The translations under genes and the position numbers were made by a program. Under the pieces are notes generated by a model, which was given only the letters and a program-made list of their open reading frames with translations, was not told where the DNA came from and did not search any database. A DNA stretch of 64,000 nucleotides from Candidatus Eiseniibacteriota bacterium (GTDB taxonomy: Bacteria > Eisenbacteria > RBG-16-71-46 > CAIMUX01 > VGJL01), in the NCBI GenBank assembly GCA_963792585.1, contig CAWBWI010000002.1:32001-96000 (forward strand), written 5' to 3'. Shown piece by piece: positions 1-64,000 of the stretch. Positions within the stretch are counted from its first letter, which is position 1. Every line of letters begins with the position of its first letter.

Positions 1-155
1 TGGAGATCCTGCGAGCCCGTTCCGACCCGGACCAGCCTGCCGATCTCTTCCGGATTCCGCAGCCCAGGGGGGCCCGGCGTGTCGCGGAGGCCGATCTGTT
101 GGAGCTTTTCGAGGAAGGGGCCTCCGATCGCTGAAGCGGGCTGCGGCCTTTTGCC

Positions 156-184
156 TTGCCCATGCCGGAATCCTCTGGTAGCCT
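156..184 (+). promoter_or_regulatory. Putative sigma70 promoter for etfBA
   Basis: TTGCCC-17 nt-TAGCCT. Confidence 0.4.
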
Positions 185-298
185 GCCGGTTTGAGACTTT
201 CCCGCCCCGAGGATGCAGCCAGAGCCACGCGGGGTCCGGGACGGCTTTTCGCGCCGTCTCCGGAAGAGTGGATACGTGTGACCTGCCCGGGAGGCCGA

Positions 299-1087
299 AT
301 GAACATCGTCGTCTGCGTGAAGCAGGTCCCGAGCTCGGAAGCCCGAATCCAGATCGGAGCCGACGGACGGTCGATCGACCGCTCCAACCTGGAGCTGGTC
401 GTCAATCCGTATGACGAGTACGCCGTCGAGGAGGCTCTGCGGGCCCGCGAGAAGTTCGGGGGGACGGTCAGCTGCCTCACGATCGGTCCCGCCAAGGCGG
501 AAGAGATGCTGCGCACCTGTCTCGCCCTCGGCGCCGACCGGGCCCTGATTCTGAAGGAAGAGGCGCTCCAAGGGGGCGATGCGTTCGGCGTCGCGCGGAT
601 CCTGGCGGATGCGATCCGCCCGCTCACCCCGGATCTGATCCTCTTCGGCAAGGTCTCCATCGATGTCGAGAACCATTCGATCGGCGTGGCGGTGGCCGAG
701 TTGCTCGGGCTTCCCCACGTCTCCGTCGTCTCGAAGCTGGAGTGGGTAGACGAGACGCACCTGAAGGCCAGCCGCGAAGTGGAGGGGGCCACGGAACTGC
801 TCGAGGTCGAACTCCCCGCAGTGCTGACGGCCGAGAAGGGGCTCAATGAGCCCAGGTACACCAGCCTGCCCGGAATCATGAAGGCGAAGAAGAAGCCGAT
901 CGAGGAACTCACCGCCGCGGCCATCGGGGTCGACCCCGCCGCGGTCGGCGCGGGGGCGGCGCGCGTGGCCATCACCGGACTCGAGCCGCCGCCGATGCGG
1001 GCGGAGGGGAAGAAGCTCACGGGGGATGCAGGGGACGCCGTTCGGACCGTCCTTCGGGCGCTGCGGGACGAGCGAAAGCTCCTGTAG
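299..1087 (+). CDS. etfB: Electron transfer flavoprotein beta subunit
   Basis: MNIVVCVKQVP, NPYDEYAVEEAL, NEPRYTSLPGIMKAKKKPI motifs; GGAGG before ATG at 299. Confidence 0.96.
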   Translation: MNIVVCVKQVPSSEARIQIGADGRSIDRSNLELVVNPYDEYAVEEALRAREKFGGTVSCLTIGPAKAEEMLRTCLALGADRALILKEEALQGGDAFGVARILADAIRPLTPDLILFGKVSIDVENHSIGVAVAELLGLPHVSVVSKLEWVDETHLKASREVEGATELLEVELPAVLTAEKGLNEPRYTSLPGIMKAKKKPIEELTAAAIGVDPAAVGAGAARVAITGLEPPPMRAEGKKLTGDAGDAVRTVLRALRDERKLL

Positions 1088-1095
1088 GGGGATCG

Positions 1096-2085
1096 ATGGG
1101 ATTCGACGTACTGGTCTTCGCGGAGATGCGGGACGGGCTCTTCAAGAAGAGCGTGCACGAGTCGCTGTCGCTCGCCCGCTCCCTCACCGGGGGGGACGGC
1201 CGGGTCAGCGCTCTGCTGGTCGGGGCCGGAGTCGCTTCCAAGGCGGCCGACCTCTTCGCACGTGGGGCGGACGCGGTCGCCGTGGCCGACGACCCGGCGC
1301 TGGCGCGCTACAATTCCGCCTCCTACGCGCAGGCTCTCGCATCGGCGCAGGCGGCTCTCAAGTCCTCGGCGGTGCTCCTCCCGGCAACGGCGATGGGACG
1401 GGATCTCGCGCCCCGGGTCGCCGCCCGCTGGGGCGTGCCCGTGCTTGCCGAAGCGATCGAGCTCGCTCGATCGGCCGACGGCGGACTGGCGGCCCGCAAG
1501 TCGATGTTCGGCGGGAAGGCCTTCGCCAGCATCACGACCTGCGGCGCGCCCCCCTTCGTGGTGACCGTGCGCCCGGGCGCGTTCGCTGCCGCGGAGCCCG
1601 AGCCGGGACGTTCCGGTGAGACGATCGCCGTCACGGTGGGGCAGGATCCGTTGTCCCAGCGCGCCCGTGTGGTCGAGATGCTCGCCTCGGCCGGCCAGAA
1701 GGTCGATCTCGCGGAGGCGGAGATCGTCGTCTCGGGAGGGCGCGGCCTCAAGGGGCCGGAGAACTTCGCCCTGATCGAGAGCCTGGCGGATGCACTGGGG
1801 GGGGCTGTCGGGGCGAGCCGCGCGGTCGTTGACAAGGGCTGGATCGACCACCAGCACCAGGTCGGCCAGACCGGGGTCACGGTCGCGCCGAAGCTCTACG
1901 TCGCGTGTGGGATCAGCGGAGCGATCCAGCACCTCGCCGGGATGCGGATGAGTGGCTGCATCATTGCGATCAACAACGACCCCGACGCGCCGATCTTCAA
2001 GATCGCCGACTTTGGAATCGTCGGCGACCTGTTCGAAGTGATCCCGATCATGATCGAGGAAGTTCGAAAGATGAGGTCCTCGTAG
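1096..2085 (+). CDS. etfA: Electron transfer flavoprotein alpha subunit
   Basis: VVSGGRG, VGASRAVVD, QVGQTG, GISGAIQHLAGM FAD-binding motifs. Confidence 0.97.
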   Translation: MGFDVLVFAEMRDGLFKKSVHESLSLARSLTGGDGRVSALLVGAGVASKAADLFARGADAVAVADDPALARYNSASYAQALASAQAALKSSAVLLPATAMGRDLAPRVAARWGVPVLAEAIELARSADGGLAARKSMFGGKAFASITTCGAPPFVVTVRPGAFAAAEPEPGRSGETIAVTVGQDPLSQRARVVEMLASAGQKVDLAEAEIVVSGGRGLKGPENFALIESLADALGGAVGASRAVVDKGWIDHQHQVGQTGVTVAPKLYVACGISGAIQHLAGMRMSGCIIAINNDPDAPIFKIADFGIVGDLFEVIPIMIEEVRKMRSS

Positions 2086-2088
2086 TCG

Positions 2089-2595
2089 ATGTTGCCGGAG
2101 CTCGCTCCCAAACCGGTATCCGCCTCACGCGCCGAGATGGTCGAGATGATCATGCCGAGCGAAGCGAATCCGCTTGGATCGGCCAGCGGCGGCGTGATCC
2201 TGCATCTGATCGACATCGCGGCCGCGATCGCGGCGTCCCGGCACTGCCGCCGCCAGGTCGTGACGGCGTCGTTCGACGAGGTCGATTTCCTCCACCCGGT
2301 ACGGGTCGGGGACCTGCTGATCCTGAAAGCTTCGGTGAATTTCGCAGGGCGGACATCGATGGAGGTCGGCGTCAAGGTCCTCTCGGAGAATCCGAAGACC
2401 GGGGAGACGCGCCATACAGCGTCGGCCTACACGACCTTCGTGGCCCTGGACGACTGGGGGCACGCGAGCCCGGTCCCGCCCCTTCTTCTCGAGACGGACG
2501 AGGACCGGCGACGCAACGATCAAGCGCGGGTGAGACGCGAGCGGCGGCTCGCACAGCAGAAGGGCCGGACGCGGGACGCCGCGGGCGGACGGTAG
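2089..2595 (+). CDS. Acyl-CoA thioesterase (YciA-like hotdog fold)
   Basis: ANPLG..SGG.IL..ID, VVTASFDEVDF, GRTSMEVGVKV. Confidence 0.9.
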   Translation: MLPELAPKPVSASRAEMVEMIMPSEANPLGSASGGVILHLIDIAAAIAASRHCRRQVVTASFDEVDFLHPVRVGDLLILKASVNFAGRTSMEVGVKVLSENPKTGETRHTASAYTTFVALDDWGHASPVPPLLLETDEDRRRNDQARVRRERRLAQQKGRTRDAAGGR

Positions 2596-2685
2596 AGACG
2601 GGGCCATCGGTTTCCCGGCACTCGGGAACCGCGGACGGCAGTATATGCGGTCCCTCAACGGAGGAGGCCGCGCGCGGAGGGAACC

Positions 2686-3516
2686 TTGAAGTACCGACTG
2701 CATCGGCAAAGGACGCTGAACGCGGAGTCCTTGGCCTCGTTGAAAGAGATCTTCCCCGGTCTGCGCGAGGCGGGCCACGGGCTCGATCTCATGCTCTCGG
2801 ATACGGATTTTAACCGTGAGGTCCCCTTCCGTCAGCTCGAGGATTTGCGGCGAGACCTAACGGAGGAGGGCGGGGTCCCGATCACCTGTCACTTGCCCTA
2901 TGTCGATCTGCACTTCGGCAGCCGGGACGCGAAGGTCCACGAATACGCCCGCGACTGCTTCTCCGAGGGGCTCGAGATCGCGAGCGTTCTGCGCGCGAAG
3001 ATCGCGGTGCTTCACGTCGGCTTCTCGAACCACATTCCCCCGAGGCGGGTCGAGACGTGGCGTGAGCGATTCGTCGAGAGCATCCAGGAAGTGGTTCGTT
3101 CGGCCGAGGAGGAAGAGATCGTTCTGGCGATCGAAAACACCTATGAGCCCGACGGACAGATGCTCCGCGACATCCTCGACACGGTGAACTCGCCGTTCTT
3201 GAAATTCTGCGCCGACCTGGGCCACGCGGCATGTTTCTCGCGCATGGCGCCGGAGGAGTGGATCGAGTCGTTCAAGGACAAGATCGTCCTGATGCATTTC
3301 CACGACAACGACGGTCAAGAGGACTTGCACCAGCCGTGCGGCGAAGGGGTCGTCGGCTACGATGTGGTCTTCGATGCGGTGAAGTCCGCAGACATCACCT
3401 GCCCCATCGTGCTGGAAGTGCCGGATGAAGGCTGGGACGCGTCGGTCGAGCACCTGAAGCAGCTCGGTTTCCCGTTCGGGGATGTTCCGGATCCGACCAA
3501 TGGAGACAAGGGTTAG
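2686..3516 (+). CDS. Sugar phosphate isomerase/epimerase (xylose-isomerase-like TIM barrel)
   Basis: LAIEN, DLGHA, HFHDNDG..DLH, VLE metal-binding motifs; start uncertain. Confidence 0.8.
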   Translation: MKYRLHRQRTLNAESLASLKEIFPGLREAGHGLDLMLSDTDFNREVPFRQLEDLRRDLTEEGGVPITCHLPYVDLHFGSRDAKVHEYARDCFSEGLEIASVLRAKIAVLHVGFSNHIPPRRVETWRERFVESIQEVVRSAEEEEIVLAIENTYEPDGQMLRDILDTVNSPFLKFCADLGHAACFSRMAPEEWIESFKDKIVLMHFHDNDGQEDLHQPCGEGVVGYDVVFDAVKSADITCPIVLEVPDEGWDASVEHLKQLGFPFGDVPDPTNGDKG

Positions 3517-4421
3517 CGCAGGACCACCGCCGCGAAGCTGACGAGCGTGCCGAGCCTTCGGTCGATCGCCTGGCCGTAGTCGACAACGACGCCTGTGGAG
3601 CCGGGCAGGATGCCCAGCAGGGTCATGAGTGCCGGATAGCCGCAAATGCTCCGCGCGTTCTCATCCCGATCCATCGCGTCCCGGAACCCCTCCGTTTCCC
3701 CCGCCGAGACGTACTCCAGAAGCTCACGATCCCGCTCTTCCGTCGCCCGGCGCATCGCGTCGAAGTCGGTGGGCGCGCCCGCGCACCCAGGACCGATGTG
3801 GGTGAGATCGACTCCCGCGACCACGAGCGTCCGGCCATCCACCATGCCGCCGAGCCTTCGGGCGAAGGCCGCGATCCCTGCGGCCCGCTCGGGGGCCTCA
3901 CGGCCCGCGTCTGAGGATGTCCAGGGGAAGCAGCAGAGGATCGGGACGATGCGCCGATCGTCCCAGCCGGCGAGGGTGCGCCGAAGGAAGAGCGCCTGGT
4001 GGGCGATCGAGAGCTCGTCTCGGTGGAGGAGGCCTCCGGCGAGCGGGTCGAACGGTAGATCCTTGCCGAGGGCTCGGACGAAATCGCCGTCGACCGCGCA
4101 GGGACCGAACGGTGTCTCGATAGTCCGGTCGGTCACGACGAACGGCGGCCCCCCGCCGGCATGGCCGACCCCGAGAACCACTATCCGCCGCGCGGGGTGC
4201 TCTCGAAGAAGACGATAGGCGCTCCCGTAGACACGCGCCCCGCGGATCGGGTCGATGTGTGGCGCGACGACGGCCCGCGGAGGAGCGTTTCCGCCGATCG
4301 GCACGCCCTCATCGACCCATCGATCGATCCAGGGGCCGAGAACCGCCGGATCGGGGGGGACATTCCCCCCAGGGGTCCCGGATGGGGCGTGGGGCTCCGG
4401 TTCGGAACGTCTCGGGGACAT
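3513..4421 (-). CDS. MEMO1-family protein (AmmeMemoRadiSam protein B-like)
   Basis: VVAPHID, VLGVGH, ETPFG, DLTHIG, SICG, VSFAA; GGAGGT before ATG at 4421. Confidence 0.8.
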   Translation of the reverse strand: MSPRRSEPEPHAPSGTPGGNVPPDPAVLGPWIDRWVDEGVPIGGNAPPRAVVAPHIDPIRGARVYGSAYRLLREHPARRIVVLGVGHAGGGPPFVVTDRTIETPFGPCAVDGDFVRALGKDLPFDPLAGGLLHRDELSIAHQALFLRRTLAGWDDRRIVPILCCFPWTSSDAGREAPERAAGIAAFARRLGGMVDGRTLVVAGVDLTHIGPGCAGAPTDFDAMRRATEERDRELLEYVSAGETEGFRDAMDRDENARSICGYPALMTLLGILPGSTGVVVDYGQAIDRRLGTLVSFAAVVLR

Positions 4422-4549
4422 GTGACCTCCTCCAGGGTGGGGATCGCGACGGACGGAGCGCTCAGCTATGCTCGGCTGGCACGCGGTCGACCACCCCGGC
4501 GCGAGGGTAACGATCGCGGGGGTCCGGGTCCACCCGACCGGAGGATGCG

Positions 4550-5910
4550 ATGGGATCCACAACGACTCCCGCCGCCAAGCAGTCGCGACGCATCTACATC
4601 GCCGCGATGGGTGGGCTGCTGGCTTGTCTGCTCGCGCTCGTCGTCGTCAACTCGGTCTCGACCTACCGCAAGGTCCGCATGCAGGTCGACCGGGAAATCG
4701 AGCAGCGGCTTCTGGCGATCGGTGGAGCGATCGCCCAGAACCTCGGGGGCGCGCATCCCGAGAGCCCGACCGCGGCGGATTCGCTCCGCTGGCTCGCGGG
4801 GGTGCGCGAAGACCTTCGTCGCATCGCGGCGGCCAGCGATCTCGGCGGCATCGAGGTGATCGACGTCCGCCGCCGCCATCTCGTGGGCACGGATGAGTCG
4901 ATCCATTTCGGAGAGCGCAATCCATTGCTGAGCGCGCAGCCGGAGGTGGCCGCCGCCCTCGCCGGGATTCCGGTCGCGACCGCGCTCTATGAAGCTCCCG
5001 AACTCCGAGGCATCTTCTTCAAGACAGGCTTCGTGCCGATCGAGGATTCGACCGGCGCGGTGTTCGGGGTGGTCGCCGTCGAAGGGGGATCCGGGTTCTT
5101 CGAGATCCTCCCGGCGCTCCGGCGGACCTGGTGGGCGACGGGACTCGCCTCGGCCCTGATCGCTGCGATCCTCGCCGTTCTCCTCTTCAGCGTATTCCGC
5201 GCCCTGGAGCGATCGGAGCGGAGTCTGCGCGCGACCGCCGCCCTGGCGAGCGCGGGGCAACTCGCCGCCGTCGTCGCCCACGAGATTCGCAATCCCCTCG
5301 CCGCCCTGCTCTCGCGAGCGGAGCGGGCGCAAGAGGAGCTCGAGGCCGGCGTCGATCCCAGACGCGTCGCGGAACTCCTCGGCGCGATCCCGGTCGAGGT
5401 ACGACGTCTCGACCGGATCCTGACGAACTATCTGAGCCTCGCGCGCGCGAGGGACGACGCGGGCAGTTGCGCGGTCGGAGCGATCGTCGAGGAGACGCTC
5501 GAACTCGTTTCGAGGGATCTCTCGCGGGCGGGGATCACGGTCGCGCTGAGGGGCGAAGCACGGGATCTGCGCGCGCGGATCGGGTCGGGACCCCTGCGTC
5601 AGGCGCTGCTGAACCTCTTCCTGAACGCGCGTGAGGCGATGCCCCAAGGGGGGAGTTGCGCGTGCGCATCGACGCCACGCCCGCGGCCGTCACGATCGAC
5701 GTCGAGGACACCGGCACCGGGATCGATCCGAGCGTGCGCAGGAGGATCTTCGAGCCCTTCTTCACGACGCGGCCGACCGGCTCGGGGTTGGGGCTCGCGG
5801 TGGTAGAGTCGATCGTACGCAGTTGCGCCGGACGCGTCGAAGTTCGGACGTCGACGGAGAAGGGAACCACATTCCTTCTGACCCTGCCGCGAGATGGAAA
5901 GGAGAGACGA
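4550..5910 (+). CDS. Membrane sensor histidine kinase, frameshifted in the G-run at ~5648-5653; 3' end uncertain
   Basis: Two TM segments, H-box AHEIRNPL, N-box LNLFLNAREAM; DTGTGI, FEPFFTT, GSGLGL continue in another frame. Confidence 0.88.
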
Positions 5911-7304
5911 ATGGCGGAACGATCGACGCCGTTCCGGATCCTGCTGGCCGAAGATGAGGAGACCTTCCGCGACGACATGGAGGCCGCGCTGCTCCGGCAC
6001 GGCTACGAGGTCGTTGCGGTCGGTTCGGGCAAGGAAGCTCAGGAACGGCTCGAATCCGAACAGTTCCACCTGGTGGTGAGCGACGTGCGGATGCCGCCTC
6101 CCGACGGACTCGAGTTGCTGCGCTGGGTCAAGAACGAGCGGCCCGAGGTCGAAGTCCTGATCCTCACGGGTCAGCGCGAGCTGCTCGAGAACCCGCGCAG
6201 CGCGCGGGACGCGATCCGCGACGGGGCCTTCGACTATCTGTCCAAGCCGGTCAGTTCATTCGATCTGATCACGAAGGTCGAGCGGGTCCGCGAGCGTTGG
6301 GACCTGCTCGCCGAGCGCGAACGCCTCCGTCGCTGGGCGTCGCGTCTTGCAGGGGAAGACCTCGAGGAAGGGCGGTTCGAGAATCTCGTCGCGCGGAGTC
6401 GCGCCGTGCTCGATCTCTTCAGTCTCGCCCGCAAGGTGGCCGTTTCGGACGCGGTCGTCCTGATCCGCGGTGAAAGCGGCACCGGCAAGACGATGCTCGC
6501 CGCCGCGATCCACAATCACAGCCTCAGGGCGGGCGCTCCTTTCGTGAAGATCAACAGCGGCGCGATCCCCGAAAACCTGCTCGAGAGTGAGTTCTTCGGG
6601 CACGAGCAAGGGGCGTTCACGGGCGCGGTGCGACGCAAGGAAGGGCTCTTCGAGGTCGCCGAGGGAGGTAGGTCTTCCTCGACGAGATCGGAGATCTTCC
6701 GCTGGCGATGCAGGTGAAGCTGCTGTCCGCGATCGAGGAGAAGCACTTCATGCGGGTCGGCGGCACGCAGTCGATCCATTGCGACGTCCGGATCATCGCT
6801 GCGACCCATCGAAACCTCGAAGATGCGGTGCGGGAGGGGAACTTCCGCGAGGACTTGTTCTATCGGGTCAACGTGTTCCCCCTGACGATTCCGCCTCTGC
6901 GGGACCGGCCCGAGGACATTCCCCTCCTGGTGGAACACTTCTTGATAAAGAAGGGGATGGACTCTGCACAGATTCGACCCGAGGCGATGCGGCTTCTCTC
7001 CGAGTATGCCTACCCGGGGAACATCCGGGAGCTCGAAAACCTGATCGAGCGGGCCGCGATTCTGGCGGGAGGAGCCCACCTCGGCCCGGAGCACTTCCCG
7101 TCGCTCCGGGGGCCGGAGTCGGCGCAACCACAAGGGCTGCCCGAGATTCCGGACGAGGGCGTGTCGATGGACGACCTGGAGCGGCGGTACATTCTGGCCG
7201 CTCTGGCGAAAGCGGGGGGAAACAAGAGCCGGGCCGCAGTCCTGCTCGGAATGACTCGAAGGACGTTGTATTCGCGGATGGAACGCCATGGAATCCGACC
7301 CTGA
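5911..7304 (+). CDS. Sigma54-dependent (NtrC/AtoC-like) response regulator, frameshifted at ~6670
   Basis: Receiver ILLAEDE/SDVRMP, Walker A GESGTGKT, GAFTGA, FLDEIG across the shift, FREDLFYRVNV, PGNIRELEN, Fis-type HTH. Confidence 0.93.
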
Positions 7305-7369
7305 TCTGTCCCTCGAGGTTCACCGGGTGTCCCGGGGCGGCCATTCCGCGGAAGGCGGGTGATGTGTCC

Positions 7370-8424
7370 ATGCGTTCCCTGAAACGGACCATCCTGTTGT
7401 TGGTGTTCGGTTCGGCGCTCCTCGCAGCGTCCGCTACGGCGCAGCCTGGTGTCAGTTCCGATCCGGCGCGCGAACTGGAGAGGACCGAGCGGATCCTCGA
7501 GCGCGCCCGCGAGCAGGTCCTGGGTGTCTCGTGTCGGTGACGAGCCGCGCGGGGCAGTTCCTGAACAAGGCGCTCGAGCTGCAGGACAGCGCCCGGCGCA
7601 AGTACGTACCGAGGGACCACGCCACCTGGAGACCGACCTATCTGCTCACGATGCAATCGCGCGACCTTGCGCGACGCGCGCTCGAGACGGCCGAGATCGA
7701 GGTCAAGGCCCACGAATCGATCCGGGATCTGATCGAGTCGACTCGCGATCTCTCGCAGGACGCTGCGACACTCGTGCGCGAGAGCGGCGATCCCGAGGCG
7801 AAGCGGCTGCTCGATGGAGGATTGTGGCAACTCCAGCGCGCGGAGGATGCGTATCGGGCGGGGGAGTATCGCAAGGCGATCCGACTCGCGGCGACGGCGC
7901 GCGATCTGGTCCAGCGGGCGACGCAGCGCGCCCGGGGCGACGCGCCGGGCAGCATGGTCTCGGTGGAAGCGGCGATCGATCGAACCCAGGCCCTGATCGA
8001 GGAGGTTCGGATCCACCTCGAAGGCTTGTCCGATTCCCGTGCGCGAGGACTGCTCGATGAAGCCGTGAAGCTGCAAGCGAACGCCGTGGAGATGCAGAAG
8101 CAGGGGCGGCCGGCCCTCGCACTGCGGCTGACCACCCAAGCCCGTCAGGCGGCGCTCGAGGCCATGCTGCTCGTTTCCGCAAAGCCGGAGAAGGATGATG
8201 TCGAGCGCGCCCTGGCTGTCGTGGATCAGTTGATTCAGGATGCCGGCCCGGTGATTGCCGCCTCCGGCTCGACCGAGGCGGCCACGCTGCTCGACTCTGC
8301 GCGCCAGCGCGAGGCCGAGGCCCGCGGGCTGCTCGCGCGGGGCAAGACAACGCAGGCGCTCGCGACCGCGCGGATTGCCGAGGGGCTTCTTCATCGCGCC
8401 GCCGAAATGGCGGCGGGGCGCTAG
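7370..8424 (+). CDS. Exported all-helical repeat protein, frameshifted at ~7530
   Basis: Signal peptide MRSLKRTILLLVFGSALLAASATA, followed by the Ala/Arg/Leu-rich helical ORF 7531-8424. Confidence 0.6.
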
Positions 8425-8441
8425 ATTCGGGGCCGGCCTGA

Positions 8442-9856
8442 ATGAAAAGGTACGAGGGGCGGTGCGGGTCCGACCGCAGGAGTTCGCGCGTGCTCCTGGG
8501 CTCGACTCTCGCCGTCCTCGTTTCTTTTCGCCATGCTTTGGATGGACTATCGGCGGTCGCGTTGGGTTCGAGGTGGACGGCCTCGGGGAACGATTCCAAT
8601 CGTCCGGGCTCTTCGACGAGCGGGTGGGTGAAGACGGCACGATCGAGGAGATCCTCGAGATGCGGCCGGTCGTCTCGAAAACGGCCACGACGCTCGGACT
8701 CCTCGAGACGCGCCTGGACTCGGGAACACTCGGGCGCGCCTCCGTCAGCTTCAGCAACCTCGCGCACGTAGGCGTCCAACGCGCCCGAAACACCCTTCGT
8801 TCCGAATTCAGCTTTCGGGGAGCGCTCAACCGGGTCCGACTGGACGCGGAATGGGACGCGCATATGGGAAAGAAAGAGCCGGTGGCGGGATCGAGCGCCT
8901 TCCTGACGAGCACTTGGGACCGCAGCCGCCTTCCACTCGGGCTTCGATCGCAGCTGCGCCTCGCCGCAGATTGGTCCCACACAGATCGGAAGGAGCTAGC
9001 GCCAATCCTCGAGTCGAGGGCGCTGCGCGGACATCTTCAACTTCGCCATGATCTCGGCTCCAGCGGTGAGATCCGAGGCCTCGCCGGATTCCGCCACAAG
9101 GATGCGCTCGGTTCCACCGTGGGCACCTACGATGCGTGGTTCGGCGAGCTCGAGACGGATGCGGGCGGCGGCACCCGACAGCGGATCGACATCCTCTCCC
9201 GCGTGGAGGATCGCACCTACGTCGCCGACACCCTCGGAATTCCGTCGTCCCGGCTCTACGAGCTGTCGACCCGCTACGAGCGCCGGCTGGCCCCCGCGGC
9301 GCGTCCATACGTGGAGCAGGAGTTCGAATGGCAGGACTACCGCGGTCCCTCGGAGATCTTCCGCGACCACCGCCAGTGGAAGCTCGAGACCGGCACCGAC
9401 CTCTTCCGGAACGGCCTGCGCGACTCCGGCGATGGGGAGGATGATGGACTTCGCCCCGATTTCCGGGTGCGGCTGGGTGGCCAGTTCGAACTCTTCCGTT
9501 CCGATCAGGCCGAATCGGACAGCCTCTCCTTCGACTCCACCTATGACAGCTATGGGGCGATCTTGGGTCTGGCGCGCGAGGGGAGTGAGAGTTTCTGGTT
9601 CGATGTCGGGCTCCGTGCAGGGCGCCGGGAGTATCGCAACGGACCCGGCTCCGCCGGACTTGTCTTCGAGGGACTCAACCTCAGTCTGGCATCGAGCGAC
9701 TACACGTATCTTCGTGCGTCCCTCCTGCTGGAGTGGATCCCGGAATCCTGGATCCGCACCGAGGCGCTCCTCCAGTGGGACGAGGAACTCCACGACAAGA
9801 GCGAGGACGACTTCCGGCTCTGGATCGTCAATGTTTCTGTGACCCATCCATTCTGA
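8442..9856 (+). CDS. Putative outer-membrane beta-barrel protein, probable frameshift at ~8525
   Basis: Alternating amphipathic strands; C-terminal IVNVSVTHPF beta-signal; signal-like N-terminus in the adjacent frame from ATG 8442. Confidence 0.6.
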
Positions 9857-9937
9857 ACTCCGACCGCTCCCAATGGGAGGGATCGGTGCGCGCCGGGTCT
9901 GGCGCCGGCGCAACGGGAGGCCTAAGCTCTGGCGCGC

Positions 9938-10870
9938 ATGGCGGGATTCCGGCGATTCATCCTCCAAGATCTCGGGACCAAGGTGTTGGCCTTGATCCTC
10001 GCGCTCGCTGTCTATGTGCACGTCTTCTCCGGCCAGGAGCGGGAGATGAGCTATCATGTGCCGCTCCAGTTGAGTCAGCCGCCCGCGGGGCTCAGCTTCA
10101 CGGGGGACATTCCGCGTGAGATCAAGATCCGGATTCATGCGCCCGGGAAGGAGTTGCTGAGACTCCGAACGCGGCGCTTCCACGCTGAGATCAAGCTCGA
10201 CGCGGCCCACGTGGGCACGCTCCAGCGCCCCATTCTCGGCTCGGACGTCAAGTTGCCGTGGGCGATCCGCGGCGCGACCGTCGAAGTGCTCGAGCCCCAG
10301 TCCTTGGAGCTCACGATCGAGCGGACCGCGACCGCGAAGCTTCCCATTGCCGTTCGAATGAGCGGGGAGTTACCGACCGACCGGGCCCTGGCTTCCATGC
10401 CCCGTTCCGAGCCGGCGACGGTTCGCGTGTCGGGTCCGTCATCGCTTCTTGCCGTCGCCGAGTCGGTTCTCACCGAAGCCGTAGACCTGACCGACGTTCG
10501 GGAGAAGCGCGAGTTCGAAGCGCGCCTCGCCGTTCCCCGGGGACTGACCCTCGAGACCGATCGAGTCCACGTGACTCTCGATGCGGTGGAGAAGCGGGTT
10601 CGGAGCACCGGGCCGGTGAAGATCGAACTCATCCAGGCGCAAGGCGCCGCGAGTCTGCGGTCCGACCCCGAGTTTGCTGCGGTTCTACTCAGCGGCCCGG
10701 TCGTTGGCCTCGATGGGGTCGACCTGCGGGCCGTCCGCATCCTGGCCGAACCTCGACGGGCCAATCCCAAGACCCAGCGGGTCCCGCTCCGAGCTCTCGT
10801 GCCGGGCCTCCGGCCGCATTCTACGGTCCGCATCCTGTGCGATCCGGAGAGCGTGATCGTCCATCCCTGA
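9938..10870 (+). CDS. CdaR/YbbR-domain protein
   Basis: N-terminal TM KVLALILALAVYVHV; repeated beta domains, EPATVRVSGP..LL, TEAVDL. Confidence 0.8.
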   Translation: MAGFRRFILQDLGTKVLALILALAVYVHVFSGQEREMSYHVPLQLSQPPAGLSFTGDIPREIKIRIHAPGKELLRLRTRRFHAEIKLDAAHVGTLQRPILGSDVKLPWAIRGATVEVLEPQSLELTIERTATAKLPIAVRMSGELPTDRALASMPRSEPATVRVSGPSSLLAVAESVLTEAVDLTDVREKREFEARLAVPRGLTLETDRVHVTLDAVEKRVRSTGPVKIELIQAQGAASLRSDPEFAAVLLSGPVVGLDGVDLRAVRILAEPRRANPKTQRVPLRALVPGLRPHSTVRILCDPESVIVHP

Positions 10871-10931
10871 CCTCCGCCGGGCAACCTGCTTTGCAGGATG
10901 GAGTTAGTCGAATGAAACCGCACTTTTCGCC

Positions 10932-10960
10932 TTGACACGGATTTTGGGGGTTGTTAGCTT
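10932..10960 (+). promoter_or_regulatory. Sigma70 promoter for the hup operon
   Basis: TTGACA-17 nt-TAGCTT. Confidence 0.65.
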
Positions 10961-11050
10961 GGCTCCGCCTGCAAGTGTACGAGTTTACCGCGCTTCCGGC
11001 CGCGCCCCGTCTCGGGACGGTGCGGAGCGCGGAGTTCAAGGAGGATCAGG

Positions 11051-11329
11051 ATGACCAAGGCGGACCTGGTGGATGAGATTGCCGATCGGACCGGGCTGAC
11101 CAAGAAGGATGTGGCCGAAACGGTCGACGAGTTTCTCGAGGCGGTCTCCCGAGCCCTCGTCCAGGGAAAGCACATTGAGATCCGTGGCTTCGGCACGTTT
11201 AAAGTCAAGGATCGCAGACCTCGAATTGCCCGCAACCCGAGGACCGGCGCCCAGGTCCAGGTTCCTCCCCGCCGCGTTCCGGTGTTCAAGGTCTCCAAGG
11301 AGCTCAAGGACAAGGTCGCTACGGTCTAG
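11051..11329 (+). CDS. hup: HU/IHF-family DNA-binding protein
   Basis: MTKADLV, IEIRGFGTF, ARNPRTG, VPVFK. Confidence 0.95.
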   Translation: MTKADLVDEIADRTGLTKKDVAETVDEFLEAVSRALVQGKHIEIRGFGTFKVKDRRPRIARNPRTGAQVQVPPRRVPVFKVSKELKDKVATV

Positions 11330-11342
11330 CCCCGGTCCCTCC

Positions 11343-12104
11343 ATGCGATCCGTCCGGGCCGGCGACAGACTTCCGTCCCTGGGCGGCTCCGAAGGTGAAC
11401 CCGGACCCGCACGGGATCCGGGGATTCTCTATCTCATTTCGACCCCGATCGGCAATCTCGAGGACATCTCCCTTCGCGCGATCCGTTGCCTCCGCGAGGT
11501 GGACTGGATCGCCGCCGAGGACACCCGCCACACGGGGATCCTCCTGCGGGAGAACGGGATCTCCCGCCCCATGATCTCGTGTCATGCCCACAACGAGCAC
11601 GAGCGGACCCCGCAGCTCGTTTCCCGGCTCAAGGCGGGGGAGACCGGCGCGCTCGTGACCGACGCGGGGACGCCGGGTATCTCGGATCCTGGCTACTTGC
11701 TGGCCCGCGCGGCGCGCGCCGCCGGCATCAAGATCGAGGTGATTCCGGGCCCCTCGGCGGTCCTGACGGCGCTGCTCGCGAGCGGACTCCCGTGCGAGCG
11801 GTTCTGTTTTCTCGGTTACCCTCCACCGAAGGGAGCAGCCCGGGATCGGTTTCTCGCGGAGACTCTGGGCGCCGGAAGGACCGCCGTTCTCTTCGAATCG
11901 CCCCATCGGATTGCCCGTCTCCTCGAGGAACTCGCGAAGATCGATCCGGAGCGCGAGGTCGCCGTCTGCCGCGAGCTGACCAAGAAGTTCGAGGAGGTCC
12001 TTCGGGGCAGCGCCGCGGCGCTCGCCCGCGAACTCGCGGCGAAGCCGCGTCGCGGAGAGTTCACGGTCGTGATCGCGCACCGCAAGGAAGGGGATCATGC
12101 CTAG
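11343..12104 (+). CDS. rsmI: 16S rRNA (C1402-2'-O)-methyltransferase
   Basis: LYLISTPIGNLEDIS, AEDTR, DAGTPGISDPG, FESPHR, RELTKKFEE. Confidence 0.95.
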   Translation: MRSVRAGDRLPSLGGSEGEPGPARDPGILYLISTPIGNLEDISLRAIRCLREVDWIAAEDTRHTGILLRENGISRPMISCHAHNEHERTPQLVSRLKAGETGALVTDAGTPGISDPGYLLARAARAAGIKIEVIPGPSAVLTALLASGLPCERFCFLGYPPPKGAARDRFLAETLGAGRTAVLFESPHRIARLLEELAKIDPEREVAVCRELTKKFEEVLRGSAAALARELAAKPRRGEFTVVIAHRKEGDHA

Positions 12105-12705
12105 CCGATCGCTGAAGGAGACGACGCGCGCGCTGGCTCTCCCGCTCGGAAGGGGACTTGCGCGCATCGGTTTCACCGCGAACGGCGTTACCCTCATCGG
12201 TCTCCTGTTCGCCTTTGCCGCGGCGGTCGCGATCGCGCGCGACTCGCGGGCCCTCGGGCTCGTCTGCATCGGTGTCAGTTCGCTGTGCGATCTTCTCGAC
12301 GGAGCCGTGGCCCGCGCGGCCACGGGAGGATCGTCGTTCGGCGCCGCGCTCGATTCGGTCGTGGACCGTCTCGGAGAGGCGGCGATCATGGCCGGCGTTC
12401 TGGTCGGGGCCCTCCATCAAGGCGCGCAGGAACGCTACGTCTGGATCTGGTCGGCCGCCCTGACAGCCTCGTTCCTCATCTCCTACGTTCGCGCCCGCGC
12501 GGAGGGGTTGGGCATGCGTTGTGAAGTCGGTCTTCTCGAGCGTCCCGAACGACTCGGATTCCTCGCGATCCTGGCGCTCGTCGGCCCGCGATGGGGCGAG
12601 TGGGTCCTCGCCATCCTGGCCGTCCTCGGAACGTTCACGGTGTTTCAGAGACTCCTGCACGTGCGCAGGCTCTCGCGCGAACGCGGAGCGGGGACCGGAT
12701 CGTGA
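12097..12705 (+). CDS. CDP-alcohol phosphatidyltransferase (PgsA/PIP-synthase-like)
   Basis: DLLDGAVAR...FGAALDSVVDR signature; ISYVRARAE; ERPER. Confidence 0.92.
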   Translation: MPSRSLKETTRALALPLGRGLARIGFTANGVTLIGLLFAFAAAVAIARDSRALGLVCIGVSSLCDLLDGAVARAATGGSSFGAALDSVVDRLGEAAIMAGVLVGALHQGAQERYVWIWSAALTASFLISYVRARAEGLGMRCEVGLLERPERLGFLAILALVGPRWGEWVLAILAVLGTFTVFQRLLHVRRLSRERGAGTGS

Positions 12706-13358
12706 CCCGCCCGCGAGGATCCCGCGGAATCTTCCTCACCTTCGAGGGGATCGAGGGGTGCGGGAAGTCGACCCAGATCCTGAAGCTGGCCGAGTTCTTT
12801 CGCGCCCGCGGGCGTTCCGTTCTGACCGTGCGCGAGCCGGGGGGCACCGAACTAGGCGAGTCGCTTCGGACGATCCTGCTCGCGGTCGGGGGAGAGGGGA
12901 TCGATCCGCGCGCCGAGCTCTTTCTCTACCTCGCCTCGCGCGCCCAACTCGTCGAGCGGGTGGTTCGGCCCGCGCTCGAGGCGGGTACGGTCGTTCTCGC
13001 GGACCGCTACGGCGACGCTTCGGTCGCCTATCAGGGCGGCGGGCGCCGACTCGGGCCGGCGGAGGTCGGCAAGCTCGTGACCTTCGCAACCCGCGGCCTC
13101 GTCCCCTCGAGAACCTATCTGATCGATCTTGCGCCCGAGGTCAGCCTCGCGCGGGTCCGTTCGCGCGGCGTGCCGGATCGGCTCGAGGCCGAAGAGCTTC
13201 CATTCCATCGGAGGGTGCGCGCCGCGTATCGTGCGATCGCCCGCGCGGAGCCCGGGCGGGTGCGCCGCATCGATGGGACCCGCTCGGTCGACGAGATCGC
13301 CGGGCGAATCCAACGCGACGTCGCCGCCCTCATCGCCCGATCCCCGCGTCGCGCCTGA
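12702..13358 (+). CDS. tmk: Thymidylate kinase
   Basis: TFEGIEGCGKSTQ, REPGGT, DRY..S.AYQG; GTGA overlap with the upstream stop. Confidence 0.95.
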   Translation: MTRPRGSRGIFLTFEGIEGCGKSTQILKLAEFFRARGRSVLTVREPGGTELGESLRTILLAVGGEGIDPRAELFLYLASRAQLVERVVRPALEAGTVVLADRYGDASVAYQGGGRRLGPAEVGKLVTFATRGLVPSRTYLIDLAPEVSLARVRSRGVPDRLEAEELPFHRRVRAAYRAIARAEPGRVRRIDGTRSVDEIAGRIQRDVAALIARSPRRA

Positions 13359-13375
13359 AAGAGGAGGACTCGAAG

Positions 13376-14590
13376 ATGCGCGGGTACATCGATCTCTGGA
13401 CCGGTCTTTCGGGCGACATGATGGTCGGCGCGCTTCTCGATGCCGGCTGGCCGGAGGGGGCGATGCGGGCCGTACTCGACCAGATCCCGCTAAGGGATGC
13501 GCGCGTCACCGTCGAGATGCGCAAGCAGCACTCGCTCCACGGCAAGGGCATCCGTGTGGAAGCGCAGGGAGAGCCTCCCGCGCGGCCGTATTCCGAGATT
13601 CGACGGCTTCTCGCGACCTCCGGCCTCGAACCCGCAGTTCGGACGAAGACGCTGGAGATGTTCCACCGCCTGGCGGTGGTCGAAGGGCGCATGCACGGCT
13701 GCGAGCCCGATCAGGTCCACTTCCACGAACTGGGCGCGATCGACTCGATCGTGGACATCGTGCTCACGGTGGCCGGCCTTGCTGGGCTCGGGATCGACGA
13801 GCTCTTCTGCGGTCCCGTACCGTTGAGTCGCGGGGAGATCACCACTGCTCACGGGAAACTCCCGGTTCCCACGCCCGCCACCCTGCTCCTTCTCGAGGGA
13901 TTGCCGATCCGCTGGCTGGAGATCGAGGGCGAGTGGCTGACCCCCACGGGCGCTCTGATCCTCGCGGGGCTGGTCGATCGGTTCGGTCCTCCTCCCGAAA
14001 TGCGTCTGCGCGCGGTCGGGATCGGGGCTGGAACCCGCCACTCTCCCGATCGAGCCAACATCGTTCGGCTGCTCCTCGGCGAGGACGAAGCCCCGGCGAC
14101 CGAGAGTATCGGGTGGGTCTCGGTGCTCGAGGCGACGATCGACGACCAGGATCCCCGGCACGAGGCGGAGGCGGTCCAGCGGATCGAGGAGGCGGGCGCC
14201 CTGGATGTTCACCGAATCCCGGTATCGATGAAGAAGGGGCGTCTCGGGACCCTCTTCACGGTGATCTGCCGGCCCGACCAAGAACAGATGATCGGTACCA
14301 TCCTCTTGCGGGAAACCACGTCCCTGGGCATCCGCATCCGGCGAGAGTTCCGACGCGAACTCGAGCGCTGGACCCGGACGGTCTCGACCCCGTTCGGCCC
14401 CGTGCGCATCAAGTGGAGTCGCCCGGACGGGAGGGACCGCCCGATGGCGGAGTTCGAGGACCTGCGCGCCCGGGCGGCCGAAGCCGGCGTCCCGATCCGC
14501 GAGGTCGAACGGGCCGCCCTGAGGGAGGCCGAATCCGCAGGCGGTTCGGATCCCACTCCGACCGGAGCTAAGAAGCCCCCAGCGCATTGA
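13376..14590 (+). CDS. larC: Nickel pincer cofactor biosynthesis protein LarC
   Basis: GLSGDM, VHFHELGAIDSIVDI, PVPTPAT, TPTGA, MKKGR, ETTSLGIR; GAGGAGG RBS. Confidence 0.92.
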   Translation: MRGYIDLWTGLSGDMMVGALLDAGWPEGAMRAVLDQIPLRDARVTVEMRKQHSLHGKGIRVEAQGEPPARPYSEIRRLLATSGLEPAVRTKTLEMFHRLAVVEGRMHGCEPDQVHFHELGAIDSIVDIVLTVAGLAGLGIDELFCGPVPLSRGEITTAHGKLPVPTPATLLLLEGLPIRWLEIEGEWLTPTGALILAGLVDRFGPPPEMRLRAVGIGAGTRHSPDRANIVRLLLGEDEAPATESIGWVSVLEATIDDQDPRHEAEAVQRIEEAGALDVHRIPVSMKKGRLGTLFTVICRPDQEQMIGTILLRETTSLGIRIRREFRRELERWTRTVSTPFGPVRIKWSRPDGRDRPMAEFEDLRARAAEAGVPIREVERAALREAESAGGSDPTPTGAKKPPAH

Positions 14591-14594
14591 CTGG

Positions 14595-14623
14595 TTGACA
14601 GTTCCAGGGTGCGTTCCTATACT
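14595..14623 (+). promoter_or_regulatory. Near-consensus sigma70 promoter
   Basis: TTGACA-17 nt-TATACT. Confidence 0.8.
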
Positions 14624-14629
14624 CCTAGC

Positions 14630-15053
14630 AGGCTGACCTACCAGACAGGGCTCTAGAGGACATCTCGAGAAAGACTTCTGTGGAGCAAACGGTCCCCCCA
14701 TCCAGGCAGAGCGGAATCCTGCCGTTGAGCAGGCGTCCGCGGAATGCCGACCGGAACCGTCCCGGCACGCAGTGCGACGCGCTGCTCACCGGGACTTGGG
14801 ACTGATCCGAGAGCCAGTCGTTCCGATTTCCGTCGAGGAGAACGGGTACGATACCGGGGAGGTGATGCGAGTCCGTTGCATCGGTACGTGAGGGGAGGAT
14901 GAGGACGCGGACCCGGGTGTCGTCAAAACCCAAAATCCCGTTCTACCATCGTCCCCACCACTTAGGATGTTCGCGCGGAGGATCTGCTTCCCACTAGCAG
15001 CGAGAGGCGGAACCCTCTGAAGTTCACTCAAGGAGAGACGGAGGCACGTTATC
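14630..15053 (+). ncRNA. Candidate ~420-nt structured 5' leader / cis-regulatory RNA
   Basis: No credible ORF between promoter and ATG 15054; many nested inverted repeats. Confidence 0.4.
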
Positions 15054-18000
15054 ATGAGGCGTACTCTTCCCATCTTGATCGGCCTTTTGGTCGTGACAGT
15101 GGTCTCTGCCTTCGCGGCGGTCTCGGGGAACCTGATTCTCCCTCGGGAACGCGCGCATATGAAGGGCGAGCTCTGGAACGATATTCCGGTCAACAATACG
15201 ACGGGGGTTCGCGCTGATACGGTTTGGTACGGCGACTACCAGATCATCGGCGGCGAATACTATGCCCGTTCGCTCTTGAACGATAAGAACGGTATCAAGT
15301 GGACCTTTGACCGCGGGAATGGCCCGATTAACCCGCCCGCCCCTCTCATCCACAATGGTGAGGGTTTCGTGAGGCGCGACCTGACGGCGAACACCGCGAC
15401 CTACTTCCGGGTCATCGACAACACGCTGAACCTGGGTGTCGGCGTTCCGGCGCCGATCATCACAGGCTCCAGGAGCCTCTGGGTCGGCGCGGACAAGCCG
15501 CAGGCGGATGCGCTCTGCTGGACCTGCGGCGCCGGCTACGGCAACGCTTGGTGTCAGCGCGTCAGTTCGCCGCCGCTTGCCTACAACGGCACCGGCGACG
15601 TGAACCTGAGCTTCAAGTACTTCATCAAGGCCGAGCCGTGCTTCGACGGCACGCAGGTGTACCTGCGGCGCACGGACAACACCGAAGTGCTCCTGAACCC
15701 GTATCCGCCCCAGACGTGCACGAACAACCTGCCGTGGGAAGGGGGCTTCACGGACTCGATCGGTGCCTACAACGCGCCGGCCACCTACACGCGGTCGATC
15801 ACCTCGGGTGAAATCGGCGGCGCTCAGAACGTCAGAATCATCTTCGAGTTCCTGTCCGACGGCGGCTGGTCCGACGAGGATGGCGATTACTGCACGATCT
15901 GGGGTCCGATGTCGCTCGATGATCTCTCGATCGTCGGTGGCGGTATCAACGTGACCGAGGGTTGGGAAGGCGGCCTCAACGGCTGGACTCCGGGCCTTTG
16001 CGATCCCGTTGGGGACTATATCAACGTCGTCGACGTGGGTGCCTACACAATCCTCGACCCCTGCGCCTGCAAGCTCGCGGGCAACATCGTCGAAATGCAC
16101 GACGGTCTTGGTGATCAGGGCACTCACCCAGTCACACAGCACGCTTGGATCGAGAGCCCCATCTGCGACCTGGGCAACTCGGATGTGAAGACGATCTTCA
16201 TGGAATTTGACATCTATGGGGAAATTCCAACTGAGGATGGCGTAGCATTCAGGCCAGGCTGGAGTTACTACCCGTTCACCTGCGTTGAGACAGGCGTGCA
16301 GGGCTGGTCGGGCCGTGTGGGACAGAACACCTACAACTACATCGGCGCCGACCCGGTCTGCTATACCGCTCGTTACGGCGGCACCGACCTCGGAATCGCG
16401 GGCACGCCGGTTCCGAACACCTCCCGGTACGTTCGGTTGATCATGGAGTTGCTATCTGACTGCGCTGCCTTCACGATCGATCCGTGCTCGAACGTCACCA
16501 ACAAGACCCCGCTCTTCGACAACTTTGCGGTGGGTGTGACCACGGGTCGGCTCGCGCCAATCATCAACTTCGATACCGGCGGAACGTTCCAGGACGTGGG
16601 TTCCTACCCGAGCACCGCGTTCGATCCTCGCGCCGCCGGTCCGGCCAACATCACCCGTGATACGTACATGGACAATGCCGCGAAGCCCGATCTCTGCGGA
16701 GACAGCCTCATCGTCACGGGTCCGATCCCCTCGCCCTCCGATCCGAACACCCGCTGGGACGCTCGGATGTGGTGGCGCGTGGCGAAGCGGTCTCCGTTCA
16801 ACTCCGACCGGGCGAACAACGCCGACACCCGGTACAAGACCTGGAAGGACAGGGTCGCCGACGGCAAGCTGATCGACCGTCCGTACAGGCCGCAGTTCAC
16901 ATTCGGCTGGATGGACTCTCAGCAGGTCGGATTCGTGGTCACCCGGAACAACGTTCATCTCCACGTTCCGCGAGAACGACGATGACTTCGTTGCCGAGGG
17001 GAACCCCGAAACGAGATGATCTCGGACGATGTTCTGTTCCGGGCAGCCGGATCGAGTACTTCTTCACCTCGAACTACTTCGCGACCCCGAACAACCTCTA
17101 CTACCTGCCGGACACGACGGGCGGGAACTTCTTCGAGTTCGAGGTTCTGCCGGGTGTCGGACCGCGAACGTGAACGTGCGGCGGCACAGGATTCAACTAC
17201 TGCGCCTTCCATCCGGCGACGCTCTTCATCGACGCCCGAAATTCCGGCGTGCAGTTCTTCATCGAGAACGCTCTGCGGACGATCTTGAACGGTATCGATC
17301 CGTGCCTCGAAGAGGATGGATGCATGATTCCGTACGACCGGAACTGGGACCGTTACGACGTGCTCGACGGCTCCTCGAACTGGAACGCCGGATTTGCGCG
17401 CGGCGCCGTCGCTGGCAGCAACAACGGAATGACCCTGAACCAGATCCTCGGCTACAGGGCCATCCTGCTCAGCACGGGTGACTACGGTGGCGGAGCCATG
17501 GAAGAGACGGACTACCAGCTGTTCGACCAGTGGCTGATCTCCCCGCTCTGCAACTCGAACGTCAACCGCCAGGTCTTCGTCTTCAACGGAGACAAGGTGG
17601 GTGAGGTTCTGAGAACCCCTTGGTCACTCGGCTACGGTCTGTCGTTCCTGAACAACACGCTCGCCGCGACGCTCTTCTGCGACGCGTTCAACGGAGTGTC
17701 CTCGGACCCCGATTGCGCGCCTCCGACGACGGAGCTACTGCGTGCGCTTGCTCCAGACGGGCGGTTCGTTCCCGACCCAGATCGACGTGGATGCGTACGG
17801 CAGCTGGTGCCCGAACCTCTACGGGTTCAACGTCTACGACTTGCAGGGTGGCACGGGCAACCGGTCTACCTCACCGAAGAGGGCGACAAGTCGCGGTCTA
17901 CGGGCAGGTCACGAACACCAACGTCCCTTCGAACTATCGCACGGTGCTCGACGGTGTGAGCTGTCACCACATGACGCGGCGGAATGCGGGCGGCAGCGGT

Positions 18001-18468
18001 CTCGACAAGTGCCCGCGGGATACCCCGTCCGTCGTGGCCGGTTCGTTGAGTGAAATCGGTGCGGCGATGAAGTGGGGCTTCGATGTCGCCGACTACGGCG
18101 GCATCCCGAAGCTGACCAGCGTGAAGGTTCTGGCGACGTGCCAGAGCACGTGGGGTCTGCCTGCGGACGTCGGCGACAACGCGTCGACCTTGGTGAACCG
18201 TCTCTACCAGAACGAGCCGAACCCGTTCAGCCCGAGGACGACGATCAAGTTCAGCCTGGCCCAGAGCGGTCCGGTGCAGGTCTTGATCTACGACGTCAAC
18301 GGGCGGCAGGTGAAGACGCTCGAGGACGGCAACCTTGCCGCCGGTCCTCACACGCTGGTCTGGGACGGCACCAACAACGACGGCCATCACGTCGGTTCGG
18401 GTGTCTACTGGAGCCAGATGAAGGCCGGCTCGTTCGTCTCCAACAAGAAGATGGTCGTCCTGAAGTAG
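15054..18468 (+). CDS. Large secreted Cys-rich protein with C-terminal FlgD-Ig/T9SS-like domain; several frameshifts in ~16950-17900
   Basis: Signal peptide; coding pieces continue across frames; ends QNEPNPFSPRTTIKFSL...WDG...SGVYW...KKMVVLK. Confidence 0.85.
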
Positions 18469-18494
18469 GACCATTCTCTTGTCGAACGCACTGG

Positions 18495-18522
18495 GGCCCC
18501 CGGCGCAAGCCGGGGGCCTTCG
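18495..18522 (+). terminator. Intrinsic terminator-like hairpin
   Basis: GGCCCCCGGC-GCAA-GCCGGGGGCC then TTCG. Confidence 0.7.
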
Positions 18523-18587
18523 TGCTGGGGCGCTCCAACCGAATCTCGCGTTGACTTCGGCCGTAGGCTTGTGACCTGCTATCGGGC

Positions 18588-19544
18588 ATGAGCCTCGGTC
18601 GATTCGCCACCTGTTGCGTTGCGATCCTCATTGGATCCGGGAATGCCTTGGCCGCTCCGCCGAGCGATCTCGACGGCGCAATCGAACGTGCGACCGGGTG
18701 GCTCGGCGGTGTCCGTGTCGATCCGTTCGCTGGCGCTCCGCTCGATCTCCGGCTGTTCACCGTCGAGGCTGAAGCGTGGCATCGACTCGCCGCGACCGAG
18801 TCCGACCCCACGAGCAGATCCCGCTTCGAGGAGGAGACGCTGGTACGGCTCCGCCGGGCCCAGGACGAAGCGCGGCTCGAGAGAATCCTCTCGATGCCCG
18901 AAGGCTCGACGGTCTTCAGCGAGTTGGTCGTGCTCGCCGCCCGGTGCCGGGAGCACGGGATCGATCCTGAGCCGATCCGAAAGGTCCTTCAGAACCACCT
19001 CGAGGCCCTGGTGGCAGAGGCGCGCCGGGCGCCTCCCTCGATCGGGGCGTTGTATGCCGCCTACCTTCCAAAGGCGGGGATCGAATCGCCGCTCGCCGCC
19101 GCCGAGTTCCGGACTCGCGGGATGCTCTCCCGCCGTCCTGCGGAAGTCGGCCTGGGACTGGCCGATGTCTATTATCTGACCCACGAGATCTTCGCCGACT
19201 GCGATTACGGATTGAGCCAGCTGCGTCCGACGACTACGGCGGAGCGGGCCTATCTCCTGCGGGTGCTCCCTTTCTATGCCCTCCTGTACGCGGGACTCGG
19301 CAATCTCGACATCCTGGGGGAGTTGCTGGTCTGTCTCCACGCGGCCGGAATGCGCGATACCTATGGGTACCGAGAGGGAGTGCGCATCCTGCTCGAGCGG
19401 CAAAACCCGGACGGCAGCTTTGGATCGCCGGACGCGCGGAGACTCGGACGGGCCGTTGGTCCGGCGGACTACCTGCACCCGACGATGAACGGGCTCACCG
19501 CCCTCCTCCTGGAACAACGGTCCGTGCGATCGGGGGCTCCATAG
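18588..19544 (+). CDS. Exported alpha/alpha-toroid protein (DUF6895 / prenyltransferase-repeat-like)
   Basis: Signal peptide; YYLTHEIF, DILGELL, LLERQNPDGSFG, YLHPT. Confidence 0.55.
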   Translation: MSLGRFATCCVAILIGSGNALAAPPSDLDGAIERATGWLGGVRVDPFAGAPLDLRLFTVEAEAWHRLAATESDPTSRSRFEEETLVRLRRAQDEARLERILSMPEGSTVFSELVVLAARCREHGIDPEPIRKVLQNHLEALVAEARRAPPSIGALYAAYLPKAGIESPLAAAEFRTRGMLSRRPAEVGLGLADVYYLTHEIFADCDYGLSQLRPTTTAERAYLLRVLPFYALLYAGLGNLDILGELLVCLHAAGMRDTYGYREGVRILLERQNPDGSFGSPDARRLGRAVGPADYLHPTMNGLTALLLEQRSVRSGAP

Positions 19545-19646
19545 ACGGGCGGAACCCTCTATCGTGAGGATTTCCCGGAGGCGCGAACAGGGGGCCGAAG
19601 GGACCAGGTGGGGCCCAGGCCGGCCCTTTCCGATGTTCCGGAACGA

Positions 19647-19675
19647 TTGACACCCGACGGGACGAGTCCTACCAT
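19647..19675 (+). promoter_or_regulatory. Sigma70 promoter
   Basis: TTGACA-17 nt-TACCAT. Confidence 0.75.
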
Positions 19676-19711
19676 GGCTTCGATGGTCGGGGTTGGTCCT
19701 GGGGTCTGGGG

Positions 19712-21319
19712 GTGGTATGTCCGCTCGCCGAGTTCCTGCCGGCGTTTCAGTTCTTCGTACTGTTCAACTCGGTTTTGTCGGCGTTGGTGGCGCTCGCCTC
19801 GCTCTGGGGTCTGCTCGGCGGATGCCGTGAGCAGACCACCGCGCCGATTGACCGGAATGGCGCGCCCGAGACGTTTCTGACGTCTGCGCCGGGCGACAGC
19901 CAGACGACATTCTACTGGGTCGCCATGCGCTGGTCGGGGGCCGATCGGGACGGCGCCGTCGTCGCCTACGAGGTCGCGACAACCGAGTCGTTGCCGAACG
20001 TCGAGAGGATCGAGTGGACGCGGACGCGGCGCACGGACAGCCTGATTGTCTTCCCGGTCGAGGAGTCGCGCGAGGTGCTCGGACACAGGTTCTACGTGCG
20101 ATCCATCGACAATGAGGGCAAGCTCGACCCGACGCCCGCCTGGGTGTTCTTCGGAGTGCGCGACAACGTTCCCCCCACGGTCACATTCAGCCGCGCAGAA
20201 GCCTACGGCCCAGGCGGAGAAGTGCGTCCACTCACCTCGGAGAACCCCGACCAGCCGACGGACACGATCTCCACGGGTTGGGGCGTGCGATTCAGCTGGT
20301 CCGGGTCCGACGCGGATGTGGCCTATGGAAGCGACGGGCAGCTCGTGAGGATCGGTAGCGTCGCGAAGTTCCTCCACCGGCTCATTCCAGTCGAGTCCCA
20401 GTATCTCGGGGGGACCCTGAGCGACACCGCGGCCGTGTATCCGCCCGAATTCTTCGATCGAATCCGCACGGGAAGCGTCTACGCGTTCAGCACGCGGGCA
20501 ATCGACGATGCGGGTCTTTCCGGAAGCGGCACGGCGACGCGAAGCTTTGTCTGGAATCGAGACCCCGTGACGAAGTTCCGTCGCTGCCTCCACGATGGAA
20601 CCGGCGACTCCCTGAAGTGCTTCACCGTTTCCGGCGAGACGCACTTCGAGGGCGACACGCTGCCCCTGCCCAGGGACGTCGGGGCGCCCTACCCAACGGC
20701 CATCTTCACGGCGTCCGGATACGATCCGGACCCGGTCTCGTCGGGGGATTACACCGTGAAGGCTCTGGAATGGCGATTCACGACCGGCGTCGTCCTTCCC
20801 CAATGGACGCAGTTCGCCGCCGGCGAGCCTTTGACCATGAGCGAATTGCGGGGCGGGGACTACATGACCATGGCCCGTGCAACCGATCAGCTCGATCGGG
20901 TCGAAGGCACTCCGGACACGGTCAGGTTCTACGTCAATATCTCCCCGCGGTTCGTGACGCGGGTCGAGGATGTGGGTTTCGTTCAATCTCCCTTGCCGGG
21001 GCAGTCATTCCCCCTCTCCGAGGTCGGAGACAGCCTTCTCTTCCGGTTCTGGATCGAGAATCCGGATGCGGCGTTCTCGGAGAAGGTCATGATCTCATAC
21101 CGATTCGACAGCGAGAACGAAGCCTTCTATCGCGGGGCGAAACTCCGGATTTCCGGGCGCGCCGACAGCATGAAGATCGCGCCCGAAGGCGGTCGCGTAT
21201 TCAGCGCGAAGCCCTATGTCCTCCGGGTGAAGGTGGAAGACAATGCCCAGACGGGTGGCTCCGACCGCGGCGCCCGGGTCATCAACCGGATCATCCCTTT
21301 CATCATTACTGAGGGTTGA
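19712..21319 (+). CDS. Lipoprotein with repeated Fn3/Ig-like beta domains
   Basis: Lipobox LLGGC; WSGADRDG, HRFYVRSIDNEG..DPTPA, RAIDDAG; start uncertain. Confidence 0.7.
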   Translation: MVCPLAEFLPAFQFFVLFNSVLSALVALASLWGLLGGCREQTTAPIDRNGAPETFLTSAPGDSQTTFYWVAMRWSGADRDGAVVAYEVATTESLPNVERIEWTRTRRTDSLIVFPVEESREVLGHRFYVRSIDNEGKLDPTPAWVFFGVRDNVPPTVTFSRAEAYGPGGEVRPLTSENPDQPTDTISTGWGVRFSWSGSDADVAYGSDGQLVRIGSVAKFLHRLIPVESQYLGGTLSDTAAVYPPEFFDRIRTGSVYAFSTRAIDDAGLSGSGTATRSFVWNRDPVTKFRRCLHDGTGDSLKCFTVSGETHFEGDTLPLPRDVGAPYPTAIFTASGYDPDPVSSGDYTVKALEWRFTTGVVLPQWTQFAAGEPLTMSELRGGDYMTMARATDQLDRVEGTPDTVRFYVNISPRFVTRVEDVGFVQSPLPGQSFPLSEVGDSLLFRFWIENPDAAFSEKVMISYRFDSENEAFYRGAKLRISGRADSMKIAPEGGRVFSAKPYVLRVKVEDNAQTGGSDRGARVINRIIPFIITEG

Positions 21320-21347
21320 AGCCTCGGGGTTCAGAGGAGATCCTGCA

Positions 21348-23612
21348 ATGAAACTGCAATGGGTCCTGGTCCTGCTTCTGCTTTTCGCGACAGGCTGCCT
21401 TCTGATACCGAGCGACACGGAGAAGGGGACTCGCGTCGAGAACGAGCGCCCACTGGTGAGTATCACGGCCGGCGCGGCGACCTCGGATTCTTCCGGGATC
21501 GACTACAAGGTGACGTTCCAATGGAGGGGCTCCGACGATGACGGCGTCGTGACCCGGTTCCAGTACGCAATGGACGACACCACGACCGAATCCGCCTGGC
21601 ACGACACAACGGGATTCGGAACCCTATTGAAATTCGGCGCCTCCCACAATTCCGATGGCGCCTCCTCGGGGATCTTCCGTGACTGGCATACCTTCTACCT
21701 GCGGGCGGTCGACAACGAGTACTCCGTCAGCAGGGTCGACAAGCGCTTCTTCAATGCGAGGACGATTGCCCCTACGAGCGAGATCACGTTTCCAAAGATC
21801 GCCGCCGGTTCCATTCCGAGCCTCGTCAAGACATTCGTGGTCGAGTGGAAGGGTGAAGACCTCGACAGCTCGAATCCGGAAAAGGTTCCCGCGTACTTCG
21901 AGTACAAGCTGATCCGCCTGCGGCGCGCTTTCGAAGCCGATGCCGATGTCGTGGATTCGCTCCTCACCAAGAACAACCGATTCCTCGACACGCTAAGCGC
22001 CGGGGACAAGACGCGCTGGATTCGCGTATCCAGCAAGATCCGCCAGAGAGTTCTCCAGGACCTACCCGATACCCAAGGAGAGGTGTTCGTGTTCGCCATC
22101 CGGGCCGTCGACGAGGCGGGCGCGGTCGAACCGAATCTGGACAACGGGCGCAACTGGATCAAGTTCACCGTTCAGGATCGGACCAGCCGTCCGAAGGTGA
22201 TCGTATCGGAACGGTCTCTCGGTGCGCACGAGTTCCCCGCGGATGGACTCATCTGGGGTTCGCCGACGCCGCTCGATGTCCCGAGCAATACGCCGATCCG
22301 GTTTCAGTGGATTGGAGATGCGGCCTACTACGGGAGCAAGCCCGGGAACGTCAACTACGGACTGGATGTTCCCGACCCCGAGGACGATCGGTACCGGGAT
22401 CCCAATGGAATCGGCGGCTGGATCGGATGGGGCAAGTGGACGGCCATGTCGAAACCCCTCATCTTCCCCGACACGGAAGACGGGCAGATCCACGTTCTCT
22501 ACATCCGGATGCGTGATGCCGGCGACCAGCGCTCTTCCGAGCAGTTGTGCACGATCATCATGCGTGTCGTCGCATTTCGCTTTGCGCGGACCGCGCTGCT
22601 CGTCGACGACGCGGTCATCACATACGGGCTGACGGGGCAAGTGCAGGATGGGATCCACGACGCCTTCATCGATCGATTCATCGGCCGGATCTACAACTAC
22701 GCCGCCGAGGGTCTCGACAAGCGGAGCCTCTACGGCAGGTCCTACAATGGAGTCTACCCCGAAGGGTTGAACCCGACGGAAACGACGATGGTGCCGCTGA
22801 GCGTGCTGGCGCAGTACCAAGCCGTCTTGTGGAATTTCAATTTCGTCGGCGGACGGACCTCCGGACTCTGGTACCACGAGCATGAGACTCCCCCAGGGAG
22901 CGTGCGAAGGGATCGGAGGCTGCTCTCGAGCTATGTGAGCGCCGGGGGAAAGCTCTTCCTGTTCGGCGGTAGGCCGCTCGCTTCGATTACGAGTCGCTTC
23001 ACAGGAATCCCTGGACGCGACTACCCGATCCTCCCGCCCCAGGTGGGGTCCACCGCGGAGTTCTCGGAGAGCAATTTCCTCTGGAGATTCCTCCACGTTC
23101 GAAACCAAGTGGTCGGGATCACCACGTTCAACTGCAACGAAGCGAACGGGCACCAGCCATGGCGCGACGGATTGATCGCATGCCTATCCGCCAACCCGTA
23201 CTACCCGGATCTCTACATCGATCCGGCAAAGTGGAACACCGAGGCGGTCAGCGGCTGTGTAGATGCCCGGGCGTCCGGCGGGATCGACGACTTCGAGGCG
23301 GTCATGGAGGGATCCAATATCGAGGTTGGCTATGCGTCCCACCGGGCCGATGCCGGTCTCGACACCCTCTACTACGGCGTTCCCTATAACGGACCGGTCT
23401 CGCCACCCTCGCGCTGGGGGATCGGCACGAACGGCAATTACCAGATGGTAGTCGCGCAACGCTATGAATCGACCGCCGCGGACACGCTCCGCAGCAACGC
23501 GCAGGGTAGGATCGTCCTGTTCACTTTCCAGCCCTATCTGTTTCAGGAGGGGCCGGTTTGGGATGCGGGCACGTCCGCGATCAACTGGCTGATGACGGGA
23601 CGAGACAACTAG
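21348..23612 (+). CDS. Lipoprotein paralogous to the upstream gene, with an extra C-terminal alpha/beta domain
   Basis: MKLQWVLVLLLLFATGC lipobox; WRGSDDDG, HTFYLRAVDNE, RAVDEAG. Confidence 0.8.
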   Translation: MKLQWVLVLLLLFATGCLLIPSDTEKGTRVENERPLVSITAGAATSDSSGIDYKVTFQWRGSDDDGVVTRFQYAMDDTTTESAWHDTTGFGTLLKFGASHNSDGASSGIFRDWHTFYLRAVDNEYSVSRVDKRFFNARTIAPTSEITFPKIAAGSIPSLVKTFVVEWKGEDLDSSNPEKVPAYFEYKLIRLRRAFEADADVVDSLLTKNNRFLDTLSAGDKTRWIRVSSKIRQRVLQDLPDTQGEVFVFAIRAVDEAGAVEPNLDNGRNWIKFTVQDRTSRPKVIVSERSLGAHEFPADGLIWGSPTPLDVPSNTPIRFQWIGDAAYYGSKPGNVNYGLDVPDPEDDRYRDPNGIGGWIGWGKWTAMSKPLIFPDTEDGQIHVLYIRMRDAGDQRSSEQLCTIIMRVVAFRFARTALLVDDAVITYGLTGQVQDGIHDAFIDRFIGRIYNYAAEGLDKRSLYGRSYNGVYPEGLNPTETTMVPLSVLAQYQAVLWNFNFVGGRTSGLWYHEHETPPGSVRRDRRLLSSYVSAGGKLFLFGGRPLASITSRFTGIPGRDYPILPPQVGSTAEFSESNFLWRFLHVRNQVVGITTFNCNEANGHQPWRDGLIACLSANPYYPDLYIDPAKWNTEAVSGCVDARASGGIDDFEAVMEGSNIEVGYASHRADAGLDTLYYGVPYNGPVSPPSRWGIGTNGNYQMVVAQRYESTAADTLRSNAQGRIVLFTFQPYLFQEGPVWDAGTSAINWLMTGRDN

Positions 23613-23647
23613 CCCCCCGTGTCGGTGCGAAACAGGAGGTGGAAGGG

Positions 23648-25420
23648 ATGAGGGTTCTGGGACGTGGGGCGCTGGCGTGCCTGCTCTTGCTCGGGCTTGC
23701 ATTCGCCGAGGCCCGCGCAGCCGGCGTGCGCTTCTCCGGTCCCCCCACAATCGGGGACCGCAAGATCTCCTGGCGATGGGAGCCCTTGCAGGACAAGGAC
23801 CCCTTCTTCCAGGGCAACACCGTGCTGAACCTCATCGGGACGGTCGCAAGCCCTGTGCCGCCGCCGGTGCGGATTCTCAAGGCGAACACCGACGGCAGTC
23901 GGCTGTACGGTGTCGGCGCCGACAACCGCATCTACATCTGGAAGAGTGGGACCTCCGTTGCCGAGAAGGTTCTGGACGCCCCTCCCGACAGTCTTCTCGA
24001 CTTCGACGTGCACCAGTCGGGCAACCTGATCATCGGCGGCCTCAGAGACGGGCGGATCGCCTACTGGGACATTCCCACAGGCAATGCTCCCGCGCTCTTC
24101 AATGGACAGGATCACGCCTGCCGTTTCATCCGTTTCCTCGTGAGGACTCCGGACATCACGGAAAGAAGATACGTGACGGCGGGCGACGAGGACACCGTGC
24201 GGACCTGGGAGTTCCCGGGCGGGCTGTGGAGAAAGATCGCAAACGCCAGAAACACGGTCTCAGCGCTCGAGGTCACGGACAACGGGGCGTTCCTCGTTCT
24301 TGGAGATCATCGCGGCGCCATCCGGATCTTTCAGCCGCTCATCGCCGGGCCGATTGTCGACAGCAAGACGGAGCATCAAGGCGCCGTCAAGGGCATGATC
24401 TTCGCAGATGACCGACGCACCCTGATCACCATCGATACCCTCGGGAAGGTCAACGTCTGGTCCACGGTGCATTGGACGGTCAACTTCAGCCTTCAGCTCG
24501 ACCGTCACGAAGATGCCCACTTGGGGCTCCGGGATCCGGATGGTGCGTTGGCCTACACACTGGATCGTACCGGTTTCTACCAGGTCTTCGATGGACGGGA
24601 CGGACGCCGCTACCGTGCGGCGAACATGATCGACTCCGGCGAGATCGGGGCGACCGTCTTCGCCGATGGAGGCAGACAGGTCTACTTCGCGCTTTCCGAC
24701 GGCTCCATTCGGAACTACCAGACCGGCTTCTGCCAACCATCCGAGCAGCAGCCCACGTGCTTCGGGGGATACATGCTGTGGCGATCCCCCACTTCCCGCG
24801 CGGAAGATGCCACCATGCTTCGGGTCTACGGGTTTGGAGACTCCACATGGGCGTTCGTGGGCGGGGAGCGCAGCTTCGTCGATCCGGACTCGCTGATCCC
24901 TCGCTCCTCGCACTCGGAGGAGCCACCCGCGGGTCCCCACAACGGGCTTCCCTTCTACTACAGCCTGACGCCCTTCGAGCGACGGTTCCTGAACGGCGGT
25001 GTCTTCGACGTTCTGCTCAGTACGATCGATGAGGGGTTCTACCGAGAGGACAGCTTGGGTGCGCCGACCCCGGTCACCGCACACGCCGCCGCCCGGGAAG
25101 ACAGGCCGTACCTTTCGTCGGTCATCGTCGTCCCGAATCCCTACGAGGCCGGAAAGGTCCCCTGGGATCAAGAGGCGGGAGAGCACATCGAGTTCCGGAA
25201 TCTCCCATCGCAGGCGACCATCAAGATCTTCACGATGGCGGGAGAACAGGTCCGCACGATCGAGCACGGCGCCGGCGGCTTCGGAGAGTCGACGGACGCG
25301 CGGCGGTGGGATCTTCGCAACGACAGGGGCGAACGGGTCACCAGCGGTGTCTACATCTACCACATCACGACCAAGCTCAACGACGAGTCGACGACAGGCT
25401 ACCTCTGCTTGGTGCGTTGA
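23648..25420 (+). CDS. Secreted WD40 beta-propeller protein with T9SS/FlgD-like C-terminal domain
   Basis: Signal peptide; DNRIYIW, DGRIAYWD, EDTVRTWE repeats; VVPNPY...FRNLP...WDLRN...SGVYIY. Confidence 0.8.
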   Translation: MRVLGRGALACLLLLGLAFAEARAAGVRFSGPPTIGDRKISWRWEPLQDKDPFFQGNTVLNLIGTVASPVPPPVRILKANTDGSRLYGVGADNRIYIWKSGTSVAEKVLDAPPDSLLDFDVHQSGNLIIGGLRDGRIAYWDIPTGNAPALFNGQDHACRFIRFLVRTPDITERRYVTAGDEDTVRTWEFPGGLWRKIANARNTVSALEVTDNGAFLVLGDHRGAIRIFQPLIAGPIVDSKTEHQGAVKGMIFADDRRTLITIDTLGKVNVWSTVHWTVNFSLQLDRHEDAHLGLRDPDGALAYTLDRTGFYQVFDGRDGRRYRAANMIDSGEIGATVFADGGRQVYFALSDGSIRNYQTGFCQPSEQQPTCFGGYMLWRSPTSRAEDATMLRVYGFGDSTWAFVGGERSFVDPDSLIPRSSHSEEPPAGPHNGLPFYYSLTPFERRFLNGGVFDVLLSTIDEGFYREDSLGAPTPVTAHAAAREDRPYLSSVIVVPNPYEAGKVPWDQEAGEHIEFRNLPSQATIKIFTMAGEQVRTIEHGAGGFGESTDARRWDLRNDRGERVTSGVYIYHITTKLNDESTTGYLCLVR

Positions 25421-27516
25421 TCGCGAAGCGACGATTGGTGGATAGGATCAGGGGCGGACCGGTCTGGGATCGGGCCGCCCTTGTCGCATCGCTCCTCGCG
25501 TGTCTCCTTCGGGCGGTCTACGCAATCGAGGCCCTTGCGCGGACGCCGGTGCTGCGCCAGCCCCTGGCGGACTCGATCACCTACCTGGCGTGGGCGAAGT
25601 CGATCGCCGGGGGAGCGCTCTCGCTGGGCGATCCGTTCTATCGCGCCCCGCTCTATCCATACCTGATCGCCCCCTTCCATGCCCTCTCGCGGCACCCCGA
25701 GGCTGGAATCGTCTTGGTCCAGGTCCTCGCAGGGTGCATCTCGCTCTTTCTCGTCTGGCGGACTGCCCGGAGTCTCTACGGCGGGCCGGCGGGCCTGGTC
25801 GCGGCGGTGGGGTACGGGTTCTTCGGCCCCCTGGCCGCCCACGAGACGAAGATCCTCCCGACCGCCCTCGCGATCTTGCTGGAGGTGATGACCCTCGCGC
25901 AGCTGTTGCGGGCGCGAAGTCCGCGAGGACACCTCGCGGCGGGTCTGCTCGCGGGCGCCTGGGCGCTGGCGCAGCCAAGCTCCCTTCTGGTCATCGTGGC
26001 GGTGGTCGCGCTTCATGCGGGGCGCGGTTCGCTTCGAGGCGCGGCGCTCCCCATCGCGCTCGGGGCCGCGATCGCGATCGCGCCCGCGACGCTTCACAAC
26101 CTGCGGGCCGGCGACTTCGTCCTGATCTCCTCGAACGGAGGAATGACCTTCTACCACGGCAACAACGAAACAAGCCGCCACGGGCTCCTCGAACCCAGCC
26201 CGCGGTCAGCGCAGGGGGGCAATGCCGTGAATCAGGCGCGACTCGACATCGAGGCGGCGTCGGCGGAAGCGGGCCGGCGCCTCACCGCGTCGGAGAGCTC
26301 TCGCTATTGGTTCGGGCAGGGCGTTCGCGCGCTGGCCGCTGATCCGATCCGCTGGCTTCGGCTCTGGGGGTGGAAGATTGTGCGAACGTGCGGCGCGCAC
26401 GACTACGCCGACAACTACTCGCACGGGGTCGAATTGGGTGAGGTCCGCGCCCTGCGGTTCTTTTGGGTGGGTTTCCCGCTGCTCCTCATCGCCGCGGTCG
26501 GAGGGCTGGTGCTCAAGGGGCCGAGAGGACGTCCGGAGGGGTTCCTGATCCTCTTCGCGGCGCTCGGGATCGTCACATGCATCGTCTTCTTCGTCGGATC
26601 ACGATACCGGTGCGAGTCGGTTCCGGCGTTGGCCATTCTGGCAGGCAGGGCGGTCTCCGCGGGGCGCGGAAGTTCTTGTCGTCGACGCTGGACCGCGGCA
26701 TTCGTGGGCGCCGGCCTCGTGGCGGTGGCCTCCATACCGCCGGGCGGCGCCGCCATGGTCCAGGATTCCCTGGCGGGGGCCCAGTGGGCGGCCGCACTCG
26801 AACGGGATGGACGGGTCGGCGACGCGGCGCGCGTCTACGCCTGGGCGGTAGAGCGCGATCCGACCCTCGCCGTTGCCCTGGCGCGCTGGGCGGCGCTGGA
26901 GGGGGGTGCGAGGGGACCCGATGCCGCGCTCGCCGTCCTGGATCGCGGGATCGCGGGGGGCGCGGACGGTGTCCTGCTTCGGCGCGAGCGGGGGACCACG
27001 AGGATCGCCGCCGGAGATCTCATGGGAGCCGAGGTGGATTTGCGTGCTGCGTTGAGCGCCGATCCGCGTGATGCGGATGTGGCCCTCAATCTCGCGGCCT
27101 GCCTCGTGCGGCGGGGAGCGAACGAGGACGCTGGCCGGCTCCTGGCGATGCCGGAGCTTGCGGCGGACCCGATCGGCCTCTACTACCGAGGGCTTCTCGA
27201 TCTGCGGGCCGCGCGGTGGGCGGTGGCGGCGGCGCGCTTCGACTCCTCCCGAGCCGCGGGGGCCGTCGATCCCCGTCCCATCGTGTTGCGGGCGTTTGCC
27301 CTCGTGCGCGGGGGACGTGAGGAGGAGGGACGCGCGACGCTGCTTGCCTGGTTGTCAGGGGCCGGCGTGGCCGATGTCGAGGATCTCGCGGACCGAATTC
27401 TCGGCCGCCTGAGAGTGGAAGGCCGGAGACCCACCTCCGTATCCGCTTCGGAGGAAGGTGTTTGGAAGTCCGTCGAAGCCGCGCTCGCCGCCATCACCCC
27501 TGCGGGCTCGCCTTGA
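25417..27516 (+). CDS. GT-C (PMT/ArnT, GT39-like) membrane glycosyltransferase with TPR tail
   Basis: DSITY..WA, FYRAPLYPY, SSNGGMTFYHGNN, SRYR; many TM helices; start uncertain. Confidence 0.75.
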   Translation: MIAKRRLVDRIRGGPVWDRAALVASLLACLLRAVYAIEALARTPVLRQPLADSITYLAWAKSIAGGALSLGDPFYRAPLYPYLIAPFHALSRHPEAGIVLVQVLAGCISLFLVWRTARSLYGGPAGLVAAVGYGFFGPLAAHETKILPTALAILLEVMTLAQLLRARSPRGHLAAGLLAGAWALAQPSSLLVIVAVVALHAGRGSLRGAALPIALGAAIAIAPATLHNLRAGDFVLISSNGGMTFYHGNNETSRHGLLEPSPRSAQGGNAVNQARLDIEAASAEAGRRLTASESSRYWFGQGVRALAADPIRWLRLWGWKIVRTCGAHDYADNYSHGVELGEVRALRFFWVGFPLLLIAAVGGLVLKGPRGRPEGFLILFAALGIVTCIVFFVGSRYRCESVPALAILAGRAVSAGRGSSCRRRWTAAFVGAGLVAVASIPPGGAAMVQDSLAGAQWAAALERDGRVGDAARVYAWAVERDPTLAVALARWAALEGGARGPDAALAVLDRGIAGGADGVLLRRERGTTRIAAGDLMGAEVDLRAALSADPRDADVALNLAACLVRRGANEDAGRLLAMPELAADPIGLYYRGLLDLRAARWAVAAARFDSSRAAGAVDPRPIVLRAFALVRGGREEEGRATLLAWLSGAGVADVEDLADRILGRLRVEGRRPTSVSASEEGVWKSVEAALAAITPAGSP

Positions 27517-27542
27517 CCCTTCCCCGTCGAGGTTCATACAAT
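27513..27542 (+). promoter_or_regulatory. Putative promoter for ppdK
   Basis: TTGACC-18 nt-TACAAT. Confidence 0.55.
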
Positions 27543-27601
27543 GGCGCGGGAACACGTTTTCGATCACAGCACATATTCCGGGTGGGGAGAGGGAGGCGAG
27601 G

Positions 27602-30421
27602 ATGTCCTCGAAGTACGTCTATTTCTTTGGTGATGGCAAGGCTGAGGGTACGGGCGAGATGCGGGATGTCCTCGGGGGCAAGGGGGCAGGACTCGCGGAA
27701 ATGACGAACGCGGGTCTGCCGGTCCCGCCGGGCTTCACGATCGTGACCGGCTCGTGCGTTCTCTACCTCGAGTCGGGTGGCCGGCTGCCCGACGAGGTCC
27801 TGCGGGAGCAGGAAGACGCCCTGCAGAAGCTGGAGAGAACTCCTGGGCCGCAAGCTCGGCGATCCCGCCGATCCGCTCCTCGTGTCGGTTCGCTCGGGCG
27901 CGAAGTTCTCGATGCCGGGCATGATGGACACGATCCTGAATCTCGGCCTGAACGATCGTTCGGTCGAAGGGCTGGCGTCGAAGACCGGTAATCCGCGGTT
28001 CGCCCGCGATTCATATCGCCGCTTCCTGCAGATGTTCGGAAACGTCGTCCTTGGAATCGACAAGGACCGACTTCGAGCACAGCCTCTCCGCAGTCAAGGC
28101 TGCGAAGGGCGCGAAACTCGACATCGACCTCACGGCCGAGGACCTTCTCGAAGGAGTCGTCGCGGCCTTCAAGAAGGTGATCCGGGATGCCACGGGCGCA
28201 GGACTTCCCGCAGGACGCCCGGGAGCAGCTCGACATGGCGCGCGACGCGGTCTTCCGTTCCTGGAACAACGACCGCGCGATCTACTACCGCAAGCAGCGG
28301 AGCATCCCCGACGACCTCGGCACGGCCGTCAACGTCCAGGCGATGGTCTTCGGCAACAAGGGGGCCAACTCGGCGACGGGCGTCGGCTTCACGCGCAATC
28401 CGTCCACCGGAACGCGAAGGAGTTCTACGGCGAGTACCTCATGAACGCGCAGGGCGAGGACGTCGTCGCGGGCATCCGCACGCCGGAGCCGATCGTTCAC
28501 CTCGAGGACGGAGCTGCCGAAGGTCTACGAGGAACTCCGCATCCATCACCGACCGGCTCGAGCGCCACTACCGCGACGTGCAGGACTTCGAGTTCACCGT
28601 CGAGGAGGGGAAGCTCTACATGCTGCAGACGCGCCGCGGGCAGCGCACGGCGCAGGCCGCGGTCAAGATCGCCGTCGACATGGTGGCCGAGGGCCTGATC
28701 ACGAAGGACGAGGCTCTCATGCGGGTGGAGCCGGAGCAACTCGACCAGCTTCTCCACCCGCGCATCGACCCGACGGCGAAGATCAAGATTCTCGCGCAGG
28801 GGATTGGCGGCATCGCCGGGCGCGGCGGTCGGCAAGGTCGTCTTCAGTCCGGACGACGCAGTCGAATGGGCGGCGAACGGCGAGAAGGTGATTCTCGTCC
28901 GCAACGAGACGAGTCCCGACGACATCCACGGGATGGACGCGGCGCCAGGGAATCCTCACCGCGACCGGCGGGATGACGAGCCACGCGGCTGTCGTCGCCC
29001 GCGGCATGGGGAAATGCTGTGTGGCCGGCTGTTCCGCGATTCGCGTCTCACGAGACCGACAGGCTACTTCGAGGTCGACGGGCAGGAAGATTTCGCAAGG
29101 GAGAGATGATCAGCCTGAACGGCTCGCGGGGCGAAGTCCTCGAAGGCGCGGTGCCGACTCTGGAACCGGAGGTCGCCGACGAGTTCCGCACCTTCATGGA
29201 TTGGGCCGACGAGACGCGCACGTTACGCGTCCGCGCGAACGCCGACATCCCCCGCGACGCGATCCAGGCGCGGAAGTTCGGCGCGCAGGGGATCGGTCTT
29301 TGCCGCACCGAGCACATGTTCTTCGCCGAGGATCGCATCCCCTGGGTCCAGCAGATGATTCTCTTCGCGCCGATCGCCAAGCGTTTGCGCGCTCGAGCTC
29401 ACCCGTCTCGAGGAGGAGCTGGCCGGCGGGGAGCGGGGCAAGCAGGCGGATCTGAAGGCGAAGATCGAGGCGAAGCAGGCGGAGTCTGGCCGAGCCGCTC
29501 GCGAAGCTGGACGAAGCGATGGCGCAAGATCCTGCCGTTCCAGCGGGATGACTTCTACGGTCTGCTGAAGGCGATGGCCGGTCTCCCGGTCACGATCCGC
29601 ACGCTCGATCCGCCGCTGCACGAGTTCCTGCCGAAGCGCGAGGAGCTGATGGTCGAGATCGCGCGGATGGAGGAGCGCAAGCAGGGCGGGGCGGAGTTGG
29701 AGACGAAGAGGATCCTCCTGAAGCGGGTCGAGGAACTGCACGAGTTCAACCCGATGCTCGGGCACCGGGGATGCCGGCTGGGGATCAGCTACCCTGAGAT
29801 CACCGCGATGCAGGCGCGCGCGATCATGGAGGCGGCCTGCCGTCTGAAGAAGGAGGGGATCGAGGTCTTCCCGGAGATCATGATCCCGCTCGTGGGCCAT
29901 GTGAACGAGTTCAAGACACCAGGCGGCCGTGGCGCGCAAGATCGCCGAGGAGGTGCAGGCGTCGACGGGGGTGAAGGTCCCCTATCTCGTGGGGACGATG
30001 ATCGAGGTGCCCGCGCGCGGCGTTGACGGCAGACGATGTCGCGGCGGAGGCCGAGTTCTTCTCCTTCGGAACGAACGATCTCACGCAGATGACCTTCGGA
30101 TTCTCGCGAGATGACGCGGGCAAGTTCCTCCGCGAGTACGTCGACCTCGGCATCCTGTCGCACGATCCGTTCGTGAGCCTCGACCAGAGCGGTGTCGGGC
30201 AGCTCGTCGCGATGGCGTGCAAGAAGGGGCGGAGCGCGCGTCAGCACCTCCAGGTCGGCATTTGCGGCGAGCACGGCGGTGATCCCGCCTCGATCGACTT
30301 CTGTCACCGGACGGGGCTGGACTATGTGAGCTGTTCGCCCTTCCGGGTGCCGATCGCGCGCCTGGCCGCCGCTCAGGCGACCCTGAGCGCGCAGGGTGCG
30401 GCGCAAGTGCGGACGGCCTGA
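27602..30421 (+). CDS. ppdK: Pyruvate phosphate dikinase, broken by about ten frameshifts (probably sequence errors)
   Basis: [74 protein letters not shown] appear in order across frames. Confidence 0.95.
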
Positions 30422-31173
30422 TCGTCGACGCCACGACAGCCGCGCGGCTGCGCGCGGCGCGACGATGGTTCGTCCTGACCGGCGCGGGGATCTCCGCCGA
30501 GAGCGGGATCCCCACGTTTCGAGGCGCCGGGGGTCTCTGGGAAGGATTTCGGGCGGAGGACCTCGCGTCCCCGCAAGGATTCCGGGCGGATCCGGAGCGG
30601 GTGTGGCGATGGTATCGCTGGAGACGGGGGATCGTTGCCTCCGCCTCTCCCAACGCCGGGCACCGCTCCCTGGCCATCCTCGATGGATCGGTCGGAGCCT
30701 TCACCCTGGCGACGCAGAATGTCGATGACCTGCACGAGCGCGGGGGCAGCCGCAGCGTCCTGCACCTGCACGGCACGATCATGGCCTCTCGCTGCATCGC
30801 GGACTGCGGCCGGGACACGGAGGAGGACAGAACCGTCTCCGTGCCCCTGTGCGTCTGCGGAGGGCTCCTGAGGCCGAATGTCGTCTGGTTCGGGGAGATG
30901 TTGCCGGTCGCACCGCTCGAAGCCGCCGTGGAGGCTGCGGGAGGGGCGGATGTCTGTCTGGTCATAGGGACCTCCGGGCTCGTCCACCCGGCCGCGGGAC
31001 TGCCCTCCGTGGCGCGACGGGCCGGCGCGGTCGTGATCGAGATCAATCCCGAGGAAACGCCGCTGTCCGCCGGATGCGACCTGGTCCTTCGCGGATCCGC
31101 TGCGGAAGTCCTGCCCCGGTTCATCGCCGAGTTGGGATTCTCAGCGGAACCGGCGTCGAGCGCGGGGGTGTGA
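30418..31173 (+). CDS. cobB: NAD-dependent protein deacylase (sirtuin)
   Basis: [18 protein letters not shown] lies in frame upstream of the called [31 protein letters not shown]; start probably non-canonical. Confidence 0.9.
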
Positions 31174-31180
31174 GGCAGCC

Positions 31181-33379
31181 ATGAACCGGCTCTCGCTCGA
31201 GTTCCTCTCTGCCCACGGGATGGTATGGCTTTGCCTGGCCCCGGCCCTGATCGCCGCGGCGATCTGGTTCTATTACCGCACGCTTGCGCCGCTCGATCCG
31301 CCGAAGCGCAATCTCCTGCGCGCCCTGCGCGCCCTTGCCTTCATGATCGTCCTCTTTGCGCTCGCGGAGCCGGTTCTGACCCTCGTGCTCCCGGAGTCGG
31401 GGAAGCCCGGTCTCGCCGTCCTCGTGGATGGTTCGGCGAGCATGGCGCTGCCCGCGTCCAATCCTGCGGTCCCGTCGCGAGGGGCGGAAGGGGCGGGTTT
31501 GGCGGCCCGGATCGATGAGCGTATGAAGCGAAGCTTCCGTCTCGACTGGTTTCGATTCGGCGCGGCGCTGCGGGGATCCGACGGTCCTCCCCCGGTTTCC
31601 TCGGAAGGGAACACGGCCATCGGCGACTGCCTGTCGGCGCTGGGCGGGCGGCAAGGATCGCGGCCGGTCACCGGCGTGATCCTGATCACGGATGGCGTCA
31701 ACACATCGGGCGCCGATCCTATCGGCGCCGCGCGCGAGGTCGGCATCCCCGTCTTTCCGGTGCACTTGGGCAGCGCCAGCTCTCCGACCGACGCGCGGGT
31801 CCTCAACGTGCGCGCCAATCCGGTCGCGTTCGCGGGCGAGCCGACATCGCTCGAGATCGTGCTGGCCAGTTCTGGGATGGCGGCGCGAACGGTGGAGCTC
31901 AGGATCGAGGATCAGGGGCGACTTCTCGGCACGCGCGCCATCGTGTTCAGCGGCGGAGAGGATGTCGAGCAATCGATCCGGATGGATGTGCGGCCGGTCA
32001 CTCCCGGACTCCGCCGGTGGGAGGTCCAGTTGGTCGGGCTCGCCGATGCGGTGGCGGCGAATGATACCCGTTCGGTTGCCGTGCGGGTGATGGAGCGCAA
32101 GAACCGGATCCTCGTCGTCGAGGGACGCCTCGACTGGGATTTCACGTTTCTGCGTCGCGCCCTGGAGCCGGACAGCACCTTCGGGTACCGCTTCCTTCTC
32201 GCGGATCGCGAAGGACGATGGTTGCCGCCGCGGGCCGGCGCACCCGCGACGGGTCCAGGAGACCTTCGCGACTACGCCGCGATCGTGCTCGGAGAGGTCC
32301 CGACGGGGGCGCTCGGAGGCGGCTTCTACGCCGACCTGGCCCGCTACGTGGAGCAAGGGGGAGGGGTCCTCGTTCTCGGCGGACAGCATGGGCTCATGCG
32401 CCTGCGGGGAACGCCGCTCGAATCGAAGCTTCCCGCGACGATTCGGCCCGGCACGCCGGAGGATCAACCCACGCCGGTGCGGCTCGAGGCGGCCGGCCTG
32501 AACCATCCCATCACGGCGCTGGAGGACAGTCCGGCACGTGGCGAGGTCGTATGGGCGGGCCTGCCTCCGATATGGCCGAGCCCCGACCGCCTCACCCCGC
32601 AGCCGGGCTCCTCGGTTCTCCTCTCAGCCATGCGCCGCGGAGGCGTCGAGCCGATCTTGATCTCGGGCTTCGCGGGCCAAGGCAAGGTCGTCCTCCTCGA
32701 CGCGCATGGATTCTGGCGATGGGAGTTTCTCGCGCATGCTTCGGCGCAGCCTTCGGCGGATGCGTTTCGAGATTTCGCGATGCGAACCGTTCGCTGGCTT
32801 GCGGAACCGACCCTCCGCGATCGTTTCGTGGCGGAACCCGTGCGCGGCGTCTTCGAGAACGGCGAGCCGCCCGAGTTCACCGCACGGGTGTGGGACGAGG
32901 GCTATGCGCCGATCCTCGACGCGCGCGTACGCATCCGCATCATGCCCGCAGACTCGGGACGCGCCGATGGCGTCCTCCGCGAGTTCGAACTTCGACCGAG
33001 CGCCGGGGACGGCACCTATGCGGGTCAAACCGAGGCATTTCCTCCCGGCGCGTACCGCTATGTCGCCGAGGCGCGTAAGGGGGATGGAGATTCGATGATC
33101 GGCCGGAGCGAGTCTCTCTTCTGGGTGGACGAGAACGGCCCCGAGGCAGTGCGCCTTCGCCCCGACATCGCGGTCTGCGAACAGATTGCGCAGGCGAGCG
33201 GTGGGCAGAGCGCGGGGCCCGAAGGACTCGACGACTTGCTCGCGCGACTGCCCGGCGCTCTCCGTCGCGTGGGGCGCGTGCGTGAGATCGAACTCTGGAA
33301 CCACATCGCCCTCTTCGTCTCCTTCGTTGCCCTGCTCGGACTCGAGTGGTGGCTCCGCCGTCGCAGCGGCCTCGCCTGA
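31181..33379 (+). CDS. Membrane-anchored vWA / Ig-like / glutamine-amidotransferase-like protein
   Basis: N-terminal TMs, DGSASM MIDAS-like motif, LITDG, VEQGGGVLVLGG, C-terminal LEWWLRRRSGL. Confidence 0.8.
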   Translation: MNRLSLEFLSAHGMVWLCLAPALIAAAIWFYYRTLAPLDPPKRNLLRALRALAFMIVLFALAEPVLTLVLPESGKPGLAVLVDGSASMALPASNPAVPSRGAEGAGLAARIDERMKRSFRLDWFRFGAALRGSDGPPPVSSEGNTAIGDCLSALGGRQGSRPVTGVILITDGVNTSGADPIGAAREVGIPVFPVHLGSASSPTDARVLNVRANPVAFAGEPTSLEIVLASSGMAARTVELRIEDQGRLLGTRAIVFSGGEDVEQSIRMDVRPVTPGLRRWEVQLVGLADAVAANDTRSVAVRVMERKNRILVVEGRLDWDFTFLRRALEPDSTFGYRFLLADREGRWLPPRAGAPATGPGDLRDYAAIVLGEVPTGALGGGFYADLARYVEQGGGVLVLGGQHGLMRLRGTPLESKLPATIRPGTPEDQPTPVRLEAAGLNHPITALEDSPARGEVVWAGLPPIWPSPDRLTPQPGSSVLLSAMRRGGVEPILISGFAGQGKVVLLDAHGFWRWEFLAHASAQPSADAFRDFAMRTVRWLAEPTLRDRFVAEPVRGVFENGEPPEFTARVWDEGYAPILDARVRIRIMPADSGRADGVLREFELRPSAGDGTYAGQTEAFPPGAYRYVAEARKGDGDSMIGRSESLFWVDENGPEAVRLRPDIAVCEQIAQASGGQSAGPEGLDDLLARLPGALRRVGRVREIELWNHIALFVSFVALLGLEWWLRRRSGLA

Positions 33380-33465
33380 TCCCTTCCTGACCGGCATCGA
33401 TCCTGCTTGCTCCTCGTTCCCGCGACGAGCCTCGTCGGCCGCTCGCCGCCCGCAAGGAGGAGACG

Positions 33466-35145
33466 GTGAGGATCGATTGCCATTCCCGCTATTCCACCAG
33501 CGCCGCCGCGATCGCGGCGGCGCTCGCAGTGATGATCGTGACGCCGGCTGGAGCGGCACTCGTCCTCAACGAGATCCTCTACGATCCCGATGGTCCCGAC
33601 GCGGGTCGCGAGTTCGTCGAGATCATCAATACGGGCCTCTACGCGGCGCCGCTCGAAGGTCTCGCGATCGAGGCCGGCAATGGATCGCGTCCTGACGACT
33701 GGAAGGTGGTCTGGAGTGGTCGCCGGGGCGTCGCCATCGCGCCGGGACAGCTCTATCGCGTCGGGTTGGAACGGCCGGGCGCGGGCGAGCCCGCGGAGCT
33801 CTCCCTTCAGAACGGCCCCGACGGCGTACGCCTCTCGAGACAAGGGTTCGTGCTCGACCGATGCGGGTGGGGCGACCTCGCCCATCCCGAATACTTCGAG
33901 GGACACCCCGCCCGCGCGGTTCGAGCCGGGATGAGCCTTGCGCGCGCCGACGACGGCGCGGATACCGACGACAACGCGGCCGACTTCGTTGAGGCCGTTC
34001 CAACGCCCGGGCGCGCGAACCGTCCACGAAACGACTGGGCGCTCCGTCTGATCCTCAACGGTGCGTGGCGACCGAGGCCCGGCGACACCGTTCCCGTCCG
34101 TGTCCAGGTCGCGAACCTCGGTCGCGAAGAACGGATCCCGCCGTCGGTCGCGATTGCGGATGCAGGTCGGATCATCTGGGCCGGTTGGAGCGAGAGCGCG
34201 GCCCCCGGCGCCGCCGTGGAGCAGTTGGTCACGCTCATCGCCCCGCCGGATACGGGCAGGTTCGTCTGGCGCGCGAAGATCGGCGCCGATGACGAGGTTC
34301 CGGAGAACGACGCCGATTCGCTCTCCCTACGGGCGGGACCCGGGTGTCTTCGGATCACCGAGATCATGGCCGACCCGGGCCCGGAGTCCTGTGAGTGGAT
34401 CGAGCTGCGGCTCGATCGCGAGGATGGCCGATCGATCTCAGGACGTGCGCTCGATGTCCGGGGCCATCGCGCGAATCTCGCGGTGCGCGCGAACTCGCTG
34501 CAGGGACGCTATGCCGTGGTTGCGGAGGACTCCATGAAGATGCGGCTTCGGTATCCGGATCTCCATGCGTCCGCGATATGGCCCTACGAAGGCAGCTGGC
34601 CGCGCCTGCGCAACGGGGATCGATCCGGAGGCATCTCGGACACCCTGCTTGTGCGCGGCCCGGATGGGATCGTCGAGGAGATCGCGCTTCCGGGACCTGC
34701 GCCTGCAGCCGGCGTCTCTCTGGAGCGGCTCGAGGCGGACATTCCCGAAGGACCCGCCGCATGGGTCCCATGCGCGGACGAAACCGGCGCAACGCCGGGC
34801 CGGGCGGGTCCCGGCGGAGGGATCGCCCCGATGGCGGGTGGTCTGCAAGTCCATCCGCGAATCGTGCGTCCGGGGTCGACTGCGTGTCTGATCGAGGGAA
34901 GCATCGGCAACACGCCGGGAGAGGTCCGCTTGAGCATTCACGACCTCAACGGCGGCTCGGTCCGTTGCCTGCTCCAGGGAGTCCTTGCGACCGGAACGAT
35001 CCTCGCGAGTTGGGACGGTCGGGACGAATCGGGGCGAACCGTCGATCCGGGAGTCTATGTGGCCGTGGTCGAGATCGAGCGCAAGGGGGGTGTGATCGAT
35101 CGGCTTCGCACTGCGCTCGCCGTGGAACCCGGAGAGTCGCCATGA
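33466..35145 (+). CDS. Lamin-tail-domain protein (two LTDs) with FlgD-like C-terminal domain
   Basis: LNEILYDP..EFVEI, ITEIMADP..EWIEL, TPG; WDGRDESG..V.PGVY. Confidence 0.78.
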   Translation: MRIDCHSRYSTSAAAIAAALAVMIVTPAGAALVLNEILYDPDGPDAGREFVEIINTGLYAAPLEGLAIEAGNGSRPDDWKVVWSGRRGVAIAPGQLYRVGLERPGAGEPAELSLQNGPDGVRLSRQGFVLDRCGWGDLAHPEYFEGHPARAVRAGMSLARADDGADTDDNAADFVEAVPTPGRANRPRNDWALRLILNGAWRPRPGDTVPVRVQVANLGREERIPPSVAIADAGRIIWAGWSESAAPGAAVEQLVTLIAPPDTGRFVWRAKIGADDEVPENDADSLSLRAGPGCLRITEIMADPGPESCEWIELRLDREDGRSISGRALDVRGHRANLAVRANSLQGRYAVVAEDSMKMRLRYPDLHASAIWPYEGSWPRLRNGDRSGGISDTLLVRGPDGIVEEIALPGPAPAAGVSLERLEADIPEGPAAWVPCADETGATPGRAGPGGGIAPMAGGLQVHPRIVRPGSTACLIEGSIGNTPGEVRLSIHDLNGGSVRCLLQGVLATGTILASWDGRDESGRTVDPGVYVAVVEIERKGGVIDRLRTALAVEPGESP

Positions 35146-35885
35146 AGATCGTGATCGCTCTCATGTTTTGCCTGGTGTCCGCGGGCGTGGTGCGGGCGGC
35201 GTTCGAGTCTCTCCCGGGACCCGCGCCCGGATGCGCTTCCGTCTGGGCCTGGCCACTCCGCGAGGCGAGGGCCGCTCCGTGGAGCGGTGGATTGTCGCTC
35301 GGTCACCCCGCCGCGGTGGACGATCTGGTCTGGACGCACGCATGGGGCGGTCGCAGGATCGCCAAGGTCGACTGCCTCGCCGAGCTCTTCAGCTTCGGGC
35401 TCGACGATATCTACCGTGAAGGGATCGCGGGTCTCTGGGTTTCGACGCGGGGAATCGGGGTCGGCCTCCGGCGCTGGCAGGTGACGTGGGCGGACGGTCT
35501 TCAACGCCATGGGTGGACCGCCTCGGCGGAGGTTCTGCTGCGTCGGGGTCGTACGAGCGGTCGGGTGGTGGCGCAGGACCTCGCGGTGAGCCAGTCGGAT
35601 CGCACGGCCCCCCGACCAACGCTCGCGGCCATCTGTAGTCGACCCATCGGCTCGACACTGGACGCGGCGGCAGCGGTCCGCCGAAGTCGACTCGGCGGCG
35701 CCTTCGTCTGGCGTCTTCGCTGGACCCCTGTTCCCTGTCTCGGGCTGACGGAGGAGTTTCTCACGCCGGGGACATTCACCTCCGGGGTCGAGTTGCGGAC
35801 GTCGCGGCTGCGGGCGGGGCTATGGTACGCCCCACTCGCCGCGATCGGCGCGCGCACGGGCGTTTCTCTCTCATGGGGCGCATAG
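35142..35885 (+). CDS. Exported hypothetical protein (possible small beta-barrel)
   Basis: Signal peptide MKIVIALMFCLVSAGVVRA; ATGA overlap; ends GVSLSWGA. Confidence 0.55.
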   Translation: MKIVIALMFCLVSAGVVRAAFESLPGPAPGCASVWAWPLREARAAPWSGGLSLGHPAAVDDLVWTHAWGGRRIAKVDCLAELFSFGLDDIYREGIAGLWVSTRGIGVGLRRWQVTWADGLQRHGWTASAEVLLRRGRTSGRVVAQDLAVSQSDRTAPRPTLAAICSRPIGSTLDAAAAVRRSRLGGAFVWRLRWTPVPCLGLTEEFLTPGTFTSGVELRTSRLRAGLWYAPLAAIGARTGVSLSWGA

Positions 35886-37201
35886 GCCTGACGATTGTCC
35901 TCTGTCTGTGCGCCCCGCAGGTTCTCGCGTCGGCCCTGCTCGTGGATCTGAGCGAGCCCGACCCTGCCGGACTCGACGATCTCCCGGGGATCACCGATGA
36001 GGAGGCACGGCTGCTGCGCGAGGCCTCTGGGCCGAGCCCCGAGGATCTCGGGCGAAGACTCGCGTCAACGCGACTCGGGACCGACCGGCTCGCCGAGTGG
36101 GCGCCATACCTCACGGTGGGACCGACCGACGCGTCGTGGGACGTCGACGCGTCCGCCGGCGGCGAAGCGGACGTCGTCGGAACGGTACGCCAGCGCATCC
36201 GCATCGCCTCCAACGGCTGCCGCGTCGAAGCGGCGTGGAAGCGCACGGCCCGGTCCCCTCTCGGACAGGAGCATGCGTGGATCACCTGCCCGGGCGGAAT
36301 GAAGAGCGAGATCTCGGCCGGCGCGATCTCGGGCCGTTGGACGGGTCCCGCGCCCTGGGAGGACCCGGTCGCTCGCGGCCGTCTCGTGCAAGGGGACGAC
36401 TCCGATTGTGTCCCGGTCGGGCGGGCGGGGGCGAGAGGGCTTTCCATTCGAGCGCCGCGACTCCATCTCATGGGGTGGACCGATCGGGAATACGGCCGAG
36501 GATGGATGGGCCGCTCCGGCGGCACCCGACGTTGGATCTGGGCAGCGATCTCGCCGGGCCGTGGATCGGGCGGAGGTCTGGGGTTCGCGCTGGCTTCGGC
36601 CGGAGTCACATGTGCGGCGCACTTTCCGCAAGACCGCGGACGTTTCTTGCGGATCGGAATCCACGCCCGAGCCGGCTCGACGGCGCTGGTCCTGGCCGCG
36701 CCGATCGACGGTGACCGCGGTTCCGGGCTTGCGAGGATCGACGCGCGATCGAGGGCCGGCGCAGGTCCATTCACCATCCGCGCGGAGGGGGGTTGCACGC
36801 AGGGAGCCGGTCGAACTCCGCTTCGCCGCAACGGGACGATTTCTCTCGCGCGTAGCGCGCCGTTCAGCCGCGTGACGCTCACCGGCGCATGGACCGAGGC
36901 AGGAGGCCGTCTGTCCTGTCGCATGGAGCGGCAGATCGCTGCTTGGATCGCGAAGGGGTCGGTGGGATGCCCATTGGAGCGGGACGGCGGGGCCGTGGAC
37001 GCGCGACTGGGCTTTCTCCGCCCGGTGGGTCGCATCCGCGCGGAGTCGACGATCGCCGCGAGAGATCACGCATGGGAGGCGGGGGTGACCGCCTCCACGA
37101 TCGGAACCGGCGCGCGGGCGCGTGTGAGCCTCCGCATCCCGCTCACCCATCGGCCGCGATCTCCACGATGGGAGATCGCCGTCGGGGAGCGAGGCGGCTG
37201 A
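35873..37201 (+). CDS. Exported protein with N-terminal ComEA-like helix-hairpin-helix motif
   Basis: Signal peptide then VDLSEPDPAGLDDLPGITDEEARLL; beta-rich remainder. Confidence 0.5.
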   Translation: MGRIGLTIVLCLCAPQVLASALLVDLSEPDPAGLDDLPGITDEEARLLREASGPSPEDLGRRLASTRLGTDRLAEWAPYLTVGPTDASWDVDASAGGEADVVGTVRQRIRIASNGCRVEAAWKRTARSPLGQEHAWITCPGGMKSEISAGAISGRWTGPAPWEDPVARGRLVQGDDSDCVPVGRAGARGLSIRAPRLHLMGWTDREYGRGWMGRSGGTRRWIWAAISPGRGSGGGLGFALASAGVTCAAHFPQDRGRFLRIGIHARAGSTALVLAAPIDGDRGSGLARIDARSRAGAGPFTIRAEGGCTQGAGRTPLRRNGTISLARSAPFSRVTLTGAWTEAGGRLSCRMERQIAAWIAKGSVGCPLERDGGAVDARLGFLRPVGRIRAESTIAARDHAWEAGVTASTIGTGARARVSLRIPLTHRPRSPRWEIAVGERGG

Positions 37202-37261
37202 CGGCGGAGGATCCGCCTGCTAGGCTCTCGAAAGCGAGGGGATCCGGTCAGGGGAGGGAAC

Positions 37262-39043
37262 ATGAACAAAGCCCGCACCGCCAAGCGTCCGAAAGGTCGT
37301 CGCGACCCGCGGGCTTTCACGCTCATCCTCATCACTCTTCCATGGCTCATCCTTGGGGGGATCGAGGGGATCCTGCGCGTGAGCGGGGTCGCGCGGCCGC
37401 CGTCGTTCTACCTTCACCGGGAGGTCGCGGGCCGCACCTGGCTCCAGATCCACCCGTCGCTCGGAGATCGCTTCTTCACCCCGGCGCTACGGGGAATCGT
37501 CCCGTCCCCGAATTTCCAGGTTCTGCCCGCCGAAAAACCGGCGGACACGAAACGGATCCTCTGTGTCGGCGAGTCGACGACAGCCGGATTCCCGTTCCCG
37601 GTGACCGGCGGATTCCCGGCTCTGCTCCAGGGAATCCTCCAGGAGGCGGATCCGTCGACCCGCTGGGAGGTGATCAACTGCGGCATGACCGGCATCAGCT
37701 CGAGTTCGGTTGCCGCTGTGATCGATGAAATGCTGGCCGCTCACCCCGACTACCTCGTGGTCTACCTCGGCCACAACGAGTTCTACGGAGCCGGAGGCGC
37801 TCGATCTCCGGGGCTGGGCCTACGCAATCTCCGCATCGTGCGGCTCATGGAACGCCTCTTCAGCCGGCGCGCTCAGGAGAAACAGCCGGGCACTCTGATG
37901 GAACGAATCGCCGCGCGCGCGGGCATCCCGGCGCGAAGCCCCCTGCGGAAGGCCGCGTGCCGTCGCTATGAGAGTCGAATCGATCGGATTCTGGATGCGG
38001 CGGAGCGCAAGGGGACCCGGGTCATTCTCTGCGAGCTGGTCTCGAACGAGAAGGATCTCTATCCATTCGGGACGCCGGGAGGGGATGCGGCGCGCGCGGT
38101 CCATGATCCTTCCCAGTGGACCGAGGATCGACCCTTGCCGAGCGCGGCGGGAGCGATCGCGACGGCCATCACGCAGCGGCTCGCCAAGGACTCCCTGAAT
38201 GCCGGGTTGTTCTATCTGCGGGGCGTCGCCCGCGTTGCGGCCGGCGACGCGGATGGAGCGAGGGATTTCGTGCAGGCGCGGAACCTCGATGCGGTCCCGT
38301 TCCGTGCGCCCGACCCGATCAACGCGATCCTCCGCAGGATCGCGGCGCGCAGGCATGTTCCTCTCGTGCCGACCGAGAAGCTCTTCCGCGCCGCATCGCC
38401 GACGGGAATCCCCGGTCGGGAGTCGTTCGTGGAGCACCTGCATCCCACATTTCTCGGGAATGCGCGGATCGCGGCAGCCGTATCCGGGGAGATCCTTGGC
38501 CGGCCGGCCTCGCCGGTTACCCTTGCGGACGCGGCCCGCTGGCTCAAGGGCTCGGCGCTCACGCGTCTCGACCTGTCGTTCGCGGATGCGCGCATCGCGC
38601 AGCTCCTGCGGCGATGGCCCTACGCGCGGGAGGGGGAGGACGCGCCGCCGTTCGCATATCGGGCACGCTCGGTCCGTGAGGAAGCGGTCACGATCCTCAG
38701 CGCGGCGGGCGACAGCGCGGGAGCGACGTACATGAGCGTTCGCGATCCGGAGGAGGAGTCCCTCGCTCAGGCCCTGCTCGCGAAGAAGATCGACTTGTTG
38801 GCCGCGCACACGAAGCTCGCCCGCTATCGGGAAGGACGGAATGAACTCTACCCTGCGGCGCGCGAATACGCGGCGGCAACGGCCCTCTATCCCGTCGACC
38901 CGGCCCTGTGGGTCGAGTACGGCGAGGTCCTGCTGCGGGTCGGAGATCGACGTGGTGCGGGTTCGGCCGCACAGCGGGCCCAGTTCTGGAGTCCCGGAGA
39001 TGGACACGCCGCCGACCTGCTCCACAGGGCGACCGGGCGATGA
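37262..39043 (+). CDS. SGNH/GDSL hydrolase with TPR repeats
   Basis: GESTTAG, EVINCG, YLGHNEFYG, EHLHP; N-terminal TM. Confidence 0.8.
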   Translation: MNKARTAKRPKGRRDPRAFTLILITLPWLILGGIEGILRVSGVARPPSFYLHREVAGRTWLQIHPSLGDRFFTPALRGIVPSPNFQVLPAEKPADTKRILCVGESTTAGFPFPVTGGFPALLQGILQEADPSTRWEVINCGMTGISSSSVAAVIDEMLAAHPDYLVVYLGHNEFYGAGGARSPGLGLRNLRIVRLMERLFSRRAQEKQPGTLMERIAARAGIPARSPLRKAACRRYESRIDRILDAAERKGTRVILCELVSNEKDLYPFGTPGGDAARAVHDPSQWTEDRPLPSAAGAIATAITQRLAKDSLNAGLFYLRGVARVAAGDADGARDFVQARNLDAVPFRAPDPINAILRRIAARRHVPLVPTEKLFRAASPTGIPGRESFVEHLHPTFLGNARIAAAVSGEILGRPASPVTLADAARWLKGSALTRLDLSFADARIAQLLRRWPYAREGEDAPPFAYRARSVREEAVTILSAAGDSAGATYMSVRDPEEESLAQALLAKKIDLLAAHTKLARYREGRNELYPAAREYAAATALYPVDPALWVEYGEVLLRVGDRRGAGSAAQRAQFWSPGDGHAADLLHRATGR

Positions 39044-39068
39044 TGGCCATCCGGACGCTCGACAACAC

Positions 39069-39103
39069 GAAACGGGGAGATCCCCGAAGGATCCCCCCGT
39101 TTC
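39069..39103 (-). terminator. Intrinsic terminator (possibly bidirectional)
   Basis: Minus strand GAAACGGGGGGATCC-TTCGG-GGATCTCCCCGTTTC; the single mismatch is G-U only on the minus strand. Confidence 0.75.
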
Positions 39104-39296
39104 CAAATCGCAGGCTATCACACCGAGGTCACGGGCCTGCCCCGTCGGTCCCGATCCGGGCGCTCCTGCCCGGGGAGGTTTCTCGCGTCCCCTCGCTCCT
39201 CTTCGCTATGTGTCGCGGGTCGACGGGTGCACCGCACACGGCCGGTAGTCGAACGCTCCCAAGAAGACCGCGTCGGGTCATCCTCGGAAGCGAACT
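39104..39296 (-). ncRNA. Candidate small non-coding RNA (6S-like rod or novel)
   Basis: Lies between a promoter and a terminator; nested end-to-end pairing; no credible ORF. Confidence 0.55.
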
Positions 39297-39301
39297 CCCG
39301 C

Positions 39302-39330
39302 ATGGTAAGGGGGGCGGCTCACGGGCTCAA
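39302..39330 (-). promoter_or_regulatory. Sigma70 promoter for the candidate ncRNA
   Basis: TTGAGC-17 nt-TACCAT on minus strand. Confidence 0.55.
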
Positions 39331-39359
39331 CCGCAACTTGATACGACCCGGGGCGGCGT

Positions 39360-40736
39360 ATGAGCGGGCCCGCGGACCTTCGCGACCGGCTCCACCGGGA
39401 GATGCTTGCCTCGGACCGGGTCTGGTCCTCCGAGGAGATCGCCCGGGAGGTGCTCAAGATCGTCTCGGACGCGAGCCGGGCCGACCGCCTCGTCGGCGCG
39501 GTGCTCGGCGGGGACACCCGTTTCGTGCGGGATGGAGTTTCATGGCGGGCCCGCGCGGCGCGGGCTCCCAGCCTCGAATCGAGTGCGTTTCTGCTCTGCG
39601 ACTTGCCGCCTGCCAACACGGGCGGCACCGTGACCCCCCTCTGTCTGCGGGCCTGGGTGCCCGTCGGCGTCCGGACCGGGCCAATCGTCGAGATCGGGAT
39701 CGACGGGACGGGATTGGAAGCGGCAGAGGGAATCCTGGAAGGGCGCGTGGCGGTGAGCGCGACCGCGGCGGCGGCGCGGCGCCGGCTCCACAGCCTCGAG
39801 CGGACGCATGCCCTCCCGGCGGTTTCGGAGCGCATGCTCGATCTCGCGGCCGTGTTGCGCCTCGTGGGTGAGGCGTTGCCCGGGCCGTTGTCGAGCCCGG
39901 AGCCGGCATCGAGCGAGGAGCGACTCGGCGCGACCGCGGCGGCGCTCGAACGGGTGCTCGCCCTTTTCGGCACCCTGTCCCTCGACGAGATCGAGGCCAA
40001 GATCGAGGGTTCGATCCGGACGCGGCCCGTCGATTTCTCCCGCTACGCCTTCACGAGGAGCGATCTCGATAGGATTCCGGAGAGGCCCGGGGTCTATCGC
40101 TTCATCGGGGAGGGAGAAACGCTCCTCTATGTCGGCAAGTCGCGGGATCTGCGCCGGCGCATCGGCAGCTACTTCCGTCCTCTCGCCGCGGACCATCAAC
40201 GGCGGGGTCGACTCCTCGAGGCAATCCGGAGTTTGGAATGGGAAGCGGTCCCTTCGGAGCTGGAGGCCCTGCTGATCGAGGCCGAGACCATCCGTTTGGC
40301 GAATCCATCCTTCAACCAGCAGCTCGCGATCCACGCGGAGGTCGCTGAAAGCCCCGCCGCGGACGGTGATATTGGGTTCGTCCTGTGCGAGGGGGACCCG
40401 GAGTCGGTCTCGCTATTCCTGCTCCGCCGCAGGATCCCCTGGGCTCGAGGGCGCCTGCCGCGAACCTCGGCTTCGGCCGCCGTCGAGGCGGCGACCCGAT
40501 GTGTTCGTGCTTGGGAGGTAGGAGAGATCCGCCCGGCGGAGGGAATTCTGACCCCCATGGACCCGGAGGGGCGGACCCTCGTGAACCGGTACCTGCGCCT
40601 CCACCGCGATCGGATCGATCGACTTCGGGTATCGGACTTCCCCGATCCCGTGGCCGCCGCGGAGGCGCTCGCGGCATTGGCGGTGCGTCCGAGACCGGCG
40701 TGGGATGCATGGAGCTTGCGTTCTCCCACGTGCTAG
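39360..40736 (+). CDS. GIY-YIG (UvrC/Cho-like) nuclease with degenerate N-terminal DnaQ-like region
   Basis: PGVYRF...LYVGKSRDLRRRIGSYF, ELEALLIE, PSFN. Confidence 0.8.
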   Translation: MSGPADLRDRLHREMLASDRVWSSEEIAREVLKIVSDASRADRLVGAVLGGDTRFVRDGVSWRARAARAPSLESSAFLLCDLPPANTGGTVTPLCLRAWVPVGVRTGPIVEIGIDGTGLEAAEGILEGRVAVSATAAAARRRLHSLERTHALPAVSERMLDLAAVLRLVGEALPGPLSSPEPASSEERLGATAAALERVLALFGTLSLDEIEAKIEGSIRTRPVDFSRYAFTRSDLDRIPERPGVYRFIGEGETLLYVGKSRDLRRRIGSYFRPLAADHQRRGRLLEAIRSLEWEAVPSELEALLIEAETIRLANPSFNQQLAIHAEVAESPAADGDIGFVLCEGDPESVSLFLLRRRIPWARGRLPRTSASAAVEAATRCVRAWEVGEIRPAEGILTPMDPEGRTLVNRYLRLHRDRIDRLRVSDFPDPVAAAEALAALAVRPRPAWDAWSLRSPTC

Positions 40737-40912
40737 AATCCCTCCTGGCCGGCGACCGCAGCCACGCGGGAGTTTTCGCCCCGCCGCCCGATCGATGACG
40801 ACAGGGGCCGGGCGGAGGCTTCACCGGAGCGGGTGAGGCGCCGACCGCGACGATGGGTAAATGGGGGGAGCTGCCCGGCGCACGCGGGAATGGCTCCGAG
40901 GGAGGAGGAGAG

Positions 40913-42073
40913 ATGTTCGCGAAGAGAATGTCCCGCCTGGGGACGGAAACCGCCTTCGAAGTCCTCGCCCGCGCGAGAGAGATCGAGCGCACCGGCCGCG
41001 AAGTCGTCCACCTCGAAATCGGCGAACCCGATTTCGCGACGCCGCGATTCATCTGCGACGCGGCGATCGACGCACTGAACGCCGGACACACGCACTACGG
41101 TCCCTCTGCGGGACAACCCGCAGTGCGCGAAACGATCGCGGAGGCCGTCGCGAAGAGCCGCGGCATTCCCGTCACGATGGAGAACGTCGTCGTCACTCCG
41201 GGCGCCAAGCCGATCATCTTCTTCTCGCTGTTCGCCTGTGTCGACGAGGGCGATGAGGTGATCTACCCGAATCCCGGGTTCCCGATCTACGAATCTGTCG
41301 TCAACTTCATCGGCGCGAAGCCAATTCCACTGCCCCTGCGCGAGGAGAAGGACTTCTCGGTCGACGTCGACGAACTCCGCTCGCTCGTGACCGACAAGAC
41401 CAAATTCATCATCCTCAATTCCCCCCAGAATCCGACCGGAGGAGTCCTTTCCCGCAAGGACCTGGAGGGGATCGCCGACATCGTCCGTGGCAGGAACATC
41501 TGGGTGCTGAGCGACGAGGTCTATAGCCGGATCATCTACGAAGGAGAGGCGCTCTCGCTCGCGTCGCTTCCCGGCATGGCCGACAGGACGATCATCCTCG
41601 ACGGGCACTCGAAGACCTACGCGATGACCGGTTGGCGGCTCGGCTACGGCGTCATGCAAAAGGAACTCGCCGCGCACGTGACGCGGCTCATGACGAACTC
41701 GAACTCCTGCACGAACATCGTCGTCCAGATGGCCGGCGCGAAGGCGCTCACGGGCCCGCAGGAGGAAGTCGTCGTGATGCGCGAGGAGTTCCGTCGCCGC
41801 CGCGATGTGATCGTGGACGGACTGAACAAGCTCCCGGGCATCACGTGCAAGAGGCCGAAGGGCGCCTTCTACGTCTTCCCGAACGTGAAGGGGGTCCCCG
41901 TCGATTCCCGCCAGCTCGCAAAGGATCTCCTCGAGAAGGCCGGAGTCGCGTGCCTCTCCGGGACGTCGTTCGGCGCGTATGGCGACGGATATCTGCGGTT
42001 TTCCTACGCGAACTCGGTCGAGAACATCCAGAAAGCGCTCGGCTGGATGGGTGCGTACCTGGCGAAGCTCTAG
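40913..42073 (+). CDS. PLP-dependent class I/II (aspartate-type) aminotransferase
   Basis: GEPDF, NSPQNPTG, SDEVY, SKTYAMTGWRLGY, GAFYVFP. Confidence 0.95.
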   Translation: MFAKRMSRLGTETAFEVLARAREIERTGREVVHLEIGEPDFATPRFICDAAIDALNAGHTHYGPSAGQPAVRETIAEAVAKSRGIPVTMENVVVTPGAKPIIFFSLFACVDEGDEVIYPNPGFPIYESVVNFIGAKPIPLPLREEKDFSVDVDELRSLVTDKTKFIILNSPQNPTGGVLSRKDLEGIADIVRGRNIWVLSDEVYSRIIYEGEALSLASLPGMADRTIILDGHSKTYAMTGWRLGYGVMQKELAAHVTRLMTNSNSCTNIVVQMAGAKALTGPQEEVVVMREEFRRRRDVIVDGLNKLPGITCKRPKGAFYVFPNVKGVPVDSRQLAKDLLEKAGVACLSGTSFGAYGDGYLRFSYANSVENIQKALGWMGAYLAKL

Positions 42074-42183
42074 GGGCGGCCGCAACGAAATCTCAACCCG
42101 GAGGCCGTTCGGGTCGATGAGAAGAGTGGGGGTGGGGCGATCCACCCACCCCCGTCAGAGCCCAGACACGGATCCCTTCCCAA

Positions 42184-42210
42184 CCCATCCTACCCCCCGG
42201 GTAGGATGGG
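42184..42210. repeat. Perfect 12-bp inverted repeat upstream of arcC
   Basis: CCCATCCTACCC-CCC-GGGTAGGATGGG. Confidence 0.85.
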
Positions 42211-42228
42211 CAATTTCAGGGAGGATTC

Positions 42229-43185
42229 ATGAAACGGTCCGTCGTTGTCTCCCTTGGAGGCAACGCCCTCCTTCCGGGTGGGAAGGCGACCATCGAAGAG
42301 CAGTTCCAGGTCACTCACGAGACGATGTGCGAATTCGTCGAGCTCGTGAGGGACACCCGTGTGGCCATCACGCACGGCAACGGTCCAATCGTCGGCAACA
42401 TCCTCATCCGCAACGAGGCGGCCCGTGAGCAGATCCCGCCGATGCCCCTCGACGTCTGCGGGGCCGACTCTCAGGGCGGACTGGGCTACATGATCCAGCA
42501 GACACTCCAGAACCTCCTGCGTGCGAATGGTATGCCCCAACAAGTCGCCACCGTGATCACGCAGGTCGTCGTCGACGGCAAGGACCCTCGCTTCCGCACG
42601 CCGACGAAACCGATCGGACCCTTCTACGCGGAGGATCAAGCCCGCGCCTTCGAGAAGTCCAAGGGGTGGAAGACGGTTCAGGACGCCGGCCGGGGATGGC
42701 GGCGCGTCGTTCCCTCCCCGATGCCCATGCGAATCGTCGAAATGCCCTTGATCCGAACCCTCTTCGAGGCGGGACATGTCGTCATCGCCGCCGGCGGCGG
42801 GGGGATTCCCGTGGTGGAGGGGCCCGATGGTGTTCTTCACGGTGTGGAGGCGGTGATCGACAAGGACCTCGCCTCGGTGGTCCTTGCGCTCGAGCTGGGA
42901 GCCGACTCGCTCATCATCGTCACGGCCGTCGATCAGGTCGCCGTCGATTTCGGAAAGCCGACGGAACGTTGGTGCGATCGAATGAGCGTGGCCGAAGCGA
43001 TGCGACATCTCAACGAGGGCCAATTCCCGGCGGGGAGTATGGGACCGAAGATCGAAGCCGCCATTTGGTTCCTGAAGGCGGGCGGACGCGAGGTTTGCAT
43101 CACTAGCCCCCGTCGGATTCGCGACGCTCTTGCCGGCCGCGCAGGGACATGGGTCACGCTGGCGGGCGGGCGCGTGGGAGTCTGA
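42229..43185 (+). CDS. arcC: Carbamate kinase
   Basis: LGGNAL, THGNGP.VG, PTKPIGPFY, WRRVVPSP, EAVIDKD, GSMGPK. Confidence 0.96.
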   Translation: MKRSVVVSLGGNALLPGGKATIEEQFQVTHETMCEFVELVRDTRVAITHGNGPIVGNILIRNEAAREQIPPMPLDVCGADSQGGLGYMIQQTLQNLLRANGMPQQVATVITQVVVDGKDPRFRTPTKPIGPFYAEDQARAFEKSKGWKTVQDAGRGWRRVVPSPMPMRIVEMPLIRTLFEAGHVVIAAGGGGIPVVEGPDGVLHGVEAVIDKDLASVVLALELGADSLIIVTAVDQVAVDFGKPTERWCDRMSVAEAMRHLNEGQFPAGSMGPKIEAAIWFLKAGGREVCITSPRRIRDALAGRAGTWVTLAGGRVGV

Positions 43186-43419
43186 TCGCCCCGATTCTTC
43201 GTCCCGATCCCTTATCAGGAGGCGTCGGATCGTACCCATTCGACAAGCGGGACGCGCCGATTCGATCTCCTTCTCCCTGGCCCTCTGGCACCCCGTCCGC
43301 GGTAGACGCATCCGCTCTCTCCATCCCATGCGTTCGGCCCGACGCTTGCTATCTCCCTCCTGCCCGCGCCGGCCATGGCGGACGGCGCAATCCGCGCCAA
43401 CGCGCGCAGGGGAGGATCG

Positions 43420-44043
43420 ATGCGACTGGTCATACTCACGATCGTCGGCTGCATCACGGCGGGAGTATCCGCGCAACCGGGGAGCTGTGGTCCCATTCTG
43501 AACGAGATCATGGCCGACCCGGCATCGGATTGGGACGGGAGCGGGGAGTACAGCTTCCGTGATGACGAGTGGATCGAGCTGTACAATCCGGGACCCGGGA
43601 GTCTGCCCCTCGACGGCTATCTGCTTGGGGACGAAACGCGGCAGCCGGTTTTTGGATTCAGCGGCACGCTCGACGCGGGCCGCCATCGGGTCGTCTATGG
43701 GGGCGAGGCGGTCGTCTACCAGCAGGGGCATGGCCTTGGTGTCTACGGGCTGAGGATGGGAAACGACGGTGATACCGTGACCCTGCTTCAAGTCGTAGGA
43801 GCCGACACGATTCTCGTCGACAGCTACACGTACAACACATATGAGGCCGAGGACGATCGGTCTACGGGGCGGCGCCCGGATGGATCTTCCACCTGGGAGA
43901 TCTTCGATCTTCTCAATCCCTACACCGGAACAACGCCGCCACTCGGCAATGGACTGGCGCCAACGCCGGGGCTTCCGAACGGCGGCGACCAGGTCGATGT
44001 CGTCGATTCGACGTGGGGCAAGGTCCGCGCGCTCTATCGGTAG
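43420..44043 (+). CDS. Secreted lamin-tail-domain protein with C-terminal STWG motif
   Basis: Signal peptide; LNEIMADP, DEWIELYN, TPGLPN; ends DSTWGKVRALYR. Confidence 0.85.
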   Translation: MRLVILTIVGCITAGVSAQPGSCGPILNEIMADPASDWDGSGEYSFRDDEWIELYNPGPGSLPLDGYLLGDETRQPVFGFSGTLDAGRHRVVYGGEAVVYQQGHGLGVYGLRMGNDGDTVTLLQVVGADTILVDSYTYNTYEAEDDRSTGRRPDGSSTWEIFDLLNPYTGTTPPLGNGLAPTPGLPNGGDQVDVVDSTWGKVRALYR

Positions 44044-44054
44044 ATGGTTGCCGG

Positions 44055-44094
44055 AAAAGAGAAACTCCGCCGGGGGAAACCCCCGGCGGAGCTT
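44055..44094. terminator. Terminator between convergent genes
   Basis: CTCCGCCGGGGG-AAA-CCCCCGGCGGAG; T-rich tail TTTCTCTTTT on minus strand. Confidence 0.85.
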
Positions 44095-44113
44095 CAGAGG
44101 ACCTTCGTCCTGC

Positions 44114-44803
44114 CTACCGGTAGAGGCTCTTCACATTGCCCCAGGTCGAGTCCTTCGTGGGGACCGGGCCACCGCCGAGGCAGTAAGCCATGTCACCCGG
44201 GTACCCGAAGTAGGCCGAGTAGGGCGACCAACGAGGATAGCCCCAGTAGTCGCCAGCCCAGTACATCTCGCAACCAGCAACGACGTCACAGAAGGTGAGA
44301 CCGCAGTAGGGAGCGTTCTGTCCCCAGTTCTGACCAACGACGCCGCCAATCGACATCGTGCTGCCCAAGGTGACCGAGCCACCGAGGGGAATCAGAACCT
44401 CATAGACATACCAGCTTCCGTTGTACACCATCTGCGATGTGCACTGACCCCAGGGGATGTCGAAGTGCTGGTCGTAGTTGAACCCCGGGGGGCAGCTCGT
44501 GTTGTAGAAGTTGACGATCATGCTCTGCGGGTTGGTCCAGCTGCCGCCCCACTCGGCCACGTAGAACGTGACCTCTGTGACATTCTGGCCAGCCAAGCTC
44601 GCAGGGATATCGTCAGCCTCTTCGCTGGTGAAGCCCAACGAAGCGTTCCAGGCACCCCAGCCCGTCGAGGGCTGCTGACAGTAGAACGCATCCCGGACGG
44701 CCGGCAGATCGACCGCACCGGGCGTGTACACCATCGCCGAGTCCCATGCGTAGGCACCGCCGGCGACAGTCAGTAGCAAAAGAGCGATAGCGGCAATCCT
44801 CAT
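44114..44803 (-). CDS. Secreted Cys/aromatic-rich protein with C-terminal STWG motif
   Basis: Signal peptide MRIAAIALLLLTVAGGAYA; GGGAGG RBS; ends PVPTKDSTWGNVKSLYR. Confidence 0.85.
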   Translation of the reverse strand: MRIAAIALLLLTVAGGAYAWDSAMVYTPGAVDLPAVRDAFYCQQPSTGWGAWNASLGFTSEEADDIPASLAGQNVTEVTFYVAEWGGSWTNPQSMIVNFYNTSCPPGFNYDQHFDIPWGQCTSQMVYNGSWYVYEVLIPLGGSVTLGSTMSIGGVVGQNWGQNAPYCGLTFCDVVAGCEMYWAGDYWGYPRWSPYSAYFGYPGDMAYCLGGGPVPTKDSTWGNVKSLYR

Positions 44804-45013
44804 TGAGTGATCCCTCCCGCGATGAAATAAGACCCCGCAACCGCTCGAAACAACTGCGGCTGCGATACGAAACTTCCGGCGCTACAGCGAATCCGCTCAT
44901 CACGGCCGCCTCGAGCCGAAAATGACCCCCCCAAACGAGACCCTCGGAGACCTGACCGATTCCGATATTGACGGAAATCGTCCGCCTCGACGGTCACCAT
45001 TTGAGCGAAACTA

Positions 45014-45042
45014 ACTCTACGCGACTTTCGGGTTGCTGTCAA
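45014..45042 (-). promoter_or_regulatory. Sigma70 promoter giving a ~200-nt leader
   Basis: TTGACA-17 nt-TAGAGT on minus strand. Confidence 0.7.
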
Positions 45043-45128
45043 GGTCGTTAAGACGCTGGCTAACCGTAGTGTCCACAGAGAATTGCAGCGACGATTCCGA
45101 TCGAATTCGCATTCCCCGGGGCGTCCCA

Positions 45129-45521
45129 CTATCGCGCCCTCCGTCGGAATTCAAGAGGCCAGGATCCCGCGTTGGTGGGCACCGGGGTGTGGCAGACGCG
45201 GCACGCGGCGTCCCGCGAGACATGCGCCCGGTGGATCGCGGCGGAAGGATAGCCCGAGCTGCCGGAACCGCTCTCCCCGAGGGCCGGGCCTCTGTGGCAC
45301 GCGCCACTGGCGCACAGAACCGGGGCGCTCGATACGAGGGGCGTTCCATGAACCTGGTCGTGATTGGTCAGGATGTCGGTGAAGGCGTCCGTGCCGTGGC
45401 ATCGCGCGCAGTTGATCTCATCGAATGTGGGCGCCGTTGCCCGAGTCTGGGCTACCACGACCGTGTCGTTCTTGATGGTCACCTCGATCGCCTGATATGG
45501 GTTCCGGACGCCCGCGTGCAC
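45129..45521 (-). pseudogene. Fragment of a multiheme c-type cytochrome
   Basis: CARCH, CASGACH, CRVCH; no signal peptide or RBS. Confidence 0.6.
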
Positions 45522-45589
45522 CAGCCCGACGATTGGTGTGCCTGATCCCCTCGTCGAAACGGCGTACGGGCCGTCTCGAGCGGGCCTGC

Positions 45590-45618
45590 TTGACCTCCTT
45601 CCCTGCCCGACCTAGGCT
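45590..45618 (+). promoter_or_regulatory. Sigma70 promoter
   Basis: TTGACC-17 nt-TAGGCT. Confidence 0.55.
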
Positions 45619-45676
45619 CTCGCTGCGCTTTGTCGGTAGTTGACGATTGCCCGATCTGCCGGAGAAAGGACTCGCC

Positions 45677-48600
45677 ATGCGACGCACGGTTGCCCTGCTC
45701 TTGCTCGCCGTTCCCACGTTCGCCATTGCGGCGCCGCCGGGGACGGCCATCGAAGGGCTCGACTCGCTGGCATCGGTCACCCTGATGCGCTCGCTCGAGA
45801 TCCTGGACATCCGACCCGAAGAACTCGGCTTCGACAAGCTCTACATGGAGGACGACACGTTCCGACTCGGCATCGTCGAGCAGCTCCTGAATCATCCCCT
45901 GGAACTCCCCGGCTGGCAGGAGCGGTCCGTCGACGGCGTTCGCGACCGCGTCGATGATCCCGCCCAACTCGTCGCGTTTCTGGGGCTGACGTGCGAGGCG
46001 CCCGACCCCCGACCCGGGTCGGGAGCGGCCCCTTTGCGCCGGGTGAGGGAAGCCTTCCAGCGGGGGGGCGCGTCCGCACGGTCCCTGCAATCCTGCATCG
46101 ACCCGTTCGTCGCCGCATCGCGCATCGCCGATCAGTCTCTGCAGCAGGCCTTCGCGGAACTCGACGCGCGCGACCGTGCCGCGGTCCTGGTGCTCGCTCC
46201 CGCATTCTGGGGCGATTGGGAGGAGCCCGGTTCGACGGACATGAAGCGGAAAGGGCGGATCCATTTCGAGACCGGAGCGCCGGCCGATACCTCGATGAAA
46301 CTCACGGACCACCCCATCCTCGACGCGTCGGTGAAGGTCGATCGATCCGCACTGACCCAGGGATCGGACCAATTCCTGGCAGCCCTGGCGGACCTGTCCG
46401 CCGCGGTCGCGGAAACGCGTCTCCCGGAGGCGGCCACGGCATTGCCGGGCGTATCGGGTCCGGTCATCGGCTCGTTCGAGACTCCCTGGGGATTGCTCGT
46501 CATTGGAGGGCCGGGACCCAACGCCTACGAAGCGGACGCGCTCGCGCCTATCGCCTTCCTGATCGAGCCGGGAGGCGATGACGTCTACCGTGGACGCGCC
46601 GCCTCCGCGGTCGGCGGCCTGACCCGTACCCTTTCCGCGGTCGTGGACGCGGCGGGCAATGATCTCTACGACGCCTCGGATCGACCCTACGCGCTCGGAG
46701 GCGCGGTCCTCGGCGTCGCGGCGCTCCTCGACCTCGAAGGCAACGACGTCTACCGCGGCGAGGACGGATCGTGCGGCGCAGGATTCTTCGGCGCGGGGAT
46801 CCTCTACGATGGCGGCGGCGTCGACTTCTTCGAGGGACGCAACTTCTGCGAGGGCTCCGGCGCGTTCGGGATCGGCGCGCTCGTGTCCGACGCGGGAGCG
46901 ATTCCGCCTCCCGGACAGCGCCCCGAAGAGGACCGCGCCTTCACCCTCGGTTTCGTACCCGTGCCGGGGACGGGGGCAGCCCCCATCCGCTACGACGAGA
47001 ACGACACCTACCGTTGCGCCCGCCAATCTCAGGGATTCGCGTCGACCTTCGGCACGGGACTCCTCTTCGACCGAACCGGCAACGACGTCTACAGCGCGGG
47101 CGGCCACTACCTCCACCGTCCCCTGCGTCCGAACGACTTTCAGTCGCTCTCCCAGGGCTTCGCGATCGGTTTCCGGCCGCGTGCGGGAGGGGGAGTCGGG
47201 ATGCTTATCGACGACGAGGGAAATGACTTCTACGACGCGGAGATCTACGCCCAGGGCACCAGCTACTGGTACTCGGTGGGTTTGCTCGCCGATCGCGCGG
47301 GGAATGATCGATATCTCGCCGCGCAATACGCCCAAGGCGCAGGGGTCCATCTATCGATCGGAACGCTTTGGGACCGCGGCGGCGACGACCACTACGATTG
47401 CACCCTCGGCGTAACGCAGGGCACCGCGCACGATCTCTCGGTCGGGATGCAGATCGACGAGAGCGGCAACGACTTCTACATCGTGAGCGACGGCCAGGGT
47501 GTGAGCATCACAGACTCCTTCGCCCTGTTCATCGACGGGCAAGGGGACGATGTCTACGCAACACCGGGTGTCGGGCAGGGGACGGTCACTTGGAATCGCG
47601 GCTTCTGCGGCGCAGGGATCTTCCTCGATCTGGAGGGAAAGGACCTCTATCCCATCACGAGCACCGGCAAGGATGGCGCCGTCTGGTCTCATGATCTCAA
47701 CGCGCTGGGAATCGACCTCGATCGAAACCTCGAGCTTCCGGGGGAAGTGATTCCCGAGCCGGTCCTGACCGCGGCGGACTCGGCGCGGTCGGTCGAGGAT
47801 CTGTTCGAGGATGCGTCGACCTGGAACGTCGGCAGCGCGCGGGACAAAGTCGCGCGGGCCCGCAAGGCGCTTAAGACCAAAGGGTTGCCCGCGGTCGACT
47901 ATGTTTGCCGCGAGAAGCTCAACAGCGAGGACGGGCTCGAATACGAGGCGATGATCGATCTTGCGCGCGCCTATCCCGATGCGTTCACCGTACGGATCCT
48001 GGAGCGCCTTCTCGATCCCAAGGAGCAGGTCCAGCGCAATGTGATCGGGTTGCTGGGGGATCTCAAACGAGCGGACGCTCGGCAGCCGCTGACCTCGATG
48101 CTCGCGTCGCAGAAGCAGGAAGAACACTGGAATCGCGTGATCCAGGCTCTGGGGCGGATCGGCGATCCTGCTGCCTCGCCCGCGGTGAGGCCCTTCCTCC
48201 GGGACAAGATGGAGCGGCGCCGGATCGTCGCCTGCGTGGCCCTCGCGGCGCTCAAGGACACGGCATCGGTCGACGGGCTGTGCTCCGCGTTGGGTGATCC
48301 GTTGCTCACGGTCCGTGCGGCTGCGCATCAGGCGGTGCGCTCTTTCGGCGCGGCCGCGGTCGGGCCGCTTGCGGGGCGCTTGGCCGGCGAGACGTCGCAT
48401 CGGGACGTCATCGTCCAGACGCTAGGCCGCATTGTCGTCGATCTGAAGGGCAGGACCGATCCGGAGAGCCTTCGGGCGCGATCTCGTGGCCGGATGGCGC
48501 TCGCCTCCGAGTTGAGCCGAACCGATCCGGAAGATGCATTGACCCGATCATCGGCGGTCTCCGCGCTCCTGAAGCTCGGGGAACCGGAGATGCTCGAGCT

Positions 48601-48682
48601 CGTGAAGACACGCATGCTCGATGAATACGATCCGCTCGTGAAGAGGGCGTTCGAGAAGGGGCGCAGCGAGATTACTCAGTAG
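45677..48682 (+). CDS. Exported protein with D-x-x-G-[ND]-D-x-Y repeats and C-terminal HEAT repeats
   Basis: Signal peptide; about 11 GNDxY-type units; ALGRIGD and ALGDP..VRAAA HEAT-like units. Confidence 0.8.
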   Translation: MRRTVALLLLAVPTFAIAAPPGTAIEGLDSLASVTLMRSLEILDIRPEELGFDKLYMEDDTFRLGIVEQLLNHPLELPGWQERSVDGVRDRVDDPAQLVAFLGLTCEAPDPRPGSGAAPLRRVREAFQRGGASARSLQSCIDPFVAASRIADQSLQQAFAELDARDRAAVLVLAPAFWGDWEEPGSTDMKRKGRIHFETGAPADTSMKLTDHPILDASVKVDRSALTQGSDQFLAALADLSAAVAETRLPEAATALPGVSGPVIGSFETPWGLLVIGGPGPNAYEADALAPIAFLIEPGGDDVYRGRAASAVGGLTRTLSAVVDAAGNDLYDASDRPYALGGAVLGVAALLDLEGNDVYRGEDGSCGAGFFGAGILYDGGGVDFFEGRNFCEGSGAFGIGALVSDAGAIPPPGQRPEEDRAFTLGFVPVPGTGAAPIRYDENDTYRCARQSQGFASTFGTGLLFDRTGNDVYSAGGHYLHRPLRPNDFQSLSQGFAIGFRPRAGGGVGMLIDDEGNDFYDAEIYAQGTSYWYSVGLLADRAGNDRYLAAQYAQGAGVHLSIGTLWDRGGDDHYDCTLGVTQGTAHDLSVGMQIDESGNDFYIVSDGQGVSITDSFALFIDGQGDDVYATPGVGQGTVTWNRGFCGAGIFLDLEGKDLYPITSTGKDGAVWSHDLNALGIDLDRNLELPGEVIPEPVLTAADSARSVEDLFEDASTWNVGSARDKVARARKALKTKGLPAVDYVCREKLNSEDGLEYEAMIDLARAYPDAFTVRILERLLDPKEQVQRNVIGLLGDLKRADARQPLTSMLASQKQEEHWNRVIQALGRIGDPAASPAVRPFLRDKMERRRIVACVALAALKDTASVDGLCSALGDPLLTVRAAAHQAVRSFGAAAVGPLAGRLAGETSHRDVIVQTLGRIVVDLKGRTDPESLRARSRGRMALASELSRTDPEDALTRSSAVSALLKLGEPEMLELVKTRMLDEYDPLVKRAFEKGRSEITQ

Positions 48683-48904
48683 ACAAAGCTCCTGCTCACG
48701 CAATCCCGCGCGCTGAATTCTTATCGCACGGAGTCCGTGCGTCATGTGCGCATGATCACAAGCGCCCTGCTCGTGAAACACACTTGTGTGTATTCGAATC
48801 GGCCTCACTCCGACTTGCTCTAAACTAGGAGCCGGTGGGCTGTAGGGCCTGCCGCTGTGCAAGCCTCGATCATCAACTTGAGTCATATGGATGAGGAGTC
48901 GGAT

Positions 48905-50368
48905 ATGAACCCGAACGGCAATTCGCTTGTAAACAAAGTGCGGTCACGCCGCCTCGCGCTCGCTTTGGGAGCGCTCGCGATCCTTGGGGCGTCTGCAGTC
49001 TTGAGCGTCCCCGAGGCTCGCGCCGATCAATACGTCTACGGTTGCATCCTCGGCCAGGGTCAGGAAGTCCCACCGACCGGCTCGCCGGCTGCCGGATGCG
49101 GGCAATTCTTCATCGATACCGCGGCGAACACGGTCACGTACCGGATTTGCTTCGGCGGTTTGGCGGCGGCGGAGACTGCCGCCCACATCCACGGACCGGC
49201 CGGTCCCGGCGCCAACGGTGGCGTGATGACCGCACTGCCCGCCGGCAATCCGAAGGTCGGTGTGTGGAACTACGCTGAAGGGATGGAGGCGGACATTCTC
49301 GCGGGTCGGACCTACGTGAACATCCACTCCGGCGCCTTCCCGGGTGGAGAAGTGAGGGGGCAGGTGGTTCCTCTCAACGCGAATCTCGACGGCGCACAGG
49401 AAGTCCCGGCCGTGCCGACGCCGGCCAACGGCTGGGCGGTCTTCACGATCGACACCAGCACGAACTCGCTGAACTACTACATCGTCTATGGCGGCCTGCT
49501 CGCCGCGGAGACAGCGGCCCACATCCATGGATCCGCACTCCACGGCAGCGCGGCGGGCGTCGTCTTTGCTCTTCCCGCCGGCAGTCCGAAGGTGGGCGTC
49601 TGGAACTACCCCGAACCGCTCGAGGCGACGATCCTCGAGGGTCGGACGTACGTGAACATCCACTCGGGCGCCTTCCCGGGCGGTGAGATCCGGGGACAGA
49701 TCGTCCCGCTCGTCCTTCCGCTCGACGATGAACAAGAGGTCCCGGTGACCGGCTCGCCTGCCATCGGAGTCGCGTTGGTCAGCTATGCTTCACCGACGAA
49801 TGAGCTCAGCTACGATCTCCAGTACTACGGTCTCACTGCTGCCGAGACTGCGGCGCACATCCACGGATTCGCGCCGTTCGGCGCCAACGCCGGCGTTCTC
49901 CTGGCTCTCCCGGCGGGACCCAGGAAGATCGGCACCTGGGCTTTCGGCGGTGCGGCGCGGGCGAATGTCTTTGCCGGACTGTCCTACTTCAACATCCACT
50001 CGGCCGCGTTCCCGGGCGGTGAGATCCGCGGGCAGATCCGCGGATTCCCGGCCATCCCGCCGGCAACGGTCGAGGATATCCGGGTGGGTCAGACCTTCCA
50101 GCTGGCGGCCAACGCGCCGAATCCGTTCCAGAGCTCGACCGCGATCGAGTTCAGTCTGGATGCGGCGATGCCGGTTCAGCTTTCGATCTACGATGTGCAG
50201 GGTCGTCTGGTTCGAACGCTGGTCCAGGCCGACGCTGCGGCCGGGACGAATCGCGTGGAGTGGAACGGTCGCGACAATGCGGGGCGGGACGTTCCAAGCG
50301 GCTCCTACGGGTATGTCCTCAAGACGCCCGAGGGAGAGGCCGCGCGGCGCCTCGTGCTGACGCGATAA
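48905..50368 (+). CDS. Secreted triple-CHRD-domain protein with FlgD-Ig C-terminal domain
   Basis: 3x QEVP...TAAHIHG...Y.NIHS.AFPGGE.RGQ; NAPNPF...WNGRD...SGSY. Confidence 0.9.
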   Translation: MNPNGNSLVNKVRSRRLALALGALAILGASAVLSVPEARADQYVYGCILGQGQEVPPTGSPAAGCGQFFIDTAANTVTYRICFGGLAAAETAAHIHGPAGPGANGGVMTALPAGNPKVGVWNYAEGMEADILAGRTYVNIHSGAFPGGEVRGQVVPLNANLDGAQEVPAVPTPANGWAVFTIDTSTNSLNYYIVYGGLLAAETAAHIHGSALHGSAAGVVFALPAGSPKVGVWNYPEPLEATILEGRTYVNIHSGAFPGGEIRGQIVPLVLPLDDEQEVPVTGSPAIGVALVSYASPTNELSYDLQYYGLTAAETAAHIHGFAPFGANAGVLLALPAGPRKIGTWAFGGAARANVFAGLSYFNIHSAAFPGGEIRGQIRGFPAIPPATVEDIRVGQTFQLAANAPNPFQSSTAIEFSLDAAMPVQLSIYDVQGRLVRTLVQADAAAGTNRVEWNGRDNAGRDVPSGSYGYVLKTPEGEAARRLVLTR

Positions 50369-50395
50369 GGCTCGACGAACAGCCTGCCAACGATG

Positions 50396-50438
50396 GACGG
50401 GCTCTCCACGGCTCCATGCCGTGGGGAGCCCGTCTCTT
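50396..50438 (+). terminator. Intrinsic terminator
   Basis: GACGGGCTCTCCACGGC-TCCAT-GCCGTGGGGAGCCCGTC then TCTT. Confidence 0.75.
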
Positions 50439-50573
50439 GCCCGAGGGTGATTCCGGGCCGGCCGCTCTCCGGCGCCCCTCCGGATGCGGATCCACTGCGC
50501 GTCGGAGGAGCCCTGCGCCCTTCGGATCCGACGTCAACTCTGCTAGAATTCCTGGTCGTAGGTTGATCTTGCC

Positions 50574-52970
50574 ATGAATCCCGTCCAGGAGTCGGCTGCC
50601 ATGAGGTTTCGCATCCACGCCCTCTGGTTCTTCCTGTCGATGGGATCCGTCTATGCCGCATCCGCAGGCGCTGATGGGTTCGTCTCCAATCGCGGACAGC
50701 TCGAGCCGGCGATCCGTTACGCCGCTTCCTGCCGCGACTACTCGATCGGTTTTCGTGCCGATGGCCTCGTGGTCTGCCTGCGCGACCCGGGGAGCCCGCC
50801 ATTGTTCTCCCCGGGCGCGGACGAACGGGACGGCATCGTACCGTCGATTCCGGCGGGCTTCGTTCGTGCACATGCCGTCTGGATCGAGTTCGACGGAGCA
50901 TCCCCATCGTCTCGTGTCGTGGGGCGCGGTCGACGGCCCGAAGTCGCCGCGTTCATCCGGGGCAATCGCGCCGCGGATTGGATTTCGGGAGTCCCGGCCT
51001 TCGATGAGGTCGTCTATCACGATCTCTGGCCGGGGATCGCGCTCGTGTTTTCCATCGATGACGGCGCGCTCGTCTATCGCATCGAAGAGGGGCTGGGTGC
51101 CGATCCCGGAGCGGTGCGGTTTCACTATCGCGGCGCCGATCGAATCGAGGGAGAGACGGGGGGGATCGCGCGCATCCAGACGTCGGTCGGGGCGCTGATC
51201 GATGAGCGCACGTCTCGATCCGGCGGATGGATCCGACGCGAGGAGGCGGGCGATCCCGCGCCGCCGTACGGGCGCCCCCTTCGGGATGATCCATCGGCCC
51301 TGGGGTGGGGCGCGTACCTGGGTGGAACCCAGGGCGACTATGCGTACGGAGTCCTGCGTGGGGCCGCCGGGCGGCTGATCGTGACGGGAACCACTCTTTC
51401 ATCCGACTTTCCCGCGACGCCGGGCGCCTACGACATGTCGGCGAACGGAACTTGGGATGTCTTCGTCTCGGCGATCGATGCCGGGACGGGGGCGCTGCAA
51501 TGGAGCACCTTCCTCGGCGGAGGCGGCGCCGATCTGGCGCGCGCGATCGTGGAGGATGGCGCGGGAGACCTCCTGCTGACGGGCAAGACCGAGTCATTGG
51601 ACTTCCCCACGACCCCGGGGGCCTTCGACCGCACCTTCGGAGGAGCCGCGGATGTCTTCGTCGCCAAGCTCGACGCATCGGGCGACTCCCTCCGCTGGAG
51701 CACGCTTCTGGGCGCAGCCGACTACGAGATCGCCTTCGGGCTCGCAGCGGATCCGGCTGCGGGCGTGATCGTCGCCGGGTACACGCAGTCGTCGGGCTAT
51801 CCCACGACGCGCGGGGCCTTCGACGAGGTGTACAACGGGGGTTTCGATGTGTTCGTCACGAATCTCGACACCGCGGGGCACGCCCTGATCTGGAGCACGT
51901 TGCTCGGGGGCGGTAACGATGACCGCGCCTACGATCTCGCGCGCGATTCCGGTGGAAACCTCCTCCTGACCGCCTGGACCCAATCTCCCGATTTCCCCAC
52001 GACGGATGGCGCATACGACCAGACGTACAACGGCAGTTCCGACGTCTACGTCGCGAAGCTGAGCGGATCGGGCGACGCTCTGCTCTGGAGCACGTTCCTC
52101 GGTGGTGGGGATCTCGAGCGCGCCTACGGGGTCGCCATCGATCCTGCAGGCAATCCAACCGTCGCGGGGCTGGTCCACTCGTTCGATTTTCCCGTGACGC
52201 CCGGAGCGTTCGACGCCACCTACAACGGCGCCGGCGACGGCTTCGTGACGAAGCTCAGCAGTGACGGGGCCGCGCTGCTGTGGAGCACGTTCCTGGGCGG
52301 CCAGGGAGAGGATCAGCTCCACGACATCGGCCTCGACGGGGGCGGCCACCCCGTCGTGACCGGCAGTTCTATCTCCGCGGACTACCCGATCACGATCGGT
52401 TCGTTGGACGGTTCGGCGAACGGGGGCGGGGACGCGGTCGTGACGGTGCTGGAGCCGGGCGGAGGCACGCTACGTTCCAGCACCTATCTGGGGGGAGGTC
52501 TTTTCGACAACGGCAATGCCCTGGTTGCCGGTGAAGGCAATGACGTCTTCGTGGTCGGGGAGACGGAATCGCTCGACTTTCCGACGACACCCGGAGGCGC
52601 CGACTCATCAGCCAACGGCCAGCTGGATGGGTTCGCCGTCCGCTTGGGCATGATGGCCGTTTCCGGAATCGCGAACGAAGGTCCGCATCCCCGCCCCGCG
52701 TCGCTGCTGATTCACCCCAATCCGTTCCGCGTGGAGACCCGGATCTTCGCGCGCCTGCCGGTCGAATGCCGCGCGCGCGGGCAGGTGATCGACGCGGCGG
52801 GTCGCGTCGTTCGCGTCCTCGCCGTCGCCCGCCTTCAGGAAGCGGGTCTTCATCAGTGGATCTGGGACGGACGGGACGACTTCGGGAGACCGCTCCCCAC
52901 GGGGGTCTACTTCTTCCGTCCGGATGCCGGTCCGTGGCATCGGGGACGTTCGATCACGTTACTTCGATGA
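50574..52970 (+). CDS. SBBP-repeat seven-bladed beta-propeller protein with FlgD-like C-terminal domain
   Basis: FVSNRGQ; 7x WST[FLY]LGG-type units with S.DFPTTPGAFD; HPNPF...WDGRD...TGVYF; start 50574 or 50601. Confidence 0.88.
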   Translation: MNPVQESAAMRFRIHALWFFLSMGSVYAASAGADGFVSNRGQLEPAIRYAASCRDYSIGFRADGLVVCLRDPGSPPLFSPGADERDGIVPSIPAGFVRAHAVWIEFDGASPSSRVVGRGRRPEVAAFIRGNRAADWISGVPAFDEVVYHDLWPGIALVFSIDDGALVYRIEEGLGADPGAVRFHYRGADRIEGETGGIARIQTSVGALIDERTSRSGGWIRREEAGDPAPPYGRPLRDDPSALGWGAYLGGTQGDYAYGVLRGAAGRLIVTGTTLSSDFPATPGAYDMSANGTWDVFVSAIDAGTGALQWSTFLGGGGADLARAIVEDGAGDLLLTGKTESLDFPTTPGAFDRTFGGAADVFVAKLDASGDSLRWSTLLGAADYEIAFGLAADPAAGVIVAGYTQSSGYPTTRGAFDEVYNGGFDVFVTNLDTAGHALIWSTLLGGGNDDRAYDLARDSGGNLLLTAWTQSPDFPTTDGAYDQTYNGSSDVYVAKLSGSGDALLWSTFLGGGDLERAYGVAIDPAGNPTVAGLVHSFDFPVTPGAFDATYNGAGDGFVTKLSSDGAALLWSTFLGGQGEDQLHDIGLDGGGHPVVTGSSISADYPITIGSLDGSANGGGDAVVTVLEPGGGTLRSSTYLGGGLFDNGNALVAGEGNDVFVVGETESLDFPTTPGGADSSANGQLDGFAVRLGMMAVSGIANEGPHPRPASLLIHPNPFRVETRIFARLPVECRARGQVIDAAGRVVRVLAVARLQEAGLHQWIWDGRDDFGRPLPTGVYFFRPDAGPWHRGRSITLLR

Positions 52971-53022
52971 AAGCGCGACATCCGTTCGCGCACTCTGTCC
53001 CGATGGAGTCTCGCCGCTCGGA

Positions 53023-53976
53023 CTAACCGCCGGCGGGTGTCGGGTGTCTGCTCGCCTCCGTCCGTGAGAGGGCCTCTCGGCACGCCGGCGCTTGCGGGTT
53101 GGCCGGCCACATGTCGAGAGCGCGGCGCAGGTGATCGGTTGCGGCCGTGTCTCCGAGTTGCTCCTCGATCAAGCCCAGTTGGCTCAGGATGCGCGCGATC
53201 GCCGGGTCCCGGTCGAGCTGTTGGCGGATCGACTCGATGTCATAGCGTGCGAGATCCTCAGCGGATGGTCCTCTCGCGAGCGTTGCCTCGATATCACGGA
53301 CAACCACGGGGTCCTCGGTGATCGACTCCTTCGACGCCACGAGCATGTTTCGATAGGAGGTCATCGGATCCTCCCAAGCGCGCAGCGCCGCGCGGAATTC
53401 TTCGCGCGCGCCGGACAGATCACCGGCGGCCTCCCGGATCTCCCCGAGGCGGGCGTGGATCACCTCCGCTTTGAATCCCGCGGCGAGGGCTTCGTTGTAG
53501 TAGCCGATCGCCGTCGACGGCTCTCCCTTCTTGAAGTGGATCTCGGCGATGTTGTAGAGGATCGTGCCGCGCTGGCGCGTCTCCGTGGTCAGAGCATCGC
53601 GGAGCAACCGTAGCCCTTCGTCGAATCGGCCCAACTGCCCGTAAACGACGGCCGCGTTGACCCGTGCCGGCACGTGGTCCGGATGAGCTCTCAGCGCCCG
53701 TTCGTACCAGCCGAGGGCCGCGGGGAAGTTCTTGTCCCGAACGCAAGCGTTTCCGCGATCCGCGTAGGAGATCGCCTCCGCCTTCGCGCCCGGATGAGAG
53801 AGGGCCTCGAGCCACGGCGGATCGAAGAGCGAGACGACGGCGAAAGCCATCAGGAAGGTCCAGATTCCCAGCAGGATCCACAGGACGAGATCTCGACCAC
53901 CGCCGGTGTGAGCGGGTGGGGCAGGGCCGCCGGCCGCGCGAGGGTCAGCAGGTGGTGTGGATGACGAAGAGGACAT
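53023..53976 (-). CDS. Membrane-anchored TPR protein
   Basis: One TM, then YERAL..P, NAAVVYGQLG, YNIAEI TPR units. Confidence 0.8.
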   Translation of the reverse strand: MSSSSSTPPADPRAAGGPAPPAHTGGGRDLVLWILLGIWTFLMAFAVVSLFDPPWLEALSHPGAKAEAISYADRGNACVRDKNFPAALGWYERALRAHPDHVPARVNAAVVYGQLGRFDEGLRLLRDALTTETRQRGTILYNIAEIHFKKGEPSTAIGYYNEALAAGFKAEVIHARLGEIREAAGDLSGAREEFRAALRAWEDPMTSYRNMLVASKESITEDPVVVRDIEATLARGPSAEDLARYDIESIRQQLDRDPAIARILSQLGLIEEQLGDTAATDHLRRALDMWPANPQAPACREALSRTEASRHPTPAGG

Positions 53977-55208
53977 TCTTTCCCTGCCGTTTGAGTTGAT
54001 TGTAGCGATCGCACGCTTCCGCAGTCGGGAGGATGATGACCTGGGTGCCGACCTTGGTGTACTTGTTGTAGACGAACTGGCTGCCTCTCTGCAGCTGAAA
54101 GCCCCTGCCCCCAAGTCCCTGATATCCCGAACCGATCAGAACGACGTCTGCGCGCTGGCGATTGAGGAATTCCTCGATCCCGCGCATTGAAGTAGTGTTT
54201 CTTGTCCACGAGACGGAAGCCGCCTTCCGGGAAGAGCATCACATCGAAGAACGGAATCGGTATCCCCTTGTAGACCGTGAGCCCATAGCGGTGCGCCGCA
54301 ATCCCGTCGTCGCGATGACGGAAGATCTGGATCGCTCCCGCGAGGACGCTGATGACGGCGAGCGCGAGCATTGCTCGTCCGATCAGGCGGAACTGGCTGA
54401 GGTGCAACAGCAGAAAGAAGGCGAGGGACGAGACGATGGTGAGCGCGAGGACGCCCCAGGTGTAGCCGACGTCGGCGAGTAGAGAACTGAATCCGAGAAG
54501 GAAGAGGGCGGAGGCGGTTATCAGGACCCAGACGCTCGGCGCGTGATCGAAGTATGCTCTCAGCGACGGTCGCCGGATCCGCCTCCACTTTCCGCCCGCA
54601 AGCTCCTTGTGCTCCTTCGCGATGAGGAGCGCGGTGATCCCCGTCAGCGCCCCCCAGGCATCCTTGCCGATGTCGCTCATGTCGAAGATCCGGCTCGTGA
54701 TCGCGAGCTGCAGACCTTCGTCGAACGCCGAGTAGAGAATGGCCAGACCGAATGTCGTGAGCAGAATGCGGGCGAGTGGGCGGCCCTTGGACGTCAGATC
54801 CCGGTATGCCAGGAGGGCGAAGATGCCATAGGCGATGTAGTGCCAGTTGACCTGCAGTTCATAGAACCTGTGCCCGAAGTAGAAATCCGTGATCTGTTGG
54901 GCCAGGGCGATCATGGCCACGGCGGCTGCGGCGGCGATCAGGCGCCGGCGGGTCAGCTTCGGCCGGAATGTCCACAGCAACGCGGCGACGAGGGCGGCCG
55001 CCACCGTCGGCACGATGGGGATCGCGAGACCCCCAACCGAGAATGTGGAGAGCGACAGCTTGCCGATCGCGCTCTGCAGGAAGTTGCGGAGCATGATGAA
55101 CGGCGTCGCGACGAGGAGGAGGCTGTAGAGCGTCAGCTGGACCCGCGGAGAGTGAATCCCGCGGGGCAGCGAGGGACGGCCCGATTGTCCGATCTTACGG
55201 CGACCCAT
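53945..55208 (-). CDS. VanZ-like multipass membrane protein with Mth938-like C-terminal domain, frameshifted at ~54175
   Basis: HYIAYG, DEGLQ...SRIFDMSD; after the shift VVLIGSG...TAEACDRYN...IHTTC. Confidence 0.7.
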
Positions 55209-55238
55209 CGTGCTCCATTAGGCAATGCAACACAGACA

Positions 55239-55267
55239 ATTATACGCGCCGCGGGGACCGTGTTCAA
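55239..55267 (-). promoter_or_regulatory. Sigma70 promoter
   Basis: TTGAAC-17 nt-TATAAT on minus strand. Confidence 0.7.
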
Positions 55268-55422
55268 GGCGCGCGCCCGATCTTCTGACAGGAGATGGGA
55301 GATGACCCCTGCCGTATGGATCGGACGGTGCAGGAATGATCGTGAATGAATCGCGACCTTGCGAACGAAGGAGCGGAAACAGCCGGGGCGGACCGCCGGT
55401 AGGCGCTCCGCCCCGTCATCTC

Positions 55423-55506
55423 TGCGGAAGGGGGGATTTGAACCCCCACGAGGGAACCCTCGCTGGACCCTGAACCCAGTGCGTCTACCAGTTCCGCCAC
55501 TTCCGC
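55423..55506 (-). tRNA. tRNA-Leu(CAG)
   Basis: GCGGAAG/CTTCCGC acceptor, CAG anticodon, long variable arm, GTTCAAATC; no encoded CCA. Confidence 0.95.
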
Positions 55507-55548
55507 GCATCGCGTCCCAAATGAATGGGTTTCGCGGACCGAAGTGCT

Positions 55549-55577
55549 ATGCTATCCACTCGTTACCAGGGAGTCAA
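55549..55577 (-). promoter_or_regulatory. Promoter for tRNA-Leu, divergent from smpB
   Basis: TTGACT-17 nt-TAGCAT on minus strand. Confidence 0.6.
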
Positions 55578-55589
55578 GCGGAGGTCTCG

Positions 55590-56078
55590 ATGCCCGTGCC
55601 GAGTTCCGGCGCCGCGCCGGAAGCGATCAAAAGCGTCGTCGTCAACCGCCGGGCGCGGTTCGACTACTTCATCCTCGACAAGGTCGAGGCGGGGATCGCC
55701 TTGCGCGGCACCGAGGTCAAGAGCATCCGCAACGGCAAGGTCAACCTGGGCGATGCGTATGCGCAGATCGAGGACGGCGAGGCCTGGCTGCTCCAGATGC
55801 ACGTGAGCCCCTACGAACAGGGGAACCGCAACAACCACGATCCCCTGCGGCGCCGCAAGCTCCTCATGCACCGACGTCAGATCCTGAAGCTCAAGCAGGC
55901 GACGCAGGAGAAGGGCTTGACCCTGATCCCCCTGGCCCTCTACTTCAAGGGGAGCCACCTCAAGGTAGAGCTAGGCCTGGCGAAGGGAAAGCGGCATCAT
56001 GACCGGCGGGAGGATGTGGCGCGCAGGGATGCGGAACGCGAAATCCAGAGGGCGCGGCGTGGCGATCGGGGCGATTAG
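55590..56078 (+). CDS. smpB: SsrA-binding protein
   Basis: NRRARFDY, EAGIALRGTEVKS, RKLLMH, GLAKGK. Confidence 0.97.
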   Translation: MPVPSSGAAPEAIKSVVVNRRARFDYFILDKVEAGIALRGTEVKSIRNGKVNLGDAYAQIEDGEAWLLQMHVSPYEQGNRNNHDPLRRRKLLMHRRQILKLKQATQEKGLTLIPLALYFKGSHLKVELGLAKGKRHHDRREDVARRDAEREIQRARRGDRGD

Positions 56079-57507
56079 GCGCTTCCTCATCGTTCTCTGT
56101 AGCTCCGCGCTCGGCATTGCGGTGGCGGGGGCTGCCGACTTCAACCCCGATTCGGTCCTCGTGGTCGTGCCGGGCGATGGTCGCCAGCAGCAGCCGGTCC
56201 CGGTCGTCGAGAGGGGAACGACTGCCTACGTTCCCCTCGGGGCGCTCGCCCGCGCGCTCGGGGTCCCCTTCGCGTGGGATCCCTTTGCGTACAGAGGTTG
56301 GATCGCGACCGACTCCGTCCGAACGACCTTCACCCTCGACAGCCCCGTTCTCACCCACGGTGGGGATCTGATCCAGCTCGCGGCCCCGCTCGGTTACGGG
56401 GAACGCGGCCTACTCATCCCGGTCGACTACCTGCAGGTGCTGACGGAGCGCTGGCATGGAAATCGGACCGTCGCTTGGCGTCCCCAGCGATCGATCTTCT
56501 ACTGGGGAGCCGATGCGCCGGCCACGAAGCAGGTCCGGTTGAGCGAGATCGGCCACCACACGGAACTCAGGCTGATGGCTCCGCGCGCGCCCGCGAGCGA
56601 CGTCTTCTGGTCGCCCGCCGCGGGGCTCGATGTGGTGATCACCGGACTGGCCCCCCATCCGGAGAGTCTCGACATCGGTCCGCCTCGGGGGGTCTTCGCG
56701 ATCCGCGAGGTGCGCGGCTGGCCGGGAGGGGGGCGCATCCTCGTCGATGTCGGGGCCCAGGCCCTCGGGGCGGATGTAGGTTACGACGCGGGGGAGCATG
56801 TTTGGGAACTGACCGGGACGACCTCCCGGGATGAGGTGGACAAGGGAGGATTCCGACCGCTTCAGCCAGCGGATCGTCCCGAGGCGGGCTCCCTGCAAGG
56901 GCCGATCCTCGTGACCTGTTTCGTCGATCCTGCAATCGACCCCGCGGAGGGGGTGACGGCCCTCTCGGATCTTGCCGATCGGATCGTCCGCACACTGTCC
57001 GACACGCTCATGGTGCCGGCCGAGTTCATACCTTCGGTCCGTCCGCTCGATGACGTGGCGCGCGCCAACGCCGCGCACGCCCGCTGTCTCATCGGGCTGC
57101 GGCTCGACCGCTACGGAACGGGCGTGGGCGCCCTGCAGATCTGGGCCGCGGCACCAAGGCTTCGATGGGAGCCCCTGGAGCGGGCCAATGCGACGACACG
57201 CCGGCCCATGCTCTGGAGCGAGGCGCCCGCGCTCTCGCGGGCCGAGTCGAACCGCATCGCCTCGAGCCTCGCATCCCACATCGAGTCGCTGCTCGGTAGC
57301 GGCAAGATCGACGTGGGGAGCCGGCCTTCGCGCTGGCTCGAAGGGACCACGATGCCCGCCCTCCTGATCTATCCCGCTCAACTGAACGACCCGATCTCGC
57401 TCGAACGGTTGATGAACTTCGGTCAACGGGCGGGACTTGCGCGCGCGATCAGCTTCGCGATCGCCGAGGCGCTCACTGCCAGCTCGTACATCGAGGCGAC
57501 GCCGTGA
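56059..57507 (+). CDS. Exported Amidase_3 (AmiC-like) homologue lacking catalytic residues
   Basis: Signal peptide; TAYVPL N-domain; ARANAAHARCLIGL, MPALLI; position upstream of GerMN-murI. Confidence 0.6.
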   Translation: MAIGAIRRFLIVLCSSALGIAVAGAADFNPDSVLVVVPGDGRQQQPVPVVERGTTAYVPLGALARALGVPFAWDPFAYRGWIATDSVRTTFTLDSPVLTHGGDLIQLAAPLGYGERGLLIPVDYLQVLTERWHGNRTVAWRPQRSIFYWGADAPATKQVRLSEIGHHTELRLMAPRAPASDVFWSPAAGLDVVITGLAPHPESLDIGPPRGVFAIREVRGWPGGGRILVDVGAQALGADVGYDAGEHVWELTGTTSRDEVDKGGFRPLQPADRPEAGSLQGPILVTCFVDPAIDPAEGVTALSDLADRIVRTLSDTLMVPAEFIPSVRPLDDVARANAAHARCLIGLRLDRYGTGVGALQIWAAAPRLRWEPLERANATTRRPMLWSEAPALSRAESNRIASSLASHIESLLGSGKIDVGSRPSRWLEGTTMPALLIYPAQLNDPISLERLMNFGQRAGLARAISFAIAEALTASSYIEATP

Positions 57508-58073
57508 GGCGCCTGCTCTGGATCGGGGCCGCGGTCGCCGTCCTCGTGGCGGGCTTCTTCATCGTACGCGGGCTGGGCATTCTCGCGGGCCAGCTGCCGG
57601 AGATCGGCGGCGGGAAAGGCCCGGCCCCTGGAGCGTCGATGCGGATGGTTCGTCTCTACTTCGGCGCGCGGGATCATGTCGCGCTGGTGGGCGAGGATCG
57701 CGCGATCCAGGATCCCGGAGCGGACGACCGACTCGTCGAGGCCATCGTTCGCGAGGTGTTCAAGGGGTCCGCGACCGGGGTCTGCGGGCTTTCCAGGGAG
57801 ACTCGCGTGCGCGCTTTCTACCGCGCGCCGGACGGAACGGGATACCTCGACCTCTCCTCGGAGTTCCTCTCCCGATGGCCGCAGGGGGACGGTTACGAGT
57901 GGGTGAGCCTCGCCGCCCTCGTCCGCTCGATCACGGAGAATGTGCCCTCGATTCGCTGCGTCCAGATCCTCGTGAACGGGCAGGTCGTCGATCGCACTCC
58001 CGGCTCGATCCCGCTCGATCTGCCCCTCGAGGCCGACGGCTTCGGCGCGATGACCCCGGAGGTGAGCCGATGA
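57504..58073 (+). CDS. GerMN-domain protein
   Basis: TM anchor; VRLYF, YLDLSSEF, LVRSITEN, VQILVNG. Confidence 0.85.
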   Translation: MRRLLWIGAAVAVLVAGFFIVRGLGILAGQLPEIGGGKGPAPGASMRMVRLYFGARDHVALVGEDRAIQDPGADDRLVEAIVREVFKGSATGVCGLSRETRVRAFYRAPDGTGYLDLSSEFLSRWPQGDGYEWVSLAALVRSITENVPSIRCVQILVNGQVVDRTPGSIPLDLPLEADGFGAMTPEVSR

Positions 58074-58924
58074 CAGCGCCTGTGCCGCCGGCGGCCGTCG
58101 ATCCGCGCGAGCGGCCGATCGGCGTGTTCGACTCGGGGATCGGAGGGCTGACCGTCGTTCGTGAAATGCTCGCGCAGCTGCCCGCCGAGCACGTCCTCTA
58201 CTTTGGTGATTCGGCCCGCGTGCCGTACGGAAGCAAGTCGCCCGAGACGGTCACGCGCTTCTCGATCGAGAACACCCACTTCCTTCTGCGTCGCGGAATC
58301 AAGTTCCTGGTCGTCGCCTGCAACACGGCGAGCGCCATCGCCCTGCCGGTTCTCGCCCGCCGGTTCGAGATTCCCCTGATCGGCGTGATCGCCCCCGGGG
58401 CCCGCGAGGCCGTTCGGCTCACGCGCAACAAGAGGATCGGCGTCATTGGAACCACGGGCACGGTCGGCTCGAAGGCCTACGAGACGGCGATCGCCGGACT
58501 GGACCCCGCATGCACGGTCGATGCCGTCGCCTGTCCGCTCTTCGTTCCACTGGCGGAGGACGGGTGGACGGAGGGGGATGTGCCGCGCCGGATCGCGAAG
58601 ACCTATCTCGAACCATTGATTCAGAAGGGCGTCGACACGGTGATCCTGGGCTGCACGCACTATCCGATTCTGCGGCCCGTCATCGCCGAGGCGCTGGGTC
58701 CATCGATCACCCTGGTGGATACGGCACAGTCCACGGTCGGCGAAGCGCGGGAACGCCTCGAGGCCCTCGGCCTGCTCCGCGATGAGCCCGGCACGGGCGA
58801 GCGTCGATTCTTTCTGAGCGATGTTCCGGCCCGCTTCGCCGAGACCGGCGGGCGGTTCCTCGGCACGGCGATCGACGATCTGACGTGGGTCGAGCAGTCC
58901 GATCTTCCCTGGTACGAACGATAG
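58070..58924 (+). CDS. murI: Glutamate racemase
   Basis: IGVFDSGIGGLTV, PYG, VACNTAS, LGCTHYP. Confidence 0.97.
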   Translation: MTAPVPPAAVDPRERPIGVFDSGIGGLTVVREMLAQLPAEHVLYFGDSARVPYGSKSPETVTRFSIENTHFLLRRGIKFLVVACNTASAIALPVLARRFEIPLIGVIAPGAREAVRLTRNKRIGVIGTTGTVGSKAYETAIAGLDPACTVDAVACPLFVPLAEDGWTEGDVPRRIAKTYLEPLIQKGVDTVILGCTHYPILRPVIAEALGPSITLVDTAQSTVGEARERLEALGLLRDEPGTGERRFFLSDVPARFAETGGRFLGTAIDDLTWVEQSDLPWYER

Positions 58925-58940
58925 GAAGGACCCTGAATCG

Positions 58941-59732
58941 ATGAGCGACGAGACGATTCCCGCCTCGGCGGGAGAGACGAAGCCTGCCGTGCGGCGCGCC
59001 GACGGGCGAACGCCGGCTGCCCTGCGAAAGGTTCAGATCGTGCGCGGGGTCGCGCGTCTGGCCGAAGGGTCCGCTTGGATCCGGCTCGGCAACACGCAGG
59101 TCCTCTGCACCGTCACCGTGGACGAGCGTCTCCCCAATTGGATGCGGGGGAGCAAGGGGCAGGGCTGGATCACGGCGGAGTACGGGATGCTCCCGCGGGC
59201 CGTGCCCGAGCGCGCGGCGCGGGGACGCGTGTCGGGCCGTTCCTTCGAGATCCAGCGATTGATCGGCCGCTGCCTTCGCGCCGCCGTCGATCTGCGCGCG
59301 ATGGGGGAGCGGATGATCACGGTCGACTGCGACGTCCTCGATGCGGACGGCGGGACCCGGGTCGCCTCGATCACCGCCGGCTGGGTCGCCCTCTATGACT
59401 GCTTCGAGCGGATGCGCGCGGCGAAGCAGATCAGTGGCAACCCCCTGAAGAACAGGATCGCCGCCGTGAGCGTCGGCCTGGTGGACGGTGCGGGCCTCCT
59501 CGATCTCTGTCACACGGAGGATTCGCGGGCCCAGGTGGATCTCAACATCGTCGGCACCCTGGATGGGAAGCTCGTCGAGATCCAGGGGGCGGCCGAAGGG
59601 GAGCCGTTCGAGGAGTCGGACGTCCGGCAGTTGATCCGGATCGCGCGGCGCGGTCTGGCGGGGATGTTCCGCGCGCAGGAGAAGGCGATCGCGCGGCCGG
59701 GTCGGCCGGGCATCGACCTGCCGGGGCGCTGA
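58941..59732 (+). CDS. rph: Ribonuclease PH
   Basis: RADGR, AEGS, GWITAEYGMLPR, EIQRLIGR, ADGGTR. Confidence 0.96.
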   Translation: MSDETIPASAGETKPAVRRADGRTPAALRKVQIVRGVARLAEGSAWIRLGNTQVLCTVTVDERLPNWMRGSKGQGWITAEYGMLPRAVPERAARGRVSGRSFEIQRLIGRCLRAAVDLRAMGERMITVDCDVLDADGGTRVASITAGWVALYDCFERMRAAKQISGNPLKNRIAAVSVGLVDGAGLLDLCHTEDSRAQVDLNIVGTLDGKLVEIQGAAEGEPFEESDVRQLIRIARRGLAGMFRAQEKAIARPGRPGIDLPGR

Positions 59733-60331
59733 TGAAGATCGTCCTGGCAACCGGCAACCTCGACAAGATACGCGAGCTGCGTCACGCCCTCGACGGTTTG
59801 GCCATCGAGATTCTGACGCGGGACGACTTCCCGGGCATTCCGGAGACGATCGAGGACGGGGCGACGCTGGACGCGAACGCCCTCAAGAAGGCGCGGGAAC
59901 TCTGCGAGGCGACCGGTCTGCCGGCGGTGGCCGACGACACCGGCCTCGAGGTCGACGCATTGAACGGGGAGCCCGGGGTCTATTCGAGCCGTTTCGCGGG
60001 GCCGGGCGCGACCTATGCGGACAACGTGAATCTGTTGTTGAAAAGGATGGAGGGGGTCCCCGAGAAAGCGCGGAGGGCGCAATTCCGTTGTGTGATCGCG
60101 CTTGTGGAGCCCGCCGGGGCGGAGATCCTGGTTGAAGGGGTCTGCGAGGGACGGATCCTGACGGAGGCGCGGGGAGACGAGGGCTTCGGCTACGACCCGA
60201 TCTTTCTGGTGCCGTCGTTCGGACGGACGTTCGCCGAGATGAGCGTGGCTGAAAAGGACGGGATCAGTCACCGCGGGCGCGCGATGGCGCGCATGCGACG
60301 CCTTCTGGAGGAACGCTTCCTGCTTTCGTAA
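59732..60331 (+). CDS. rdgB: RdgB/HAM1 non-canonical purine NTP pyrophosphatase
   Basis: ATGN..K, ADDTGL.VDAL.G.PGVYS, GFGYDPIF, SHRGRA. Confidence 0.96.
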   Translation: MKIVLATGNLDKIRELRHALDGLAIEILTRDDFPGIPETIEDGATLDANALKKARELCEATGLPAVADDTGLEVDALNGEPGVYSSRFAGPGATYADNVNLLLKRMEGVPEKARRAQFRCVIALVEPAGAEILVEGVCEGRILTEARGDEGFGYDPIFLVPSFGRTFAEMSVAEKDGISHRGRAMARMRRLLEERFLLS

Positions 60332-60333
60332 GG

Positions 60334-60410
60334 TGGCGCGCCCGGAGGGGATCGAACCCCCGACCCGCGGATTAGAAATCCGCTGCTCTATCCGACTGAG
60401 CTACGGGCGC
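60334..60410 (-). tRNA. tRNA-Arg(TCT)
   Basis: Cloverleaf, TCT anticodon, encoded CCA. Confidence 0.95.
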
Positions 60411-60440
60411 GCGAGCGCGGGCCGAAGAGGATGGAAAAGG

Positions 60441-60517
60441 TGGGGTGGGTAGCGGGGCTTGAACCCGCGACACCTGGAACCACAATCCAGTGCTCTACCA
60501 ACTGAGCTATACCCACC
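60441..60517 (-). tRNA. tRNA-His(GTG)
   Basis: Cloverleaf, GTG anticodon, G-1:C73, encoded CCA. Confidence 0.95.
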
Positions 60518-60541
60518 GCCGATTCGTCCTGGGAGTGTCCG

Positions 60542-60615
<74 letters not shown>

Positions 60616-60723
60616 TTAATCTGTCTGCCAGGGGGCAGATGGGATCCTACGGTAGGTGGCTTCGCATTGACAAGGGGGTCGGAACCGGCTTTCCTGGGGG
60701 TCGCCGGAGAGGAAGGAAACCAA

Positions 60724-61188
60724 ATGAGTGGACTGAACAAGGTGATGCTGATCGGGAACCTGGGGGCCGACCCGGAGATGCGCCAAATGCCGTCCGGCGG
60801 CTCCGTCGCGAGCCTGCGTCTGGCGACGAACGCGCAGTGGACGGATCGGGAGGGCAACCGCCAAGAGCGGACCGAGTGGCACCGAGTCGTGGTATTCGGG
60901 AAGCAGGCGGAGATCGCCTCTCAGTATCTGCGCAAGGGGCGCCAGATCTACGTGGAAGGCCGCCTCCAGACGCGGCAGTGGCAGGACCAGCAGGGGCAGA
61001 CCAAGTACATGACGGAGGTCGTCGCCAACAGCTTCATGATGCTCGGCGGACGAGCGAATGGCGCGGAGGGTGTGGGACCAGGGCAGGGAGGCGGCGGCCG
61101 CTCGAGCGTCCCGGAGGACGCAGGCCCCGAATACTCCGAGGAGATCGGTCCGGTCGGGGATGGGGAAGACAGCGACGTTCCGTTCTAG
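60724..61188 (+). CDS. ssb: Single-stranded DNA-binding protein
   Basis: [30 protein letters not shown]-terminal DVPF. Confidence 0.97.
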
Positions 61189-61261
61189 AGCCGCGATTTC
61201 CGCGCGTTTCGTTGGATCGACGCCAAGCCGTTCCGCGACGATTTTGGTTGCGCGCAGAGGC

Positions 61262-61291
61262 TTGACCCTGCGCGCAACCTAGCCCTAGACT
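61262..61291 (+). promoter_or_regulatory. Promoter for tRNA-Lys-ssrA
   Basis: TTGACC-18 nt-TAGACT. Confidence 0.6.
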
Positions 61292-61308
61292 GCACGGGTG
61301 CTCTCTGC

Positions 61309-61381
<73 letters not shown>

Positions 61382-61395
61382 CATCCGATGAAACT

Positions 61396-61734
61396 GGGGG
61401 CGCCTGGTTTCGACGGGGAGAGGGGAGCCAGGACAGCGTGCCGAGCCGCCAGGGCCTCGTTAATCCCATGGCAAAACATAACTGCCAACACTGAATTGGC
61501 ATTGGCTGCTTAGGTAGCCCGTTCTCTGTGATTGTGCCCACTGGGTTGCAGAAGGACGCTGTTACAGCAGGCTAGTCGCGGGATCGCCTCGTTACCGCGA
61601 CGAAACACTTGAGGCTGGTCCCAAAAGGATCCTGACGATCGGAGCCTCAGGGACGAGAATCAAATGATCGGATACGCACGTAGACGGACTGGTCGATCTC
61701 TTTTCGGACGCGGGTTCGATTCCCGCCGCCTCCA
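61396..61734 (+). ncRNA. ssrA: tmRNA; tag (A)ANTELALAA at 61484-61513
   Basis: 5' GGGGGCG...TTTCGAC; ATAACT-GCC resume context; tag ends LAA-stop; 3' GGTTCGATTCCCGCCGCCTCCA. Confidence 0.96.
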
Positions 61735-61742
61735 CATTCTAA

Positions 61743-62876
61743 CTACTTGGGTCCCAACGAGTTGACTTTCGAAGGGACCCCCGTCTCCACGCCGTCTCCA
61801 CGGCAAGTTCCGACGGTGCGATCCTCGAGCAGCCGGATTCCCGCCTCGATCGCGGCCGGTGATAGGTGCATGTACCTTGCCGTCGTGCTCAGATCGCGGT
61901 GTCCGGCGAGTTCCTGGATCGCCCGGGCCGGTGCGCCGCGCATGGCGAGATGTGAGCAGAACGTGTGACGGAGCACATGGACGCCCGCGTTCCTGAGGTT
62001 CGCCAGCCGCGCCGAACGCTCGACGAGGACGCGGACGATCTTCTGCGAGATCCCCTCCCCGTCCCCACGCGTCAGCACGCGCGGACCCTTCAAGTGCCGG
62101 TGCGAACGAAGTGCGTCGGCAAGCCTCGAGGTGAGCGGCACAAGCCGAGCGCGGCCGCCCTTCGGCGCCGTGACCTGGCCCTTCCATTCACTCCGGCGCA
62201 CCCAGAGCTGGCGCTTCCCGAGATCTACGTCCGTCCATTCCAATGCCATCATCTCGCCACACCGCAGGCCCGCCTCGCCTCCGAGCAGCACGATGATGTG
62301 GGCGCGGGCATCAACGTGACGGGCCGAGTCAACCAACCGCTCGTACTCGTCGAAGTCATGGAACGCTGCCTCACACGGCGGCTGCGCCCTCACAAGCCGA
62401 ACGGTGCAGGGCATCATCGCGAGCACGTCCCACTCGACCGCGACTTTGAGCAGCGTCGAGAGGACCGAGAGCACGTTATTGACGGTCTTCGGTGACTTCC
62501 CAGCGAGTTTGCCCTTCAATCGCTGGACGTCCTCATTCGAGATCTCATCGAGCTTCTTCCGGCCGAGCCGAGGAACGAGGTGCACCCGGAGGATCGTCTC
62601 TTTGGCCGCGATCCCCGATGGCTTCTGACGGTTCGCCTGCGCGTAGCCTTCGAGGAAACGCGGAGCGAACGTCGCGAACGTCGGCACCTCCTTTCGTGGC
62701 TTCTGGATTCCCTGGACCAACATCTCGCGCTCACGCGCTTCGGCCCACCGGACGGCGCCTGAACGCGACGACACGGGAGCCCGGCGGCGTTCCCGTTGCT
62801 TCGTTCCGTCAGGCATTCGCACGGCGATGTCCACTTCCCAGCCTCCGCGCCGATAGGGTCGGATCTTTACGCTCAT
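61743..62876 (-). CDS. Tyrosine recombinase/integrase
   Basis: GLRCGE, APKGG, HVLRHT, LAGH, TARY catalytic set; AAGGAG RBS. Confidence 0.95.
   Translation of the reverse strand: MSVKIRPYRRGGWEVDIAVRMPDGTKQRERRRAPVSSRSGAVRWAEAREREMLVQGIQKPRKEVPTFATFAPRFLEGYAQANRQKPSGIAAKETILRVHLVPRLGRKKLDEISNEDVQRLKGKLAGKSPKTVNNVLSVLSTLLKVAVEWDVLAMMPCTVRLVRAQPPCEAAFHDFDEYERLVDSARHVDARAHIIVLLGGEAGLRCGEMMALEWTDVDLGKRQLWVRRSEWKGQVTAPKGGRARLVPLTSRLADALRSHRHLKGPRVLTRGDGEGISQKIVRVLVERSARLANLRNAGVHVLRHTFCSHLAMRGAPARAIQELAGHRDLSTTARYMHLSPAAIEAGIRLLEDRTVGTCRGDGVETGVPSKVNSLGPK
61781..61802. repeat. Tandem 11-bp direct repeat, candidate integrase arm-type sites
   Basis: CCGTCTCCACG x2. Confidence 0.6.
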
Positions 62877-62892
62877 CGCTTGATAGTCTCCT

Positions 62893-63114
62893 TCAAGGCG
62901 ATGGCGCACGACTTCGGTCGAGCCAGTGTAGCAGATCGTCCCGGCGCACGAGGCGGCGCCTTCCGAGCTTCGTCAGCCCTGGTAGCTGGCCCCGTTCGGC
63001 CATGGCGTAAACAGCCTTTCTCGATGTGCGCAGAAGTGCCGCAACCTCAGGAATCGTAAGCAAGATAGCGAGGTCATTGACGACGTCACTGAACGGGGAA
63101 TCTTTGGTTCTCAT
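62893..63114 (-). CDS. Excisionase-like HTH_17 protein
   Basis: LLTIPEVAALLRTSRKAVY...GQLPG..KLGRR...DLLHW. Confidence 0.88.
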   Translation of the reverse strand: MRTKDSPFSDVVNDLAILLTIPEVAALLRTSRKAVYAMAERGQLPGLTKLGRRRLVRRDDLLHWLDRSRAPSP

Positions 63115-63827
63115 GACGCCGCCTGCCCCGCCTGCGGTGCCCCAAAAGCGACAGCCGAAGGTCGGCGCGATCGGCGCGCCGATGGATGATCGTTTGCTGC
63201 CTCGCGTTTAAGCCGCATGGCCGCGACCTCGCAGTACCGTTCGTCTATCTCAATGCCGACAGCTCGGCGGCCCAGGCTCTGCGCGGCAAGAAGGGTTGAC
63301 CCTGAACCCATGAACGGATCGAGCACCAGATCGCCCGGGTCACTCGAGTTCCCGATGAGCGCGGATAGGACGGCGACCGGCTTCTCCGTCGGGTGCAGCT
63401 TCAGCGGCGGCGGCGCAAAGCGGAGAATGTTGCCGAGGCCGCCGTCCCGAAGCCGGTGATCGGGTTCCGGGCAATACGCGATCCACTCAAACATGCGGCG
63501 CCAAGCATCACCCTCGCCAATCCGTCCCTTGTCCCAGATGAGGACGTTGGTGGGATCGAGCGTCGGGAACAATCGGATGCCGGCTCGCACGTCCGTGAAG
63601 ACGTAAAGGGCACCATCGGTCGGAAGCAAGCGTCTCGCGTCGGCCAGGACCCGTTCCAATTCATCGTCCTCAAGTAGCCGGAACCACTCCAGGCTTGAAC
63701 GACGGTGATCACGCCAGAAGTAGGGCGGGTCTGTCACGATGAGCGCCACCTCACGAAGACGCGGAAAGATCTCCCGGCAATCGCCGTGGTAGATCCTGAT
63801 TCCGCCGTGGTCGTAGTACGGCTTCAC
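63111..63827 (-). CDS. Orphan N4/N6 DNA methyltransferase (beta class)
   Basis: IYHGDC, TDPPY, IWDK, HPTEKP, VLDPFMGSGST, GIEID. Confidence 0.93.
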   Translation of the reverse strand: MKPYYDHGGIRIYHGDCREIFPRLREVALIVTDPPYFWRDHRRSSLEWFRLLEDDELERVLADARRLLPTDGALYVFTDVRAGIRLFPTLDPTNVLIWDKGRIGEGDAWRRMFEWIAYCPEPDHRLRDGGLGNILRFAPPPLKLHPTEKPVAVLSALIGNSSDPGDLVLDPFMGSGSTLLAAQSLGRRAVGIEIDERYCEVAAMRLKREAANDHPSARRSRRPSAVAFGAPQAGQAAS

Positions 63828-64000
63828 GGCTGGTCCCGCCGGACGGACAGACCACAGGAAGCTCCAGGGGTTCGACCAGGAGCAGGCCGACACGCCGAAG
63901 GAGCGCCTTGGTAGGAATCCATAGACTCGGTGGCATGGGGTGGCGATTGGAGCGCAGAGCGCGAATCAACACGAACCACCAGCCGGACACCCGCCGTGCG

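Follow-up and report, generated by a model that had tools for sequence, protein, structure and literature searches.

The window, a stretch of 64,000 nucleotides from the genome of a Candidatus Eiseniibacteriota bacterium, contains two convergent genes whose products both begin with a signal peptide, differ in their bodies and end in the same short tail, as the original prediction held. The C termini read DSTWGKVRALYR (43420-44043, + strand) and DSTWGNVKSLYR (44803-44114, - strand), each running directly into the stop, with nine of 12 residues identical. BLASTP aligns the last 20 residues of the two proteins and nothing more, so they are not homologous over their full length. The codons differ, as had been claimed, at four of the nine identical residues, and these synonymous differences rule out an inverted repeat at the DNA level as the origin of the likeness. 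The features of the locus, with three comparators from the same window, are as follows.

33466..35145, + strand: comparator, LTD protein with a terminal FlgD-Ig/T9SS-type CTD (Pfam, NCBIfam)
43420..44043, + strand: signal peptide, lamin-tail (LTD) domain and TWG tail (Pfam LTD E=1.5e-12; AF2 pLDDT 85)
43993..44040, + strand: TWG tail 1, with junction VDV (43993-44001), spacer and TWGKVRALYR (44011-44040) (sequence; profile A1 E=9.5e-6)
44065..44091, no strand: perfect 12-bp hairpin between the convergent stops, likely a bidirectional terminator (read from the sequence)
44114..44803, - strand: signal peptide, unclassified Cys/Trp-rich body and TWG tail (no Pfam or NCBIfam family)
44117..44164, - strand: TWG tail 2, with junction VPT, spacer and TWGNVKSLYR (sequence; profile A1 E=1.1e-7)
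48857..50368, + strand: comparator, protein with three CHRD domains and a T9SS type A CTD (TIGR04183 above cut-off)
50574..52970, + strand: comparator, SBBP propeller protein with a FlgD-Ig CTD (Pfam)

The protein encoded by 44803-44114 has one paralogue in the genome, 59% identical, and the tail is present there too. The first comparator is, as stated beforehand, a lamin-tail protein with a FlgD-like end (LTD followed by FlgD_ig in Pfam). From it came the idea that related cargo occurs with either tail, which holds on the strength of better pairs elsewhere in the genome; 33466 and 43420 are themselves a weak example because only the LTD fold is common to them (E=0.017). The CHRD domain of the second comparator is also found by Pfam on four TWG-tailed proteins of the genome. 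Behind the LTD–CTD cargo gene lie two barrel-like genes, 35142-35885 and 35849-37201, both without a match in Pfam, NCBIfam or the PDB; the gene order of this segment (33466-37201, + strand) may resemble that of PorG/SprD-type T9SS loci.

The genome scanned for the tail amounts to 5.4 Mb and is 84% complete. A position matrix and an HMM each find 116 ORFs ending in it, with a 16-residue consensus of x-[PGSA]-[VIT]-x2-3-[TS]-W-G-x-[IV]-K-x-x-[YF]-R at the stop. The regular expression first proposed for the motif, [ST]WG.[IVL][KR]..[YF].{0,2}$, is matched at the end of 108 of 87,088 stop-to-stop ORFs, with four more copies 5 to 15 residues before the stop, and across the whole genome the strict tail has no match among 7.10 million positions at least 20 residues from a stop. 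This is far beyond chance, and the genome-wide count disposes of a coincidence between two genes. The tail is rigid in its geometry: among the 108 regex-matched ORFs, the tryptophan stands nine residues from the end in 101, and in 101 the last motif residue is arginine. One feature of the original prediction did not survive, namely a Gly-Gly linker ahead of the tail, since glycine reaches at best 22 of 108 in any upstream column. What is conserved upstream is a three-residue junction, seven residues ahead of the tryptophan. The tail was correctly said to lack a transmembrane helix (one of 115 tails reaches a mean KD of 1.6 over 17 residues), and this, together with the poor conservation of Gly-Gly, eliminates a GlyGly-CTERM-like signal.

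Neither Pfam nor NCBIfam has a model for the tail, and an NCBIfam scan of 78 tails returned a single irrelevant match (E=0.12). No description of it was found in the openly accessible literature searched; the excerpted text of a genome paper on Poribacteria mentions TIGR04183 domains and does not describe the tail (PMC3909097). A loose DNA pattern for the tail, run on 70 genomes, gave matches at chance level. In viral contigs the sole match is L310:1201-1233 (- strand), where a 410-codon frame has the full tail at its end.

The proteins that carry the tail mostly have signal peptides and are varied. By a crude heuristic, 88 of the 106 tailed ORFs that reach 150 residues have a signal peptide, against 972 of 2,995 other genes (the 10 shorter tailed ORFs were left out), and most of the 18 that fail look by eye like wrong starts or frameshifts. 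With a motif spread well beyond two genes, enriched on proteins with signal peptides and shared by bodies without full-length homology, the proposal of a candidate sorting signal is supported, the sorting role being what we infer from these results. BLAST divides the 110 tailed bodies long enough to compare into 35 groups, the largest of which (65 members) is chained through shared repeats. Pfam matches 14 of 51 tailed proteins, to CHRD, LTD, beta-helix, F5/8, CBM4_9, PPC, two DUFs and one FlgD_ig. Three tandem proteins with a lipobox also end in the tail (G000:C2:291757-293914, + strand; L018), which counts against reading it as a T9SS signal. Elsewhere in the genome, two small exported proteins (G000:C6:121506-123741) have PEP-CTERM-like ends, with a Pro-rich motif, a TM helix and a basic cluster; they are a third sorting class in this genome.

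The second class is the T9SS CTD. According to a local HMM, 292 proteins of the genome end in a FlgD-Ig/T9SS-type CTD, and the mutual exclusivity foreseen between the two endings is nearly complete, with a single ORF carrying both: G000:C3:1272738-1273193 (- strand), a signal peptide, a lone FlgD-Ig/CTD-like domain and a TWG tail. This protein is a possible adaptor. The bodies ahead of the two endings overlap far more. Of the 110 tailed bodies, 53 have a homologue among the CTD proteins, and in 16 of 19 listed pairs, judged by eye, the tailed body and the CTD body end in register, with a junction of three residues coming next, SGI, SSI, AGI or ADV ahead of the CTD and VPT or TPV ahead of the tail (for example, ..NPCPI-VPT-QNSTWG against ..NPCPV-SGI-PAI..PNPS). 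Two things about this exchange count against a T9SS reading of the tail: all 53 shared bodies sit in the one repeat-chained group of 65, and the in-register pairs rest on six CTD partners.

The junction can also be followed across the full set of tails. The pattern x-[GSAP]-[VIT] occurs at Trp-7 in 89 of 116 tails and in at most seven at each of 37 other offsets, though it was composed after the data had been inspected, which again counts against that reading; a similar motif precedes 106 of 228 CTDs, compared with 24 in an upstream control window. The T9SS cut-site consensus, as given in excerpts of two papers, is PT/GI, with +1 usually G, S or A (PMC11969387; PMC5445135). Here the +1 residue is proline in 50 of 78 aligned tails of the genome, a poor fit to the preference of PorU, while it is G or S in 39 of 46 tails of the FN3 family described below. 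CTD genes make up 34 of 144 non-tail neighbors of tail genes, as opposed to 8.6% genome-wide. Both endings have a basic residue near the C terminus, at -5 in the tail and -6 in the CTD, and excerpts of one study have a CTD lysine binding PorV (PMC10994853); given the different position and the absence of the CTD sheet, the likeness is only suggestive. Two Latescibacterota proteins (L311:2157-4532, - strand; L312:1121-3571, + strand) have the motif internally, between an N-terminal peptidase-like domain and FN3, about 500 residues upstream of a terminal CTD. They may be fusions of a tailed gene, and the internal position counts against reading the motif as a T9SS signal. In the Eisenbacteria genome, no tail was found immediately ahead of a CTD.

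If the tail belongs with the type IX system, the machinery should be considered. The genome has PorU and eight PorV-family barrels above cut-off, and SprA in frameshifted pieces: sprA is split across several frames (G000:C4:15479-21309, - strand), other genes also appear frameshifted, and these breaks are probably assembly errors. SprA was found in 149 of the 154 genomes of the phylum. T9SS export is held to require the PorLM motor. GldM was detected in none of the 154, with a model built on Bacteroidia that could miss distant forms, and GldN had no match in this genome. Many Bacteroidota outside Bacteroidia likewise have PorV without GldM (checks of G154, G165 and G254 included). Judged on these GldM and GldN searches, Eisenbacteria and many non-Bacteroidia Bacteroidota apparently have a motor-less T9SS.

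The putative receptor for the tail is less easily placed. No barrel gene was found adjoining the tail genes, the neighborhoods of the LTD and FN3 genes with tails hold variable housekeeping genes and no receptor candidate, and a locus search with PorU found nothing. A complex prediction that paired the PorV of G254 with the C-terminal 32 residues of that genome's tailed FN3 protein returned an uninformative score of 0.00. Four small genomes with the tail have just three PorV-family barrels, which a quick tree sorts into PorV beside PorU, one that we take to be PorQ-like, and a third type; these genomes narrow the candidates. At four places in the Eisenbacteria genome, a PorV-family barrel gene lies directly behind a CTD cargo gene (G000:C1:477203-480744, C1:659494-663253, C2:23580-26583 and C6:769358-773676), an arrangement that resembles cognate cargo–shuttle pairs. 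In one family, the distance between sprA and the tailed LTD gene is about 30 kb in three genomes (G003:C7, G007:C12 and G008:C49).

The Bacteroidota allow the tail and the T9SS to be set against one another. Among 261 genomes, each at least 93% complete, the tail profile is found in 90 (in 89 as a single copy) and PorV_fam in 206; all 90 tail-positive genomes have PorV, and none of the 55 PorV-negative genomes has the tail. One block of 60 genomes, probably Chlorobiia and for the most part small, includes nine with PorV, of which six have the tail; the other 51 lack both. GldM is above cut-off in 64 of the 261, just one of which has the tail, by the shorter tail profile alone. The tail is present in 89 of the 143 genomes with PorV and without GldM, and when the remaining 54 were retested with an FN3 profile, three more came to light (two read, one inferred from profile coverage), with no match in 16 PorV-negative genomes. 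Among 111 Latescibacterota, the tail is present in 43 and absent from 68, with SprA in 110; the sole genome without SprA, the MAG G437, is tail-positive. With 51 of the 54 retested Bacteroidota and the 68 Latescibacterota lacking it, the tail is not essential to a T9SS. It appears, then, that a T9SS is necessary for the tail and the tail is not necessary for a T9SS. Fisher values overstate the strength of this co-occurrence, since related genomes are not independent and it tracks lineages.

The tail is present in all 154 genomes of the Eisenbacteria phylum, mostly in tens of copies (the top counts being at least 57). One family of 30 genomes has only one to six copies each, and of the best 30 loci from a tail search in that family, 16 are orthologues of 43420-44043. 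This gene, the LTD protein of the window, is matched in 145 of the 154 genomes, singly in 143, and the tail is kept in all 30 orthologous loci read. It is a near-universal single-copy gene of the phylum.

A second single-copy bearer came from a pattern scan in which each species was represented by one genome; it returned at least 120 stretches from Eisenbacteria, Krumholzibacteria, Latescibacterota, Zixibacteria, KSB1, Ignavibacteria, Kapabacteria, Kryptonia, Chlorobi and other Bacteroidota, two of which look like chance. Among the matches listed, 67 of 121 tailed ORFs belong to one family of 140 residues, with a signal peptide, an FN3 domain and the tail. Its members come from Ignavibacteria, Kapabacteria, Chlorobi, KSB1 and Hymenobacter. 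Among 32 matched copies of this FN3 domain that were read, 22 lead into a PNP-type CTD and two into the tail. The family has no name in the atlas or databases, and its profile has no significant sequence match among solved structures; compared as structures, the predicted folds match generic FN3 and lamin-tail proteins. The gene is also in the records of cultured Rosettibacter primus and Hymenobacter species, and in a MAG of Melioribacter roseus. A possible third single-copy bearer is the one tailed protein of a Zixibacteria genome (L248:3838-4284, - strand), small, unclassified and Ig-like, which is unrelated to the FN3 family by BLAST.

How does the tail compare with signals that are already known? 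LPXTG, PEP-CTERM, GlyGly-CTERM and MYXO-CTERM are tripartite, with a short conserved C terminus, a TM helix and a basic cluster. The tail shares with them a short conserved end on many unrelated exported proteins; unlike them, it has neither a TM helix nor a basic cluster behind one. The T9SS signals known so far fold as domains of 40 to 100 or more residues, and the type A CTD is read by PorV and cut by PorU. With the type A CTD (TIGR04183/PF18962, and PF13860-type here) the tail has in common its C-terminal place after a Sec signal, cargo domains, a PT/GI-like junction, a basic end residue and the genomes in which it occurs. They differ in size (16 residues as opposed to 70-90, on cargo with a median of 247 residues as opposed to about 680) and in fold, the tail being a predicted helix that has neither YxxxG nor GxY and lacks motifs B and D, the CTD a beta-sandwich. 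TIGR04183, PF18962 and PF13860 give no match to the tails of 43420-44043 and 44803-44114, and by profile or fold the tail is not a member of the type A CTDs. The claim that it fits none of LPXTG, PEP-CTERM and the T9SS CTD was too strong: the CTD fold is absent, yet CTD position and junction are shared and the evidence points to the type IX system. According to excerpts of one study, the short CTDs of Prevotella intermedia (40-55 residues, three strands, motifs B, D and E retained) demonstrate that T9SS signals can shrink while keeping the cut-site motif (PMC11969387); even these retain a beta-sheet and motifs B and D, whose absence from the tail counts against reading it as a T9SS signal. A 2023 review, also in excerpts, lists three CTD types including type C, none of them a short helix like the tail (PMC10202324). 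Type B CTDs each have their own PorP–SprF shuttle in the excerpted account (PMC12618676), and types B and C offer the precedent that one translocon can serve separate signals, each with a shuttle of its own; at about 100 residues or more they are unlike the tail, and Pfam and NCBIfam scans give no sequence match between them.

The tail is probably a very small signal for secretion or anchoring that has yet to be described. We lean, by a narrow measure, to a minimal sorting signal for T9SSs that mostly have no motor, a reading that starts from what was observed directly (terminal position, signal-peptide enrichment, in-register exchange with CTDs, the junction, co-occurrence with PorV and SprA) and from which we infer a receptor, export and cleavage. 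Tailed cargo would first be exported through Sec. The predicted helix, T-W-G-x-I-K-x-x-[YF]-R-COOH, would then dock on an outer-membrane T9SS receptor, either a PorV-family barrel or SprA itself, and the small cargo would pass SprA in systems mostly without a detectable GldM/GldN motor. PorU would cut at the junction where +1 is G, S or A; proline at +1, as in the expanded Eisenbacteria sets, would hinder cutting, so that the tail stays as a tether. The single-copy LTD and FN3 proteins may be standing partners of the putative tail receptor.

The strongest competitor, which we nonetheless consider unlikely, has the tail as a docking peptide, dockerin-like or piggy-back, whose partner is a carrier with a CTD or a surface scaffold exported by the T9SS; the translocon would then never read the tail, and dependence on the T9SS would be indirect. 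This would also account for the co-occurrence with PorV, and it suits an invariant T-W-G-x-I-K on a flexible linker, the internal copies in two CTD-ended proteins, the one protein with both a CTD-like domain and a tail, and proline at +1. The strict terminal position, the arginine at the end in 101 of 108 and the cut-site-like junction are better suited to a processed signal, and no candidate scaffold was found adjoining the tail genes.

A quite improbable alternative is an amphipathic helix that keeps proteins of the periplasm or of vesicles bound to the bilayer with no need of a protein receptor. AF2 does predict a short helix (below 50 pLDDT and unpacked on the LTD protein, 61-75 on the FN3 protein), the composition of Trp, Lys, an aromatic residue and Arg is apt, the tail is also found on lipoproteins, and its helical moment, 0.50, exceeds that of CTD ends (0.32). 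At 180 degrees, however, the moment is larger still (0.73). Membrane helices of the MinD/FtsA type are degenerate in sequence, and invariance across phyla seems more than lipid binding would need; the absence from 55 PorV-negative genomes and the junction would also go unexplained. Least probable of all is that the tail serves a pathway merely sharing lineages with the T9SS, through some other outer-membrane exporter or a tail-specific protease in the periplasm, which would fit a tail without fold likeness to CTDs and the many T9SS-positive genomes that lack it but not the in-register exchange, the common junction and the clustering with CTD genes.

Taking the tail as a minimal T9SS signal, we would go one step further only tentatively, and rate the step as less probable than that reading itself: the tail may be a linear peptide signal, fourth among the type IX classes, that belongs to an ancestral T9SS without a motor (SprA, PorV-family barrels and PorU, without GldKLMN) in Eisenbacteria, Krumholzibacteria, Latescibacterota, Zixibacteria, KSB1, Ignavibacteria and Chlorobi, with the single-copy LTD and FN3 proteins as unrecognized parts of the system, sitting on the tail's receptor. 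If 16 residues suffice as a signal where no motor is detectable, the translocon's minimal recognition unit would change. Such a signal would also provide a very small secretion tag, and the presence of the FN3 gene in cultured bacteria opens the question to bench work. For several uncultured phyla, it would show where tens to over a hundred unannotated proteins per genome are sent.
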